Assembly (NCBI GenBank): GCA_963823665.1
Contig: CAWGMQ010000005.1
Location: forward strand, 1,888,001-1,952,000
DNA from: an uncultured Planctomycetota bacterium
Lineage (GTDB): Bacteria; Planctomycetota; Planctomycetia; Isosphaerales; Isosphaeraceae
Direction of reading: 5' to 3'
Length of the DNA stretch: 64,000 nucleotides
The notes beneath the pieces are model-generated. The model worked only from the letters and a program-made list of their open reading frames with translations. It was not told where the DNA came from and did not search any database. The first letter of the stretch is position 1. Each line of letters opens with the position of its first letter. Positions 1-64,000 of the stretch are shown piece by piece. Both the position numbers and the translations under genes were made by a program.

Positions 1-861
1 TCGCGCGTGCTGGCTGGGTTGTGCGCGATGGCGAGTCTGCCTGGCCATGCTTGCGACGAAAACTGCGGCAGTCTGAAAACACGTGAAGGGCGTGGACGTA
101 GGGTGAGGCGAGTTTTGCTCTCGGCGAACTGCGAACTGGCTCGAACGGTCAGCAGGGCTGGCTCGGGCGACGGAATGACGACCCCGAGCATGAAAAGGAC
201 GTGGCAAGTCGTGCCGCTGAGCACAAAGAAGTGAAAGAGCTCATGGTGGGCGAAAACACCCGGAACCAGAGCCGGCCAGTGCATCAGGTTCATGACCGCG
301 CCGATGCTGTAGAATAGACCACCCAGCGGAAGGAGCAGTAGCTTTCGGTGCGAATGGCAACGGGCGAGCTCGTTGTAGCAGAAGATGGCGCCCCATCCCA
401 TCACGAGGTAGGTCAGGGTTGAAAGCCAGATCGGCATCAGGTCGCCACAGAGGACGCGCGTGCCACAGACAGCCGCCGTTGACCAGGCTGCTGTGAGCGT
501 TCCCCAGAGCCAGGGTCCTCGCATCAATCCCCAGGCGATCGGCGTGTAGGTGCCCGCAATCAGAAGGTAAATCCCCACGTGGTCGAGGCGCTGGAGCCGC
601 GTGAGGGGTGGGCCGGTCAACCGCGGCTCCATGGAACACTGCGCTCATTCCGTAACACAGCGTCAACGTGATGCCGAAGACGACCAGACAGAGTGCCTTG
701 ATTCTCTGGTGGCGCGTCGCGACGGTTTGTGCCGCCGTGTTGCCGTATTCAAACGCAACGATGCAGCGTTTCCACAGAAACCAGGTCACTGGTAGTGCCA
801 CCAGCATTCCGGCGCCGTGGCTCCAGGCATTGATCGGCTCTCGAAGCTGAAGCAATAGCAT
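1..861 (-). CDS. Hemolysin III / PAQR family membrane protein; frameshifted near 615; runs off the window edge
   Basis: N-term REPINAWSHGAG; after a frame change reads RLDHVGIYLLIAGTYTP...YLVMGWG...GGLFYSIGA...HHELFHFFVLSG, which are HlyIII motifs. No stop before position 1. Confidence 0.85.
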
Positions 862-1186
862 GACGTCCCCGCGCGCTAAACACCGTGGGCATGGGGCCGG
901 ATTACCTGGCGACATTTGAGCAGCGAGGTGCGACGCTACATCAACATGTTTTCGACGCCTGGCCGGCTGGTCCTTGACGAATTATTCGGCGCTCTTCGTA
1001 CGAGGGAAAGGCTGATTTTTCCGGCATTTCTCAAGATGCCGTTCCGAGCGTCTTGCCTGTCACGAATCGCGCAATAGACCGTTTCGCGAGTCATTCGAGA
1101 GAAGAACTCGCTCCAACATCTGTTATACGAGCGCCATGACGAAAGGTTGCTCGCCCTCGGTGCTCGAGCGGCCGGCTCGCCGACCG

Positions 1187-2059
1187 TTATTTCACCTTCA
1201 ACAGCTCGACCACGAAGAACAGAGTTGTCCTGGGTGGAACCTCGGTGCCTTTGCCTGCGTCGCCGTAGCCGAGCTCGGCGGGAATGAGCAGCTTTCGCTT
1301 GCCGCCCACCCTCATGGTGGCGACGCCCTCATCCCGGCCCTTGAGCACGTCGGAGTGGCCCAGCGAAAAGGAAAAGGGCTCGTCCCGGTCGACCGAGCTG
1401 TCAAGCTTCTTTCCCTTGGCATTTCCGCGCCAGAGCCAACCGGTGTAGTGGATCACGCAAGTCTGGCCCGTTCTGGGTTCGGCACCGGTACCCTCTCTCT
1501 CATCGAAGTACTCGAGCCCGCTGTCGGTTCTCTTCCAGATCTCGAGCAGCTCGACCTCGTAGAGCACATCGGCGTTCGGTGGGATGACACCTCCGGCTCC
1601 ATGCTCACCGAAAGCGAGATTGGCTGGAATCAAGAGTTCACGCTTTCCACCGGCCCTCATGCTGGAGACACCTTCGTCCCAGCCCTTGATCACTTCGCCG
1701 GTGCCCACGTGGAACGTGTAGGGCGCTCCCCGATCGAGCTCACTGCGATCTCCTTCCTTGGAGGTATCGAATTGCTTTCCCTTGGCCCCCTTATCCCAGA
1801 GCCAGCCGGTGTAATGTACGACGCACGTCTGGCCGGCTTTCGGCGGCTCGCCTTTGCCTTCGATGACATCCCTGTACTCAAGCCCGCTTTCGGTCCTGGT
1901 CCGGGCCTGCTTTCGGTTTTCCTTATTCCTGCCTCTCTCCTGCTCGACCGGAGAGGGACTCGTCTCGCGCGTCATGGCGGGTACGACGGGCGGGAGGGAA
2001 ACCGCCAGAGCCGCGAGAACCAGGAATAAAGGCCGAGCGGGGACGTTGAATTCTGTCAT
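1187..2059 (-). CDS. Secreted FKBP-type peptidyl-prolyl isomerase with two tandem FKBP domains
   Basis: Signal peptide, then twice SGLEY..GxG..P..GQTCVxHYTGWLW..KGK..D(T/S)S; VIKGWDEGVSSMRAGGKRELLIP and DEGVATMRVGGKRKLLIPAELGYG. Confidence 0.93.
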   Translation of the reverse strand: MTEFNVPARPLFLVLAALAVSLPPVVPAMTRETSPSPVEQERGRNKENRKQARTRTESGLEYRDVIEGKGEPPKAGQTCVVHYTGWLWDKGAKGKQFDTSKEGDRSELDRGAPYTFHVGTGEVIKGWDEGVSSMRAGGKRELLIPANLAFGEHGAGGVIPPNADVLYEVELLEIWKRTDSGLEYFDEREGTGAEPRTGQTCVIHYTGWLWRGNAKGKKLDSSVDRDEPFSFSLGHSDVLKGRDEGVATMRVGGKRKLLIPAELGYGDAGKGTEVPPRTTLFFVVELLKVK

Positions 2060-2382
2060 GGAAACGCGACCTCCCTGCATCGATCCATCGCGAACTCGGA
2101 TCCATTCGTCGAGCCTTCCTGGGCTCTACGGCGTGTGACCCTACCATAACGCTTGCGATGATGGGAATGCGATTAGGACATCTTGTGACGCGCTTTGAAC
2201 CCAGGAAAGCGATTTGTTGTCCGAATATTTAGGCGATTTTGCCGATGAACTAAAAGAGCGGAAGAACCATCCGCACGGACTGGACGTATTAATTAGAATC
2301 GGAACAACCCGGCGGTGCGCTTTGGCCGGCTGCGGTTTCTTCACGGAGTGAACGGGGTCCGACGCTCGGGAGACACCCTCTC

Positions 2383-3597
2383 ATGGTGGGCGCATTTGGG
2401 GTGGGAGACTGGATCGGTGGGCGATTCCAGATCTTCGACATCCACGAGGGGGGAATGAGCCTGGTTTACGTGGTCAACGACCAGATGAATGGTCCTGGCC
2501 CGCAAGTGGTTGCGCTCAAGACACTTCGGGGCGAGCTGCTGAGAAGTCGCCTCCGGCTGAGCCGGTTTGCACAGGAGTGCCGGCTCTGGGTGCAGCTCGG
2601 CGAACACCCGAACATTGTCCGTGCCCATTCGGTGGAAGTGTTTGACGGCCGGCCCTATGTGGTGCTCGAGCTGATTCAGGGGGGCGATCTGAATCGCTGG
2701 ATCGGCTCGCGCCGTCTGGATCTAGAGCAGTCGCTTCGATTTGGCCATCAATTCTGCCTGGGCCTAGAGCACGCTTTGCGCCAGGGTTTGCATTGCCATC
2801 GCGATATCAAGCCCGCGAATCTACTCGTGACCGAGGACGGCAAGCTCAAGATTACTGACTTCGGGCTTGCGAGGATCTCCGAAGAGATGATCGCCGTGCG
2901 CCAGGAGCTCCCGGACGGCTCGATTCCCCTTGCCGAGTCCAGCAAGCTTCAGCCGATTATCTGGACTGATCCCAGAGACAGGGATGCCGAGCTTCGCCTT
3001 GCTCTGAGCGAGGCCCGGCCAGCCGTGAAATCCGTTGATGGGCGAATGAACGCGATTCACTCCGGCAGAGAAGATCGGAGTGAAGGCCTCGGGCCAATCG
3101 GCTACGCCGTCGCCCCAGCTTCCGATTCGTCCACGTCCCGCGCAATCCCGGGTCGAGGCACGACGCCTCACACCCCGAGCACCGCAGAGAAAAGCACGAG
3201 CGACTACGTCTCGCCATACGAGACTTTCGACCCGCGTCTGACTCGGACCGGTGCGCGTCTGGGCACAGGTGCTTACATGGCGCCGGAGCAGTTCCGCGAC
3301 GCGGCCTCAGTTGACGTTCGCGCCGATATCTATGCTTTCGGCGTCGTGCTCTTCGAGATGATCACGGGAGCGCTTCCGTTCAACGGCCGATCGTCCGATG
3401 CGCTTGGCCACCAGCATTCACAGTACAAGCCGGCCTCGATCGTCCCCTCGGTGCACCACCGGCATGCGAAGCTTGCCAAGAGCGTGGACGAGATCGTGCA
3501 ACGTTGCCTGATGAAAGAGCCCGCGGACAGGTTCCGCTCCGTCGCCGAGCTGCGGATGGCGATCAAGCAGATTGTGGCTCAGCTCACGCGCAGGTAA
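2383..3597 (+). CDS. Hanks-type Ser/Thr protein kinase (cytoplasmic, long insert in the activation segment)
   Basis: VALK, HPNIV, HRDIKPANLL, DFGLA, GTGAYMAPEQ, DIYAFG. Confidence 0.95.
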   Translation: MVGAFGVGDWIGGRFQIFDIHEGGMSLVYVVNDQMNGPGPQVVALKTLRGELLRSRLRLSRFAQECRLWVQLGEHPNIVRAHSVEVFDGRPYVVLELIQGGDLNRWIGSRRLDLEQSLRFGHQFCLGLEHALRQGLHCHRDIKPANLLVTEDGKLKITDFGLARISEEMIAVRQELPDGSIPLAESSKLQPIIWTDPRDRDAELRLALSEARPAVKSVDGRMNAIHSGREDRSEGLGPIGYAVAPASDSSTSRAIPGRGTTPHTPSTAEKSTSDYVSPYETFDPRLTRTGARLGTGAYMAPEQFRDAASVDVRADIYAFGVVLFEMITGALPFNGRSSDALGHQHSQYKPASIVPSVHHRHAKLAKSVDEIVQRCLMKEPADRFRSVAELRMAIKQIVAQLTRR

Positions 3598-3820
3598 TTC
3601 ACGCAAGCTGAGCATGGACCCGGCCAATTCTCAGCCGTCCTTGGGATTTCCCTGGTGCTGAGTGGGTGGATCCCAGGCTTCGGGAGGGTAGTCGTGGTAC
3701 GTATACGCCAAGGTATGCAGGCAGCCCGTCGAGCCAAGGCTCGCCACGAGCAGCACACCGACAGCGATCATTCGAGCGATCCTCGCCATGGCTCGATCCT
3801 TTCCTTTGGCTAGCTCGCCG

Positions 3821-4150
3821 TCACGGAGTCGGGAGTGAAGGAGGCGTTGTCGATGTCCCGGCCGGGGCCAGTGGCGCTGCGGGGGCAGCAGCAGCCGGTG
3901 CTCCGGTGGCAGCAGCGGGCGACGTTGAGGCAGCCGGGCCGCCTGAGCCGTTTGAGCCCACTGACGGCGGGCCTGTGTACGTTCCGGGCATCATCGAGTA
4001 ACCCGGCCCATAGGCTGGCGTGGGGAAGTCATCGCACGTGTCGCAGTGCCAGATCGAAAAGTGGGCAATTGATGGCCAGTGGCCAGACGCACACCCTGCC
4101 AGTCCTGTAGCCAACATGACGACCATCACCGCGTTGCGAAGCCTCACCAT
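3821..4150 (-). CDS. Small lipoprotein-like protein with CxxC motif and Pro/Ala-rich tail
   Basis: RBS-like GGAAAGGA, then MVRLRNAVMVVMLATGLAGC (lipobox), WHCDTCDDFPTPAYGPG and a low-complexity tail. Confidence 0.6.
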   Translation of the reverse strand: MVRLRNAVMVVMLATGLAGCASGHWPSIAHFSIWHCDTCDDFPTPAYGPGYSMMPGTYTGPPSVGSNGSGGPAASTSPAAATGAPAAAAPAAPLAPAGTSTTPPSLPTP

Positions 4151-4431
4151 GACTGAAATCCTTTCCTGTCCGTACGGATGAGACCGGCGATGACCGTGCA
4201 TCGACCAGAGACTCACTATCTTCGTGCGGCAAGACGAATTACGATCGCCGGGCGAGTCGATTCCGGCGCATCGCAATCGCGCATTTCCGACGCCGATGTC
4301 GTTAGATCGGTTAAACCTGCCTCGATCGATGAGTCCAATTCGCCAGACACTGGACAGTTGGTCTTCTACAACCGCCGGAACTTTGCGCGGCACGGTTGCT
4401 TCCGCTCAACCGAATCTCGTCCGGCATTCGC

Positions 4432-6162
4432 CTACTCTCGTGTTCCCACGCCGGGGATCCCGGTGTTCTCGGGCGTGGCACCGGCTTCGATCGTGCGCGC
4501 CGCTTGACTGTAGCGATCCCGCCACTGGATGCGCTCCGCGGATTCGATCGTGAGGAATGCAAGCTGACCGTAGTGGCTGGCGGTTCGGCTGCAAACGGCG
4601 GCCCACGCCGCACGATCAACTTTGAATTCCGCAGCCACACGCGCCGGCTCGAGGCTAATGGCAGCCACTTCCGCCGGCCACCCAAACGCGCCCTGGGCTT
4701 TGAGGCCAGCGAGCACCGCCTCCGCGAGCGCGACTTGCCCCTTCAAGTTCGGATGCACATTATCATGAAAGAGGTGGTTGTCGAGGATCCCGTGCGGGCT
4801 CCGGGCCTTGAGGACGACAGGTCCGTCCACGAGAACAACACTTCGCTTGTGGCGCTGCGCGACCGTGCGATATGCGGATTCGAGGCGAGTGCTCGCGCGC
4901 ATGGGCAGGCCGTCAAGATCGCGGGCCAGAATGTAATGGCGATCGGCTTGGGCGAACGAACCTTCCGATTCGAGCAACCGCGCCAGACGGTGATGGGTCT
5001 GCGCGTGTACGGGCTGGACAGCAAGGATTTTGCGGTAGGCCGCGATGGCAGAGGACGGGTTGCCTTCCTCAAAAGAGCGAATCTGGGTCAATTGCTCAAA
5101 GAGCGCGCGCCGTGCATCCGCTCGCAATTCCGCCAGAGCGTATGACTGACTTGGGTCCGACGCATCATTGCCGGGGGGAATGATCAGGATCGGCAAGCAA
5201 CCGATCCGCTCACAATCCGCGACAATTGTTTCGAGACGGCGCTCGAAGTCGTCGAAGACCCGCCCGGCGTCTTCCTGCGTGCAGACAGGACGGCCGATCG
5301 TTGATTCCAGAGCGCCGAATGACTGTGCGGGCACGAGCCCGACATGCTGCTTTTCGAGATTTTCCCGCGCCAGTCGCGCGACGGCAGAGAGGCGCCCGAA
5401 CGACTCGAGCCACGTCCTTGCCCAGGATTGCGATCGTTCATCCTCGTAGTAGAGCACTCGGTTTGAAAGTGAGAAGCGCGCCAGAAACTCGTTGTGCCCG
5501 GAATAAACGATCAGAGCATCGGGCCGATGCGTCGATCGAGCGAGTTTCAGGTGCATCGTCTCCAGTGTCGCTCCCTTCTCGGCCAGGTTCTCAACACGGA
5601 ACCGGCGCGAGGGCATCGCCCGCTCAAGCTCGCGTGCGACGACCGCACCCACGGACAGCCAGCCCTCATAGGGAACGCCGAGGGCACTCGATTCACCGAT
5701 GACGACGATGCGCACCTCCTTGTCAGATCCGGGCTGCTCGACGAACGTGGCGGGCAGGGATGGCAGGCGATGAATCCAGGCGAGCCAGGCTCCGGCGACT
5801 ACTTCAGCGATGCCGAATAAAAGCAGGGTTGTGCCGCAGAGTAGCGACCATCTGGCGGCGGTTGCGTTTCGCAGCCAACGAGCGCGGGAATTTGCATTTG
5901 ACCTTGATCGAGCGAACGCCGTGAGGGATAGAGCGAGACCGATGGTCGCGGCGGCCGCGGCCATGGGGTAAATCGCCAGGAGCATCGTCAAGACCGCGAC
6001 AACCGCGTGCCGGAGAAGCAGGCGGCCGGGGCTGAGGGTCCTGAGCCAGTCGCTGCCCAGAAAGATAACGACGCCGATTGAAGCCAGCGCGATGGCCGTT
6101 CCGGTGAGCCGAGCCAGGGGAAGAAGCCGATGAGGAAGCCGCTGGAAACGTGCCTTCGTCAT
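4432..6162 (-). CDS. Membrane-anchored SGNH/GDSL-like hydrolase with TPR-like repeats
   Basis: N-terminal TM helices; IVVIGESSALG (block I), YSGHNEF (block III), HDNVHPN (block V); TPR-like HAQTHHRLARLLESEGSFAQA. Confidence 0.8.
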   Translation of the reverse strand: MTKARFQRLPHRLLPLARLTGTAIALASIGVVIFLGSDWLRTLSPGRLLLRHAVVAVLTMLLAIYPMAAAAATIGLALSLTAFARSRSNANSRARWLRNATAARWSLLCGTTLLLFGIAEVVAGAWLAWIHRLPSLPATFVEQPGSDKEVRIVVIGESSALGVPYEGWLSVGAVVARELERAMPSRRFRVENLAEKGATLETMHLKLARSTHRPDALIVYSGHNEFLARFSLSNRVLYYEDERSQSWARTWLESFGRLSAVARLARENLEKQHVGLVPAQSFGALESTIGRPVCTQEDAGRVFDDFERRLETIVADCERIGCLPILIIPPGNDASDPSQSYALAELRADARRALFEQLTQIRSFEEGNPSSAIAAYRKILAVQPVHAQTHHRLARLLESEGSFAQADRHYILARDLDGLPMRASTRLESAYRTVAQRHKRSVVLVDGPVVLKARSPHGILDNHLFHDNVHPNLKGQVALAEAVLAGLKAQGAFGWPAEVAAISLEPARVAAEFKVDRAAWAAVCSRTASHYGQLAFLTIESAERIQWRDRYSQAARTIEAGATPENTGIPGVGTRE

Positions 6163-6280
6163 GCGCCCCCCTTTTCGGTTCGACCCACCTTTGCGTATGA
6201 TCAGCGAATAGCTCGTGGGACCTGGAAAATCCGAAATTGAAGCCGTTGCCGCATGCCCCACTGGGGTGAGGCACCTGATC

Positions 6281-6805
6281 ATGACGCGACGATCTCGAGG
6301 CCGTGAAGTCGCCCTTCAGGTCTTGTACCAGGTCGAGCAGAATGCGGGAATCTCTCCGGAAGAGATTCATCGGTTCATCGTGCGCCGGCTGCTGGAAGAC
6401 CGCAAACTCTGCGAATTCACCGAATCGCTGACGGCGGGGGTCAAGGAACATCAGGCCGAACTGGATGCGATGATCTCGCAGGTTGCCGAGAACTGGCGGC
6501 TTGACCGCATGGCAGCAATCGACCGGAACATCCTGCGGCTGGGTGCGTATGAAATGCTCTATTGTCCCGAGGTTCCCGCCAAGGTTGCCATTAACGAGGC
6601 GCTCGAGCTGGCAAAGCGTTACAGCACGGCTCAATCAAGCCGGTTCGTCAACGGCATTCTGGACCGGGTGCTGCAATGGCACACTCAGGGGGCAAAGGCC
6701 GATGTCGAGCAGGCGCCCGGAGTCGAGGTGACCGACCAGGCCCCGATCGAGCCTGAGCCATCCTCCGGGCCCGAGGCGGCGGCGGATGACGGTCAAACCG
6801 GATAA
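6281..6805 (+). CDS. nusB: Transcription antitermination factor NusB
   Basis: RRSRGREVALQVLYQ; ENWRLDRMAAIDRNILRLG; VAINEALELAKRYS; FVNGILD. Confidence 0.97.
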   Translation: MTRRSRGREVALQVLYQVEQNAGISPEEIHRFIVRRLLEDRKLCEFTESLTAGVKEHQAELDAMISQVAENWRLDRMAAIDRNILRLGAYEMLYCPEVPAKVAINEALELAKRYSTAQSSRFVNGILDRVLQWHTQGAKADVEQAPGVEVTDQAPIEPEPSSGPEAAADDGQTG

Positions 6806-7666
6806 GGCCGTTGCCGCAAGTTTGCCGTCACGGCATCGGCCATCGCCGGGCGCCGCCGACTTGCACGTGCATACAACTCACTCCGACGGGGTGTGCTCTC
6901 CGTGTGAGGTGGTTGTGGCTGCGGCGCGGGTGGGCCTAGGGGCGCTGGCCATCACGGATCACGATACGGTATCGGCGCTCGAGATCGCGCGACCGGAGGC
7001 GGCGTGGTGGGGTCTCGAGCTCATTCCCGGAGTGGAGCTGACCAGTGAGTTCGAAGGCCGTGAGCTGCACATCCTGGGGTACTTTATCCGCGATGATGAT
7101 CAGGCATTGCTCGAGGCGATGGAGTTCCTGCGCCTCGGGAGGTCTTCGCGCTTGCGCGCGATGGTCGCCCGTCTGAAAGAGCTTGGGTTGTTCATCGACG
7201 ACAAGGCCCTCAGGCTGGCGTATCCACGAGCCGTTCTGGGGCGGCGTCACCTCGCGGAATTCCTGGTCCGGAGCGGGCAGGTGAAGAGTCTGCGTGCGGC
7301 GTTTCTTGAGTACCTGGGCGATGGCTGCCCTGCTTGTGTCGACAAGACTCGCCTTGATGCCGGACGGGCCATCGCGCTTGTTCAAGCGGCCGGAGGCGTG
7401 GCGGCGCTCGCTCACCCGCCGGTCAATCTACGCGAATCGACGCTTCGGGCGCTGTGGAGCTTGGCCTGCGCGCCATTGAAGCGGACGGGCCAGGCTTTTC
7501 TCGAAACCTGAGTCGGCGGATTGAAGCGCAGGCTAGCCGGCTGGAGTTAATCAGCACCGCGGGGAGCGACTTCCATGCGGCTGACCGACCGGGGCGGTGG
7601 GTGGGCGCGATCACGACCACTCGTGATCAGCTTGAACGCTTGCGCGCCGCAAGCCAGACGCGGTAG
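6786..7666 (+). CDS. PHP-domain metallophosphoesterase (TrpH/YciV-like); frameshifted near 7455
   Basis: DLHVHTTHSDG, AITDHDT, IPGVEL, ELHILGY, ALAHP; continues in ORF 7454..7666 with GLRAIEA...TAGSDFH. Confidence 0.88.
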
Positions 7667-7910
7667 GGGCATACCCGCCTCGATCTGTATTCCGCGGTTT
7701 TTGCTCAACCGCGTTGCCGGAACTCGCCGTCAACCGACACCCGGATTGACTTTCAGCCGCACAACAATCATTGTCTAAATGCCTCTCCGGCGACGTTCTG
7801 CACGCCTGAAGCAGAAAATCTGGATGAGAGAGCACTTGCCTTCCCGAGTGGCTAAACAACCGGTAGGCGGCCTGATGTGCTCTTTAGAATAGCGATGGAG
7901 GATCATTTTG

Positions 7911-8552
7911 TTGCCCGAGATACCGACCGAGCTGCTGGAAGCCAAGAGTACACTGCGCCGCGCGGCATACGATGCCCGCAATGCACAGAAGAACAAGGAC
8001 CGCGTGAGTGAAGCCGCGGTTGCCACGATGATGAAGCTGCCGGAATATGAGGCGGCCAAGACGGCCTTATGGTATATCGACTGCCGGTCCGAGCTACGTA
8101 CGCGGCATGCGCTTCCGACCGCGCTCGAGAGCGACAAGAAGATCGTCGTTCCCTATTGCACACTGGACGACTTCGGCGCGAACAAGCTGGGCCTCTGGTG
8201 GCTCAAGAGCATGGACGAGTTGACAGTTGGCAAGTGGAACATTCTGGAGCCGCCTCGAGACCGATGGGAAGAACCCGAAAGGTCGATTCAGGCTGAAGAG
8301 CTTGACATCGTGATCGTACCCGGCGTGGGCTTCAACCGCCGCGGGGGTCGGATGGGCAACGGCCAGGGTTACTACGACCGGTTACTGCTTCGCGTGCGGC
8401 CGGATTGTCCGCTTGTTGCTCTCTGTTATGAAAGCCAGTTGTTCGACAATCTGATTGTCGGCCCGCATGATGTCTTCATGGACAAAGTGGTGACCGAAAA
8501 GGCGACATACGACGGCCAGGGTCGAGCGCAAGACTGGCGAAGCGATTCTTGA
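7911..8552 (+). CDS. 5-formyltetrahydrofolate cyclo-ligase family protein
   Basis: SELRT, ILEP, DIVIVPGVGFNRRGGRMGNGQGYYDRLL, HDVFMDKVVTE. Confidence 0.92.
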   Translation: MPEIPTELLEAKSTLRRAAYDARNAQKNKDRVSEAAVATMMKLPEYEAAKTALWYIDCRSELRTRHALPTALESDKKIVVPYCTLDDFGANKLGLWWLKSMDELTVGKWNILEPPRDRWEEPERSIQAEELDIVIVPGVGFNRRGGRMGNGQGYYDRLLLRVRPDCPLVALCYESQLFDNLIVGPHDVFMDKVVTEKATYDGQGRAQDWRSDS

Positions 8553-8567
8553 GTACCAGGTTAGCCC

Positions 8568-9500
8568 ATGCCCGCCGTGATCGATGACACCTATGCCGAG
8601 GCCTTTCGCAGCATTTATGTTGAGTTCCTGATCACGGCTTGCAGTCGACGATGGGTCGAGCATGCCGTGGCGGCTGCGACCGGAAATGCCTCGAGCACCA
8701 TCATGTGTGATTGCGAGGCCGGGGTCGATCGATATGTCGGCCCCCAGGGGGATGAATCATTCGCTACTCCGGATGGCCGCCCGGGTGCGATTGTGCAACT
8801 GCACGTTCCGCGATTCCGGAAGGACCGTGTGCCGGCTCTGGAACGATCGGCTCTGGTCCGGATTTGCCAGAACGTGCTGACCTGCCCGACGACTGCGTGC
8901 TTCAATCTCATCGACTCGCCAGAATACTTTCACATGGGTCGCAAGGTCGCCTATTTCGGGGATGGGTTTCAGAAGCGTATCGAGCGATTCGGTCGCAAGA
9001 TGTGGTGGGTGCCCACACTCGGCGGCGAATTCATCCTCGACCGGCGGCTGGGCTACCTAGACGGACTCATGGGCGGCAATCTGTGGTACATGGGCGAGAC
9101 TGAAGATGCAGCATTGGCTGCCGCTGAGGCGGGTGAAGCGGCGGTGCGCGATTGTCCGGGTGTGATCATGCCTTTTCCTGGTGGTATCGCCGGGAGCGGG
9201 TCGAAGGCGGGCAGCAAATACTCGTTTGCGGTTGCGAGCACTTATGAGAAGTTTTGCCCGAAGCTGGCGGATGACCCGGCGGCCAAGACGGATTTGCCGC
9301 CGAATGTGGGCTCGGTGATGGAGATCATTATCAACGGCCGCGATTTGAGTTCGATCAGTCGTGCCACGCAAGCAGCGATCAAAGCCTCTGTGAACACGCC
9401 TGGTCTGCTCCGGATCTCGGCGGGGAACTATGGCGGGCGGCTGGGGAAGAGTTTTGTTTATCTTCATCCGGAAAAGCAGACTCTGGCTCCCGGATCGTAA
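8568..9500 (+). CDS. fhcD: Formylmethanofuran:tetrahydromethanopterin formyltransferase (Ftr/FhcD)
   Basis: IDDTYAEAF, CDCEAG, TPDGRPG, QNVLTCPTTACFN, YFGDGFQ, PFPGGIAGSGSKAGSKY, ISAGNYGGRLG. Confidence 0.95.
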   Translation: MPAVIDDTYAEAFRSIYVEFLITACSRRWVEHAVAAATGNASSTIMCDCEAGVDRYVGPQGDESFATPDGRPGAIVQLHVPRFRKDRVPALERSALVRICQNVLTCPTTACFNLIDSPEYFHMGRKVAYFGDGFQKRIERFGRKMWWVPTLGGEFILDRRLGYLDGLMGGNLWYMGETEDAALAAAEAGEAAVRDCPGVIMPFPGGIAGSGSKAGSKYSFAVASTYEKFCPKLADDPAAKTDLPPNVGSVMEIIINGRDLSSISRATQAAIKASVNTPGLLRISAGNYGGRLGKSFVYLHPEKQTLAPGS

Positions 9501-9531
9501 GCGGGTGCGGACGCCCCATGGGTTTGGAATC

Positions 9532-9650
9532 GACCTGATCACCGTGATGGCGAGCACGTTGTATCGCCTGATGGCGGATCGGATCGGGCGGGAGTACGAC
9601 AAGGCCCAGGCCAAGATGATCTTCCGCAACCTGATGGATGTCTCACCGAC
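9532..9650 (+). pseudogene. Short remnant resembling the C-terminal part of a putative transposase
   Basis: Reads DLITVMASTLYRLMADRIGREYDKAQAKMIFRNLMDVS with no proper start; lies at the left edge of the accessory region. Family assignment is from memory and unverified. Confidence 0.45.
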
Positions 9651-9737
9651 TTTCCATCATGAGTTCGTGTCCGTCGGCCCAGATCGATATCGCTGGGCAC
9701 GACAGTTTTGAAGCCGAGATCCCGCCTATCTGCGTCG

Positions 9738-10190
9738 TCAAGCTACGGCTGCGGCTGCGAGGCAGGCGAGCGCTGCGAGGGCCGCGAGATTTCTCGCCAC
9801 GTGAAAACGCCGCCAAAGAGTCCGATAGTGTTCAGCCCGTTCCGGCATCTGGCCTTCGGGTAGCCGACGAAATTTCGAGTTGATCGGCTCGGCGATAGTA
9901 ATTGACGCGACCACCACCAGCACGATGAATCCAACTCCGGCCCAAGCAAGAGCTGTCGCGGCGCCGCTGCGGTTCAAGGCAAAGAACGTCGCGGCGGCGC
10001 CGGCGGTCACACCGAGGATGGGCATCATAGGATCCGCCCGAAACAGCGACCGCCGAAAATCGACAGCGTATTGTTCAAGGGGCATTCGCCGCCATAAGTT
10101 TGTTCGTTCAACGGCGAAAATCAAGATCCCACCGGACCACAGCCCACAGAAGACCAACATCATCCAGGCGCTGATCTGCGTGATCGTCAT
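9738..10190 (-). CDS. DUF1772 / anthrone-oxygenase-like membrane protein
   Basis: Four hydrophobic segments; GLWSGGIL, EPINSKF, WRRFHVARNLAA pattern. Confidence 0.7.
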   Translation of the reverse strand: MTITQISAWMMLVFCGLWSGGILIFAVERTNLWRRMPLEQYAVDFRRSLFRADPMMPILGVTAGAAATFFALNRSGAATALAWAGVGFIVLVVVASITIAEPINSKFRRLPEGQMPERAEHYRTLWRRFHVARNLAALAALACLAAAAVA

Positions 10191-10351
10191 GCGCTACTCT
10201 TTGCCGCGCAATCGGCTTGGTAGGCGCTCAGAATTGAGCGAATCATTGGCCCGTACTTCGGTTCGAGTTCCTCACACCGCATGCGGTTCTGTAGCTCGAC
10301 CCCCTTACGTTCGCTGCGGATCAAGCCCGCCTCGCGGAGTATTCTAAAGTG
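10187..10351 (-). pseudogene. 3' half of an ArsR-family winged-HTH regulator (5' part deleted)
   Basis: Hand translation HFRILREAGLIRSERKGVELQNRMRCEELEPKYGPMIRSILSAY...SSA*; stop overlaps the DUF1772 ATG (ATGA). Confidence 0.75.
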
Positions 10352-10575
10352 CCAAGGCCGCGGTCCGCTACTCGGTCAAGGGGTGGGCGGCGGACCTGAT
10401 CGGCAAGGGCATCCGCGTCAACAACTTCAGCCCTGGCGTGGCCGACACTCCGATCCTCGACAGCCAGCACGAGACCAAGGAGGAGTCCGACGCGATGCGG
10501 GCCATGTACGTCAAGATGACGCCGATGGGCCGGCTCGGCCAGCCGGAGGAGATGGCCTCTGTGCTCGTGCCTTCC
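10351..10575 (+). pseudogene. C-terminal fragment of an SDR oxidoreductase
   Basis: AKAAVRYSVKGWAADLIGKGIRVNNFSPGVADTPIL...TPMGRLGQPEEMAS; lacks the Rossmann N-terminus and the catalytic Tyr. Confidence 0.8.
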
Positions 10576-10672
10576 TGGACTTGTGCGGCGGGCTCGGGTC
10601 CAATAGGGTCGAGGAACCGACTATGCGGGCATACCGGCGTTCATTCGTCGCACACGATAAGAGATTGGGGCC

Positions 10673-12220
10673 ATGAACTACCATCCCAAGTGCATGTTCG
10701 CTGCCGGCTTTACCCTTATCTCCGCGTTGCTGCTCTCGATGCACGCCCACGCCGCGGATAACGAATACAAGCCCTTCGAGGGAGCCAAAAGTACCTGGCA
10801 TGACGGATTCGAGCGGTACGATTACGTGATGGACACAGAAACGCTGGAAATTCAGCCGTTCGAGCGCCCGGCGGACGAGAAGTTCGGGATCAAGGATCCG
10901 CCGCGGGGCAAGCGGCGGTGCGTTGTGATCGTGCCGCGGAAGGCTGCAGCGGGCAACCCCTGGTCATGGCGCGGATGTTACTGGGACCATCAGCCGCAGA
11001 CCGAGGTTGAGCTGCTCAAGCGTGGGTTTCACGTCGCGTATATCTCGGCCAACGCGGGCTTGAGGCCGGATAAGACATGGGACGCCTGGTACGCGTTCTT
11101 GACCGAGAAACACGGGCTGTCCAGGAAGCCGGCGTTTGTGGGAATGAGCCGTGGCGGCGAATACTCCTATACATGGGCCACCGCGAATCCCACGAAAGTT
11201 TCGAGCATCTATGCCGATAATCCCGGGGTGAATTCCGAAGTCCTCAAAAAGCTCGCCGACCTCGCGGCCGCCGACGTGCCCGTGCTGCACGTCTGCGGTA
11301 GCATTGATCCCCTGCTGGGGCGAGTTTCGACTGCGATCGAGAACATCTATCAGCAATTCGGCGGCCGGATCTCGGTGATGATCAAGGAGGGCGCAGGGCA
11401 TCATCCGCATAGCCTGCGCGACGCCAAGCCAATCGCGGACTTCATCTCGCAACAGGTTCAGCCAGCCGGTACCAATCCGCCTCCGTATCTGAGCGGCAGG
11501 ATCACACATTCGTCGATCTACGGCCGGCAAAACATCTATCGTTACGCGCCGAGCGAAGGGATCTACATCACCTGCCGGGGGCCCTGGTTCAGCCCAAGCT
11601 TCGATCGCTACTCATTTGGAATGACGGGCGTGGAGGGTTCGATCGGTGTCGTCGTTCCGAAGACGATCGCTGCCGGGAAGCCATGGGTTTTCCGGGTCGA
11701 TCATGTGAGTGCTGATGCTACGGTCGACCTGGCACTGCTCGAACACGGGTTTCATATTGTGACGGGGCCCGTGCCTTATAACGCAGACGGGCCGTCGCTC
11801 AAGAGCTGGAATGCGGTTTACGAGTTGCTCACCAAGCATGGGTTTTCAAAAAAGCCCGTGCTCGAAGGAGCCGGCGGCGCAGCGGGAGAGGCCTATGCTT
11901 GGGCCATCGCGAATCCGGACAAGGTCTCGTGCATTTACGGCGAAAACCCCGTACTGCGCTGCACGATGACGAAAGCACAACCGCTCGACAACCTCGCTGC
12001 ACTCGCCAGGGCCGGCATTCCCGTGCTGCATGTATGCGGCAGTCTGGATCCGATGCTCGGGAGCCAAACGCGCGAAGCGGAGAAACGCTACAAGGAACTC
12101 GGCGGGGCGATGACCGTGATTGTGCAAGACGGCGAGGGACATTACCCGACGGCACCCAGGGATCTCAAGCCCGTGATCGATTTCATCGTCGCGAAACAAG
12201 GCCCCACAAACGTGAATTGA
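10673..12220 (+). CDS. Secreted protein with two tandem alpha/beta-hydrolase domains
   Basis: Signal peptide ending AHA; domain 1 GMSRGG, HVCGSIDP, GHHPH; domain 2 HVCGSLDP, GHYP. Confidence 0.85.
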   Translation: MNYHPKCMFAAGFTLISALLLSMHAHAADNEYKPFEGAKSTWHDGFERYDYVMDTETLEIQPFERPADEKFGIKDPPRGKRRCVVIVPRKAAAGNPWSWRGCYWDHQPQTEVELLKRGFHVAYISANAGLRPDKTWDAWYAFLTEKHGLSRKPAFVGMSRGGEYSYTWATANPTKVSSIYADNPGVNSEVLKKLADLAAADVPVLHVCGSIDPLLGRVSTAIENIYQQFGGRISVMIKEGAGHHPHSLRDAKPIADFISQQVQPAGTNPPPYLSGRITHSSIYGRQNIYRYAPSEGIYITCRGPWFSPSFDRYSFGMTGVEGSIGVVVPKTIAAGKPWVFRVDHVSADATVDLALLEHGFHIVTGPVPYNADGPSLKSWNAVYELLTKHGFSKKPVLEGAGGAAGEAYAWAIANPDKVSCIYGENPVLRCTMTKAQPLDNLAALARAGIPVLHVCGSLDPMLGSQTREAEKRYKELGGAMTVIVQDGEGHYPTAPRDLKPVIDFIVAKQGPTNVN

Positions 12221-12240
12221 AACAATGCTCATTCACGATT

Positions 12241-12393
12241 TCATGGAGAGTCGCTTTGTGTTGGTTGGTCCCATCGTAGCGGCTGCTGCTTTGGGGCCTC
12301 GAACCAGGCGCGGGACCGCGGCCATGCGAACCAGATGGTGACGAACCCACCCATCATGAGCGTGACCGCGACGACGATGATGTTGACAGCCAT
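12241..12393 (-). CDS. Unannotated 50-aa single-TM protein at the end of the oxidase operon (small-subunit candidate)
   Basis: MAVNIIVVAVTLMMGGFVTIWFAWPRSRAWFEAPKQQPLRWDQPTQSDSP*; ATG 7 nt after the oxidase stop; GGGGAG upstream. Confidence 0.72.
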   Translation of the reverse strand: MAVNIIVVAVTLMMGGFVTIWFAWPRSRAWFEAPKQQPLRWDQPTQSDSP

Positions 12394-12400
12394 CTGAGAT

Positions 12401-15025
12401 CTACTCCCCTGCTCTGCCGTAGAACGACCGGACGTAGCGGGCCAGCAACTCGCGCTGTGCAGGCGCGAGCTTCGGCTCCCAGCGCGGCATGGCGGTGCCC
12501 CGGACTCCGGACGTCAACGCGGTGATCGCGTATTCGGTCGTCGGTTGTACCTCGTGGAAATTGGTGGGAGGCGGCGACAGCATTCGTGCGCCGGGGCCAT
12601 CCCCTTTGCCGGCAGGGCCGTGGCAGACCACACACTCTTTGGCGTACAGCTCCCGGACGGTCTGGCGCTCGGGGCCAGCGAGCTCTGGGGGCGGCGCGGG
12701 CGGCGCGATCGTTTGCAGGTACGCGACGAGCCCGCGGAGGTCACCGGTGCTCAGATCATTCCAGGCGGGCATCGACGATCCCGAGACTCCGTTCCACATG
12801 ACCTCGCTCAGATGTTTCTCTGAGATTCGAGCGGCCGTCAGGTTGCGAGGTGCAGGCGTCAGGGCAAGCGCCGCGGGGCCGTCTGCCAGACCCTTCGCGC
12901 CGTGGCAGCCGATGCAATGGCGGGCAAAGACCTCCGCCCCTCTGCGGGCAAATCGCTCGGCCTCGCCGGGGGCCAGCGGTGTTTCCCAGTGCGGGGCCGC
13001 ACCGGGTGTTCGGGGGATGGCGCAGTCGCAGAACATTCCGTTACGGCGCTCCTCGTCGGGGTTTTGACCCGCTGCTAGCGGGGCTGGCGAAGCGAGGCCG
13101 GCGAGGCGGGCATCTCGTCCCAGCGATTGAAGGTAGCTTACCAGCTCGATCGCCTCGGGCCGTGGCCGTGTGGGCGAGCCGTCGAAGAGCCAGGGATAGC
13201 CGGGCATGACGGAGTCGGGAACGACATGCCGCGGGTTCCAGAGGTGAGCAAGCTGCCAATCGTTTGACTTCCGCTCGCCCTCGCGGGCGAGGTCCGGGCC
13301 GATGCGCCGGGTTCCCCACATCTGGGGGGCGTCGCCCGCGCTTTCCCACGCCTGGCTGGCCGGACCGAACCGGCGTACGTCGTCCTCGGTGAAACGGACC
13401 AACTGTGAGTGGCATGTCATACAACCTTCTCGGGCGTAGACCAAGCGGCCTCGCCGTTCGCTTGCCGAAGGGACAGACCCTTCGGCGGGTTTCGTCAGGG
13501 CGATCTGGTTGTCGAGCGTGCGGTTGGGCCACATACCGAGTACGACGAACGACAAGACAAAGAGCCCGAATCCGGCGCCGGCGGTGAGTACGTAGGCGTG
13601 CTTCAGCCAGCGAAATCCGGCGACCTCCGCTTCGGCGTCGTCTTGTTCGAGTGCCTCGGTGGTCGACGCAGGGGCGACGACTGCACCGGTCGTCAGCGTT
13701 GCCACGACGGAGATGAACCCGCCGAAGAGCACAACGCCCGATGCGGTACGGATCCACCAGAACGGTGCGGACGCACGCACGGATTCCATCCACGGCAGAT
13801 CGCCCTGCCAGAGCTGGCCCTGCACGAGCCCGGCGGCGGTCAAGTCAAACACCATCGCGGAAAGCCCCAGGGCCAGCAGCCAGAACGACCAGTTCGCCGC
13901 CCTGGCGTTGTAGCGGCAGCCTGGTGTCATTCGCCAGGCGTGCAGCATGCCTCCCAGGGCCGTGAATGAGGCGAACCCGATCATGGCGAGGTGGGAGTGG
14001 CCGATCACCCAGTCGGAGAAATGGACGAATCGATTGATCGGCATGATCGCCTGCGCCGAGCCTTGCAGGCTGACGATCAGGTAGACGACCGTGCCGGTCC
14101 AGACGTAGCGCAGCGGTGTATCGGCGGCGGCGATGGCCGAGCGGTTCCGGAGCGACAGAAGCAAGTTGGTGACGACCAGCGCCACGTCGGCTCCCAGGTA
14201 GACGGAAGCCACGATCGCTCCGCGCTGGGCCTCCATCGGGATCGATGAAAAGACGTAGTGGTGGGTGCCGTTGAGCGGGTAGATCAGGAATAACAGCCAG
14301 AACCCGATCATGGACAGGAAGTGGCTAAAGATCGGCTGGCGGGAAACGGCGGGGATCACCGCATAGGCGACCGCGAGCGCCAGCGGCGTGACAAACAAAC
14401 CCACGGCATCGTGTATCCACAGCCCGCTGAACGTCGCCCCTTGTGCCCCGGGAAGGTATTCGGGCACGACATTTCCAACGGGATAGGCGAGCAGAGTGAA
14501 CGTCAAGCCGCCGAGGATGTACCACGCGGAGACGTAGAGGCTCTTGACCCTGGCGCGGAGTAGCGGCCACACGAACTGAACGATCGCGAGGATCATTCCG
14601 AGTGTTGCCGCACCGTCGACCAAGGGCGGGAACTCAGCCCATTCGAGCGGCTGGCTCACTCCTGCTTGAACGAGAGCCCAACCCGGTAGAACAAGCAGAC
14701 CGTTCCAGACGGCGAAGAGCAACCAGCCAAGCCGCGCGCTCGTGACAGGGCGGTTGGCAAGCCTCGGGACGACGTAATACAGAAATGACAGAAACGCGTT
14801 GCCCAGCCAGCCGAAGAAGATGCCTTGTGTGTGGGCGAAGCGGATCCGCCCCCACGAGAGCCAGGCGACATCGCCGTGAGACTCAGGCACGTTCAGCCTG
14901 ATTGACATCAGTAACCCGAGAATGACGACGTAAAGCACCGAAGCCAGCGCGGCATAACCATGCCAGCGGATCAGAAGGGCGATTGCCGGGTCGTGAGGAG
15001 TGTGCTGTTCGCGGGTAGAGGCCAT
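12401..15025 (-). CDS. C-family (cbb3-like) heme-copper oxidase subunit I fused to a CcoO-type cytochrome c and two more c-type cytochrome domains
   Basis: GRIRFAH, WIHDAVG, IYPLNGTHH, DWVIGHSH (six His ligands); CcoO-like REGCMTCHSQ..WGTRRIGPDL..SVMPGYPWL; then CIGCH and CVVCH, each followed by a MP-W Met-ligand motif. Confidence 0.9.
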   Translation of the reverse strand: MASTREQHTPHDPAIALLIRWHGYAALASVLYVVILGLLMSIRLNVPESHGDVAWLSWGRIRFAHTQGIFFGWLGNAFLSFLYYVVPRLANRPVTSARLGWLLFAVWNGLLVLPGWALVQAGVSQPLEWAEFPPLVDGAATLGMILAIVQFVWPLLRARVKSLYVSAWYILGGLTFTLLAYPVGNVVPEYLPGAQGATFSGLWIHDAVGLFVTPLALAVAYAVIPAVSRQPIFSHFLSMIGFWLLFLIYPLNGTHHYVFSSIPMEAQRGAIVASVYLGADVALVVTNLLLSLRNRSAIAAADTPLRYVWTGTVVYLIVSLQGSAQAIMPINRFVHFSDWVIGHSHLAMIGFASFTALGGMLHAWRMTPGCRYNARAANWSFWLLALGLSAMVFDLTAAGLVQGQLWQGDLPWMESVRASAPFWWIRTASGVVLFGGFISVVATLTTGAVVAPASTTEALEQDDAEAEVAGFRWLKHAYVLTAGAGFGLFVLSFVVLGMWPNRTLDNQIALTKPAEGSVPSASERRGRLVYAREGCMTCHSQLVRFTEDDVRRFGPASQAWESAGDAPQMWGTRRIGPDLAREGERKSNDWQLAHLWNPRHVVPDSVMPGYPWLFDGSPTRPRPEAIELVSYLQSLGRDARLAGLASPAPLAAGQNPDEERRNGMFCDCAIPRTPGAAPHWETPLAPGEAERFARRGAEVFARHCIGCHGAKGLADGPAALALTPAPRNLTAARISEKHLSEVMWNGVSGSSMPAWNDLSTGDLRGLVAYLQTIAPPAPPPELAGPERQTVRELYAKECVVCHGPAGKGDGPGARMLSPPPTNFHEVQPTTEYAITALTSGVRGTAMPRWEPKLAPAQRELLARYVRSFYGRAGE

Positions 15026-15078
15026 TTTGTTTTCGCGTCATCCTCGTGAAGGAAATCATCTGCAGTGCGGGAGGGGTG

Positions 15079-15507
15079 TCAGGGTGCCGGCGGCTGGGCA
15101 GCGAGTAGATATTCCACCACCTTCACCTCGTTTTCGGGGGTGACGGGCGCGCCATAAACGGCCACCATCTTGTGGACGATCTCAGCCCATTTCTCGCGGC
15201 GGAATGGTGGCTGGCCGAAGGGGAGCTGGGCCGAGTGGCAGATCAAGCAAGACGTCTGGAATTCCTCTCGGTGCGGCCCTTGGGGGATCTCGAAATCCCA
15301 GGCCGGCGTTGCCGTGACGGTGGACGTTTCGACAATCTGACTGTCGGAACGGCCGGCCACGGACCAGGAGTCTCTGGTCCCGAAGTAGGCGATGGCGGAG
15401 GCCGCCGAAATCAGGATGAGAGCCAGGATGATGCCGAAGCGCTGGCGGCGGGCGGCATCGGGGCTGGCGGCGGGCATCAGGTGCTCGGGCAATGGCTCAG
15501 ACGACAT
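15079..15507 (-). CDS. sorB: Membrane-anchored monoheme cytochrome c, SorB-like
   Basis: One TM helix; CLICHS, QPP, WAEIVHKMVAVYGAP, VVEYL; start overlaps the sorA stop. Confidence 0.8.
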   Translation of the reverse strand: MSSEPLPEHLMPAASPDAARRQRFGIILALILISAASAIAYFGTRDSWSVAGRSDSQIVETSTVTATPAWDFEIPQGPHREEFQTSCLICHSAQLPFGQPPFRREKWAEIVHKMVAVYGAPVTPENEVKVVEYLLAAQPPAP

Positions 15508-16693
15508 GGATGGACATTTCCTCGACGACATTTCGCATGTACCCGCCGCGGTTCCAGCCTTCGTTCGAGGGCTGAACCTGGCCATCGCCGGCTGTGGCGC
15601 GGCAGCGAAGCCGGCATTCGCCGCGCACGGATGGAACCCAGCGGTGGTGCCAGCGGCGGAACGAGAATCGACCCATGTCAGGGCCCAGGGCCGTTTGCGT
15701 CCAGCTTGTGCCGCCATTGGTCGAAACCTCGACGCTGCGGATGCCGCTGCCGCCGTCAAAGGCGATTCCATCCAGGTCGATGGGCCGGCCCAGCGGCAGT
15801 CTGGCATCGGAGTCGGGCGTGGTGATGAACGATCGAACGTTCATGCGATGAATGGGAACGACCTGCTGGGCGAGCTGGTCTGGAGTTTCCACTCCGTTGG
15901 GTGTTGGCGGGATCTTGTAAGCCTTGGCCATCCAGTAACCATCGTATGGCTGCGCCAGGACGGTGATTTTGTGGAGCATTTTGACCCAATAGGTGGCATA
16001 CCATCCGGGGACAACCAGGCGGGCTGGGAAACCATTCAAGCGTGGCAGGGGCTCGCCGTTCGCCGAGTGGGCCACGATGACTTCAGGCTGAAGTGCGCGA
16101 TCGATATCGAGTGCCTTGACAAAATCGGGCACCGAGGCGAGTGGGCCCTGGTCGAGCCCATCGAACGTTACCTGGGCGGCGTCTTTTCGGAGGCCGGCCG
16201 CGCGGAGCACTTTTCCAAGCGAGACTCCGGCCCAGCGAGCGTTGCCCATGGCTCCGTTCCGCCATTGCGCACCGGGGACTCTGGGAGTGAAGAGACTGCG
16301 CGAGTTTCCGGAGCACTGATTGACGGCCACGACTTCGTCGTTGCCGAGCTTGCGAAGATCGTCCATGGACAATTCAAGCGGCCGGTCAACGGCGCCGTCG
16401 ACGCGGAGCCGCCACGTTTTGATATCCACGTCGAGTGGCAGCGCCTGGAGGTGCCAGCGAACGTAGAATGCTTCCATCGGCGTCAGGTCGTGACGGAAAT
16501 AGCGCCAGGGTGTCTCCAGACATGGCGGCCGGTCGTTCACGAGGCGCATGGCTGTCTTGCCGGGGAATCGCGCAAGTGGACCGTCGGTGTCGGTTGCAGG
16601 GGGATTTTCCCGGGTGCGCTGGCAGCCGATGGGCAGGAGCCCCGTTCCGGCCATGGCGGCGAGCCGCAACCATTCGCGGCGGGGTATTTGCAT
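15497..16693 (-). CDS. sorA: Sulfite oxidase-family molybdoenzyme, SorA-like (Tat-exported, possible lipoprotein)
   Basis: RREWL Tat motif and LPIGC; FYVRWH; QCSGNSRS (Mo-Cys); GAMGNARWAG; NGFPARLVVPGWYATYWVK; WNRGGYMRN. Confidence 0.88.
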   Translation of the reverse strand: MQIPRREWLRLAAMAGTGLLPIGCQRTRENPPATDTDGPLARFPGKTAMRLVNDRPPCLETPWRYFRHDLTPMEAFYVRWHLQALPLDVDIKTWRLRVDGAVDRPLELSMDDLRKLGNDEVVAVNQCSGNSRSLFTPRVPGAQWRNGAMGNARWAGVSLGKVLRAAGLRKDAAQVTFDGLDQGPLASVPDFVKALDIDRALQPEVIVAHSANGEPLPRLNGFPARLVVPGWYATYWVKMLHKITVLAQPYDGYWMAKAYKIPPTPNGVETPDQLAQQVVPIHRMNVRSFITTPDSDARLPLGRPIDLDGIAFDGGSGIRSVEVSTNGGTSWTQTALGPDMGRFSFRRWHHRWVPSVRGECRLRCRATAGDGQVQPSNEGWNRGGYMRNVVEEMSIHVV

Positions 16694-16852
16694 ACAATGA
16701 GGTTCCTCTGAGCTCCGCGCCGGCACGGCCGAGAACAGTGTGGCTGTAGATCCGGTTACTGTAAACTGATCTGGTGAACGAACGCGAATGAAAAAGCAAA
16801 TGTCCACGACCAACAGGGCTGTGGTTCTCGTGCTTGCTGTGTGGGAGGACTC

Positions 16853-18607
<1,755 letters not shown>

Positions 18608-18621
18608 TAGGAGATCTGTCG

Positions 18622-20283
18622 ATGACCGGGCTCGAACGACCGCAGACGGGCGCGCAGCTTCTGGTTCGATGTCTTGAGAGTCAGGGGGTTCCGTTCATCT
18701 TCGGCATCCCGGGCGGGGCCATCTCGCCGATTCTGGAGGCGCTCGCCGATGGCGGGCCGCGGTTCATCACGGTACGGCACGAAACTGCCGGGGCGTTCAT
18801 GGCACAGGCGTACGGACGCTGCACGGGGAGGCCGGGGGTCGTGCTGACGACGTCGGGGCCGGGGCTGATCAACGCAGTCTGCGGCGTTGCCACGGCCCAG
18901 GCCGACCGTGACCCGGTCGTGGCGATCACGGGGCAAGTTCCACGCGGGATGCGGTTCAAGTCGTATCACCAGTATCTCGACACGGTCGGCCTGTTTGCCC
19001 CGATCACCAAATGGAGCGTCGGGGTCGAGGAGCCGGATACCATTCCGGAGGTGCTGGCCAACGCATTTCGACTCGCTGCCAGGCCGCGCCCAGGGGCCGT
19101 CCACGTCAGCGTTCCGTCTGACGTGTCTCGCGCAGCCACCAAGGGCGAGCCCTTGTCGCTGTTTGAGCCTGCGTCGGGCGGCCTGCCCGCGGATGAAGAC
19201 CTCGAACGTGCTGCTCTGCTTCTGCGGTCGGCTCGTCAGCCAGTGCTGCTGCTCGGCGTGGGAGCGGGCGAGGCTGGGGCGACGGCGGCCATCCGACGGC
19301 TGCTAGGGCAGGCTGCACTGCCGGTGGCTTGCACCTTCGAGGGCAACGGTGTCGTCTCGCGCGACCTGGTCAATTGGTTCGCCGGCCGCGTTGGTTACAC
19401 GCACAACCAGCCCGCCGACCGGCTGTTGCAGCAGGCGGATGTCGTCGCGTGCGTCGGCTATGACCTGATCGAGTACGACCCAACGGAGTGGCTGGGGCCG
19501 GCGACATCGGTTATTCACCTGGATGAGATCCCCGCGACGATCGACCGTGCGTACCGGCCGGCGGTCGAGCTGGTCGGTGACCTTGGCCGCACGATCGATG
19601 CCCTTACAAAACGGCTGGGGCAAATCACGGCTATCGAGACTGATTCGCTCCGCGAGGCGCGGCAAGAACTCGCTGTTGATCGGTCGCGGGGGGCGGGTCT
19701 GGGCGGCTGCCCCGTCCATCCGCTGCGGATTTTGCATGATCTGGGGCAGGTTGTTGCCGACGACGTGACGGTTACCTGCGACGTCAGGGCGCACCAGATC
19801 TGGACGGCGCGATACTTTTTCCGGTATTCCCCGCGAACGCTCTTCTTCAGCATGGGGCACCAGACGATGGGCGTCGGCCTGCCCTGGGCAATCGGGGCGG
19901 CTCTGGCGCGCCCGGGCAAGCCGGCTGTTTCCATTTCCGGCGACGGCTCCTTCTTGATGACCTGCATGGAGCTGGAAACCGCCGTGCGGCTGAAGCTGCC
20001 GACTGTGCACCTCGTCTGGCGTGATGGTAGTTATAACCTCGTCGGTTTGCTCGCCCTGAGGGAATACGGGCGTGAGGTGGGGACGCACTTCGGGCCGACT
20101 GATTTCGTGGCGCTGGCCCAATCATTCGGTGCCGCAGGATTCCGCGTGAACGACGCGGATGAGCTGCGGCCAGCACTGGAGCGGGCGCTCGCTCTGGGGT
20201 CACCGGCCGTTATCGAGATCCCGGTTGATTACCGCGACAACTTGCCCCTGGTTCAGCCGATGAAGCTGCGGGCGGTCGACTGA
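18622..20283 (+). CDS. alsS: ThDP-dependent acetolactate synthase, catabolic type
   Basis: FGIPGG, RHETAGAFMA, TSGPGLIN, QTMGVGLPWAIGA, SGDGSF..ELETAVRL; directly upstream of alsD; no ilvN small subunit nearby. Confidence 0.88.
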   Translation: MTGLERPQTGAQLLVRCLESQGVPFIFGIPGGAISPILEALADGGPRFITVRHETAGAFMAQAYGRCTGRPGVVLTTSGPGLINAVCGVATAQADRDPVVAITGQVPRGMRFKSYHQYLDTVGLFAPITKWSVGVEEPDTIPEVLANAFRLAARPRPGAVHVSVPSDVSRAATKGEPLSLFEPASGGLPADEDLERAALLLRSARQPVLLLGVGAGEAGATAAIRRLLGQAALPVACTFEGNGVVSRDLVNWFAGRVGYTHNQPADRLLQQADVVACVGYDLIEYDPTEWLGPATSVIHLDEIPATIDRAYRPAVELVGDLGRTIDALTKRLGQITAIETDSLREARQELAVDRSRGAGLGGCPVHPLRILHDLGQVVADDVTVTCDVRAHQIWTARYFFRYSPRTLFFSMGHQTMGVGLPWAIGAALARPGKPAVSISGDGSFLMTCMELETAVRLKLPTVHLVWRDGSYNLVGLLALREYGREVGTHFGPTDFVALAQSFGAAGFRVNDADELRPALERALALGSPAVIEIPVDYRDNLPLVQPMKLRAVD

Positions 20284-20314
20284 GCCACGACCTGAGTTTC
20301 ACGAGGTCAGCATC

Positions 20315-21115
20315 ATGCCGAGCGAGATCTCTTCCATCCATGCTCTCCATGCCTTGCGCTCCCACCGTCATCGCTCGGCGAGCTCTGACGTGCCGGATGC
20401 AGGCGCACTACACGAGGTCTTTCAGAACTCGACAATCAACGCGCTCCTCGAAGGCGTGTACGACGGGTCGATGACCTACGGCGAGCTGCGCCGGCACGGG
20501 GACTTCGGGCTCGGCACATTTAACGCCTTGGACGGCGAGATGATGGCGGTGGACGGGGATTTCTACCAGATCAAAGCCGACGGCGTTGTTTCCCTCGTCG
20601 CAGATGACCAGCGGACGCCGTTCGCCACTGTTCTGTTCTTCCGGCCCACAATCAGGCAATCGCTTAATGGTCCGCTTGACTATGAGCATTTGCAGACCCG
20701 TTTGGACAGCATGATGGAAGGGCCGAACTTATTCTATGCGGTGCGGATCGACGGCGAGTTTGCGTCGGTGAAGACGCGGAGTATGCCCCGGCAGGCGAAG
20801 CCGTATCCACCACTTGTGGAAGTGGCGAAGACGCAACCGGAGTTTCATCTGAAGGACGTGCGCGGCACGCTGGCGGGGTTCCGATTTCCGGACTTTGCCC
20901 GTGGCCTGAACGTGCCGGGGTTCCATCTCCACTTCTTGACGGAGGACCGACGGGCTGGAGGGCACGTGCTCGATCTCGCGCTTACGCGCGGCGAAGTGGC
21001 GATTGATGCCACGGCACGCTTCCACCTGGAGCTGCCGACTGACTCGGCGTTTCTGCACGCCGCCCTGGGGCAGGATCACGGTGATGAGCTGGACCGGGCT
21101 GAACGGGGGAAGTGA
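20315..21115 (+). CDS. alsD: Alpha-acetolactate decarboxylase
   Basis: QNSTINALLEGVYDG, GDFGLGTFNALDGEM, TPFA, PGFHLHF, GGHVLD. Confidence 0.95.
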   Translation: MPSEISSIHALHALRSHRHRSASSDVPDAGALHEVFQNSTINALLEGVYDGSMTYGELRRHGDFGLGTFNALDGEMMAVDGDFYQIKADGVVSLVADDQRTPFATVLFFRPTIRQSLNGPLDYEHLQTRLDSMMEGPNLFYAVRIDGEFASVKTRSMPRQAKPYPPLVEVAKTQPEFHLKDVRGTLAGFRFPDFARGLNVPGFHLHFLTEDRRAGGHVLDLALTRGEVAIDATARFHLELPTDSAFLHAALGQDHGDELDRAERGK

Positions 21116-21143
21116 ATCGGTTTCATGACGAGAGGGAGATGCC

Positions 21144-22277
21144 GTGGGCGACGTGATCCATTTTTACAGCGTACACGCTGAATACGGCTGCTTCTCGAAC
21201 TTCTCGCGTCACCCGGTTCGGCTGAAGGGCAAGGTCTGGCCGACCAGTGAGCATTACTTCCAGGCGCAGAAGTTTGCCGGGATTCCTGACGAGGAAGAAG
21301 TTCGATTGGCGAAATCGCCCACGATCGCCGCACGGATGGGCCGCAGTCGCAAGCGGCCATTGCGCAAAGACTGGGAAGCCATGAAGGATTCGATCATGCA
21401 CGAGGTAGTGCTCGCGAAGTTCACGCAGCATGCTGACCTGCGGGCGATCCTGCTCGGAACCGGCGACTCGACGATTGTCGAGCACACCGAGAACGACCGC
21501 TACTGGGGCGATGGTGGTGACGGCAGCGGCAACAACCGGCTTGGTCAGATCCTCATGCGGGTGAGGGCCGAATTGCGGTCGATTCCCGCCACCGGTAAGC
21601 AAGTTGCTGGAAAACACCTGACGAACAGCTTCGCCGAGTGGCTGAAAACCACGTTCGCAACGCTCGTACGCCCGCTCATGCCGGATGACGGTGAACCGGA
21701 GACGGGTATTTCTGCCGTGGAGGCCCGGCTCAAATTGCGGCTGCCAGCCGTGCTACGGGAATATTACCTGCTGGCGGGAAGATTTGATCGATTCAACCGG
21801 GCACACAACGAACTCCGCCGGCCAGGGGACTGGACCGTGGAAGGCGGCAAGCTCGTGTTCCTCGAAGAGAACCAGTGTGTGGTTTTCTGGGGCGTGGAGG
21901 CGAGCACTCTGCCTGAAGACGACCCGCCCGTCCACCAGGCGGAGAACATTCGGGGGCGACCGGCCGAATGGTTTCTGGAGCACGAACGGTGCTCCGAGTT
22001 CTTGATCGTCATGCTTCACTTGCAGGCTGTCTGGGGAGGCTATGAATTCCTCGGTGGTTCGGAAGTGAAGCAGGAAGCGGTGACGAAGTTCCTGAACGGG
22101 TGGACTGCGGCCGGGACCGTCAATCAGCTTTCGGCATTCAACCGGGAGGGTGCGGCGGCGTGCATAATTCAAGACAAGAACTCGTTGCAGTTGTACGTCG
22201 GAGGGCGGACTGAACGCGAATTCGAGTTCATCAGGGCAGCACTTGAGGAGGTAGGCGTCGAGCTCGAGCACTGTTGA
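21144..22277 (+). CDS. NADAR (YbiA-like) domain fused to an SMI1/KNR4 (SUKH)-like domain
   Basis: FSNF..PTSEHYFQAQKF..AKFTQH..DRYWGDGGDGSGNNRLGQILMRVR, then ISAVEARLKLRLPAVLREYY..LVFLEENQ..DDPPV. Confidence 0.85.
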   Translation: MGDVIHFYSVHAEYGCFSNFSRHPVRLKGKVWPTSEHYFQAQKFAGIPDEEEVRLAKSPTIAARMGRSRKRPLRKDWEAMKDSIMHEVVLAKFTQHADLRAILLGTGDSTIVEHTENDRYWGDGGDGSGNNRLGQILMRVRAELRSIPATGKQVAGKHLTNSFAEWLKTTFATLVRPLMPDDGEPETGISAVEARLKLRLPAVLREYYLLAGRFDRFNRAHNELRRPGDWTVEGGKLVFLEENQCVVFWGVEASTLPEDDPPVHQAENIRGRPAEWFLEHERCSEFLIVMLHLQAVWGGYEFLGGSEVKQEAVTKFLNGWTAAGTVNQLSAFNREGAAACIIQDKNSLQLYVGGRTEREFEFIRAALEEVGVELEHC

Positions 22278-22289
22278 GACTGCAAAGGG

Positions 22290-22322
22290 CAAGCCCCCGG
22301 CGACTGAGCCACCGGGGGCTTG
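22290..22322. terminator. GC-rich hairpin between convergent genes
   Basis: CAAGCCCCCGG-N11-CCGGGGGCTTG, a perfect 11-bp inverted repeat. Confidence 0.7.
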
Positions 22323-22327
22323 TTGCG

Positions 22328-22603
22328 TCAATCGATCACTGCAGTCACGACACCCGAGCCGACCGTCTTGCCACCCTCGCGGATCACAATCCGGCTGCCA
22401 GTCTCCAGGGCGATCGGCTTGTCCAGGCTCACGTCCAGCGACGTGTGGTCGCCGGGCATCACCATCTCGACCCCCTCGGGCAGCGTCAATTCGCCGGTCA
22501 CGCTTGTCGTGCGGAAGCAGAACTGCGGCTTGTAGCCACTAAAGAAGGGCGTATGCCGACCGCCTTCGTCCTTGCCGAGCACGTAGACCTCACCACGGAA
22601 TCG
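22328..22603 (-). pseudogene. tuf: Isolated EF-Tu domain III remnant (divergent tuf fragment)
   Basis: [57 protein letters not shown]; no G-domain upstream. Confidence 0.88.
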
Positions 22604-22915
22604 AGTTGGGGGGCCACGAGGCCCAGGGGCGAGGCCATAACCACGGCGTCACCGTCCTTTCACGGTGACCGCCCTCCGAAATTGGATGACCTGGGCTAGA
22701 TTCGTCGTTCGTCGAGGAAACCTTTTGATGCTGGGCAATTCCGCGCCGGCGCCTGAGGAACTACCTCGAGACGAATCACGAAATCGGACACCTGGCTGCA
22801 CGAGGGGGTTCGGAGGGCGAACTTGACGGTGCGGGACGGCGTCAGGGTGGCAGCGGATTGCTGCGCGATCGTCGGCCGGGAGTTTCCGAATCTCTTCCAT
22901 GGCATGAGGCGGAAC

Positions 22916-23347
22916 ATGACGGACGCTGATATCGGTTCGCTCATTCGAGCCTTTGAGGACGGCTCTCTATCGAAATCAGAATGGACACACTCCAGGCACC
23001 TGGTCATGGCCCTCTGGTACTTGACGCGTCATGACAGGGATGAGGCAATCGGGCTGATCCGCGAGGGTATTCAGCGGTATAACGCGCGGCAGGGGAATCA
23101 CACCGGTTATCATGAAACAATCACCCTGGCCTGGGTTGCCGTGGTCGAGCGGTTCCTGGGCGCGAGAGACCTGAACGTGCCGGAGTCAGTGCTGGCCGAG
23201 GAGTTGTTGCGGCAATGCGGCGACAAGGATTACCTGCTGCGGTTTTACTCGAGGGAGCGGCTTTTCAGCGAAGAGGCACGGCACGGATGGGTGTCGCCCG
23301 ACCTGGGTGAAAGCTGCGTGAGAAGGCCCGTGTGGTCACGATGTTGA
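22916..23347 (+). CDS. Conserved hypothetical protein (WTH..HL / YHETIT / WVxPDL type); C-terminus probably altered by a deletion
   Basis: EWTHSRHL, GYHETITLAW, FYSRERLFSEEARHGWVSPDL. Confidence 0.7.
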   Translation: MTDADIGSLIRAFEDGSLSKSEWTHSRHLVMALWYLTRHDRDEAIGLIREGIQRYNARQGNHTGYHETITLAWVAVVERFLGARDLNVPESVLAEELLRQCGDKDYLLRFYSRERLFSEEARHGWVSPDLGESCVRRPVWSRC

Positions 23348-23640
23348 CCTCTGTTTGCACCGGAGCGCTACTGCTGGGCCGAGCGGGTCTGCTGGACGGC
23401 AAACGTGCGACGACGCATTGGCGGGCCGTGAATGAGATGCGGGGGTTGTTTCCGACCGTCAATGTGATTGACGATCAACACGTTGTCGAAGAAGGCGACG
23501 TGATCACGTCGGCAGGGATCTCGGCGGGCATCGATATGGCGCTCCGGGTAGTCGCCAGACATCATGGCGATGTGATTGCTCGGGCAACTGCCAGGTACAT
23601 GGAGTATCCGTTCCCCGAGGACAATCGGAGGAGAGTTTGA
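23316..23640 (+). pseudogene. C-terminal half of a DJ-1/PfpI family protein
   Basis: SVCTGALLLGRAGLLDGKRATTHW, ITSAGISAGIDMAL, ARYMEY; the N-terminal half is missing. Confidence 0.85.
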
Positions 23641-23758
23641 GATGGGTCGGCGGGGAGCGGGGGCTCAATGCGTCAGGCTAAAGCCTGACCTACTCAATTC
23701 TGTATAATCGACCTTGAGTAGTGAGCTGTGCTTCTGGAACATCCAGTAAGGAGACGCC

Positions 23759-24769
23759 ATGCCTTCCCAAGGTCCATCTCCCGCGTTGTTTTTCGACACG
23801 ATCAGCGCCTATCACCGTACCGAGGCTCTGCGCGCGGCTATCGAGCTCGATTTGTTTTCGCTGGTGGCCGCAGGGCGTCACACGGCAGGCGAGCTAGCCG
23901 AGGCGTGCCAGGCCGCGCCGCGAGGCGTTCGCATACTGGCAGACCATCTCGCTATTCTCGGCTTTCTCACCAAGCACGCTGACCGCTATGAACTCACGGA
24001 CGACACCAAGGTATTTCTCGATCGCAAGTCGCCGGCCTATCTGGGCGGTGCGGTCAGCTTCATGCTCGCGCCCGGAATGAGGGAGTGCTTTCAGCATTTG
24101 ACGGCGGCCGTGAAGCGAGGCGGGACGGCCGTTTCGGACGAGGGAACGGTCTCGCACGACAACCCGATCTGGGTTGAGTTCGCTCGCGCCATGGCACCGC
24201 TGATGCGGATGCCGGCCCAGTTGCTCGCGGGCCTGGTTGGCGGAGATGCTTCGCAACCGCTGCGCGTGCTCGATGTTGCCGCGGGGCACGGGTTGTTTGG
24301 GATCACGATCGCGGAGCGCTATCGGCAAGCTAAAGTCACTGCGCTCGATTGGGCGAACGTGCTGGCGGTTGCGGAGGAGAATGCTCGCCGCGCGGGTGTT
24401 GCCGAGCGGTATGCGTTGCTTCCGGGTAGTGCGTTCGAGGTTGATTGGGGCGGCCCGTACGACGTCGTGCTGCTGACGAACTTTCTGCATCACTTTGACG
24501 TGCCGACCTGCGAGCAATTGGCGGCCAGAGCGTATGCAGCTCTCGGGCCGGGTGGCCGGGCCCTTACGTTGGATTTCATTCCCGAACCCGATCGCATCAC
24601 GCCGGCAGCGACGGCCACTTTCGCACTCGTGATGCTGGCGACGACGGCTCACGGGGATGCTTATACGTTTGCGGAATATCAGGGAATTTTTGCGCGGGCT
24701 GGGTTCGGCCGCATTGAGTTCCATGCCCTGCCGCCGACAACGCAGCAGGCGGTGGTGTCGTACAAATAA
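23759..24769 (+). CDS. SAM-dependent O-methyltransferase with N-terminal dimerisation domain
   Basis: AAIELDLF; VLDVAAGHGLFG; NFLHHFD; GDAYTFAEY; RBS AAGGAG. Confidence 0.9.
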   Translation: MPSQGPSPALFFDTISAYHRTEALRAAIELDLFSLVAAGRHTAGELAEACQAAPRGVRILADHLAILGFLTKHADRYELTDDTKVFLDRKSPAYLGGAVSFMLAPGMRECFQHLTAAVKRGGTAVSDEGTVSHDNPIWVEFARAMAPLMRMPAQLLAGLVGGDASQPLRVLDVAAGHGLFGITIAERYRQAKVTALDWANVLAVAEENARRAGVAERYALLPGSAFEVDWGGPYDVVLLTNFLHHFDVPTCEQLAARAYAALGPGGRALTLDFIPEPDRITPAATATFALVMLATTAHGDAYTFAEYQGIFARAGFGRIEFHALPPTTQQAVVSYK

Positions 24770-24780
24770 GAAGTGACCCT

Positions 24781-25140
24781 TCAAACAATTCGAAGCAGAC
24801 GACAGGTGTCTTCGTAACTGGCTTCGAGATCCAAAGGGATGGAGAGCTTTTCCGTCAGCCAGAGAGGCAGGGTTGGCAGTGGTCTGCCAAGTTTCAAGGG
24901 TTTCCGCCAGAAGTCGAAGACGGTTTTTGTTTCCGTTCGCCGCGTCCGGCAGCAGGCTGCATCAAACGTGCCGATATCGACTTCGAAATAACTTCCCAGG
25001 TGGACCCGGGGGGCGGCCTGGTATCCTTCTGGCAGCACCGGCGCCAGCTTTTGAATGATCATCATGGGCCAGCCGCCGTGGACCTCTTCCCAGGAGTGCC
25101 GCTTGCTCACGGGAGGTCGAAAATGAACGCGAAATGGCAT
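24781..25140 (-). pseudogene. DUF4058-type protein with central deletion
   Basis: N-term MPFRVHFRPPVSKRHSWEEVHGGWP..FEVDIGTFD joined directly to C-term LPTLPLWL..PLDLEASYEDTC; only 119 aa. Confidence 0.7.
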
Positions 25141-25146
25141 CGAGGG

Positions 25147-25191
25147 CCCCCAGGCGTTGCCCTGGGCTAACTTGTTGCGCCCCTTCGGGGC
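25147..25191. repeat. REP-like double palindrome
   Basis: CCCAGG-CGTTGC-CCTGGG followed by GCCCC-TTC-GGGGC. Confidence 0.65.
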
Positions 25192-25429
25192 CGGGAGTCA
25201 GGGATTCGGCGAGCGCCTCATGAGAGTAGACCAGAATCGGTTAGCCGATTCCAGCCAGTTACACGCGCGAGAGAACCGGATCACCCACAATCTACTCGAC
25301 TTACGAAAAATCGGAATTTTCTTGTGTGCGCGTCGATCCGCGGAATTATCATTCGACTGAGAAGTGGTGTGAGACGAACGGTCTCAACGGACGTATCAAC
25401 GCGATGTCTCTCTTTGAGGGCAAACAAAA

Positions 25430-25969
25430 ATGGTGCGGCGATCCTTCGTAGTGTGCGGGCTGATGCTTACCCTTTCGCTCGCGGGCTTTGGAGCCGATAA
25501 GCCCGAGGGCAAGCTGCCGGCGCCGCGTACTAACGCGGGCCTGGAGAAGGTGAAAAAGTTGGCAGGGACGTGGCTGAATACGGACAAGGATGGGAAGGCG
25601 ACCGACGAGGTTGCGTCGATCTTCAAGGTGACGGCGGGCGGGAGCGCGGTGCACGAGACAATCGCCCCTGGCCAGGCTCACGAAATGGTCTCGGTCTACA
25701 CCGTCGACGGGCCCGACTTGATCATGACGCATTATTGCGTGCTGGGGAACCAGCCTCGGCTGAAGGCCGACTCGAATTCCTCGGAAGGCCAGATTGCGTT
25801 CCAGTTCGCCGGTGGCACGAACCTCGATCCGAAGAAAGACAAACACATGCACGACCTGACCCTCATCTTCGTGGACGACGACCACATCGAGGTGAAGGGC
25901 ACCGGCTGGGAAAACGGCGCGCCGTCAAAGGATATGTGCTGTGGGCTCAAGCTGGTTCGGAAGAAATAG
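25430..25969 (+). CDS. Secreted conserved hypothetical protein (THYC..GNQP motif)
   Basis: Signal peptide; HEMVSVY, LIMTHYCVLGNQPRL, HMHDL. Confidence 0.8.
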   Translation: MVRRSFVVCGLMLTLSLAGFGADKPEGKLPAPRTNAGLEKVKKLAGTWLNTDKDGKATDEVASIFKVTAGGSAVHETIAPGQAHEMVSVYTVDGPDLIMTHYCVLGNQPRLKADSNSSEGQIAFQFAGGTNLDPKKDKHMHDLTLIFVDDDHIEVKGTGWENGAPSKDMCCGLKLVRKK

Positions 25970-26187
25970 AAAGGACACGTGCGCTCACGGCGGCGTGTTC
26001 TTCGAGCCGCTCGGCGTCGGGTACCCCCCGGATTCCGAGCGGCTTTATTTCGTGCCGGACGGGATGCGCCTGGTGTCGCTTCTTTGACATCATCGGGCGG
26101 TCGTTGCCGCAGGATTGTAGTCGGCGACCGAGCTAGCTGGTGGCTGCCAGTTCGCAGCGCGTGGGATCTGCGTTCGGCCGGATCTAG

Positions 26188-26526
26188 CTAGCCCGTTCGA
26201 TGAGCGCCACGGGACTTCACGACGCGCTTGGCGATCGTGCCGGGGGAACTGTTTTGACCGAGCGGCTGCCAGGAGAATCGAAAAAGGGCTCGCCCGGTGG
26301 CGGGATCGGTTGCTTCGAGATCAATGACCTCGGTCAGAGAGACGCAGACCGAATCCCCGCTCGGAACATAACAGGTATCTTCGCCAGCATCTGAATGAGC
26401 GTGGGCGAATACGATGGAATCGCCAGCGGCGAGTGTTTTGGCAGCAGGCATCGGAAGGACGGCATCGCAGACTCGCCCTCTCTCCACGTCCGATATCCTT
26501 TGTTCGCTAGCGGGGTAACTGTTCAC
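26188..26526 (-). CDS. Hypothetical protein downstream of the RRM gene
   Basis: 112-aa ORF, co-oriented, 62 nt after the RRM stop. Confidence 0.5.
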   Translation of the reverse strand: MNSYPASEQRISDVERGRVCDAVLPMPAAKTLAAGDSIVFAHAHSDAGEDTCYVPSGDSVCVSLTEVIDLEATDPATGRALFRFSWQPLGQNSSPGTIAKRVVKSRGAHRTG

Positions 26527-26588
26527 ATGAGGCTCCGACCAATAGATGTTGGTTAGATCCGCTTGAAACCTGCCGAGATGGTGTACGA

Positions 26589-26882
26589 TCAGTTCTCTCG
26601 ACCGTTACCGCCAGCCAAGCTGATCGTGCGAGCTACCCTTGGCTTGGCAACGCTAACCACCAGCCGCCGCCCGTCGTGCTCTTGGTCGTTGAGTCCCTGA
26701 ATCGCAGCCTCGGCCTCTGCGTCGGTGTCCATCTCGACAAAACCGAACCCCTTGCTACGCCCCATATCACGGTCCTGGATGACCTGGGCGCTCTGCACGG
26801 TGCCGAAGGGTACGAACCAATTCGCCAAATCGACATGCGTCACGGAATAGGTCAAATTTCCGACATACAGCTTTTTCGCCAC
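26589..26882 (-). CDS. RRM-domain RNA-binding protein
   Basis: RNP2 KLYVGNL and RNP1 RSKGFGFVEM; GTG start. Confidence 0.95.
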   Translation of the reverse strand: MAKKLYVGNLTYSVTHVDLANWFVPFGTVQSAQVIQDRDMGRSKGFGFVEMDTDAEAEAAIQGLNDQEHDGRRLVVSVAKPRVARTISLAGGNGREN

Positions 26883-27189
26883 GAGATGATCTTTCTGGCA
26901 AAGACTTTCGACCCGCTCGATTCTTTCTGGGCCGATGAGAAAGGGGCACACAATGGAGCCCATGAGGCGGGAGAGACGAGAAGGGGAAGCAGAAAGCGAT
27001 TCGATGAGAACCCAATATGCTAACTCAATCGTCAAACCAACCAATTGAAGTATAACTAATTTGAATACAGAAAGAAATGACAAAACTTGAAACCTTCTCG
27101 GCTTGACCGAATGGGACGTGCTGTTCTTGATTTTTCTGGTCGCCGAATGGGATTCGATCAGCAGGACCATCCCGGCCCGCCCTTCAGGA

Positions 27190-27978
27190 TCAATTCCTCC
27201 GTCGCCGTCCAAGAGTCAGGACGCCCAGCGCTCCCGCACCGAGCAGCATCAAGCTCGACGGCTCGGGCACGGACTGGGTTGTCACCCCGATCGTCAAGAA
27301 GTCGATCGCGTAACCGTCGCCTCCGTCACCTCCTTCATCGATGCTCAAGGTCATGACGTTGGTGTCCAGAAGGAGTGATGGGCTGATCCCGATCGTGAAG
27401 AACTGGACGAGCGGGCCGCTCTCGTTAAGGCTTTCGAGCTCTGCCGTCAGCGCGACGTCCGTCGTGCCGTTAATCGTTGCGATGAACGGTTGCCCGAACA
27501 CCGGAAACTGGAAATCGTCCGCCGCGATTCCGAGAGTGAGCGTGGTCAAATGCTGGCCGGAAGGCACTAAACTGGAGTAGTCCATGGTCATTACATCCGG
27601 ACCGTTGATTCGTTCGGGGGATACAGAGTATCCATCGTGAAAGGCCGTCTGGACGGATCCCACGTAGATCTGGTCGGTTCCCGGGAAATCACCGGGGCCG
27701 GGAGTGAATGGGTAGCTATGGGGAGTGATTAACGAGGCCATGGTGACGACGTCCGGCGCCAGACCCACGAGGGTGGCGCCTGCCTTTGGATCGCTCGCAT
27801 AGGTGCCGGTCCCCAGAACATTCTCGTTGCCGTACTCAATCGCTCCACCTCCCGCGTGGACAGGCGAGCTAAAGGCCAGAGTGCAGATCATCGCAGCCAA
27901 GAGGCTGGCCAATGAGACACTCCACCGATTCGTTCGATACACGTGGCGATGTGCTGGAACCGCGAAGATACGAGTCAT
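27190..27978 (-). CDS. PEP-CTERM sorting-domain surface protein
   Basis: Signal peptide (..PVHA); C-term VPEPSSLMLLGAGALGVLTLGRRRRN. Confidence 0.9.
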   Translation of the reverse strand: MTRIFAVPAHRHVYRTNRWSVSLASLLAAMICTLAFSSPVHAGGGAIEYGNENVLGTGTYASDPKAGATLVGLAPDVVTMASLITPHSYPFTPGPGDFPGTDQIYVGSVQTAFHDGYSVSPERINGPDVMTMDYSSLVPSGQHLTTLTLGIAADDFQFPVFGQPFIATINGTTDVALTAELESLNESGPLVQFFTIGISPSLLLDTNVMTLSIDEGGDGGDGYAIDFLTIGVTTQSVPEPSSLMLLGAGALGVLTLGRRRRN

Positions 27979-28216
27979 TGTGATTATGCCACCTTTCTTG
28001 TCGCCGACGCCCGGTTCCCGTTTGAACCGGCGGCACCTTCGTGCGGTCTTCTATTACGGTGGACCCAGGAGTGCTTCCCAGTTGCGACCTGGTGAAGACC
28101 TCATTTGCCACCAGGTGTTGGTGCTGCGGTGCCGGCGCGGTCCTGTGAGTTGTCTAACAGCGAGCGCCTGGTCCAGTTGCAATCTTTCAACTTTCCAAAA
28201 GGAAACGAGATCATTC

Positions 28217-29071
28217 ATGAACCATTTCATCGTTCGTCTTGCGCCCGGCGTGAGCATGTTGGCCGTCATGGTCGTTGCATCGGCCTCGCTTGTAGGGGCC
28301 GATGAAAACGCGAAACCGCGGGTTTCGGTTCCCGAAGCAGACGGCAAGGCTGCGCAAATTCTGAGGGCTGCGCACGAGTATGTGGCTGCTCGCTCCGTTG
28401 AGATCGAGCAAACCGCCGAACAGACTGCCCGTGTTCTGGTCGATGGTAAGCCGTTGGGCGCGGAGCAAGCGACTAAACAAACCTCTCGTATCGAGGTTGA
28501 CGCTGACAAAGGGTTCGTGCGAATGACGATGCGCGATCAAGGCGGGGCGGATGTTGTTGTGATTCGCAAAGGCAATCGCATCGCAATGAAGATTGGCTCG
28601 GATCCGTGGACCGCGCCAAAGGGCAGTTATGCCCGGATTAGCGATCAACTGGGAAACCCGTTCGCTTGCCCTTTTCCAGGGCCCGGAGAGAAGCATTCGC
28701 CGAAGTGGACGATCGTGGGTGATGAGCATGTCGACGGCCAGGAGATGGTCGTAATCAAGACTGTCGGCGACAGTGCGAATGAGTATGCCCAGGCGCGGAT
28801 GCGCGACGGAATCGTGTCGATATTCCCTGATGCCTCTTCCCGCCCGACTGTTGAAGTCATGACCTACGAGTCACGGCATTGGATCGGCAAGGCTGACGAT
28901 CGACGGATGCGGGTGGAGCAAACTTCTCATCACACCCTGACGATGCCGGGAGCCGCCAAGACCGTGATCGACGTTGTGGGAAAAACGACGGCGATCTATC
29001 GTCGATACAACAGAATTGACATCGATGTGCCAGAGGGCGCGCGCGGCATCCTTTCTCCGGAAGACAAATGA
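28217..29071 (+). CDS. Secreted hypothetical protein (beta-rich; LolA/LppX-like fold possible)
   Basis: AAGGA RBS; signal peptide MNHFIVRLAPGVSMLAVMVVASASLVGA. The fold is a guess. Confidence 0.65.
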   Translation: MNHFIVRLAPGVSMLAVMVVASASLVGADENAKPRVSVPEADGKAAQILRAAHEYVAARSVEIEQTAEQTARVLVDGKPLGAEQATKQTSRIEVDADKGFVRMTMRDQGGADVVVIRKGNRIAMKIGSDPWTAPKGSYARISDQLGNPFACPFPGPGEKHSPKWTIVGDEHVDGQEMVVIKTVGDSANEYAQARMRDGIVSIFPDASSRPTVEVMTYESRHWIGKADDRRMRVEQTSHHTLTMPGAAKTVIDVVGKTTAIYRRYNRIDIDVPEGARGILSPEDK

Positions 29072-29132
29072 GTGTGAACCTCGCCGGTGTGTTCCTGGGA
29101 ACAAATCATGCTATCCGAACGATGAGGTAAAG

Positions 29133-29236
29133 TTGAAGCTCAGCGACGTCATTCCGTGGGGACTGTCTTTCGATACTCGGAGCGATTGAGCTTTGAGTTT
29201 CATCTGGCGTCGATTGAGGAGTTGCTGCGGGTGGCG
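29133..29236 (+). pseudogene. SAM-methyltransferase copy A: N-terminus fused to a C-terminal piece
   Basis: GAGGT RBS and TTG KLSDVIPWGLSFD, then a jump to YSERLSFEFHLASIEELLRVA. Confidence 0.75.
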
Positions 29237-29310
29237 AGGTTGGCAAGCGGCTAGACTCCGACCGGGGCAAGTTTGTGGTGCTGGCGCTGCCGGCGAAGTG
29301 CCAAAAGTCA

Positions 29311-29425
29311 AAGAAAAAAGCCGACCTGGGGGAACCTTTCGCAAAGTTCTCCCAGGTCGGCTTACTCTTTAACGAACCTGCCGGCAGGGCCGGGTTGTCC
29401 TTCGGCCAGTCATCCGACCATTTTC
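29311..29425 (-). ncRNA. Candidate structured leader/sRNA ending in an intrinsic terminator
   Basis: 5' GGUCGG, internal CCGGC/GCCGG hairpin, then AAGCCGACCUGGG..CCCAGGUCGGCUU plus a U-tract; promoter-like boxes directly upstream. Confidence 0.6.
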
Positions 29426-29432
29426 GCCGCTG

Positions 29433-29461
29433 GTTGTACGCTTTCGGGTCGGGGAATGCAA
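29433..29461 (-). promoter_or_regulatory. Sigma70-like promoter for the candidate RNA
   Basis: TTGCAT-17 nt-TACAAC on the minus strand. Confidence 0.5.
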
Positions 29462-29524
29462 GCACTGGCCAGCTCACCGTTTACATTCATAAGTCGAAAG
29501 ATATTTTTATTACATAAATAATTA

Positions 29525-29553
29525 TTGACATTTTGTTCGCTTTCGCCTATAGT
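29525..29553 (+). promoter_or_regulatory. Near-consensus sigma70 promoter upstream of hsp20
   Basis: TTGACA-17 nt-TATAGT, preceded by an AT-rich UP-like tract. Confidence 0.75.
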
Positions 29554-29683
29554 CGGATTGTAGCCAGAGAGACAAGAGCGATGAAAAGCCGGTCCGGCAA
29601 TCCACTGCACGGCTGGCACTATTTGATCCTGCGTGCCCGAGGTCATCGCCAAACGGCACGCTCAATGACGAAGGAGACTTGAG

Positions 29684-30136
29684 ATGACACTCACAAGATG
29701 GGACCCGTCCAACGAGATGGTCAGCCTGCGGGATGCTGTGAACTTCCTGTTCCAGGAGAGCTTCGTGCAACCGACGAGCGGCGCACGGTCAGAACGAGGA
29801 GCCACCACGGTTGCGCTTCCCTTGGATGTTACAGAGGGGGAGAACGATTTCGTGGTGACCGCCTCGCTGCCTGGTATCAAACCGGAAGATGTGCAGACGA
29901 CAGTCCTCGGCGATACCGTGATGATCAAGGCCGAGAGCAAGGCCAATGGAGAGCAGAAGGGCCAGAACTGGCTCATGCGAGAGCGCCGTTCGGGCTCATT
30001 CCAGCGTTCGGTAAACCTGGGCACGCCCATCAATGCCGACAAAGCGACGCACCACTTCGAGCATGGTGTCCTGACGTTGACATTGCCGAAGTCGGAGCAG
30101 GCTCGTCCCAGGCAGATCAAGCTCAATGCCCGCTAG
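29684..30136 (+). CDS. Hsp20 / alpha-crystallin small heat-shock protein
   Basis: RWDP..LRDAVNFLF; LPLDV.E; LPGIKPEDV; RERRSGSFQRS; HGVLTLTLPK; RBS AAGGAG. Confidence 0.95.
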   Translation: MTLTRWDPSNEMVSLRDAVNFLFQESFVQPTSGARSERGATTVALPLDVTEGENDFVVTASLPGIKPEDVQTTVLGDTVMIKAESKANGEQKGQNWLMRERRSGSFQRSVNLGTPINADKATHHFEHGVLTLTLPKSEQARPRQIKLNAR

Positions 30137-30161
30137 GTTCGAGTCAACTCAGATGCACATC

Positions 30162-30189
30162 GATGGGCATGGACCGGTCCATGCCCATC
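30162..30189. terminator. Perfect 28-bp palindrome after hsp20
   Basis: GATGGGCATGGACCGGTCCATGCCCATC; a second CGATGGG..CCCATCG hairpin at 30207-30234. Confidence 0.6.
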
Positions 30190-30347
30190 CGAATTAGCTC
30201 AAGACCCGATGGGCATTCCTTGCTTAACCCATCGTTCCCACCACCCCGCCAGCCAGCCGTGCAGGCAAACAATCTTCACGCCATATCCCATTTGACTCGC
30301 TCTTCCCGCCTTATCTCGAAGCCGGGCCGGACCTCGGTATCAAGATT

Positions 30348-30751
30348 CGCCTCATGTTCGGGTTATCGGAGAGGGACCTGACGTGATTTCGCAGGTTCGG
30401 CTCAACCTGAGCGGATTTGTGTGGGATTACTTCTGCGATCCCGATAATCCCGGGCGGGCCCGGCTGGCTGCGATGAACGTCTTCTTATCTGATCTTGAGG
30501 TGGGAAAAGCTGAGGGGTGCTATGTTGTTGGTTCTCTGCCGAGCCTGCCGTTTCGGGACGGGCAGTTTGATCTGGCTTTGTGCTCGCACTTGCTGTTTCT
30601 TTACTCGGATCGATTGACTTTGAGTTTCATCTGGCGTCGATTGAGGAGTTGCTGCGGGTGGCGGTGGAGGTTCGGGTTTTCCCTTTGCTGACCTTGGAGC
30701 AGGAGCACTCGCCGTATGTTGAGCCTTTGGTGGGCTGCTTGGCTGAGAAGG
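30348..30751 (+). pseudogene. SAM-methyltransferase copy B (internal deletion, 1-bp frameshift, 3' truncated)
   Basis: RLMFGLSERDLT | VISQVRLNLSGFVWDYF..ARLAAM..LPSLPFRDGQFDLALCSHLLFLYSD..EELLRVAVEVRVFPLL. Confidence 0.8.
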
Positions 30752-30778
30752 AAATCGCGATCGTTTTGAGTGTGCGAG

Positions 30779-31081
30779 TTAAGGGATCTGAGCGTTCTCT
30801 TCGTCGCGTATCTCCAGATAGCGTTTCATGTGATTCTCAACGTCCAGTTGGTGGCTTGCCATGTCACAAACAACATCGAAGGGCTCCGCATGGAAAAAGA
30901 GTTCAAACTCCTCCAGAGGTTGATTCATGAGCTTTTTCTGGAGTTCGGCCAACTTATTCAATGCGGATGCTGAGCATTTGGGATGGAACTCGCGAATGCA
31001 ATGCTCGACAACCGCCCAATATTCTTGCTGCGCGTCATCAGGGACGATGTGTGAAGGTCTTAGTATATTGGCTTTACTCAT
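30779..31081 (-). CDS. Hypothetical 100-aa helical protein, AT-rich (antitoxin-like partner?)
   Basis: YWAVVEHCIREFH..FFHAEPFDVVCDMA; start overlaps the upstream stub. Confidence 0.65.
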   Translation of the reverse strand: MSKANILRPSHIVPDDAQQEYWAVVEHCIREFHPKCSASALNKLAELQKKLMNQPLEEFELFFHAEPFDVVCDMASHQLDVENHMKRYLEIRDEENAQIP

Positions 31082-31142
31082 ATGTGCCGTGGTATAGAAT
31101 AATCTGTTGATCTATCCAAGGCAGTATTCCAGGCAGCGGCAA
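31074..31142 (-). pseudogene. 22-codon stub resembling the N-terminus of a DUF3990/ADP-ribosyltransferase-like protein
   Basis: GGAAGGGG RBS and TTG PLPGILPWIDQQIILYHGTYE*; LYHGT resembles the ART first-strand motif. Confidence 0.45.
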
Positions 31143-31469
31143 ATTGATGCCCCTTCCGAGGAAGAGGAGGTGAGACCAGCAAGAGCCATCTCTAATCATA
31201 GCCGATCGCTTCCGCGGAGCAACGCCGAGTACACGGAGCACCAGTGCGGTCTGCCCGATTGGACTTCTTGCGCAACATGGCGGGAACGAAGGCTTCCAGC
31301 GAAGCGGATGCCCTTCACCGGCTGATGAAGTGCGGTCCCGGTAAGGCTTCGTTTCCTCCATCGCCGCTCCGATAGCCGCCGGTCGGAGCGACTCAGTTGC
31401 CGGGCGGAAATTATAGCCACTGAAGATCAGCACCTTCCGCAGGAGGCACTATAGGACTGGCCTCACAGA

Positions 31470-31814
31470 TTGAGATGGGAAAGGCTGAGGGGCGTTATAT
31501 CGTCGGTTCGCTGCCGAGCCTGCCGTTCTTGGGCGGACAGTTTGATCTGGCTCTGTGCTCGCACTTGTTCTTTCCTTACTCGGATCGATTGAGCTTTGAG
31601 TTTCATCTGGCGTCGATTGAGGAGTTGCTGCGGGTGGCGGCGGAGGTTCGGGTTCTTGACCTTGGAGCGAGAACACTCGCCGCATGTTGAGCCTTTGGTG
31701 AGCTGGTTGGGGGAGAAGGGGTGGAGGGCTGAGATTTGTGGGGTGGCGTATGAATTTCAGCGAGGGGGTGATCGGATGCTTTGGATTGGGAGGCGTGATT
31801 TTGCAGGCGGTTAG
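31470..31814 (+). pseudogene. SAM-methyltransferase copy C (3' part, small deletion near 31655)
   Basis: GKAEGRYIVGSLPSLPF..FDLALCSH..EELLRVAAEVRV / LTLEREHSPHVEP..YEFQRGGDRMLWI. Confidence 0.8.
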
Positions 31815-32178
31815 TTTCGTCAATGAGGCTGAGGCCGAAGCGGTACGATCTTGCCCGCGCCCGCGTGGTTCACGGCTTCGCAGGAAGCGTAGCGAAGTCA
31901 TGAAATGAGATTACGAGCCGGATGCCTCTTTGACAGGCAAGTTTCGATCTGGGGGGGCTCGGGTGCACGGCCACCTAACTCTACCCGGCGCAGGGAAGAG
32001 GTCTAGAATGGCCGGAACGAACACGAGGTGCGCCTTTCTGCGCGGATGATGCGGTTGCATCATCACGACGGTCCCGGGTCCTTTCCCACGGATGCGACGC
32101 GAATCTGCTATTATAGGGCCGAGGCCTCGCTTTCTTCGGGCGCGGCGAGTTGAAGGGACAGCCGAGGGAAGGAAAATC

Positions 32179-32511
32179 ATGAGCATAGACCTTAGCGAGC
32201 AGATCATGATTGGTACCGGCGTCCAGGAGTTCTTGGATCATCATGACCTTGAGGCCGATTTCCGGACCATTTGCGAGCTGGTCAAGGATTGTTTCCCAGA
32301 TGCACTGCGCCTCCAGGCTGCAGTACGGGAGGACGTGGACGAGCCCGGCCGATTCCGCATTCTTTTGAGTGCTACGCTCCCAGCGGAATATCCTCTTGAG
32401 CAGCACTTGGTGCAGAATCGGCGCTATCATGAGCGCCTCGTGCAAACGATCCCCTTGTCCCACTGTCCCTACTTCGCCCTGGTGACTGAGTTCCTGACGG
32501 GGCCACTATGA
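32179..32511 (+). CDS. Small acidic protein upstream of a HEPN gene (putative antitoxin)
   Basis: RBS GGAAGGA; 110 aa; stop overlaps the HEPN start (ATGA). Confidence 0.65.
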   Translation: MSIDLSEQIMIGTGVQEFLDHHDLEADFRTICELVKDCFPDALRLQAAVREDVDEPGRFRILLSATLPAEYPLEQHLVQNRRYHERLVQTIPLSHCPYFALVTEFLTGPL

Positions 32512-32736
32512 AGTGGAGCGAATTCCGGGACACGGCAGATCGCTTGGCGCAGGGCTCAACGGAAGGCGACTGGCGTTCGGCTACCAGTCGCAGTTACTGC
32601 CTTGTCCGCAGTCCTCGAGGTAGATGCGGTGGTGGCGAACTTCCAGGCTCTGCTGGCCGCGGCTTCGACCGTATCGATCGTTGATGGGGCGCGGCGGCAT
32701 CTCCAAGCCATTGGCCGAATACCAAGAACACCGTAG
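32508..32736 (+). pseudogene. HEPN-domain toxin-like gene with central deletion
   Basis: MKWSEFRDTADRLAQGSTEGDWRSATSRSY (HEPN-type RSAxSRxYY helix) joined out of frame to ..VANFQALL..IVDGARRHLQAIGRIPRTP*; no RxxxxY/H motif left. Confidence 0.7.
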
Positions 32737-32788
32737 GGATCAACCGACGGCAACCCATGGAAATGATCGTCTAAAACGGACCCACCCA

Positions 32789-33165
32789 GGGGGGCGAGCC
32801 CGGCTCGGTGCGATGAACTTCTTCTTATCGGACTTTGAGAGGGGAAAAGCTGAGGGCGCTATGTCGCGGCCTCGCTGCCGAGGCTTCCGTTTCGGGACGG
32901 GCAGTTTGATCTGGCTCTGTGCTCGCACTTGCTGTTTCTGTACTCGGATCGATTGAGCTTTGAGTTTCATCTGGCGTTGATTGAGGAGTTGCTGCGAGTG
33001 GCGGCGGAGGTTCGGGGTTTTCCTCGGTTGACCTTGGAGCGGGAGCACTCGCCGTATGTTGAGGCTTTGATGAACTGGTGGGCTGAGAAGGGGGTGGAGG
33101 AGCGAGATTTGTGGGGTGGCGTATGAGTTTCAGCGAGGGGGTGATCGGATGCTTTGGGTTGGGAG
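32789..33165 (+). pseudogene. SAM-methyltransferase copy D (3' part, frameshifted)
   Basis: GRARLGAMNFFLSDFERGKAEG / ..FDLALCSHLLFLYSDRLSFEFHLALIEELLRVAAEVR.. / YEFQRGGDRML. Confidence 0.8.
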
Positions 33166-33232
33166 GGATGATCATCCAAACCGCTTTGTTACTTCCGCGG
33201 AGAGGTAATCGATCGCCTCCAGGACCGGTAAT

Positions 33233-33580
33233 ATGGATCTTGCCGAAGCCGCGGATGCCATTCGTGAAAAGCTTATCGAGCATCGGAACTCGCGAGTCGA
33301 AAACCTCTGGTCCGCGATCCTGAAGCAGATCAGGAAGCAGAATTCGTTTGATGGGCATTACGTAGATCCGATTTTGGAGGTCATCCGATCGTTCTTGAGT
33401 CAGCTAGACGACCCAACGACGATCGGTCTCTGGAAGACGACGGAGGCGGGGCTCGCCGACGATGCTGAGGATGACTGCCTGATTTCCGACTGCATCCGGA
33501 TTGACTTGGAGATGGAGCTGTTGCAGGCAGTCACGGATTTGGCGTGGAAGGAAGCCAAGGAGGGTACGCGAGGGGGTTGA
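33233..33580 (+). CDS. Hypothetical acidic helical protein
   Basis: 115-aa ATG ORF with protein-like composition. Confidence 0.6.
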   Translation: MDLAEAADAIREKLIEHRNSRVENLWSAILKQIRKQNSFDGHYVDPILEVIRSFLSQLDDPTTIGLWKTTEAGLADDAEDDCLISDCIRIDLEMELLQAVTDLAWKEAKEGTRGG

Positions 33581-33591
33581 GCCGGTTGCTG

Positions 33592-34032
33592 CTAGAGAGA
33601 CGTATCCGCATTCGGTGCAGCGCCTTGTTCGGGTCTCTTCGCTCGCTTGTATACGCCCAATGCATAGGGCCAGTTCAAGGTTAGAACCGGGGTCTCCCAC
33701 GTCTCCTGGTCGCTGGGTTTGCCATTGTGCCAGATGACGAATTCACCATCACACGTGGGACATCGAAAGCGGACGCGAGGCCAGTCAGCGTCGCTGAAGT
33801 GAAATCCGTCCTGCAAGCGGTTGCAACATGGGCACCGCGGAAGAATCAGCGGGTAGAGCTTCAATCCTCTGTAGAACGGGTACACCAAGGCAAGGTATAT
33901 GCAGAGCCCGCTCAGTGGCACTGCAACCGGACGCAGGTACCAGGGTAGCTGCCGAGACAGCGACAGCCCGATCACCACGCCGATAAGACCGCAGGCGACC
34001 GCGAAGAACAAGTCAATGAGGTTGAATCTCAT
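33592..34032 (-). CDS. Two-TM protein with a zinc-ribbon-like C-terminus
   Basis: Two hydrophobic helices, then CPCC...CPTC; ATGA overlap with the sulfotransferase stop. Confidence 0.65.
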   Translation of the reverse strand: MRFNLIDLFFAVACGLIGVVIGLSLSRQLPWYLRPVAVPLSGLCIYLALVYPFYRGLKLYPLILPRCPCCNRLQDGFHFSDADWPRVRFRCPTCDGEFVIWHNGKPSDQETWETPVLTLNWPYALGVYKRAKRPEQGAAPNADTSL

Positions 34033-35144
34033 TGCTCGTATCCCCATTCGTCGAAGCTTCGGCCCCAGTCGTTGGCGATGCGGCGGCGTAATGGCTCGGG
34101 TAGTTCGTCAAAGCGGTTCTTGCGATAGCCGGCGATCGAGGCGAGGTAGACTTCCAGCCGGGGGCGGAGCTCGTCGAAGCCCGCCAAGCCGAGGGACTCG
34201 TAGATTGACGCGAGCACAGCAACTGGCTCACGAGCCAGATCCTCGAAGGCGACGTCGCAGAGCCGCCCATTGGGGATCAGGCCCCGCTCTGCGAAGTAAG
34301 CATCGTGCATCCTGGTGTACTGTGAAATCATCTGATCATCCCCATCCAGCAACGGGCCTTCCCGGAGGTGATAGAGGGGCTGCGCCGCACGGATCGTGTG
34401 CTTCTCCGAGCGAAATACATCATAGGGGTTTCGGTGGATGTTGACGAAGTGCGCGTCGGGGAACAGCCCGAGGAGCAGCCGGATGCGGGCGGTGTGCAGG
34501 GGTGACTTGAGCACCAGTCGGCGATTGTACCTTACCGTGAGCTTTTTCAGGAACGTCGTCAGGGCGAGCCTCCAGCGCGTGACCTCGTCGTCGGATACGT
34601 CCTGAAACGTCATGTAGCGGTCGTAGTCGACCGAGTCTCCGGGAAAGTTCCAAGCCATGTAGGGGGAGAGGCCCGTCATCGCGCACAAGGCAAACTCATC
34701 CTCCATCGGCAAATTAGCACCCTGGGCCATCTCGTCTTGGCAGCGCCGCCGGGCGACGAGCCTGTCGACGAGGGGGGCTGACCACCGCTCGGTGCCCAGG
34801 AAGGTGTGGGGATTGAAAACCTGGAACAAGGTCGGTGCGCCGAACTGCGGGTCGAGCGCAAGCAGATTGTGCAGATGCGTTGTCCCGCTACGGAAGTGCC
34901 CGAGGATGAACAAAGGGGCCTCGACACGAGCAGCCTCGATCTGCCGTCCGAACCGCGCTCGCTCGATCCGGGCGTTAACGGAGTTGGAGGCGCTCGCAGC
35001 GGTCTGGACAAGCGCGCGAGGCAGGTGCTTCAAGTCGACTGCGAAACCGTGTCGACGCAGTACGGACCACCAGTCGCTCAAGGTCATGCCTTGAAGCGGA
35101 TGGAAAATGTGGTGTGCGGCGAAATCTTTGAATTTCTCTTTCAT
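34029..35144 (-). CDS. Sulfotransferase family protein
   Basis: PLFILGHFRSGTTHLHNLL (5'-PSB), LVLKSPLHTAR, IHRNPYDVFRS, FEDL. Confidence 0.92.
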   Translation of the reverse strand: MKEKFKDFAAHHIFHPLQGMTLSDWWSVLRRHGFAVDLKHLPRALVQTAASASNSVNARIERARFGRQIEAARVEAPLFILGHFRSGTTHLHNLLALDPQFGAPTLFQVFNPHTFLGTERWSAPLVDRLVARRRCQDEMAQGANLPMEDEFALCAMTGLSPYMAWNFPGDSVDYDRYMTFQDVSDDEVTRWRLALTTFLKKLTVRYNRRLVLKSPLHTARIRLLLGLFPDAHFVNIHRNPYDVFRSEKHTIRAAQPLYHLREGPLLDGDDQMISQYTRMHDAYFAERGLIPNGRLCDVAFEDLAREPVAVLASIYESLGLAGFDELRPRLEVYLASIAGYRKNRFDELPEPLRRRIANDWGRSFDEWGYEQ

Positions 35145-35369
35145 GGGGGAATTGGCCGGCGAATTGGCCGTTGGCGACTTCTGTGGCGAAAGCGGCAGTA
35201 CGCTTGGCGCAATGTCTATGATAACGCCCAAGCCGATCCCGATGACGTAATGGGTGGGAGGCATACCCAGCGAAATTGCCGTGGTGCTCGGACATGTGTA
35301 GCATATTACGAAGCAGCGAGCACTGTCTCGATGGCGTTGCCGAATCCCGATCAGGCGAGGTGGTGATAC

Positions 35370-36639
35370 ATGGCACGCAAACGCAGGCTCTTTGGCCCGC
35401 TCTCTTATTCCACGTCGGCCTTGGCCGGGATTTACCTGGTGGGCCTGGGGGCGTGGTGGATCAGGCCAGGGCTTTCGCACGTCTGGACCATGTGGACGCT
35501 CAGCCGGCGAATGGGCGACAGCAATCCCGGGGTTCGAAAGACGGCCGCGAAGGCGTTGGTAAAATACGAGAAGGAGGCCGAATCGTGGCTGGGCTGGGTT
35601 GCGAGGAACGGTAACACCGAGGCGCGGGTACTGGCGTGCTACACCATGGCGCTGCCCCAGTCAGTCGGCGTGGTTCCCGATTTACTCGGTGCGCTTCACG
35701 ACGTCGATCCGCGAGTCCGGCGCGCGGCCGCCGAGAGCCTCGCGCGGTCTGGCTCCAAGTCGGCGGAGCATGTGATGACCAAATGAAGGATCGAGCGATC
35801 GAGGCGATTCGCGCTGCCATCAAGGATCCAGCCTGGGACGTGCGGCGCGCCGCCCTCTGGGCCGTGGACGTCGTGGACCCCGCAAAAAAGGCGTTCGTCG
35901 CCGAGATCGAGAATGCGACACACGACGGTGACCCTCGCGTTCGAGCCGCGGCCGCGCTCTCGTTCTTCGACATCGCTCCCCATAACCCCAAGGCGATCGC
36001 CGCACTTCGAGACATGATCGGCGATCCGGCGCCGTGCGGTGAGGATTTCGTTCAGCACTGCCATATGAAAAATGTGGCTATCCACCAGATGACGATGTCG
36101 GCCGGGGAGTCAGCCGTGCTCGAAACGCTCATGCCACTCATCACGCATCCGGACGCCGAAACGCGAAGCAATGCGATCCGGCTCCTGCCGATTCCGGTAC
36201 GTCCGCTTGAGCCGCTCCATGCGGCGCTTCGCAGGCGCTCCGAGACGGCGACGCACGAGTTCGCGGCGAGGCTGCGCGGATGCTGTTGACTGCGCCGGAC
36301 CAGCACGCGAGTGAAGAGATCGTTGCCGCCCTCCAAGCTGCGGTGGAGAGACCTGTCGAGAATCTCTATCAATTAATGTGGCTTGATCAGTATCTTGCTG
36401 CCCTCCGGAACGTTGCACCGGGTTCCGAGGGTCGGGCTGTGCCAAGCATGGTCGGAGCGATCGACCGTCTGGGGCGTTACGAACAACGCATCATGGTTGA
36501 TCTGCTCGCAAAGATTGGCCCGGATGCCAGGGCAGCCGTACCGAAGCTGATCGAGCTATCCAAGAGTTCGGATGACCGCCTTGCGGCTGCTGCGGATCTA
36601 GCGCTCGGAAAGATCATCTCCGAACCAGCTCCGAACTGA
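35370..36639 (+). CDS. Membrane-anchored HEAT-repeat protein; frameshifted near 35783 and 36230
   Basis: TM helix then repeats DSNPGVRKTAAKAL, DVDPRVRRAAAESL, DPAWDVRRAALWA, DGDPRVRAAAA, LAKIGPDARAAVPKL across three frames. Confidence 0.75.
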
Positions 36640-37514
36640 TCAAACTTGGATTGGGTGGAGGACTGGCCCGTCCAGAACGTTGTTCGGTGGGGGGAAGAAT
36701 ACTCCACGTGCGCGCGCATACACAATGAATTCTTTCCATTAAACGATCTGATCGCTGGAACCCGGAATCTTTCTGGAAATTTCCCAATCGACCGTCCGTC
36801 GAATCGGCAAAATCGTCGCATATTGTACATGCGGGAGTGCGCTGCGCGGTGGCGTTTTGCTGCCCGCGGCCGCTGGCTCACGGCACCACTCGCGTGTCCT
36901 ATGGGGCACGGGCGCGAGGTTCTCTAGTTGCGGCTTACAAGGCCAAAAGGCGGAATGCATGAGAATAACAACAACAACCAGAACAGAGGCGCGAGGGGCG
37001 GCGGGGGCAGCATGGGATTCCTGTTCAGCGGCGGGTACCGGCTGCCCTAAAAGCGGGCGTGTTTGGTCGCCAATTTACACTAATGTACGGATGCTAAATA
37101 GCCCCCGGGAAATTGCCACTTATTGCCATTTTTGCGAGCCGGTGACTGGCCGTCCGGGGCGTGGCATGTTATTCGGAACTCCAAGCAGCATAAATGGATC
37201 TGAAATGGGGCTTGCGATTTTGGTCGATCGAAAAGTCTCTTGGCAATTGTCAGGCAGAATTGCCATTTCGGAATTCACCCGTTGTTCACTATATCGAGCC
37301 GACGTCGATTCCTGGGATTTCCGCGGCCGTTTCTGTCTATCCGGGCGGCTTGCGCCCGATCTCGAGTTGGAAGCACGATCTTCGCCCTCGCGGAACTCGA
37401 AGACCGGTCGGCGGGAGCTTCTGGTGAAGGGAGGTCGCAGCTTCCCAGGCGAGCGGCGGAGAGCGTATTGTTGAGGCTCGTTTGCAACATTCACTGACGC
37501 GAGTGGGCTGAACT

Positions 37515-40013
<2,499 letters not shown>

Positions 40014-40018
40014 AACGG

Positions 40019-40062
40019 CCGACAGTGGGTCTGGCACAGGACCCGACAGTGGGTCCGGCACA
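40019..40062 (+). repeat. Short tandem repeat, about 24-bp period
   Basis: CCGACAGTGGGTCTGGCACA / CCGACAGTGGGTCCGGCACA. Confidence 0.7.
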
Positions 40063-40190
40063 AGTGCCAGACCCACTGAAAAACCTGGCGGCCGCGTTGG
40101 GTCGACTTCGGCGGCGATTGCTCCTAAGATTAGGTGAATGCATGCGCCTCTGGAGTGTGGAGTTTGGGAATGGGTCTGGGACAACCTTCT

Positions 40191-40371
40191 GAAGTTGACG
40201 GTAAGCGCGCCGCAGAGCGGCATAAAGAGCGTTCCCACGCGGAGCGTGGGAACGAGGAGGCGACGCGCGGTCGCTGGGTGCATGAGAGCAAGGAAGTTGA
40301 CGGCAAGCGCGCCGCAGAGTGGTATAAAGAGCGTTCTCATGTGGAGCGTGGGAACGAGGAGGCGACGCGCG
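40191..40371 (+). repeat. Two direct copies (79 bp, 102-bp period) of a REP-like element
   Basis: GAAGTTGACGG.AAGCGCGCCGCAGAG.GG.ATAAAGAGCGTTCCCACGCGGAGCGTGGGAACGAGGAGGCGACGCGCG at 40191 and 40293; internal GTTCCCACGC/GCGTGGGAAC hairpin. Confidence 0.85.
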
Positions 40372-40418
40372 AGCCTGTGCGCGAGGAGGGGACGTCCATT
40401 TGCAGAGTACGGGAAAGA

Positions 40419-42785
40419 GTGCGGCTGATTCTGATTTGTTGTGTGGTGGGCTGCGGTGCAGGCGGCGGTGCCCTGCTTGCTTATGCGCAGGAGCCTTCGA
40501 AGGGTAAAGGGGTGAGGACCGCCGGCCGCGGGGGAGAGGTTTCGTTTCGTAGCGGGGTTGTGCCGATTCTGACCAAGTATTGCGTGGGGTGTCATGGGGC
40601 GACGAAGGCGAAAGCCGGGCTGAACCTTGCATCGTTTCCAGATGAAGCATCGGCGCGGAGCAATCGGAAGGCGTGGGAGCGAGTCAAGGAATATGTGGAA
40701 GGTGGGCTAATGCCGCCGGAGGATCGGCCACAGCCCAGCCGTGAGGAACTGGCACAGTTGACGGGGTGGATCAAGTCTGCGCTCAAGGCCGATGATTGCG
40801 GCCGGACGTTTGACCCTGGGCGTGTGACCATTCGCCGGCTCAATCGGGCCGAGTACAACAATACGATTCGCGACCTCATCGGCATCGACTTTCATCCGGC
40901 CGATGACTTCCCTTCCGACGATGTTGGCTATGGGTTTGATAACATCGGCGATGTTCTCACCATGCCGCCTATTCTCATGGAGAAGTACCTGGCGGCCGCG
41001 GAGGCGATCAGCGAAGAAGCGATTGTTGGGGCGTCTGCTTCCAAGGGGACGGTCAAGACGTGGAACAGTGAGTCGCTGGGCTCTGGCGCGGGTGGCTCGC
41101 CGCGGGAAGATGGATCATTGATCCTCACGTCCGAGAGCGAGATTGTTGTAAACCATGCCTTTCCGCGGAACGCGCATTACATCATTCGCGTGCGGGCCTG
41201 TGGAGACCAGGCGGGGCCAGACCCGGTGCGGATGGCAGTGCGGATCGACGGAAAGGAGTTGAAGCGATTTGATGTTCCGAATCCTTCGGGAAAGTTCCAA
41301 GACTATTCATTCCGGCAGAATCTGAAGGGAGGATCGAGGCGACTTTCCGTGGCGTTTCTGAACGATTACTACCAACCCGACGCACCTGACTCCAAGCAGC
41401 GAGATCGGAATTTGATCGTCGAGTCGATCGAAGTGGAAGGACCGCTGTATACCAGCGGTGATCCGCTGCCCGAGTCGCATCGGCGGATCTTGTTCACGAC
41501 TCCCAGAAATGTCAGCGACATCTCGCGGGCTTCGCATGCGATCATCGAACGGTTTGCGAGCCGGGCTTATCGCCGGCCGGTAAGCGAGGGTGAGATCACG
41601 AAGCTCATGAAGCTGGTCGAGCTGGTCGGGCAGAAGGGTGATTCGTTCGAGCGTGGAATCCAACTGGCTGTTCAGGCGATGCTGGTTTCACCGCAGTTTC
41701 TCTTCCGGGTCGAGCTGGGGTCGCGCGCACCGTCGACCGCGGGGAAGACAGATGAGGCGGCACGCGTCGAGACGATCGGGAACTTTGAGCTGGCGAGCCG
41801 GCTGTCGTATTTTTTGTGGAGCAGCATGCCCGATGACGAGCTGTGGCGAGCGGCGCTGGATGGGTCGCTGCGGTCGGCGGATGTGCTCGAGAAGCAAGTA
41901 CGGCGAATGCTGCGCGACACAAAAGCACAGGCGCTCGTCGAGAACTTCGCGGGGCAGTGGCTTCAACTGCGCAACTTGAGGGCTTTTAATCCGGACCGCG
42001 GTCGATTTCCGAGCTTCGACGACAAGCTGCGAGACGCGATGATTCGTGAGACGGAGCTGTTCTTCGGAGCGGTGATGCGGGGGGATTCGAGCATCCTCGA
42101 CTTCATTGATTCGGACTTCACGTACTTGAACGAACAGATGGCGCGCCATTACGGGATATCTGGCGTCAAAGGGGAGCAGTTCCGCCGGGTGAAACTGAAG
42201 GCGCACGAGCGAGGGGGGCTTGTCACGCAGGCAAGCATCCTGACGGTGACGTCGAACCCGACGCGGACGTCGCCGGTCAAGCGGGGAAAGTGGGTGCTCG
42301 AGCAACTGCTGGGAACACCGCCGCCTCCGCCGCCGCCCAACGTGCCGGTTCTCACGGAAGATGCAAAGGCGCTCACCGCGGCGACCTTGCGATTGCGGAT
42401 GGAGCAGCATCGCTCGAAAGCAAGCTGTGCCGTGTGCCACAACAAGCTAGACCCGCTTGGATTTGGTCTCGAGAATTTTGACGCGATCGGCGCGTGGCGC
42501 AGCCAGGACAGTGGCGGACCGGTTGATTCTTCGGGCACACTGCCATCCGGGGAATCGTTTCGTGGGCCCAAAGAGCTGAAAACGATCTTGAAAGCGCACA
42601 CTGCGGAATTCAGCCGCTGTTTGACGCAGAAAATGCTCACGTATGCGATTGGCCGAGGGTTGGAGGAGTATGACCGGTGTGCGGTCGAGGAAATTGTCAA
42701 GAACCTGGAACGTAACCGATACCGGTTCTCGGCGCTTGTGCTTTTTATCGTGAAGAGCGAGCCATTTCAGAAACGGCGCGGGTGA
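40419..42785 (+). CDS. DUF1592-family protein (planctomycete cytochrome c plus DUF1587/1595/1592/1588/1585 domains)
   Basis: YCVGCH..MPP; RRLNRAEYNNTIRDL; ELASRLSYFLWSSMPD; TSPVKRGKW; CAVCH..DPLGFGLENFDAIG. GTG start inferred after the REP repeats. Confidence 0.93.
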   Translation: MRLILICCVVGCGAGGGALLAYAQEPSKGKGVRTAGRGGEVSFRSGVVPILTKYCVGCHGATKAKAGLNLASFPDEASARSNRKAWERVKEYVEGGLMPPEDRPQPSREELAQLTGWIKSALKADDCGRTFDPGRVTIRRLNRAEYNNTIRDLIGIDFHPADDFPSDDVGYGFDNIGDVLTMPPILMEKYLAAAEAISEEAIVGASASKGTVKTWNSESLGSGAGGSPREDGSLILTSESEIVVNHAFPRNAHYIIRVRACGDQAGPDPVRMAVRIDGKELKRFDVPNPSGKFQDYSFRQNLKGGSRRLSVAFLNDYYQPDAPDSKQRDRNLIVESIEVEGPLYTSGDPLPESHRRILFTTPRNVSDISRASHAIIERFASRAYRRPVSEGEITKLMKLVELVGQKGDSFERGIQLAVQAMLVSPQFLFRVELGSRAPSTAGKTDEAARVETIGNFELASRLSYFLWSSMPDDELWRAALDGSLRSADVLEKQVRRMLRDTKAQALVENFAGQWLQLRNLRAFNPDRGRFPSFDDKLRDAMIRETELFFGAVMRGDSSILDFIDSDFTYLNEQMARHYGISGVKGEQFRRVKLKAHERGGLVTQASILTVTSNPTRTSPVKRGKWVLEQLLGTPPPPPPPNVPVLTEDAKALTAATLRLRMEQHRSKASCAVCHNKLDPLGFGLENFDAIGAWRSQDSGGPVDSSGTLPSGESFRGPKELKTILKAHTAEFSRCLTQKMLTYAIGRGLEEYDRCAVEEIVKNLERNRYRFSALVLFIVKSEPFQKRRG

Positions 42786-42818
42786 CGGGAAGGGGTGATG
42801 CGTGGAGGGTTACCTGTC

Positions 42819-44180
42819 ATGAAACCATCAGCGCGAATTTCCCGGCGAAGGGTTTTGCGCGGAGCCGGAGCAGTCATTGCGCTGCCGTGGCTGGAAGCGA
42901 TGGCGCCCTTGGCTGCCTGGGCGGACGGAACGGGCTCGGGCAAGGGTGACGCTGTGCCGAGGCGGATGGCGTTTCTGTATGTTCCGAATGGGGTTCACAT
43001 GGCGGACTGGACGCCCAAGGATGTGGGCTCGGGCTTCCAGATCCCGGCGACGCTCAAACCACTCGAGGCGTACAAGGACCACTTGCTCGTGCTCACCGGG
43101 CTTGCCCAGCACAATGCCGAAGCGCTTGGAGATGGGCCTGGCGACCATGCGCGGTCGCTGGCCTGTTTCCTGACTGGCGCTCATCCGCTCAAGACGGACG
43201 GGGCGGGTATTCGGGTTGGGGTGTCGGTCGATCAGGTTGCCGCCGAGAAGCTGGGAAGGCAGACGCGGCTTCCATCGCTTGAGCTCGGCATCGAGCGCGG
43301 GGCGCAATCAGGCAGTTGCGACTCGGGGTATAGCTGCGCGTATTCGTCGAACATCTCGTGGCGGTCGGCGAACATGCCGATGGCAAAGGAGATCAATCCG
43401 AAACTGATATTTGACCGGATGTTTGCCTCAGGCGTGCGCGAGGGATCATCGGGCGATCGAATCAAGCACGATTTATATCAGAAGAGCATCCTGGATCTTG
43501 TCCTCGACGATGCGCAGCAGCTCCGGCGACGGCTCGGCTCGAGTGACCAGCGCAAGATCGATGAGTACTTGACGGCCGTTCGCGAGGTTGAGCTGCGGGT
43601 TACGCAGGCTGGAAACACTGCGAATCGCCTACCGGCAGATGGAGTGACTCGCCCCAAGGGCATACCTGACGACCTTGGCGAGCACATCCGGCTGATGTTT
43701 GATTTGATTGCGTTGTCATTTCAGTGTGATACGACCCGCATTTGTACATTCATGTATGCCAACGAGGGAAGCAACCGGAACTACCCGTCGATCAACGTGA
43801 CGGATGGGCATCACGACCTCTCGCACCACGGGGGTGACATCAAGAAGCACGAGAAGCTGAAGATCATCAATCGGTTCCACATCGAGCAGTTTGCGTATCT
43901 GCTGGGCAAGCTCAAGTCGATTTCGGAGGGGCCGGGCTCGCTGCTCGATAACGTGATGATTGTTTACGGCAGCGGGATCAGCGACGGCGATCGCCATAAT
44001 CACGACGACCTGCCGATCTTGATAGCCGGAAAGGGGGGTGGAACGATCAAACCCGGGAGGCACGTCAAGGTCGAGCCGCAGCCGCTCAATAACCTGTATC
44101 TTGCGATGCTCGAGCGCATGGGCGTTTCGCTGGATCGCCTGGGTGACAGCACGGGGCGGCTCGGTAAGCTCGATGGGTAG
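42819..44180 (+). CDS. DUF1552-family Tat-exported protein
   Basis: SRRRVLRGAGAVIALPWLEAM; YVPNG; CDSGYSCAY; HHDLSHH; YGSGISDGDRHNHDDLP. Confidence 0.93.
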   Translation: MKPSARISRRRVLRGAGAVIALPWLEAMAPLAAWADGTGSGKGDAVPRRMAFLYVPNGVHMADWTPKDVGSGFQIPATLKPLEAYKDHLLVLTGLAQHNAEALGDGPGDHARSLACFLTGAHPLKTDGAGIRVGVSVDQVAAEKLGRQTRLPSLELGIERGAQSGSCDSGYSCAYSSNISWRSANMPMAKEINPKLIFDRMFASGVREGSSGDRIKHDLYQKSILDLVLDDAQQLRRRLGSSDQRKIDEYLTAVREVELRVTQAGNTANRLPADGVTRPKGIPDDLGEHIRLMFDLIALSFQCDTTRICTFMYANEGSNRNYPSINVTDGHHDLSHHGGDIKKHEKLKIINRFHIEQFAYLLGKLKSISEGPGSLLDNVMIVYGSGISDGDRHNHDDLPILIAGKGGGTIKPGRHVKVEPQPLNNLYLAMLERMGVSLDRLGDSTGRLGKLDG

Positions 44181-44210
44181 CGAGTTTGGTCGTGTCGTGT
44201 CGATGCTCGC

Positions 44211-45112
44211 TCAATCTTCTTTCTCGGCTTCGAGCTGTTTCTTGGCCTGGGCAATGATCAAGCGCTGTTCCTTGGACATTTCGGGATACTGGACATTGAG
44301 CGACTCGACGGCGTTCGTGAGGATCCGGGCGACCAGGCGCGGCTGACCCATTTATGATCCGCGGGGATGATGTACCAGGGGGCCCACTTGGTGCTGGTTG
44401 CGCTGATGGCATCTTCAAAGGCCTTCATGTAATCCTTCCAGAAACCTCGTTCCTTGAGATCGTCCGGCGAGAACTTCCATTGTTTCCCTGGGTCTTTGAG
44501 GCGTTTGAGAAATCGTTTGCGTTGTTCGTCCTTGGACAGGTGAAGGAAGAACTTGAGAATGACGGTGCCGTTGTGGGTGAGATGATGCTCAAACCCGTTG
44601 ATATCGGCATAGCGCTGGGTCCAGAAATCGTCGTCGACCCTGGTATCGGGAATGTGCTCGGCTTCAACCAGTTCGGGGTGAACCTTCACCACGAGCACTT
44701 CCTCATAGTAGGAACGATTGAAGATACCGATGCGGCCGCGCTCAGGGGCTGCGCGAGCATATCGCCAGAGGAAGTTATGGCTGAGCTCTTCGGCCGAGGG
44801 GTGCTTGAAGCTGGTGACCTGGCAACCTTGAGGATTGAGACCCGACATGACGTGTTTGATGGTGCTATCCTTACCTGCGGCATCCATTGCTTGAAGGATG
44901 ACGAGGATCGACCACTTATTGGCGGCGTACAAGCGGTCCTGGACCGTGGCGAGTGCGGTGACGTCCTGAGAAAGTACTTCTTCGGCGAATCGTTTGCGGT
45001 CTGCTTTGGGGAGCTTGGGATCGCCATTCCAGCCGGGGTCATAATCTTTGAGGTTGATGGATTTGCCGTGAGGAACACGCCAGAGATCGATGATTTCTTC
45101 AGTTGGTGTCAT
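44211..45112 (-). CDS. ppk2: Polyphosphate kinase 2 family protein; frameshift near 44340
   Basis: [48 protein letters not shown]; the likely true C-term ..[19 protein letters not shown] ends at 44211. Confidence 0.92.
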
Positions 45113-45387
45113 GGTGATATTCAGGATTTGCGGAAAGGTGGATCAGAGAATGGCCGAATCGGCTGGATCGCGGTGTGCAAGGGGGCAACCCACGCGAGTA
45201 CTTCTCTTGTATGGGATCTCGAGCGGCGCGTCGAGTTGGTTGCCCCGACCTTGGCTGCGGATAACCACTTCATTACAATAGAAACAAGGTCAAGCCAAGT
45301 ATCATGTTAAGAATTGGAAGCGGCGTAGGTGGCCGTGAGATTGACGGCTGCTAATCATGTTCTGGGTCGGTCGCGAAATCTTTTTCC

Positions 45388-46566
45388 GTGAGGTGTTATG
45401 TGCCGGCCGTTGCGCCAACGACATCCAGGCTACCTGTCCTCTCCGCCTCAATGGAAACGTGGTGTGGATGGATGGCGGAGCGAGGATTTCCGGCTTACCG
45501 TGCGCGGCAAGTGCTCGACTGGATCGTGCGCCGGCGAGCTGAATCGTTTGAGGTGATGTCCGACCTTCCCAGGGTGTTGCGCGAGGAACTTGAGCGAGAG
45601 TGGACGGTTTTCGGCACGCAGGTGGCTTATCACGATGTTGCTCCGGATGGCACGGACAAGCTGGTGCTGGAGTGTTATGACGACCGCCGGATCGAGTGCG
45701 TGTTGATGGCTGAGGGCACGCGCCGGACGGTGTGCATCAGCACGCAGGTCGGGTGCGGGATGGGCTGTGTTTTTTGTGCGAGCGGGCTCAACGGGGTTGA
45801 GCGCAACCTGGGTGCTCACGAGATCCTCGAGCAGGTGTTGCGTCTGCGCAACCTGCTACCGCCGGAAGAGGCAATCAGCCACGTCGTTGTGATGGGAATG
45901 GGAGAGAGCCTGGCGAACCTCGACAACCTGATTGCGGCGCTGGATTGGCTTTGCTCCGCACGTCATGGGTTAGGGATCAGCCAGCGCAGGGTGACGATCT
46001 CGACGGTGGGTTTACCCGAAAAGATTCGCAAGCTGGCGGCGATGGACCGGCAATATCATCTCGCCGTGTCGCTGCACGCGCCGAATGAAGCATTGAGGAA
46101 CAGGCTGGTGCCGGTCAATGAAGCGATCGGGCTGGAGGCGGTGATCGCGGCCGCTGACGCCTATTTTGAGCAAACCGGCCGGCAGATTACTTATGAGTAT
46201 GTTTTGCTGCGTGGCGTCAATGATCGTTCAACCGATGCGAGGGACCTTGGCCGCCTGCTGGCGGCACGAGGGGCGCATGTCAATTTGATTCCTTATAATC
46301 CGGTTGCAAATCTGCCGTTCGAGCGACCGGATCGCGAGACGATCAGGCGGTTCGTGGCGATCGTGCGCCAGTGGAATGTCAGTGTGACGGTGCGCAAAAC
46401 CAAAGGGCGGGCGATTGATGCAGCGTGTGGCCAGCTTCGCCGGCGATTGGATCAGGATCGGCCGGTTATCCACGAGCCGGCCGGGGAGCGCGGAGCCAAG
46501 ATTGATCTTGGGGGTGGCACGACGCCTGCCAACCACGCGTCTGATTGCGTCGACCTATCGTCCTGA
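45388..46566 (+). CDS. rlmN: 23S rRNA m2A2503 radical-SAM methyltransferase RlmN
   Basis: CISTQVGCGMGCVFCASG, MGMGE, SLHAP, NLIPYN, AACGQL. Start approximate. Confidence 0.95.
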   Translation: MRCYVPAVAPTTSRLPVLSASMETWCGWMAERGFPAYRARQVLDWIVRRRAESFEVMSDLPRVLREELEREWTVFGTQVAYHDVAPDGTDKLVLECYDDRRIECVLMAEGTRRTVCISTQVGCGMGCVFCASGLNGVERNLGAHEILEQVLRLRNLLPPEEAISHVVVMGMGESLANLDNLIAALDWLCSARHGLGISQRRVTISTVGLPEKIRKLAAMDRQYHLAVSLHAPNEALRNRLVPVNEAIGLEAVIAAADAYFEQTGRQITYEYVLLRGVNDRSTDARDLGRLLAARGAHVNLIPYNPVANLPFERPDRETIRRFVAIVRQWNVSVTVRKTKGRAIDAACGQLRRRLDQDRPVIHEPAGERGAKIDLGGGTTPANHASDCVDLSS

Positions 46567-46627
46567 CAGTTTGCGGCTACGAGAGTTCTGGACGGGAACG
46601 ACTGGCTTTTCGCGGGAGGCTGCGTCG

Positions 46628-47275
46628 GTGGTTGCAGAGGCCGAGCACCTGGAACAACAGTTAGAGGCGCGTGATCCGGACGTCCGGCTGATGATCCAGG
46701 TTCGTACGGAGGTTGCCGGAGCATTCGAGACCCTGGTCGAGAGGTATCAGAATCGGCTGATGGGGATCTTGTTCCACCTGGTTGGCAATCGTGAGGAGGC
46801 AGAGGACCTTTGCCAGGAGGTTTTTCTGCGAATTTACAGGGCGAGGAAGGGCTATCGCCCTCGTGCCAAGTTTTCCACGTGGCTTTTCACCATTGCGAAC
46901 AATCTGGCGCTCAATCACTTGAGGAGCAAGGGCCGTAACGCGAGTGTGCCGATGGGACGCACGACCAATGATTCGAGCGCGGGATTCCTGGTTGCTCAAC
47001 AGCTTGCGGGGCGTGAGGGTACTCCTTCCACAGAAATGCGGCAGGCCGAACTGGCGGACCTGGTGCGCGAGGCAGTTGCGGTGCTCAGCGAAGACCAGAA
47101 GCTGGCGGTGTTGCTCAACAAGTTCGAGGAGATGAGCTACGCCGAGATCGCTGACGTGATGGGGCGCTCGCCTGCGGCTGTGAAATCACTGCTGGCACGT
47201 GCCCGAAACCAGCTTCGTGAGCAGCTCGAGCCTTATCTCCTCACGGGACAGCGCAGCACCGGCGGACCTGTCTAA
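46628..47275 (+). CDS. ECF RNA polymerase sigma factor
   Basis: EAEDLCQEVFLR, FSTWLFTIANN, MSYAEIADVMG..VKSLLARAR; GGGAGG RBS before GTG. Confidence 0.93.
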   Translation: MVAEAEHLEQQLEARDPDVRLMIQVRTEVAGAFETLVERYQNRLMGILFHLVGNREEAEDLCQEVFLRIYRARKGYRPRAKFSTWLFTIANNLALNHLRSKGRNASVPMGRTTNDSSAGFLVAQQLAGREGTPSTEMRQAELADLVREAVAVLSEDQKLAVLLNKFEEMSYAEIADVMGRSPAAVKSLLARARNQLREQLEPYLLTGQRSTGGPV

Positions 47276-47288
47276 CAAGATTTGACAT

Positions 47289-48089
47289 ATGCGACTCTGT
47301 GAACGGTTCTCTCCGTTGATATCACTGAGAAAGACCGCGGCAGGTTGGTTGAGCAACCTGAGCGAGGCGCTCAATGCCTTGGTCTTTCCGTGGTCGTGTG
47401 CGCTGTGCGAGATGGAGGGCGTGAGCGGGCCTTTGTGCGAAGCGTGCCGGCAAGGTTTGCTAGAGAGTGCGAGTGCAGGCAGAGAATCCGTGTGTCCGCG
47501 CTGTGCTCTCAAGGCGGGTCCATTTGCAGATTTACGCGGTGGATGCGCAGCGTGCCGGGACCGTGCGCTCGGTTTCGACGCGGCGGTTGCGCTGGGGGCA
47601 TATGAGGGTGAACTTCGCGAATTATGTCTGCGGCTCAAACACGAGCGCAATGCCTGGTTGGCACCGTGTCTCAGTCAACTACTTGTCGAGGCCCGGCGCG
47701 ATGCCTTCAGCGCTCTTTGCAGTGATCAAGCCTTGGTCGTTCCGGTTCCGCTGCACTGGTGGCGCTACTGGCGGCGTGGGTATAACCAGGCGGAGGCGCT
47801 GGCCGAGGGTATAGCAAAGCAACTCAAGCTGCCGATCCGCCGCTCACTCAAGCGAACGGTGGGTACGCGGCAGCTCGCGGGACTGAGTCGTACGGCACGC
47901 GGTAAAGTTGTCCACGATGTCTTTCACGCCCGAGCCGGTTCCAAGATGACGAGGCGCACTGTACTTCTGGTCGATGACGTTCTGACGACGGGAGCTACTT
48001 GCGGCGCGGCTGCCAGGGCGCTCAAGAAGGCTGGTGCTGCACGTGTTGTGGTCGCCGTTATCGCTCGCACCGAGCAAACCGCTGTGTGA
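47289..48089 (+). CDS. comF: ComF family phosphoribosyltransferase-like protein
   Basis: Four CxxC pairs; PVPLH, RGYNQA, LLVDDVLTTGAT. Confidence 0.92.
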   Translation: MRLCERFSPLISLRKTAAGWLSNLSEALNALVFPWSCALCEMEGVSGPLCEACRQGLLESASAGRESVCPRCALKAGPFADLRGGCAACRDRALGFDAAVALGAYEGELRELCLRLKHERNAWLAPCLSQLLVEARRDAFSALCSDQALVVPVPLHWWRYWRRGYNQAEALAEGIAKQLKLPIRRSLKRTVGTRQLAGLSRTARGKVVHDVFHARAGSKMTRRTVLLVDDVLTTGATCGAAARALKKAGAARVVVAVIARTEQTAV

Positions 48090-48117
48090 CAGAGATCCGA
48101 TGGGTAGCATCCGAGGC

Positions 48118-49071
48118 ATGGAAAGGTCGATCCGCATCGGTACTCGTGGCAGCCGCCTTGCGCGCTGGCAAGCGAACTGGGTGGCTGAGGAGCTTTGTGC
48201 GCTTCATCCAGGTTTGACCACCGAGCTCGTGGAGATCAAAACGGAGGGGGATCGCGATCGCAACTCGCCACTTGCCGCGATCGGGGGTATGGGCATCTTC
48301 ACCAAGGAGATTCAACGGGCGGTGCTCGAAAACTCGATCGACCTGGCCGTGCACAGCTTGAAGGATCTCCCGACTCAGCAGAATGAGGGTCTCGTGCTGG
48401 CGGCGGTACCGGCACGGGAGGATATAGCGGATGCTCTTATTGCGCCGCGCTATCAAACGCTCGCCGCTTTGCCGGTTACTGCTCGGATTGGCACTAGCTC
48501 GCCGCGCCGGCGCGCTCAACTATTGTTCCTGCGCCCGGATCTAGAAGTCGTATCGCTTCGGGGCAATGTAGAGACACGAGTCAACAGTGTAGTTGAAGGA
48601 CGGCTCGACGCCGTGGTCCTGGCCTGGGCAGGCTTGCATCGGCTTGGGCTCGAGCACCACGTCACTCAGAGGTTGGGACCACCTGAGTTCCTACCGGCAG
48701 TGGGACAGGGAGCCCTGGGACTTGAGTGCCGGCGCGATGACGCGGCACTCGAGGCTTTGCTCAAACCACTCAATCACCAGCCGACCTACCGGGCCGTGCT
48801 GGCTGAGCGAGCCGTGCTGGCCGCACTCAAGGGCGGCTGCACTCTGCCAATGGCCGCGTGGGCTCGCGATCTAGCTGATGGCGAAGCGGAGCAGACGGCG
48901 CTGAAGCTGGCCCTCGATGCGGCCGTCTTCGACACGAATGGCCGCGAGTGCATCGTGGTTTCGCTTTGCGGATCGCACCATGACCCGGAAGGCTTTGGCA
49001 AGCAGGTCGCTGAGGCGCTTTTCGAACGTGGTGCGGAACGCCTGCTGGCTCGCGTCGATTCGCGAGCGTAA
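48118..49071 (+). CDS. hemC: Hydroxymethylbilane synthase
   Basis: IGTRGSRLARWQ, FTKEI, AVHSLKDLP, GTSSPRR, RGNVETR, PAVGQGAL, GGCTLP. Confidence 0.97.
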   Translation: MERSIRIGTRGSRLARWQANWVAEELCALHPGLTTELVEIKTEGDRDRNSPLAAIGGMGIFTKEIQRAVLENSIDLAVHSLKDLPTQQNEGLVLAAVPAREDIADALIAPRYQTLAALPVTARIGTSSPRRRAQLLFLRPDLEVVSLRGNVETRVNSVVEGRLDAVVLAWAGLHRLGLEHHVTQRLGPPEFLPAVGQGALGLECRRDDAALEALLKPLNHQPTYRAVLAERAVLAALKGGCTLPMAAWARDLADGEAEQTALKLALDAAVFDTNGRECIVVSLCGSHHDPEGFGKQVAEALFERGAERLLARVDSRA

Positions 49072-49438
49072 TAGTTGCTCAAGAGCGCGCAATCCGGATT
49101 ATCACGACATGTCAAAGGGCATGACGGACGGGCGATGGACTTACAAGTCGTCGGTTGTTCATCGTCGCTCTGGGGTATCAGATTCGTGTGACAGGCTTAC
49201 TTTCTTGCCCGTTCCAAATGCTTGGCAAACCGGGATCCATTTTCTTGGTTATCAACCGAATCAACGGACTGCGCAATCCGATATTCGAGAAAGGGGACGT
49301 GCTTGTGTGTGCAGTGCGTTTCCCGTTGATGATGTTTCGATTGGCGGGCCATGGGCTGCTTGAGCTGTCGTGCCAAAGCGGGCCCAAGGGATCGGCCGAG
49401 ATAATCCATCGTGCGGCCAACAGGGCGGATTCACCTTG

Positions 49439-50635
49439 ATGGCGATCTTCCGTACACCGAACGCGAGGCCCGTGGACGAAGCCCAAAGGCTTTGGCTGCG
49501 AACTTCTGGACGGAGTGTGTCAAGGTTGCTGCGCAGTGGTACTAACCGCAGGCCGAGGGTGACTCCGATCGAGGTGGGGCTTTTCGTCCTCGTGGCCTCA
49601 ACTGCGATGGCGATTGCGTCCATCTCGCTCTGGTGGATACCGGTCTATCTCATCGCCGTGGTCGTCGTCTTTGTCACGCCGGCAAAGCGGAAAGCATCGT
49701 CAACTGTTTCAGAATCGAGCGTGGAATCTGATGCGGACTGCATCGTCTCTCACGATTCGAGTTTACGAGTCGATTGTGCTCACGGCCCGGACGAAATCTG
49801 TTCCGTCAGCCAATTGGACTCGGAACTGGCGAATGTCGATACGGCAGGGTCAACCGATTCCAACGCTGATCTGATTGTGGCAGGTGCGACGAAACGCCGT
49901 GGCCGAGTCCGAGCACGGAAGGTAACGAGCCCGGTCAATGGGCCGGTGACTGATTGTCGTCCGGTTGCCTGGGTTCAGGTCGGCCCTGGTAAGTTCGTTC
50001 GGGTTGAAGGCGGTGTTCAAGGCGCTGATTCAGCGCAGGTCGATGAAGTTGCGACGCGGGTTAATCCCGAGTCGGAAACTCCCGTGGAAATGCCATCGTC
50101 CACACAAGCAGAAACCGAGCCGTCGACGGAACTGGAGCCATTCACCTCGCCAGGGATTTTCCCGGGTGAGGTTGGCTTGAATTCCGTCTCGGATGGTTGT
50201 GACTCGGAACCGGTCGCTGAAGAGTATGGTATCGCACCCTCTGCCTTCAGTCCGGCGACGGGAGACGATCCCTCGCTCGATGCTTCTATGGATGATCTGG
50301 CGGGTGAAGTCGATGAATCAGAGACCGAGACGACCGCTCCTGGCGAACCTAGCAGCTTGCGTTTACCGAGTGGACAAGACGACGGGCCGTTCCTTTATCA
50401 ACGGAGGATATCGAGGAGCTGGGTGAGGCGGATTCAGCGCGAAACTGCTCATGTAGTTCCGCGTGCGGATCGAGTATCGCGACGAAGCGTCGCGTTAAAG
50501 TCTAGCAGCTCTCGGCATTCGGTTGGGTTGATGCATGGCCCGAGTATGTCGCGCCACAAGGTCGAAGTCTGTGCCTGCCGGCGCATGGTCCATGTTCAGC
50601 GTCCCACACGAACGCGTTCACCGCCTTGCCGTTGA
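49439..50635 (+). CDS. Hypothetical membrane-anchored protein with a long acidic disordered region
   Basis: Hydrophobic segment, motif WVQVGPGKFVRVE, basic C-terminus ending RSPP. Confidence 0.6.
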   Translation: MAIFRTPNARPVDEAQRLWLRTSGRSVSRLLRSGTNRRPRVTPIEVGLFVLVASTAMAIASISLWWIPVYLIAVVVVFVTPAKRKASSTVSESSVESDADCIVSHDSSLRVDCAHGPDEICSVSQLDSELANVDTAGSTDSNADLIVAGATKRRGRVRARKVTSPVNGPVTDCRPVAWVQVGPGKFVRVEGGVQGADSAQVDEVATRVNPESETPVEMPSSTQAETEPSTELEPFTSPGIFPGEVGLNSVSDGCDSEPVAEEYGIAPSAFSPATGDDPSLDASMDDLAGEVDESETETTAPGEPSSLRLPSGQDDGPFLYQRRISRSWVRRIQRETAHVVPRADRVSRRSVALKSSSSRHSVGLMHGPSMSRHKVEVCACRRMVHVQRPTRTRSPPCR

Positions 50636-50644
50636 TGGGATGGA

Positions 50645-51685
50645 CTAGATGATCAGCATCGCGTCGCCGTAACTATAGAATCGATAATGTTCTCGGACAG
50701 CTTCAGCGTAGGCGGCTCGAATCAGATCGATGCCGGCGAATGCGCTCACCAAGACAAGCAAACTACTACGTGGAAGATGAAAGTTCGTGATCAGGGCGTC
50801 GAGCCCACGAAAGACGTGGCCTGGGCGGATGAACATAGTTGTTTCACCCCGAAACGGCTGCAACGTTCCTCCGGCAGAAGCGGTTTCGAGAACTCGGGCC
50901 GATGTGGTCCCAACCGCTATAACCCTGCCGCGCTCGAACCGGTGTGCCTCAATACTTGCAGCGACTTCCGGGGACAATTCCGCCCATTCGGGGTGCAATT
51001 CGTGCTCTTCGAGTTGTTCTACCTTGATCGGATAAAATGTACCGAGGCCGACATGAAGGACCAGATCGACCCAACTGATTTTCGCGCTCGCGAGACGCGC
51101 GAAGAGTTCTTCGGTAAAATGAAGTCCTGCCGTCGGGGCAGCGACTGAGCCGGAGCGTTCGGCATAGATCGTCTGGTAGGTAAGCCCTTCGCCAGGTGAC
51201 GGATGCCCGCGCCGGATGTACGGCGGCAAAGGAGTTTGGCCGTGCTTTTCTAACAGACTCCAGATAGTTTCATGGTGGATGTTGTATCCGCCGGGCTTGA
51301 CAATCCACGATCCAGATGGGGTCTTGCTTTTCAGCACAAGATGTAAATCCATATTTATCGTTATGTGTTCACCTTGTATGGGCCGGCCTCGCGTTCTTGC
51401 AAGTACTTCCCAGGTGCCTTCAGGCAATTCACGCAGGAACAGCCCCTCCCATTTTCCATCGGTTGCCACCCGGCGCCCGACGAGTCGAGCCGGCACGACG
51501 CGCGAGTGGTTTCGAACCAAGAGATCGCCGGGATGCAAAAGATCAGGAAGGTCGCGGAAGGTTCGATGTTCCCAGCAGCCGCGCTGTCGGTCGATGACCA
51601 TCAATCTTGAACGATCGCGTGGTTCGACAGGTTGCTGTGCAATCAGCTCGTCAGGCAAATCAAAGTTGAATATGGATGTAAGCAA
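50645..51685 (-). CDS. queA: S-adenosylmethionine:tRNA ribosyltransferase-isomerase
   Basis: FDLPDELIAQ, PLPPYI, YQT, AAPTAGLHF, LHVGLGTF, VGTT, TNFHLPRS, YRFYSYGDAM. Confidence 0.97.
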   Translation of the reverse strand: MLTSIFNFDLPDELIAQQPVEPRDRSRLMVIDRQRGCWEHRTFRDLPDLLHPGDLLVRNHSRVVPARLVGRRVATDGKWEGLFLRELPEGTWEVLARTRGRPIQGEHITINMDLHLVLKSKTPSGSWIVKPGGYNIHHETIWSLLEKHGQTPLPPYIRRGHPSPGEGLTYQTIYAERSGSVAAPTAGLHFTEELFARLASAKISWVDLVLHVGLGTFYPIKVEQLEEHELHPEWAELSPEVAASIEAHRFERGRVIAVGTTSARVLETASAGGTLQPFRGETTMFIRPGHVFRGLDALITNFHLPRSSLLVLVSAFAGIDLIRAAYAEAVREHYRFYSYGDAMLII

Positions 51686-51686
51686 A

Positions 51687-52136
51687 ATGATTGATCTCTT
51701 GCATAACGAGTCGTCGTCAAGAACGCCATCGGCTCCTGAACTGGAGTCATGTGATTCCAGTCGACTCGGGATTCTGTTGTGTCGGGATCTGATCTTCACA
51801 ACGAAGATCCAGAGAACTGCAACTGATCTTGGCTACCAGATCATGGTCATCGGTGAGGTGTCAAAGGCAAGATGGGAGATCGAATCAAAACGCCCGCGGT
51901 TGCTCTTGATCGACTTGACGACCCGCGAGTTATGCGTTTCTTCTTTACTGAGCGAGTATGTGGCGCTTGCCGGTCTCGAGACCTGGCTGGTGGCGTTCGG
52001 ACCTCACGTCGAGTCGGAGACGCTTGCTGGAGCGAAAGCTGCAGGTTGCCGGGTTGTCCTGACGCGCAGCAAGCTTGCAAGCGATTTACCCAACCTGCTT
52101 CGTTTCTACTTCAGCCACCTTCCGGGAGATGATTAA
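51687..52136 (+). CDS. Atypical receiver-domain-like protein
   Basis: GILLCRDLIFTTKI..LLLIDL..VAFGPHV..AKAAGC..LTRSK; start uncertain (abuts the queA start). Confidence 0.65.
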   Translation: MIDLLHNESSSRTPSAPELESCDSSRLGILLCRDLIFTTKIQRTATDLGYQIMVIGEVSKARWEIESKRPRLLLIDLTTRELCVSSLLSEYVALAGLETWLVAFGPHVESETLAGAKAAGCRVVLTRSKLASDLPNLLRFYFSHLPGDD

Positions 52137-52174
52137 CACAACTGCGAGTTGAGAAAGGCTGATGACGTGTCAAT

Positions 52175-53515
52175 TCAAGCTTTGACGATGCGCTCACGGT
52201 AAGCTGAAACGTTCTTGGTTGCATTTCGCGTATCGATCACGAGCGAAGAGTGTTCGACAATCCATGACCAATCATACGTTGAATGATCGGTTACAATCAC
52301 CACGCAGTCCTGGCAATGGAGGAAGTCAGGCGTTAGCTCCTGGCTGGCCATCGAGAGGTGAGGATAGCGCCGCATCACGGGTAGCGTAGGGATAAGTGGG
52401 TCGTGGTATTGCACGATTGCACCGCGGTGCAAGAGAAGGTGCATCAATTCGAATCCCGGGGACTCGCGGGGATCGTCGACATTTTTTTTATAGGCCATAC
52501 CAAGAAGGAGGATCTGGCTGCTTTTAAGAGGCTTGGTCCGGTCATTGAGTGCATTCACAATTCTTTCCACCACGTAGGACGGCATCGCGGTGTTGATCTC
52601 TCCGGCGAGCTCGATGAACCGGGTTGCCATTCCAAATTTTCGTGCGATCCAGGTCAAGTAGAACGGATCAATTGGTATGCAGTGGCCTCCCAAGCCTGGG
52701 CCTGGGAAAAAAGCCTGAAAGCCAAACGGTTTGGTGCTGGCCGCATCGATGACTTCCCAGATATCAATACCCATGCGATCGTATAGAACCTTGAGTTCGT
52801 TGACCAGCGCGATGTTGACGGCCCGGTAGGTGTTCTCAAGGATCTTGCAGGCTTCTGCAATTTCGGGGCTTGACACTGCTACAACTTCAACAACGACCTG
52901 GTCGTAAAGCATGGCAGCCAACTCGAGGCTAGCTGGATCCATTCCTCCGACGACCTTGGGAATCGTTGGTGCGGAGTGCTCAGGGTTTCCTGGATCTTCT
53001 CGTTCCGGGCTGTAAGCCAGGAAAAAATCGGTTCCCGAGCGGAGCCCGGTTGCTTCAAGGAGAGGAAGAACGACCTGGCGTGTCGTTCCAGGATAAGTGG
53101 TGCTCTCGAGTATGACGAGCTGTCCCTGCCGCAACCGGGATGCAATCATCTGTGATGACTCGGTTACGAACGTCAGGTCAGGATCACGGGTTGGGGAAAG
53201 TGGTGTGGGGACACAGATCAAGATCACATCAGGCTCGTCGAGGCGCTCGAAGATGCATGTTGCCTCGAAACGGTTGTGGTTCTGGCCGATCATCGTAGAG
53301 GAGATGTGGCCAATGTAGCTTTCGCCGCGCTCCAGCTTGGAAACCTTTGACGGATCACTGTCGAAACCGAGTACAGCAAAGCCCCTGTGGGCGAAGGCCA
53401 GGGCCAAAGGAAGCCCGACATATCCCAAGCCGATGACTCCGATGCGAGCCTCGATAGCCTCGATCTTGGCATGAAGAGACTTGAAGGGGTTCGGGACCTG
53501 AATGTGCTCTGACAT
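52175..53515 (-). CDS. Nucleotide-sugar (UDP-GlcNAc-type) 6-dehydrogenase
   Basis: GLGYVGLP, CVPTP, ESTTYPGTT, SPEREDPG, ENTYRAVNIA, GGHCIPIDP, YKKNVDDPRESP. Confidence 0.95.
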   Translation of the reverse strand: MSEHIQVPNPFKSLHAKIEAIEARIGVIGLGYVGLPLALAFAHRGFAVLGFDSDPSKVSKLERGESYIGHISSTMIGQNHNRFEATCIFERLDEPDVILICVPTPLSPTRDPDLTFVTESSQMIASRLRQGQLVILESTTYPGTTRQVVLPLLEATGLRSGTDFFLAYSPEREDPGNPEHSAPTIPKVVGGMDPASLELAAMLYDQVVVEVVAVSSPEIAEACKILENTYRAVNIALVNELKVLYDRMGIDIWEVIDAASTKPFGFQAFFPGPGLGGHCIPIDPFYLTWIARKFGMATRFIELAGEINTAMPSYVVERIVNALNDRTKPLKSSQILLLGMAYKKNVDDPRESPGFELMHLLLHRGAIVQYHDPLIPTLPVMRRYPHLSMASQELTPDFLHCQDCVVIVTDHSTYDWSWIVEHSSLVIDTRNATKNVSAYRERIVKA

Positions 53516-53654
53516 GAAACGGTCTCGTGTGTCGATCGTCCGATGCCGACCCTCCGAAGGCAGCGAAATAGTACACGTTATCCCATGACAGACGGCAGTC
53601 CAATCCAGCGGAGGTAGTCGGTCGGTAATATCTGCATACTCTAGAGCAGGCGAT

Positions 53655-54152
53655 TCAGGTCATGGTCGATGATCGTGCTCGACCACCATGGCGAGCTGGT
53701 ACGATCTCGATGTGCGATGTGTGACGTACTGACTCAGGGGACGAAGGGGCGGGAATGATCGGGAGAAGTCGAAATGATTCTTCCACGATTCGAGCCACTC
53801 CATCAGCCAGCGGCGAGGAAAGAAGTAATCGAAACTTTGCGATCAGCTCCTCGGCTCTTTCTGAAGAGGGCATCCGGCTTGCCAGCGGATTTGCGGTGGC
53901 TGCCGTCGTTCGTGCACCTGACCGAGTAACCGCGGCGACTCCGACTGAATCCGACGCAGATGTCAGCAAGACCTCGAGCGGAACACCAAGAGCTCGGGAT
54001 ATTCTCCTCAATGTGCCGGCTTGTGGCTTGCTCGTGCTACCTCGCTCGATCTGGTAGAGAGCGGTCCGGGAGATTTTAGCACGACTTGCCAGCTCGTCAG
54101 GGCCCCATCCCTTCGCGTAGCGAAGATCACGGATTCTCCTTGATAAGTCCAT
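53655..54152 (-). CDS. XRE-family HTH transcriptional regulator
   Basis: RIRDLRYAKGW..ELA..ISRTALYQIERG..TLRRISRALGV; AAAGGGA RBS. Confidence 0.9.
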   Translation of the reverse strand: MDLSRRIRDLRYAKGWGPDELASRAKISRTALYQIERGSTSKPQAGTLRRISRALGVPLEVLLTSASDSVGVAAVTRSGARTTAATANPLASRMPSSERAEELIAKFRLLLSSPLADGVARIVEESFRLLPIIPAPSSPESVRHTSHIEIVPARHGGRARSSTMT

Positions 54153-54563
54153 GGATGATCCCTTTCGTTGTTAGTTGACGTGCGAGATTAATTTGGCACC
54201 CGAATCGGCGCGATCCCGGCCTTGGGGAAGTTTGAACGTGCTGATCGGAGAACTGGGTGCAAATTCCCGAGGGATTTTGATGATCGGAGTCAAGTCGGTT
54301 CTACCGCCGGATGGAATTTGAACTCAACACTCTGCGGTGTGGAGCGTTTCCAAGTTCGATGGGGAGATGCGGGACAAGACGGCGTAGAAGATCAAAACGC
54401 CATCAATCGACCGACGAAATGCGAAGTCCGCGAAGAAGCCTGGAATAGCATTCCTTGCAATAATACTAAGATGTACAAGATCCGCACAATACAACTTATT
54501 CTATCACAATGTCGGATATTCTTGCCGGGGATCGGATCGCAAATAAAGAATTTGGTCAGCAAA

Positions 54564-55745
54564 TTATGGCACATGGAATCGATAGCCAAGAACACGTGCC
54601 CAGAGGTGCTCGTAGGCCGCGACGGTCTGTTCCAGTGAGAATTCGTGCTCGGCACGGAGTTGTCCAGCCCGGCCGTAGCGCCTGAGACGTTCGGGCGATT
54701 CCGCTGCTTCGAGAAGAACACGTGCAAGAGTTACCGCGTCATGTGGCGGCACGAGCCAGCCTGTTTGACCAGGAACGATCAGATCCTCTGTACCTTCGAC
54801 CGCGGTGCCGATTACCGCGATTCCAGCAGCCATCGCCTCCAGAACCGAGTTCGGCATTCCTTCCCAGAGTGAGACATGCACCAGAACGTCGGCAGATTTA
54901 AGCAAGCTCGGAATATCATTGCGTCGGCCCAACCAGTGAACCCTACCGCGCAGTACGTTCGAGTCGGCGATATGGCGTACCAGCCAGTCTCGGCAGGGAC
55001 CATCGCCAGCCAATGCGAGGTGCCAGTCCGGCCTCTCGGAAATCACTTGTTCTGCTGCTTGAAGTAGGTCCGGCAGCCCTTTCTGTCGATCGAGTCGGCC
55101 GACATACAGTGCCAAATGCGCATTGGCTGGGATTCCAAGAGCAGCTCGTGGAACAGGGACAGCAGCAACAAACGGCGTGACGTCAATCCCGTTTGGAATG
55201 ACGGTGAGGCGTTCGGGATCAAGCCCGACGATGTCACGGCTAAAGCGTAAGACACCCTGCGAGACACACACTGACCCAGTACTTAACACAGCGGTAAGGC
55301 GATCTAGAGTCAAGTGCCAGCGCCTCTCGCGCTCAGCAACGCGTAATCCTCCGATGACCCAGGGAGAACCAGCCCACGGAGCGGCGAAGCGGGTCAGCAA
55401 ATTTGCATGAAACATGAAGCTTTGCACTAACTGCGGTTTAAAGCGGCGCAGGCCTCGCGCGAGCCGAGTGACTGCTTGAAGTGGGCGTTGCCGACGAATG
55501 TTCAGGCATTCGCACGGCACATTTGCGTCGAGCAATGCGTCGACCAGAACCCCACGTTTGTCGAGGCAAAATACTGCTGGCCGCCACCGCTGCGGGTTTA
55601 AACGCAATGTCAAGGAGACCAGCGCACGTTCGGCGCCACCCACATCCAGGTCAGTAATCACCAATGCGACCGGAATCGGCTGTTCTTGCCAGATGCGAGA
55701 AGCTTCAGCACTTCGGGCCAGTCGTTTACTGAGACTCTGTTGCAC
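54564..55745 (-). CDS. GT4-family glycosyltransferase
   Basis: GGAER, IPNGID, VGRLDRQKG, EGMPNSVLEAMAAG. Confidence 0.93.
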   Translation of the reverse strand: MQQSLSKRLARSAEASRIWQEQPIPVALVITDLDVGGAERALVSLTLRLNPQRWRPAVFCLDKRGVLVDALLDANVPCECLNIRRQRPLQAVTRLARGLRRFKPQLVQSFMFHANLLTRFAAPWAGSPWVIGGLRVAERERRWHLTLDRLTAVLSTGSVCVSQGVLRFSRDIVGLDPERLTVIPNGIDVTPFVAAVPVPRAALGIPANAHLALYVGRLDRQKGLPDLLQAAEQVISERPDWHLALAGDGPCRDWLVRHIADSNVLRGRVHWLGRRNDIPSLLKSADVLVHVSLWEGMPNSVLEAMAAGIAVIGTAVEGTEDLIVPGQTGWLVPPHDAVTLARVLLEAAESPERLRRYGRAGQLRAEHEFSLEQTVAAYEHLWARVLGYRFHVP

Positions 55746-55816
55746 CGGTTAACTGCACCGCGTGATCAATTTGCCTTTCGACCGGGGTTCGCTGAATTCC
55801 GTTGAAAGAAGATCCG

Positions 55817-56545
55817 TCATGAGGCAAAACGCTGATCAATCCATGACGGGGTGAGATCCCCCAGCCCAAGGATGACGTCATCAGCTCCTGCACTCAAGAG
55901 TTGTTTCGCGGAGTAGGTGTTAGGTACCCCGATGGCCCACATTCCGGCACTCTTGGCCGAGACGATCCCGGCCAAACTATCTTCAATCACCAAGCAGTTC
56001 GTGGGGGTCAGGTCGGTTCGTTTCTTGGCACTGCGTTCTATCATATCGCCAGCCTTCCCCGTTTGGTTTCGCAACGCAGCCAAGGCGAGCTGGTAGCCTT
56101 CGGGATGTGGCTTACAGTTCGTGGTGTCCTCAGCCGAGATGATCACGGCGACCTGATCGAGCTGATTCAGCAACTTTAAAGAGTATTCAATTTCCGCACG
56201 GAGAGCCCCTGAGCAGATCGCAATTGGCCATCGCGCGGACATGGTTCCCAAGGTTTCGCCCGCCGCTGGAAAGAAACGCAAGCCTTCATTGGCAACTTCG
56301 GTATAACGGCGTGCCTTTCGCGCAATAAGCCGATCGATGTATGGTGTGTCGACGAACTTTTGCGAATCGAGGAGAACCATTTCAAAACACTTTCGGTCGT
56401 CATACCCCAAGTATCGTTCTACATACTCTTCGAGTGAAAGCTGCACGCCTTCTTTGGCCAATATCTCGCTGAACAAGGAGAAGTGCACTGACTCGTCGTC
56501 GACCAACACACCATTGAAGTCAAAGATGATCGCATCGATACCCAT
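55817..56545 (-). CDS. HAD-superfamily phosphatase (CbbY/beta-PGM-like)
   Basis: IFDFNGVLVD, KPHPEGY, IEDSLAG. Confidence 0.9.
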   Translation of the reverse strand: MGIDAIIFDFNGVLVDDESVHFSLFSEILAKEGVQLSLEEYVERYLGYDDRKCFEMVLLDSQKFVDTPYIDRLIARKARRYTEVANEGLRFFPAAGETLGTMSARWPIAICSGALRAEIEYSLKLLNQLDQVAVIISAEDTTNCKPHPEGYQLALAALRNQTGKAGDMIERSAKKRTDLTPTNCLVIEDSLAGIVSAKSAGMWAIGVPNTYSAKQLLSAGADDVILGLGDLTPSWIDQRFAS

Positions 56546-56892
56546 TAAATCGCCTCGGGTCCGCGCTCGCCGGTCCGGATCCGGATGCAGTCGTCAAGCG
56601 GGAGGATAAAGATCTTACCGTCGCCAATCTTGCCATCCGGCCCGCTACGACCGGCTTCAAGGATTGCGTTGACGGTCGGCTCGACAAAATCTTCATTCAC
56701 GGCGATTTGAAGTTCGATTTTCCGCAATAAGTTCACAGTCACCTCATGCCCGCGATACACCTCCGTGTATCCCTTCTGCCGACCGAATCCTTGAACATCC
56801 ATGACCGTCAGACGAAATACCTCTACCTTGGATAATGCATCCTTGACGGCCTCTAACTTCGTGGGCTGAATAATCGCGATGATGAGCTTCAT
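56545..56892 (-). CDS. glnB: P-II nitrogen regulatory protein
   Basis: MKLIIAIIQP.KL..VK.AL, GFGRQKG, YRG, GKIGDGKIF, IRIRTGERG. Confidence 0.95.
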   Translation of the reverse strand: MKLIIAIIQPTKLEAVKDALSKVEVFRLTVMDVQGFGRQKGYTEVYRGHEVTVNLLRKIELQIAVNEDFVEPTVNAILEAGRSGPDGKIGDGKIFILPLDDCIRIRTGERGPEAI

Positions 56893-57109
56893 GAGGGAAT
56901 TCAAACCAGCGAATTGGGTATTCCGCGGCGAGCTTTTCGTCGCACAATCTCGCGCTTTTGGCGCCGATGGCAACTCTTCGTAATTACTGCCATCATAATC
57001 AATCCTCGCGATAAGTTCCTGTGCTTTCTGCTGGGTCTGATTCAAGAAATGCGTAGAGCCCACTAATTTCTTCGGCGCGAAGTGTTCTCCATACGTGACC
57101 AGAATAACT

Positions 57110-57778
57110 ATGGCTCCGAGGAACCTGGCCATGAACTGGTGCGACAATCACAACGAACGCTGGGACGACGAATCTGTATTTGATCTTGAAGTTCTGCTCG
57201 TACTTGCCAAGGGAGGGGACGGTGCGGCACTGGGGAGGTTACTGGAGCGCTATCGCAACTATGTAGGTCTTCTGGTTCGGCTCCAGATCGGCCGTCGGCT
57301 GCGTACAAAGGTGGACATCGAGGATCTGCTCCAAGAAATCTGGCTCGAGATTCACCGAAAGATTGGATTATTCCGCGGAGGATCCGAACGCGAGTTCTTG
57401 AGTTGGGCGCGACGGTTGATTGGTTCGATCTTGGCCAATCAAGTACGACATTACATCGGTACCAAAAGCCGTGACCTTCGCCTGGAGCGGGCGCTGGCCG
57501 ATGAGCTTGACCAATCGTCGCGAGCGCTCGACGAAAGCCTGATTGCAACTCACAGTTCCCCCAGCCAGCAAGCCGTTCGCCGCGAGCAGGCGGTACTCCT
57601 GGCTGATGCCTTGCAAGGCCTTCCGGAAGACTATCGTGAAGTGATCATTCTGCGGCAGCTTGAAGGGTTGAGCTTTCCTGACGTTGCTCGCCGCATGGGC
57701 CGAACCGAAGACAGCGTCAAGAACGTGTGGCTTCGTGCCTTGGCCAGATTGCGGCGAATGCTGGAGGACCCGCGATAA
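57110..57778 (+). CDS. ECF sigma factor, planctomycete-type
   Basis: ALGRLLERYRNY, KVDIEDLLQE, SSPSQQAVRRE, LPEDYREVIILRQLEGLSFPDVARRMGRT. Confidence 0.92.
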   Translation: MAPRNLAMNWCDNHNERWDDESVFDLEVLLVLAKGGDGAALGRLLERYRNYVGLLVRLQIGRRLRTKVDIEDLLQEIWLEIHRKIGLFRGGSEREFLSWARRLIGSILANQVRHYIGTKSRDLRLERALADELDQSSRALDESLIATHSSPSQQAVRREQAVLLADALQGLPEDYREVIILRQLEGLSFPDVARRMGRTEDSVKNVWLRALARLRRMLEDPR

Positions 57779-57791
57779 TGAGTTGGCCCGA

Positions 57792-60520
57792 TCATGGAGG
57801 ACTCCACGGACCAACCAGTTTGGGATCTGCACCAGGATGAGATTGAGGCCACGTCGAGTCTTCGATCGCAAAGTCGCGCGGCTGAAGCTGTTCCCCGCGT
57901 GCCGAGGGGTCAACTTGATATTTGAGCTTGATCCGAATAGGGTCTTTTTCCTGTCGGACGAAATCAAGCCATCCCTGTAGATCTGTTGCCGCTGCGGAGA
58001 GAACCGGGGTTCCCTCACTCGCTGAGTTAACGATCCAACTGTGCCCGAAGACGTCGTAATTGTTCAATTCGCCACGCCACTGGATCTGCTCCTGCGGGCG
58101 CCGCTTGGGATTGACCGCCAATAGAGTATTCGAACGCAAAACACACTGTTTCACCTCAACCTGTACCAAAGCCGGCCCGGGGCTGTCGGTCAGATCAAAC
58201 AGTCCCGCCCCTTCCAATGTGCAGTGATCAAGGAGAAAATTCGGCTGAAACACCTTCGCCTGGGGTCGTACGGAACTGGAAAACCGGAGCTTCGCGCCCC
58301 AACCGTATCCTTCGCCGGGGGAACCCTCGGCTAAATCGCGGACTGGAGCGTGAACGATCATGGTGTGCCTCATTCGCACACTCGTTCTGAATTCGGCGGC
58401 GACTTCCATCACGCTATCAAAACCCTCAAACCAACAACGGTCCAGGTCGAGCAAACCGATGTCAGATTGAACCACGCGACATCCCTTGGGGTGCGGGCCT
58501 GGCGCGACCTTGAACGCGCATCGGTCCATCTTCAGGCTGTTCGCCGTCGTGATCACCGCCGGTGGTGCCGGGGAGGTAGGCACGGTCGGTTTTGGGTAAT
58601 GGACCACAATCGTGACGCCGGAGATTTTCAATGTCACACCCGAGCCCAACACGAGCAGAGACTTTGTGCCATTCAGCGTGACGTCGATAACAGGCTGTGT
58701 TCCGTCGGCAGCGCGAATACCCAGTGTTCCCCTTGCCGTTCGGAAATCGAGGGGAGCGCTGCCGACGCTGACCAGTTTCAGCGGCTCGCGGTTTCGCAAC
58801 TCCACCCAGCCACGACCGCCCAAGGCAGTCTTCATCGCATCAAATAGCTTGTCAGCGGCAAAGAATTGCTCCGCTCCAGAATCAGATCGAACCACGATTG
58901 GGGCGATTGAATCCGCGGGAATTGACTGTTGAGCTGTCGATTTTTCTTTCACGTCGGGTGGGTTGCTTGCGGGTTCCACCTTGTCGCTTGGAAGTGGAGC
59001 ACCAAGCCTTTTGGCCGTTCCTGCTGTTTCCGCAAACGGGTTGATGACAGCAAGAAGTCCCACAAGGAGCAACACGATAAACGTGATTGCAAGCAGCACC
59101 CAAAGCCAATTGCGCGGCAATTGTAATAGCGAATTGCCTTCGGACGAGCCACCCGAGTTACTCGCACCCGATCGTGTCTTGGGCCGGGATAGGCCCTCGG
59201 TCAGCGATGGCTCCGGAGCTAAAATGAGATCGAGTGAAAACTCGGGATCGCTCCCTTGACCGCTCTGGGGACTCTTAACAGTGGACGGAACCCGAACGTT
59301 TGACTCCGCGTTATGATTTACGGCGGCGTCCGGTAACGTCTTCACTCGAACCGATTCCGCGACGGCGAGTCCGGCTGCCCTGGATTCCGCACCCTCATCA
59401 AGCCGCGGGGCACCGACTACAACCGCGTTCGGAGAAACAACGCCGGTTGCGGGCGTGACATGCTGCCCATTGTCTCGGTCGGTCGCGACAGAATTCTCAT
59501 CTTCATACGACTCCAATGCCTGCGCAACCTGCAAGCGGTGTGGCGTAGCGATCATCAGGCGACTTGCTCATCATTCGCTGCACAACTTCCGAGAGCCCAG
59601 GCGACAGATTCGGAACAAGCTGCGATAGCGATGCCGGCTCCATCGCCTGGTGTGCAAAGAGCTTTTCAGGCAGACTCGGCGTCGGAAACGGCACCTGACC
59701 TGAGCACATGTGATATAATGAACATCCAAGCGAATAAATATCGCTTCGGATGTCTGCGGAATGTGAGTGCCGCGCCTGCTCAGGAGCAACATAGTCGAAC
59801 GTGCCGACTGTGGCTCCTTCACGAGTCACCCGATCATCCTCGGCCAGGTCAATCGCCAGCCCCAGGTCGGCAAGCTTGGCCGTTCCATCACGAGTCACCA
59901 GGATGTTGTACGGGTTGACATCACGATGGACCAGCCCTTTGCGATGGGCGTGCTCCAGGCCCATGCGCCACTTGCCGTACAAGCTTCACCGCAGTCGGCG
60001 GAGAAATCGCACCCTGCTCGGAAATCAACGTGCCAATGGTCTTGCCTTCGATGTACTCCATCACGAGATAGTACCGGCCACTGGATTCGCCGAAGTCGTA
60101 GATGCGCACCAGGTTCTCGTGCTGCAACTGGGCGCCGACGCGTGCCTCACGCTGAAACCGCGCAATGGCTCGCGGGTTGTTCACTCGCTCGGGTGACAGA
60201 ATCTTGAGGGCTACCTCACGGTTCAAACGGGTGTCCGAGCCAGGTAAACTCGTCCCATGCCCCCCTGGCCAATCAAGTCCAGGAGCACGTAACGATCGAC
60301 TTTGAAACCGCTCGTTCGCCCAGCAATGATTTGCTGCGCTTGCCACAAGCGAGAGTGCCCGCGCCTGAACGGCCTGCCGAGCGAGCCGACGGTCAATGTG
60401 TTGTGGATCATCGCGTTTTCCCGGTGGAATCGCGTTCCAGCAGGCAGTCAACCCCTGTGCGTCCATCAGGCCGCTCAATATGGTTGACTGCCAGAATCGC
60501 GATTCCTTGGGATCGAGCAT
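57792..60520 (-). CDS. Membrane Ser/Thr kinase with a large extracytoplasmic beta-rich domain; about 4 frameshifts (near 60355, 60240, 59970, 59545)
   Basis: Pieces in successive frames: MLDPKESRFW; IGQGGMGRVY; VALKIL..HENLVRIYD; HRDVNPYN..DLGLA..GTFDYVAPEQ..DIYSLG; TM WLWVLLAITFIVLLLVGLLAVI. Confidence 0.85.
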
Positions 60521-60852
60521 GGGGCGTCCTGAAACGGCATCGCCTTCGTCACCACCGCACGACCACGGCAAAGTGGCAAGTAACATTTTAGCTTATCAAC
60601 TCCTGACGTTTTCTCTCAACGAGCCTATGAACAAAAGCGCACCAGAGGGCGAGACATCCGGCTTCGCGAAGCTGTCCGAGTTCATCCGCCGACGCGTGGT
60701 TCGGCTCTCGGAGTCCGGCACGAGTTCGTTGTTTCCAGTCGACATCGATGAATTTCTCGCTGCTGGAGTCGTCACCATGATCAGATCACGGCGTTACACG
60801 AGAGACGGATTTTGGTTTCGCAACAAGTGTCGGAACAAGAGGGCCGATCGGA

Positions 60853-61207
60853 ATGGCGAAAGATCAGTTGATTCTTCCTCGTGCAGATTCCCGATGCGGC
60901 AAGGCATTCTACAGCGACCGGCGAGTTGCCGATGCGACACCGCATCGCCCTGGAATTCTGGAACCAAGCAACGGGTTCAGTCCGCGCCGGTTATCACTTG
61001 GTCGTGCACCGCTGCAAGCAATGTGGAGGCTTCCACATCAGCAAGCGGCGAATCGAGAAACCGACTCTGAAACTCCTCCCCTCACACCAAACACTGCCGC
61101 CTGCGGAGACAAATCAGTTAAACTCGGCAATCGTGAATGCGGGCCGATCGCCCGCTGTCCGACGGAACCGGCAGTATGAGCGACCACACTCGCATCGAAT
61201 GGACTGA
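60853..61207 (+). CDS. Small Cys/His zinc-ribbon-like protein; frameshifted near 60938
   Basis: RCGKAFYSDRRVAD, then IALEFWNQATG..HRCKQCGGFHI in the next frame. Confidence 0.55.
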
Positions 61208-61986
61208 CGCGACCTGGAACCCAATCCGAGGTTGCACCAAGATCAGTCCAGGCTGCGCCCATTGCTACGCCGAAACATTCGCCGAGCGGTTCCGTGGTGT
61301 TGACGGTCATCCTTATGAACAGGGGTTCGACCTGCGGCTAGTCCCAGAAAAGCTCGCCGACCCCCTGAAGTGGTCCAGCCCCCGGATGGTATTCGTGAAC
61401 TCGATGAGTGACCTCTTTCATGAAGATGTACCCTATCAAGTACATCCGGGAGACCGTCGAGGTCATGCTCCAGGCGAATTGGCATACCTACCAGGTCTTG
61501 ACCAAACGATCAGTGCGATTACGCGAATTACTTCAGACCAGACTGAACGACGCGGCCGCTGCGCCGCAGATCTGGTGGGGCGTCAGCGTCGAGAACCAGC
61601 GTGACGGATTGCCGCGCATTCGCGACCTGCAGCAAACACCCGCCATCACTCGCTTTCTTTCCGTCGAGCCCCTTCTGGAAGACCTCGGACCACTCGATCT
61701 CACCGGAATTCATTGGGTGATCGTTGGAGGTGAAAGCGGTGCCGGATGCCGTCCAGTCGATGGCAACTGGATCACGTCAATCCGAAATCAGTGCCAGAAA
61801 TCCGGTGTCTCGTTTTTCTTCAAACAGTGGGGTGGTCTCCGCAAGACAAAAGCCGGTCGATCACTCGACGGGCAGACCTACGATGAAGTACCCGACCGAC
61901 GCAGCAAGGTCGCGATCGATCATGAACGCAGAAAACAGCTCCTGGCCTCGCACCAGCACCGTCGCAACGGCCGCCAGGCACCTTGA
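61176..61986 (+). CDS. DUF5131 / phage Gp37-Gp68 family protein; frameshifted near 61435
   Basis: IEWTDATWNPIRGCTKISPGCAHCYAE, FVNSMSDLFH, QVLTKR, FLSVEPLL, WVIVGGESG, FFFKQWGG. Confidence 0.92.
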
Positions 61987-62016
61987 CTGCGCTTGATCGC
62001 TACAGGCGCCTGAGCC

Positions 62017-63699
62017 TCAGACCGACACAAGATCCTGACCCTGGCCTTCGACCAGTGAAAGGAGTAGCGATCGGTCCTTGCTCCGCGATTCGCCGATCGC
62101 CGTGACGTACACAGCAGGATCGTCCTTCACCGGGCATTCGTGCTCGCAGATACCGCAGCCAATGCACTTGACCGGGTCGATGTAGGGCCGCTTCAGCTCG
62201 ATCGTCGCTCCCCAACGGTCCGTCACCTCGACGTTGCGGGTGAAGATCGCCTTGGGGCTGACCGGGCAAACTTCCTCGCAAACCACGCAACTCGTATCCA
62301 TTGCCCACGGCAGGCAGCGCCCCTGGTTGTAGAACGCGGTGCCCGTCTTCACCGGTCCCTTACCCTCGAATGGCCCGATGCCCAGCTTCTCGGCGATCGA
62401 GATTTCACGAATCGCGCCCGTCGGACAGACCTGGCTGCACAAGGTGCAGTTGAGCTCGCACCATCCCATCTTGGAGATCATGATGGGCGTCCACAGCCCC
62501 TCCAGTCCCGCTTCAAACAAGGCAGGTTGCAAGACGTTCGTCGGGCAAACCCGGATGCACTGATCGCATTTGATGCAGCGCCGCAAGAACTCATCTTCGG
62601 CAACCGACCCCGGTGGCCGGATCACACCGCGCTGAAAGTTCTTCCGCACTCCCCCGGAGAGCCTTGTCATCGGAAAGAACAGCAAGCCGAAGAGTCCGGA
62701 CAGGACCAGCTCACGCCGGCCGACAGCCGGATAGGCAACTTCACTTGCCTTGCGCGGAAGGAACCGGAACGACAGAGCATCGTGCGGGCAGTCGTCGATA
62801 CAGTTGAGGCAGACGAAGCATTCGCTCTTACGAAGATCACCCTGCGGGTCAGATGCGCCCTCACAGCTCTTCAAGCACAGATCGCAATCGGTGCAGCGCA
62901 CCGGGTCGCGGTCGATCCGCCAGAGCGCGAACTTACTAAAAATCCCCAGCAGTGCACCCAGCGGACAAACCACCCGGCAAAAGAAGCGCGGAATCCACCA
63001 GTTGGCGACCAGAAAGCCAATGAAGACAAGCCCCACGACCCACGCCTGCCAGTACTCGCGCGGCTCCGTGTACACGCTCTCGGTCGCTTTGTGCACCGAC
63101 GGAAGAACGCTCGTGGTCATTGAGCGAACCGTCAGTGCAATCGGGTCCAGCAGACCGATTTGAAGCGTGCTGTTGGTTCGCTTGTGCTCTTCTGCCGAGC
63201 GGGCAATTCCGGTCTCCACTGCCGCAACCACTCGCGCAACGCCAGTCTGCTGCAACTCGGCTCCCTGGTACGCCCCCAAGATTTGCCCGGGCGCGTCGAT
63301 TGCAGTGGGAATGATCCACAAACTGGCCATCGCAATCATCACCGCCAGAATGTAGTACTTGATCGCGTAAATCTTGCGATATCGATTCACCTCGATCATC
63401 TGCTTCGTGTTCCGGCGATTGCCGATCCAGCCGAAGAAATGGTGCAGAATTCCGAACGGGCACATCCAGTTGCACCAAACTCGGCCCAGCATCATCGTGA
63501 TGGCGATGATCACCAGGCCCCACACCAGATTGCGGTAGATCGTGTGCGTCGTCAGTGCGGTCGCCACGGCGACGAGCGGAGTCGCTTCAAGAAAGAGCGA
63601 CACCGGCCATCCCTTGAGATAGCGCAGGTCGGTGATGAACAGAAAGAAGAGAAAGAGCCCGAGGAAAAGGGCCTCGTAAGCACGTCGGATCTTAACCAT
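62017..63699 (-). CDS. Membrane polyferredoxin (NapH/MauN-like fused to NapG/MauM-like)
   Basis: TM helices with CNWMCPFG and CRVVCPLG; several CxxCxxC..CP clusters; IRPPGS..FLRRCIKCDQC. Confidence 0.9.
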   Translation of the reverse strand: MVKIRRAYEALFLGLFLFFLFITDLRYLKGWPVSLFLEATPLVAVATALTTHTIYRNLVWGLVIIAITMMLGRVWCNWMCPFGILHHFFGWIGNRRNTKQMIEVNRYRKIYAIKYYILAVMIAMASLWIIPTAIDAPGQILGAYQGAELQQTGVARVVAAVETGIARSAEEHKRTNSTLQIGLLDPIALTVRSMTTSVLPSVHKATESVYTEPREYWQAWVVGLVFIGFLVANWWIPRFFCRVVCPLGALLGIFSKFALWRIDRDPVRCTDCDLCLKSCEGASDPQGDLRKSECFVCLNCIDDCPHDALSFRFLPRKASEVAYPAVGRRELVLSGLFGLLFFPMTRLSGGVRKNFQRGVIRPPGSVAEDEFLRRCIKCDQCIRVCPTNVLQPALFEAGLEGLWTPIMISKMGWCELNCTLCSQVCPTGAIREISIAEKLGIGPFEGKGPVKTGTAFYNQGRCLPWAMDTSCVVCEEVCPVSPKAIFTRNVEVTDRWGATIELKRPYIDPVKCIGCGICEHECPVKDDPAVYVTAIGESRSKDRSLLLSLVEGQGQDLVSV

Positions 63700-63994
63700 C
63701 TGTCCCTCCGTCAGGGGCGTCCGGCTTGCTGCGCGGATTCGTGCGGCTGTTTTTTTTCGTCCACTGGTCCGCGATTGTCAGCAGCCGGGAAAGCGGCAGG
63801 ACGAATCCAGGGAGAAGATCCGTCTGGTAGGTTTCGGTTTCCGCAATAATGTCACAGGTCGGCTCGGCGTAACGGTTCCCTCGCGCGAATTGGCCCGGAT
63901 AAAGCGCATCAAACTGCGCCGGCGTCATCAACCGCCCTGCTGATCCAAAACCAATGCGAACCTGCCGCTTTTTGGGGGTCGTGGCCTGGCTCAA
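63692..63994 (-). pseudogene. Uma2-family endonuclease with the central catalytic part deleted
   Basis: N-term GRLMTPAQFDAL..RY joined to C-term ETYQTDLLPGFVLPLSRLL; no PD..EV.S core. Confidence 0.7.
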
Positions 63995-64000
63995 ACCGTG

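Follow-up and report, generated by a model that had tools for sequence, protein, structure and literature searches.

The window, a 64,000-nt stretch of an uncultured Planctomycetota genome, contains an 8-kb variable island (26046–34037, no strand assigned) that is absent at the syntenic site of a congener, where the same flanking genes enclose ~1.2 kb of different sequence. Within this island, a SAM-methyltransferase gene with an intact length of 236 codons is present as four broken direct copies, with unrelated cargo in between. Mapped by codon on intact homologues of 230–236 aa, copies A–D are ~88% alike, with matching stretches of 250–340 nt at 86–88% identity, which excludes chance. A 71-nt core repeat lies in the same orientation at 29174, 30602, 31577, and 32941, and codons 150–170 form the sole stretch common to all four copies, where they are nearly invariant.

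Copy A (29133–29236, + strand) carries codons 1–14 joined by a deletion to codons 150–170, and is the only copy with a start codon, a TTG behind GAGG. It lacks codons 15–149 and the gene end, so the head of the array is not intact. Copy B (30348–30751, +) joins codons 17–27 to 76–199 and is frameshifted by a 1-nt deletion inside the core. Copy C (31470–31799, +) spans codons ~114–226 with an 8-nt deletion near codon 175, and copy D (32792–33208, +) starts at codon 100 and keeps the gene's natural stop, at 33208. A +1 frameshift near 33093 in copy D is matched by a short-read contig; for another, at 32853, a short-read contig disagrees, and this frameshift may have arisen in assembly. The displaced fragments therefore start at different codons (17, ~114, and 100) and share no single fixed crossover point. 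Copy B also begins just where the deletion of copy A begins, which the displacement reading below does not explain. The original prediction, made from the letters alone, had described a near-identical core repeated four times in one orientation, broken copies with differing breakpoints, a ribosome-binding site and start in copy A only, and the next N-terminal segment in copy B. The coordinates are confirmed and the breakpoints differ when mapped on intact homologues; one correction is that copy D retains the natural 3′ end of the gene.

Ahead of the first cargo lies a structured RNA-like motif (29310–29426, −), a dispersed element ending in a hairpin and U-run, which has 6 further copies in the genome and no credible Rfam match. 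A putative sigma70-like promoter (29525–29553, +; −35/−10 hexamers with a 17-nt spacer) precedes an intact hsp20 gene (29684–30136, +; PF00011), and a palindromic hairpin follows at 30162–30189. The second cargo comprises an intact gene (30779–31051, −), likely an antitoxin or immunity gene, and the stub of its DUF3990 (ART-like) partner (31074–31130, −), in which the first ~16 codons remain and the rest is deleted. An independent short-read contig spans this deletion, and in relatives the DUF3990 gene is whole and stands in the same order ahead of the same partner gene. In the third cargo, an intact antitoxin-like gene without a Pfam family (32179–32511, +) is followed by a HEPN-domain gene (32508–32733, +) that has a large internal deletion; its homologues match PF05168, and it too is whole in relatives, behind the same partner gene. 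A hypothetical gene (33233–33580, +) directly follows the stop of copy D. No cargo gene occurs twice in the array, and the second and third modules exist as intact two-gene units in other genomes.

Copy C is flanked by two further elements that the original inventory had overlooked. The piece abutting it (31345–31462, −) is domain 1 from the 5′ end of a group II intron, now decayed, and has 7 other matches in the genome, with homologous sites matching RF02003, while the 3′ remnant of a second intron (31837–31998, +) retains a reverse-transcriptase ORF end and domains 5/6; its homologous stretch in locus L150 has RF02005 upstream. The island pieces themselves reach no Rfam cut-off, and their 75–84% homologues lie in RF02003 matches or end a reverse-transcriptase ORF. 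On this homology, the pieces at 31345 and 31837 are best read as intron remnants, not intact introns. Whether gathering or E-value thresholds were applied, Rfam gave no credible match in the window, and NCBIfam gave no name for any cargo gene. Otherwise the predicted modules stand: hsp20 behind a structured RNA, an antitoxin-like gene with a HEPN stub, and an ART-like stub that is the 5′ end of a DUF3990 gene, although the gene beside it, described as AT-rich, is only mildly so (GC 0.52 over 30500–30999).

Upstream of codon 150, copies B, C, and D differ at 0.29–0.38 of silent sites versus 0.08–0.13 of replacement sites, and in this part their sequences look to have diverged like functional alleles. 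Silent differences number 5 of 125 site-copies from codon 150 on versus 18 of 101 upstream, with a change-point after codon 149 (permutation p = 0.02), counts that are small and segments that were picked after viewing the data. Intact homologues show no comparable drop. The core has 4 of 62 columns variable versus 41 of 188 outside it (Fisher p = 0.007; scan-corrected p = 0.04–0.09 for windows with 1–4 variable sites). Over the triple overlap, the silent fraction of 18/40 is not significantly above the 0.32 expected from neutral decay (p = 0.09) and also fits allelic divergence (expected 0.54–0.56, p = 0.26–0.39). The copies share a strong G+T skew, which alone could lower silent differences.

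Surveys of 120 family genomes and 400 class genomes found the methyltransferase gene in 5 and 26 of them, respectively, one copy in each; an apparent second copy in G393 proved to be two matches to a single frameshifted gene. Outside this genome, 94 loci (some of them represented twice, 35 being 5 kb or longer, none conspecific) showed neither a second copy nor an array unit joined to an intact gene. No donor was found in which the methyltransferase is linked to one of the three cargo modules, nor was an empty site holding a single intact gene. One homologue (L011) terminates at codon 170, as copy A does. As to where an intact gene might survive, none was found in this genome (92% complete), and relatives carry the gene singly. 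The earlier suggestion that the gene is itself a capturing repeat unit is thus not general for this gene (0 of 94 loci), and the process seems to be a property of the genome, not of the methyltransferase.

Similar sites exist elsewhere in the same genome. Across 1.19 Mb surveyed, five further sites show a gene and a partial second copy of it together with a small module, the modules being MNT-HEPN, Phd, Xre-RES, Uma2, and one unnamed ORF. The survey gave 24 repeat pairs, 7 of which were tested for dN/dS, the other 17 being dropped by eye as resolvase pairs, tandem paralogues, simple repeats, intron or IS ends, or unidentified. At the five sites dN/dS is 0.11–0.30, and the sulfatase and GDSL remnants contain 0 stops or indels in 219 and 133 codons, respectively, next to an intact head gene. 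In the congener, the single sulfatase gene precedes a different TA-like pair, and it is as distant from both copies here as the remnant is from its neighbor. Three sites have the remnant downstream and two have it upstream, as expected if the anchor may lie on either side. A kinase pair (1 of the 7 tested) counts on the other side, its dN/dS of 0.84 resembling plain duplication.

We consider it somewhat better than an even chance that the array is a displacement stack that arose without an integrase, as additive homologous recombination recurred at this gene, and has since decayed. Donor DNA from related bacteria would bring a methyltransferase allele together with the neighboring module of that donor (hsp20, the DUF3990 pair, or the HEPN pair). 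The incoming DNA would recombine at the common gene on one side and be joined illegitimately on the other (homology-facilitated illegitimate recombination), or alternatively enter as a circle by a single crossover, as the rhs model has it. With every round, the previous allele would end up as a variable-length fragment next to the newly arrived cargo, older versions being pushed aside. The copies are direct tandem fragments with variable 5′ ends and non-homologous sequence in between, as in a displacement array, and their single orientation, variable ends, start in the first copy, and natural stop in the last favor such a stack; an intact full-length gene heading the array is lacking. Also in favor are the congener's lack of the island, the whole cargo pairs elsewhere, the allele-like divergence before codon 150, and the five sites of similar build. 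Under displacement alone, allelic divergence should extend along all of a fragment; the uniform 3′ half calls for something further, with conversion or copying of the resident end as candidates. Codons 150–170 probably acted as a common pairing tract or were evened out by later exchange between copies. All copies and both toxin-like genes are broken, and deletions, frameshifts, and visits by group II introns would have inactivated them after assembly of the stack, an order of events that we infer. ComEC is present in the genome; Ku was not found, and capture of cargo by NHEJ was dropped for this reason.

A local tandem duplication is rather unlikely, yet it deserves the most weight among the alternatives. 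The copies would have diverged, for a time under selection, and then decayed, with modules and introns inserting between them in what would be a neutral landing zone. Star-like divergence (12, 17, and 14 private changes of the copies), near-even variable sites by codon position (13/15/17), and the silent fraction noted above are in keeping with this, as are a single G+T-skewed ancestry common to all copies and intron remnants as independent insertions. TA systems are also described as clustering in permissive spots, often pseudogenised, in a passage of PMC13617665. Duplication leaves unexplained, however, why silent-rich divergence is confined to the 5′ part and why each gap holds one distinct module, and the gene is single in 26 of the 26 class genomes that have it. 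The five similar sites, with their intact-frame remnants, also speak against it, since an identical duplication with one decaying copy should give a dN/dS of ~0.5 by our estimate.

Accretion of tandem integrative elements is improbable; they would have used one constant att site around codon 149/150, each carrying part of the target gene, and later lost their integrases. The silent-site change-point does coincide with the start of the conserved core and with the junction in copy A, and tyrosine-recombinase-like genes occur elsewhere in the genome. The exchange points nevertheless differ, copies B and D being near-identical from ~codon 132, not 150, and the copies reach far to both sides of the core (35–130 codons upstream) with unlike ends. 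These variable ends disfavor a fixed att site or site-specific integration. No recombinase ORF was seen in the island, and no other genome examined shows an element in the methyltransferase gene. An integron-integrase-family search gave no match in the window, and none turned up among the island ORFs scanned, which bears out, for that family, the earlier remark that no integrase is visible. Att-site accretion is already largely disfavored. The predicted repeatedly used integration hotspot survives in part, in that the island is absent in the congener, the cargo pairs are intact elsewhere, and the copies look partly allelic, but its framing as an integron or integrative element is not supported, for lack of strict attC sites, of an IntI above cut-off, and of constant copy ends.

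That the assembly concatenated strain variants of a single locus is highly improbable. An independent short-read contig matches copy B over 259 nt with 0 differences, frameshift included, and the sequence of copy D is likewise matched, so that B- and D-specific sequences are both exact in one independent run. The copies are just ~88% alike, each with its own deletions, and the array lies within a 1.97-Mb contig whose flanks are syntenic with the congener. On the other side, the frameshift at 32853 is contradicted, and among the short-read pieces listed (30 of 46), none spans the boundary between a copy and its cargo with 31 nt to either side; the unit order is therefore that of the assembly. 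Gaps in contig coverage were given no weight.

A decayed integron cassette array (CALIN), with the methyltransferase as a cassette or attC stand-in, is barely credible: like one, the array strings together short, TA-rich cargo units, a half attC-like end stands behind the neighboring gene at 33592–34032, and an attC-like sequence was seen by eye after homologue L022 (1 of 35 inspected), but that half site does not fold (z +1.8) and sits on the other strand, a pattern search found 0 matches to strict attC (RYYYAAC...GTTRRRY) on both island strands, 0 of 18 genome matches pass the TIGR02249 integron-integrase cut-off (genome 92% complete), and the cargo lies on both strands with its own promoter. 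With a looser attC pattern, 4 homologue ends out of 35 were picked up; these were set aside.

The proposed displacement stack has close counterparts in known systems. For rhs, Jackson et al. 2009 (PMC2935791) proposed that arrays form through homologous recombination at a conserved core, and the C-terminal displacement arrays treated there likewise consist of one gene's fragments, of varying length and all in the same direction, with foreign sequence between and no integrase. They differ in being anchored on a polymorphic toxin rather than an ordinary enzyme gene, and in exchanging tips and immunity genes rather than whole unrelated modules; the methyltransferase array also lacks an intact head gene, and its core fragments are diverged whereas those of the E. 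coli rhs loci described in that source are identical. At Vibrio cholerae T6SS effector-immunity loci, one study describes sequential displacement by homology-facilitated illegitimate recombination (Kirchberger et al. 2017, PMC5361080). As portrayed in passages of that paper, additive capture through a homologous anchor moves older parts aside into a heterogeneous array in which orphan protective genes are retained and toxin genes lost, as here. In the T6SS case, the retained parts are immunity genes that belong to a single system and are clearly under selection, whereas here they are anchor-gene remnants and mixed stress/TA cargo with no evident selective gain. A further likeness is to restriction-modification insertions in Helicobacter pylori, which place selfish two-gene modules between long direct duplicates of host sequence. 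Nobusato et al. reportedly found in 2000 that such genes are inserted with long target duplication. Target duplicates of this kind should start identical, whereas the methyltransferase duplicates mostly resemble diverged functional alleles. A related 1577-bp case has one homologous and one non-homologous junction (passage in PMC4615327). The mechanism favored here is the one proposed for rhs and Vibrio T6SS, applied to an ordinary enzyme gene as the anchor and to an array now decayed. In the open literature searched, we found no account of stacks like this at ordinary planctomycete genes.

With no intact anchor gene and its toxin genes broken, the array is a dead relic; it testifies to a process but is neither a working system nor a tool. 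The locus now likely expresses only hsp20 and the orphan partner genes. More doubtful, though possible, is that TA and stress modules are taken up all over this genome with no integrase or transposase involved, DNA from congeners docking by additive recombination at any gene held in common and leaving allele-remnant scars. If so, five sites per 1.19 Mb would extrapolate to ~70 in 16.5 Mb, and the methyltransferase stack would be the extreme case, in which an unusually G+T-rich, recombination-prone 63-nt core outlived its gene as a reusable dock. Richness in G and T may favor RecA pairing. A passage in PMC5587095 deals with a TGG preference, and the papers cited there include some that dispute its genomic meaning; this idea was set aside as evidence. 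How TA modules enter chromosomes with no mobile element nearby is described as still unclear (passage in PMC13617665). Scars of gene, module, and allele remnant would provide a countable signature of an integrase-free route, applicable to any long-read genome collection, and such capture might help account for gene gain in the 16-Mb genomes of soil planctomycetes.

The four same-direction repeats claimed in the original prediction are present where it placed them, each carrying the near-identical ~63-bp core (starts at 29174, 30602, 31577 and 32941). When mapped on intact 230–236-aa homologues, of which 781 were found, copy A (29133..29236) fuses codons 1–14 of the SAM-methyltransferase gene to codons 150–170, copy B (30348..30751) fuses codons 17–27 to 76–199, copy C (31470..31799) spans codons ~114–226, and copy D (32792..33208) runs from codon 100 to the natural stop. 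Copies B, C and D share ~88% pairwise identity and 72–77% with the nearest intact DNA; the nearest named homologues are Isosphaeraceae and Gemmataceae records. The search for further copies that had been proposed, run with DNA and protein, places the gene only at the array (16.46-Mb genome, 92% complete; 23 of 79 candidates scored in the profile search).

Between the copies lie mixed cargo units. Unit 1 pairs an intact hsp20 gene, preceded by a consensus promoter, with a dispersed minus-strand structured RNA-like motif (~115 nt, 29310–29426) of two hairpins and a U-run end. Six further genomic copies (L127, L128, L129, L131, L132 and L134) and compensatory change at 12 of 40 predicted pairs accompany this motif, which matches no Rfam family and is a candidate small RNA or attenuator of a new kind; a −10-like hexamer precedes two copies. 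Unit 2 holds a DUF3990 gene cut to ~16 codons, its intact partner and what decay has left of a group II intron's 5′ end, while unit 3 holds the 3′ end of another such intron, a partner gene and a HEPN gene with an internal deletion. Each pair has a broken toxin-like gene beside an intact partner; the putative toxin and antitoxin roles are suggested by domain and gene order. Elsewhere in the genome, locus L149 (G000:C5:836000-856000) contains, within 7 kb, four group II intron 5′ ends (RF02003) that all point the same way and each adjoin a similar short motif, and also a 1481-bp segment duplicated at 99.6%.

The congener genome G001 matches 22000–26045 and 34038–35145 in the same order with only ~1.2 kb of other sequence between, so the array sits in an 8-kb variable island (26046..34037). 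The methyltransferase is a patchy accessory gene, present in 5 of 120 family and 26 of 400 class genomes and always single; no second copy occurred in a set of 94 loci from other genomes, with some drawn twice. Of the five family matches, two are missing their 3′ end and one is no more than a short piece. Several other features were seen nearby. A short minus-strand ORF (24781–25140), presumably of DUF4058 type with no Pfam match, resembles an internally deleted gene, of which G001 has two pieces with extra sequence between. A ~190-nt element (36690–36898) has dozens of 73–83% copies in the source genome and congener, where two REP-like 79-nt direct repeats (40160–40371; 102 nt apart, internal palindromes) also recur. 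RRM RNA-binding genes are numerous (26589–26891 in the window), several forming close pairs ~1 kb apart (G000 C11:710314-711608, C8:813807-815250, C7:158137-159358).

We lean towards reading the array as a displacement stack, in which older gene versions are shifted aside by repeated additive homologous recombination. Related incoming DNA would have paired at the methyltransferase and been added rather than exchanged, either through one homologous and one illegitimate junction (PMC5361080) or through a circle (PMC2935791); three such additions would have been followed by exchange within the core and then decay. What the sequences show is the anatomy of the array, its place in a variable island, the identity of the cargo, the way the copies diverge and the recurrence of the pattern; the donors, event order and entry route are inferred. 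Local duplication with later insertions is a possible but weaker account.

Of the 40 changes over the 76 codons common to B, C and D, 18 are silent, a fraction above that of neutral decay (0.32, p=0.09) and below that of intact homologues (0.54–0.56, p=0.26–0.39); it fits both, and the overall test therefore does not decide. Silent differences per site are 0.29–0.38 over codons 100–149 and 0–0.18 afterwards, with the best change-point after codon 149 (18 vs 5, permutation p=0.02). Replacement changes have no change-point (p=0.62), intact homologues show no silent-site drop, and variable columns number 4/62 in the core and 41/188 outside. We read the copies as apparently allelic 5′ parts joined to an evened-out 3′ part, from small counts and segments picked post hoc. 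Coding-strand G+T of the copies (0.68–0.70; homologues 0.50–0.54) falls in the top 0.1% of 23,535 overlapping windows, and this richness alone could depress silent variation.

Scanning 1.19 Mb of this genome gave 24 local pairs of direct repeats lying outside single ORFs, and five of the seven tested have a small module between a gene and a partial copy: sulfatase/MNT-HEPN (dN/dS 0.20), GDSL/unnamed small ORF (0.11), 2OG-dioxygenase/Phd pair (0.22), hypothetical/Xre-RES (0.25) and Cas6/Uma2 (0.30). These sites lie at L202 6164–9120, L180 1369–3903, L197 10551–12895, L169 13154–15380 and L214 5858–7674. The sixth pair, 7 kb apart, has a dN/dS of 0.09, and a kinase pair 0.84. Open frames persist over 219 (sulfatase) and 133 (GDSL) remnant codons at 82–87% identity. 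The congener's one sulfatase is about equally near both copies (43 vs 51 shared differences) and is followed by a different TA-like pair. These remnants appear to have been functional alleles until recently, a state accounted for by additive recombination and not by simple target duplication; an older functional paralogue, truncated later, is a possible alternative.

Site-specific accretion, in which units join at a fixed site, is improbable. Near-identity of B and D begins at ~codon 132 and C does not join until 150, so there is no single base at which the boundary is fixed. Two details are unaccounted for: copy B starts 7 nt past A's deletion point, and a homologue in another Isosphaeraceae record (L011 8001–8510) stops at codon 170, as copy A does. 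Beside this cut homologue lies a partial gene duplicate (4125–4298/8890–9061), presumably RNA 2′-phosphotransferase-like, so that this record shows scars similar to those of the array.

An assembly artefact is very unlikely. Among contigs from four soil runs of two studies, one run matches copy B exactly, frameshift included, and also holds D; an independent contig spans the DUF3990 deletion, and a soil-run contig contradicts the frameshift in D at 32853. Among the 30 listed pieces of 46, none bridges a copy-to-cargo junction with 31 nt each side, so unit order rests on the assembly, a 1.97-Mb contig with flanks syntenic with the congener. Least likely of all is an integron, with no integron integrase reaching cut-off in the genome and no strict attC pattern in the island. 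The minus-strand gene at 33592–34032, whose end resembles the left half of an attC site (33590–33630), is likely a domesticated integron cassette; its homologues in three family genomes have similar ends. Ku was not found in the genome; ComEC is present, a widespread gene (10 of 14 controls) and no proof of competence.

Literature searches brought up no account of such stacks in planctomycetes; rhs and T6SS loci are known examples of this kind of array. Unlike in those loci, the anchor here is an ordinary enzyme gene, the cargo mixes stress and TA modules, and the head gene does not survive. The methyltransferase locus is a relic, and its arrangement, again unlike rhs and T6SS, is repeated at several genes of one genome.

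Follow-up and report, generated by a model that had tools for sequence, protein, structure and literature searches.

A planctomycete family of attenuator leader RNAs, probably worked by MpsC/DUF2294 proteins, and its orphaned copy in an Isosphaeraceae genome

Introduction

What does a promoter-led, structured RNA do on a strand where no gene follows it? The window analyzed here, a 64,000-nucleotide stretch of the genome of an uncultured Planctomycetota bacterium of the Isosphaeraceae (assembly GCA_963823665.1, contig CAWGMQ010000005.1, positions 1,888,001 to 1,952,000), carries such an element on its minus strand. The original prediction, made from the letters alone, described an orphan leader or small RNA with the layout of a transcriptional ON riboswitch or attenuator, in which a helix P1 and a terminator exclude each other. 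Here we place the element in a dispersed RNA family and conclude, with a probability of roughly 0.62, that the family attenuates transcription in cis under the control of an MpsC/DUF2294 protein (PF10057) and that the window copy has been orphaned and is probably decaying.

Results

Two mutually exclusive predicted folds of the window element

The element consists of a putative promoter, a rod-shaped hairpin closed by P1, and a predicted terminator that shares one strand with P1:

29433..29461, minus strand: putative sigma-70-type promoter, TTGCAT (29461-29456), 17 nt, TACAAC (29438-29433)
29355..29419, minus strand: 63-nt rod (predicted antiterminator) with core 29418-29356, from covariance model R1, pair counts and mutual information
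29414..29419, minus strand: 5′ strand of the switching helix P1, GGUCGG, from the sequence and the fold of the 67-nt part
29360-29355, minus strand: 3′ strand of P1, CCGACC, also the left arm of the terminator stem
29310..29361, minus strand: predicted intrinsic terminator, stem 29361-29320, U-tract 29319-29314

One G-C pair beyond the 63-nt core extends the rod of the window copy to 29355..29419. The computed fold of the full leader is the terminator, at -65.7 kcal/mol (z -6.9), a value that none of 200 shuffles reached. Taken by itself, the 67-nt 5′ part adopts the P1-closed rod at -27.2 kcal/mol (z -2.4), a value that 4 of 200 shuffles reached. Imposing P1 on the full leader carries a computed penalty of 11 kcal/mol, so that rod and terminator are mutually exclusive in the folding model, and the promoter-led minus-strand layout that had been predicted is confirmed in its positions and its exclusivity. 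A consensus promoter scan of the window did not list the promoter of this copy, because its -10 box lacks the final T, and the list from the same scan also omitted the terminator, presumably because its stem is long and interrupted. An open reading frame on the opposite strand (29275-29517) is the source of the 'KKAD..VGLL.NEP' translation noticed earlier and had no match in a Pfam search.

Rfam 15 gave no match in the whole window at gathering thresholds, and near the element a search to E=10 returned only chance-level miRNA-like hairpins, a scaRNA and RT-12 (17.7 bits, 44.2 required). No Rfam family reached its gathering threshold at 20 homologous loci, or at 15 MpsC-bearing loci, the sister RNAs described below among them. 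The RNA family is thus new to Rfam and uncatalogued there, in line with the original prediction, which could assign the element to no known class; the suggested likeness to ZMP/pfl riboswitches finds no support, with no such match even to E=10.

A patchy family of dispersed copies

Covariance model R1 was built from 64 of 77 non-redundant copies and uses the first, bulged pairing register of the rod. In the genome of the window it identifies 26 copies, which score 52-87 bits, and a search down to E=1 adds no others; half of them (13) lie in one main island (C10:2.42-2.49 Mb). Within the window R1 finds a single copy at 72 bits, with a runner-up at 14.7. These matches in genome and window speak against a chance origin of the element. 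A DNA search recovered more copies in this genome and across its bacterial family, where R1 matches 50 of 121 genomes; in a second bacterial family 36 of 121 near-complete genomes match. An even sample of the phylum contained the RNA strongly in only 4 of 150 other genomes and marginally in 2. A pattern scan of a collection of species genomes gave at least 125 loci, with 119 planctomycete titles and 6 others among the matches listed, and viral contigs had no match to the pattern used. The distribution across the phylum is patchy and clustered.

Several individual loci deserve mention. A contig of genome G271, which is titled as an archaeon, carries a full module of the RNA with genes for MpsC-B/CsrA and MpsC-A (L238:11997-16108), split by insertion-sequence-like open reading frames, indicating either horizontal transfer or a chimeric assembly; the other five non-planctomycete titles may be misbinned. 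Genome G123 has two leaders in series before MpsC-B with a small open reading frame between them, and does so on two contigs (L239:669-736 and 1182-1250; L240:888-955 and 1405-1473). In the long-leader subclass, promoter and rod are separated by a further hairpin of variable form, often GGAG...CUCC, which lies within the 45-50 nt upstream of most island copies. About 200 nt past one leader copy lies a slightly sub-threshold match to a group II intron 3′ end (L036:1773-1849, 38.6 bits).

Structure and covariation of the rod

The rod core is exactly 63 nt long in 126 of 160 copies and is best read as a near-symmetric irregular duplex in which position i stands opposite 64-i. The symmetric register (16-48) replaces a first, bulged one (13-48); both have similar overall scores, which makes the reading of the middle part tentative. 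Purine-purine mismatches are conserved and the internal loops contain invariant nucleotides; the apical loop varies in sequence and reaches at least 20 nt in some copies. The top pairs by mutual information across 81 non-redundant copies include 21-43, 24-40, 29-35, 16-48, 27-37, 19-45 and 20-44. No pseudoknot or junction signal emerges, in keeping with an unbranched rod.

Pairing is present in 97.5% of the cells of alignment A2, with compensatory changes at 5 of 20 pairs. Alignment A7, with 67 diverse copies, has compensatory changes at 13 of 20 pairs, more than all 500 shuffles and all slid controls; being fitted to the model in the first register, A7 leans toward that model. The covariation lies in the upper stems. 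P1, for which covariation between GGUCGG and CCGACC had been expected, contributes none at its five pairs in A2, where the collecting pattern had fixed the 5′ strand, and a single cell in A7. This lack of compensatory change follows from an almost invariant core: the two inner G-C pairs of P1 are identical in all aligned copies (64/64 in A2, 67/67 in A7), an invariance that is neutral on pairing and speaks neither for nor against it. The outer pair of P1 is broken in 20 of the 67 copies in A7. Likenesses to c-di-GMP-II, SAM-I and kink-turn motifs were set aside, there being no Rfam match and the required G-A positions varying among copies.

Leaders of same-strand genes

Gene strands and neighbors were assigned with a simple codon-bias gene caller built for this analysis. 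Of the 144 copies whose flank is long enough, 134 have the next gene behind the RNA on the same strand, 9 have it on the opposite strand and 1 has none; the median distance is 116 nt. The upstream neighbors divide into 70 on the same strand, 71 on the opposite strand and 2 without a neighbor. A terminator sharing the 3′ strand of P1 follows in 184 of 196 copies. A promoter of the TTG-17-(-10) type precedes 156 of 196, compared with a mean of 18 and a maximum of 27 in 50 base shuffles. The lowest-energy fold is the terminator state in at least 121 of 136 copies, with a median gap of 7 kcal/mol, which points to OFF as the default state.

The genes behind the leaders include those for MpsC, DUF3309, CsbD, DUF1328, YflT, BON, HPr, CsrA and Band 7 proteins, as well as GroEL, sigma factors, histidine kinases and response regulators, and the main island additionally contains ferritin, Crp-like, SpoIIE, glycan and Pmp3 genes. 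From the known roles of these families we take the set to resemble a general stress regulon. Together, the terminator overlap, the upstream promoter and the same-strand downstream gene identify the RNA as a cis-acting attenuator leader, and we hold with high confidence that the family works in cis as an attenuator, mostly before stress, glycogen and signaling genes. The orientation of homologs relative to genes is not random; a repeat of the REP or MITE type, for which random orientation and no promoter of its own would be expected, is therefore rejected. The architecture has both the overlap of aptamer and expression platform that characterizes riboswitch classes and the terminator-exclusive leader hairpin before same-strand genes that characterizes protein antitermination.

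The window copy as an orphan

Three features flank the terminator and promoter of the window copy:

29250..29309, minus strand: post-terminator leader remnant, from a blastn match to a relative (L022) down to 29273 and side-by-side leaders
29166..29236, plus strand: methyltransferase-like gene fragment, from repeat family D3, own-genome search and translation
29684..30136, plus strand: divergent Hsp20 gene (Pfam PF00011) with its own consensus promoter at 29525-29553

The remnant resembles the leaders of relatives that precede a sigma-factor or response-regulator gene. This likeness ends at about 29273-29250, where an inverted methyltransferase fragment takes over and occupies the expected start of the regulated gene; the fragment marks the rearrangement that orphaned the leader. 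It is one of four overlapping plus-strand fragments of a single methyltransferase-like gene (29166-29236, 30452-30751, 31490-31799 and 32792-33172) that lie about 1-1.4 kb apart with small unrelated open reading frames between them and are absent elsewhere in the genome; a longer copy at 30383 has a weak Pfam match to Methyltransf_11. The series suggests a site at which integration or rearrangement has happened more than once. Past the truncated leader the gene caller places an opposite-strand gene first, and about 1.4 kb separate the leader from the start of the closest gene on its own strand; the element is an orphan, in line with the original prediction. The Hsp20 gene is a neighbor and does not lie behind the leader, an arrangement that recurs in G043. 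In one relative a leader-HPr unit is followed by an RRM gene similar to that at 26589-26963 in the window, and judging by this likeness the window gene may be the former target.

The window copy falls in a short-leader subclass that is dispersed outside the islands. Behind the seven closest relatives examined in this subclass are HPr (twice), a sigma-70 factor, a response regulator, a small protein and, twice, no gene; among eight short-leader copies examined, three (the window copy and those of G043 and G014) have no same-strand gene behind them. The final base of the -10 box is C in the window copy and T in seven of seven other short-leader relatives, and two usual rod pairs, 15-49 and 25-39, are broken. 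Given this damage and the missing gene, decay after gene loss is the simplest reading; service as a decoy may be an alternative. The window copy is probably a stray, dispersed family member that lost its target gene in a local rearrangement, and its product would be at most a terminated RNA of about 110 nt. In RNA-run contigs from four metatranscriptomes, relatives of the Hsp20 gene were covered and the leader region had no coverage, a result that is uninformative either way.

Two observations concern the window beyond this locus. A short minus-strand open reading frame at 22328-22582, probably a gene fragment, reads to us as the C-terminal part of an EF-Tu-type protein, and at 40191-40371 a REP-like 79-nt sequence containing a 25-nt palindrome occurs twice in direct orientation, with 102 nt between the two copies.

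Association of the RNA with MpsC genes

Five PF10057 genes lie in the main island; an MpsC-A gene is at C10:2435702-2436091. In 32 of 143 copies the gene directly behind the RNA is MpsC-B, and in 30 of 143 MpsC-A is divergently encoded upstream, with both arrangements at 21 copies. The RNA is often positioned between two MpsC genes. By eye, genomes with one or two RNA copies have them mostly beside MpsC genes while the other neighbors vary.

Across the 121 genomes of the window's bacterial family, 48 have both RNA and PF10057, 2 the RNA only (these genomes are 89% and 54% complete), 6 the protein only and 65 neither; in the same order, the control island gene DUF3309 gives 44, 6, 13 and 58. 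The 121 near-complete genomes of the second family give 30/6/8/77 for MpsC-A, 23/13/4/81 for MpsC-B and 29/7/22/63 for DUF3309. The association with the RNA, expressed as phi, is 0.87 and 0.73 for MpsC in the two families, compared with 0.69 and 0.51 for DUF3309, values that rank candidates and are no proof: the genomes share ancestry and do not count as independent samples, and DUF3309 co-occurs as well. As DUF3309 also tracks the RNA, the co-occurrence may in part reflect one mobile stress island. When MpsC-A matches in the second family are limited to close ones, by a threshold of E<=1e-45 picked after the data were seen, 28 genomes qualify and all of them have the RNA. Searches for MpsC-A were negative in the RNA-positive genomes G175, G007, G025 and G273, and in the second family 6 of 36 RNA-positive near-complete genomes have no MpsC-A match.

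MpsC subtypes, sister RNAs and fusions

MpsC genomes without an R1 match encode another MpsC subtype, which is then often followed by a promoter and a shorter hairpin overlapping a terminator. This sister hairpin has the same basal core as the rod, GG..GA opposite UA..CC, and the genes behind it encode PEP carboxykinase, argininosuccinate synthase (ArgG) and, in Anoxybacillus, a bicarbonate permease (SbtA). A descriptor of core plus terminator, written after the regions had been seen, matches 9 of 20 MpsC-adjacent regions and leaves 11 without a match; after shuffling, done 20 times, it never matches any of the 20, and it has no match on the opposite strand. In G241 (L267), past MpsC, a sister leader precedes a frameshifted gene that by eye resembles a sodium-dependent bicarbonate permease. 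A third MpsC subtype is followed by terminator-ended leaders (L253:3775-4025, L273:745-1150 and L274:1200-1470), two of which precede isocitrate dehydrogenase; these resemble the sister RNAs, fail the descriptor and may represent further subtypes.

Domain fusions tie MpsC to both enzymes and signaling proteins. In G132 an MpsC domain is fused to the N-terminus of PEP carboxykinase (L282:589-2424). Receiver-MpsC fusions of about 285 aa account for 11 of 11 candidates scanned and, by hand count, for 68 of 120 longer homologs among the matches listed; a fusion to PAS is also present. Judged from these protein sequences, MpsC appears to take the place of the output domain in response regulators, as ANTAR does; the GRGP motif seen in stand-alone MpsC-A is missing from most receiver-MpsC fusions.

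AlphaFold models MpsC-A with confidence (pLDDT 94) as a helix, two strands, two helices and two strands. Foldseek returned no match to the MpsC model at E<=0.001, other searches gave no solved homolog or atlas neighbor, and the best VIA-align match reached Z 7.5 (rmsd 3.7, 86 aligned residues). With no clear match to a solved RNA-binding fold, the model lends no support to RNA binding. The predicted complex of MpsC-A and MpsC-B scored 0.18, which speaks neither for nor against such a complex.

Discussion

Proposed mechanism and alternatives

In the mechanism that we propose, RNA polymerase would start 10-70 nt upstream of the rod and the nascent RNA would fold as the 63-nt rod. By default the more stable terminator, as the computed folds have it, would capture the 3′ strand of the rod, and transcription would presumably stop there. 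MpsC-A, the subtype encoded beside the leaders, may bind the conserved basal part of the rod and hold P1, which would allow read-through into stress, glycogen and signaling genes. MpsC-B, a divergent paralog behind the leader, is a possible feedback modulator, and receiver-MpsC fusions may couple the switch to two-component signaling. We think it likely, by a modest degree, that MpsC is the operator of the RNA family.

Of the layout originally predicted, the attenuator stands; a ligand-sensing riboswitch is possible, and the genomic evidence favors a protein partner. As a riboswitch, the RNA would belong to an unrecognized metabolite- or ion-sensing ON class, with MpsC a neighbor or target only because both serve one signal, such as CO2/bicarbonate, osmolarity or a nucleotide messenger. 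High sequence conservation and fixed length, invariant internal-loop nucleotides and an aptamer overlapping the terminator would suit such a sensor, as would the RNA-positive genomes without a detected MpsC-A and the CO2/bicarbonate enzymes and transporters behind the sister leaders. Against this stands a rod with no branch, junction or pseudoknot signal. Moreover, MpsC-A lies upstream, outside the control of the leader, yet stays adjacent across lineages, the RNA subtype switches along with the MpsC subtype, and regulon content differs widely between subtypes. RNA tracking MpsC more tightly than the control gene, together with synteny, sister RNAs and fusions, makes a protein-operated switch likelier than a riboswitch, which we regard as unlikely.

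The protein could instead be a CsrA-like, RRM or processive antitermination factor reading the attenuator, with MpsC an island passenger. CsrA-family genes do occur behind some leaders, adjoining or fused with MpsC-B, an RRM gene lies behind the leader of one relative, and the island moves as a block; by eye, however, most minimal loci lack CsrA-like genes and share only the MpsC genes and the RNA, and the sister RNAs beside other MpsC subtypes occupy unrelated gene contexts. Such a reader is quite improbable in our judgment. Slightly more improbable still is that the terminated RNA is itself the product, as a small RNA or protein decoy, or that the element is a dispersed repeat without regulatory switching: short-leader copies lacking a gene behind them and numbers of up to 26 per genome would fit, but the near-constant same-strand gene close behind, a promoter for each copy, the viral contigs without a match to the pattern used, and the damage to the -10 box and two pairs of the window copy all point away from it.

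On the reading that MpsC operates the switch, a wider and tentative proposal, to which we give slightly less than even odds, is that DUF2294/MpsC proteins form an unrecognized, multi-phylum family of RNA-binding antiterminators and two-component output domains with a cognate rod-terminator leader for each subtype. It would comprise a CO2/bicarbonate branch (PEPCK, SbtA, MpsAB) and a planctomycete stress branch with up to about 26 leaders, in which MpsC-A is the activator, MpsC-B provides feedback and receiver-MpsC is gated by phosphorylation. To our knowledge, few families of RNA-binding antiterminators have been described; if the proposal is true, one more would join them, a regulator of a new kind that acts on genes by binding RNA; a function would be assigned to an uncharacterized domain found in Bacillus subtilis and staphylococci, two-component systems would gain an RNA-binding output domain, and many planctomycetes would switch their general stress regulon by attenuation. 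The claim about MpsC lends itself to a direct test, for which a 110-nt RNA and a 14-kDa protein suffice. The window copy itself carries little biological weight: it leads into the family and illustrates how rearrangement can strand a leader.

Comparison with known systems

In transcriptional ON riboswitches such as ZTP/pfl, c-di-GMP-II and SAM-I relatives, the 3′ strand of the aptamer is common to the terminator, and ZTP riboswitches have purine and folate genes downstream. The RNA described here likewise shares the 3′ strand of its rod with the terminator but is unbranched and has no Rfam match in the window copy or at the 20 loci; ZTP membership is further rejected on the stress and signaling genes downstream. 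Word-level resemblances to riboswitches are lost in the family consensus. The Rhodopirellula-1 motif (Weinberg 2010) is also rejected: by eye, its alignment rows in the part of the PMC2864571 supplement consulted differ, and a term search of the text and supplements of that paper gave no description of the RNA or of MpsC as a regulator. Planctomycetes and DUF2294 go unmentioned in the main texts of PMC5737381, whose supplementary list of all 224 motifs may still include the RNA, and PMC11109978. Literature searches, with subscription papers mostly outside their scope, found the five short motif words together in no paper, and searches on planctomycete motifs, DUF2294, mpsC/ybcI antitermination and MpsC/YbcI as response-regulator output returned nothing relevant.

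MpsC of the Staphylococcus aureus mpsABC locus and B. subtilis YbcI belong to the same protein family, PF10057 (DUF2294). We take ybcI to belong to the B. subtilis ndhF operon. Unlike in S. aureus, the planctomycete MpsC genes sit in a stress island and not beside mpsAB. S. aureus grew normally after an mpsC deletion and did not need the gene for transport, as given in the portion of PMC6689103 consulted, and the Pfam name therefore does not fix a transport role. Neither that portion nor the consulted part of a 2026 preprint on the B. subtilis operon (10.64898/2026.09.08.750065) gives a regulatory or RNA-binding role for MpsC/YbcI, and the latter part mentions neither leader, terminator nor mpsC. 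Excerpts of two surveys list leader-like RNAs before ndhF in both species, S. aureus RsaX05, annotated 'Cis-acting leader of ndhF?' (PMC2790875), and the 158-nt B. subtilis ncr181 (PMC2965217), which parallel the planctomycete RNA in their description as leaders.

The closest mechanistic likenesses are to protein antitermination. In the RAT/BglG-SacY-LicT systems, with their CAT-domain proteins, a protein-stabilized stem-loop partly overlaps an intrinsic terminator, and the RAT is about 30 nt long, as outlined in the consulted part of PMC12591593; the layout is alike, as is a regulator gene near its target, but the rod has 63 nt and the planctomycete regulon is one of general stress where that of RAT/BglG is sugar uptake. 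BglG-type partners have CAT and PRD domains, whereas the candidate partner PF10057 has neither, and a scan of 69 island proteins found no CAT or PRD domain; with the rod length and the missing Rfam match, this excludes membership in RAT/BglG-SacY. ANTAR proteins (AmiR, NasR, receiver-ANTAR) act by antitermination at 5′ leaders, where phosphorylation or a sensor governs their RNA-binding output domain, at targets of two hairpins with conserved six-base loops, as outlined in the same part of PMC12591593. MpsC resembles them in its fusions to receiver and PAS domains, and both have many targets per genome. The RNA here differs as one long rod with a variable loop, at least 20 nt in some copies, and a conserved basal part, which rejects ANTAR membership, and the MpsC fold is alpha/beta with no match to ANTAR. 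By analogy, the planctomycete RNA family would work like RAT/BglG or ANTAR antitermination while belonging to neither.
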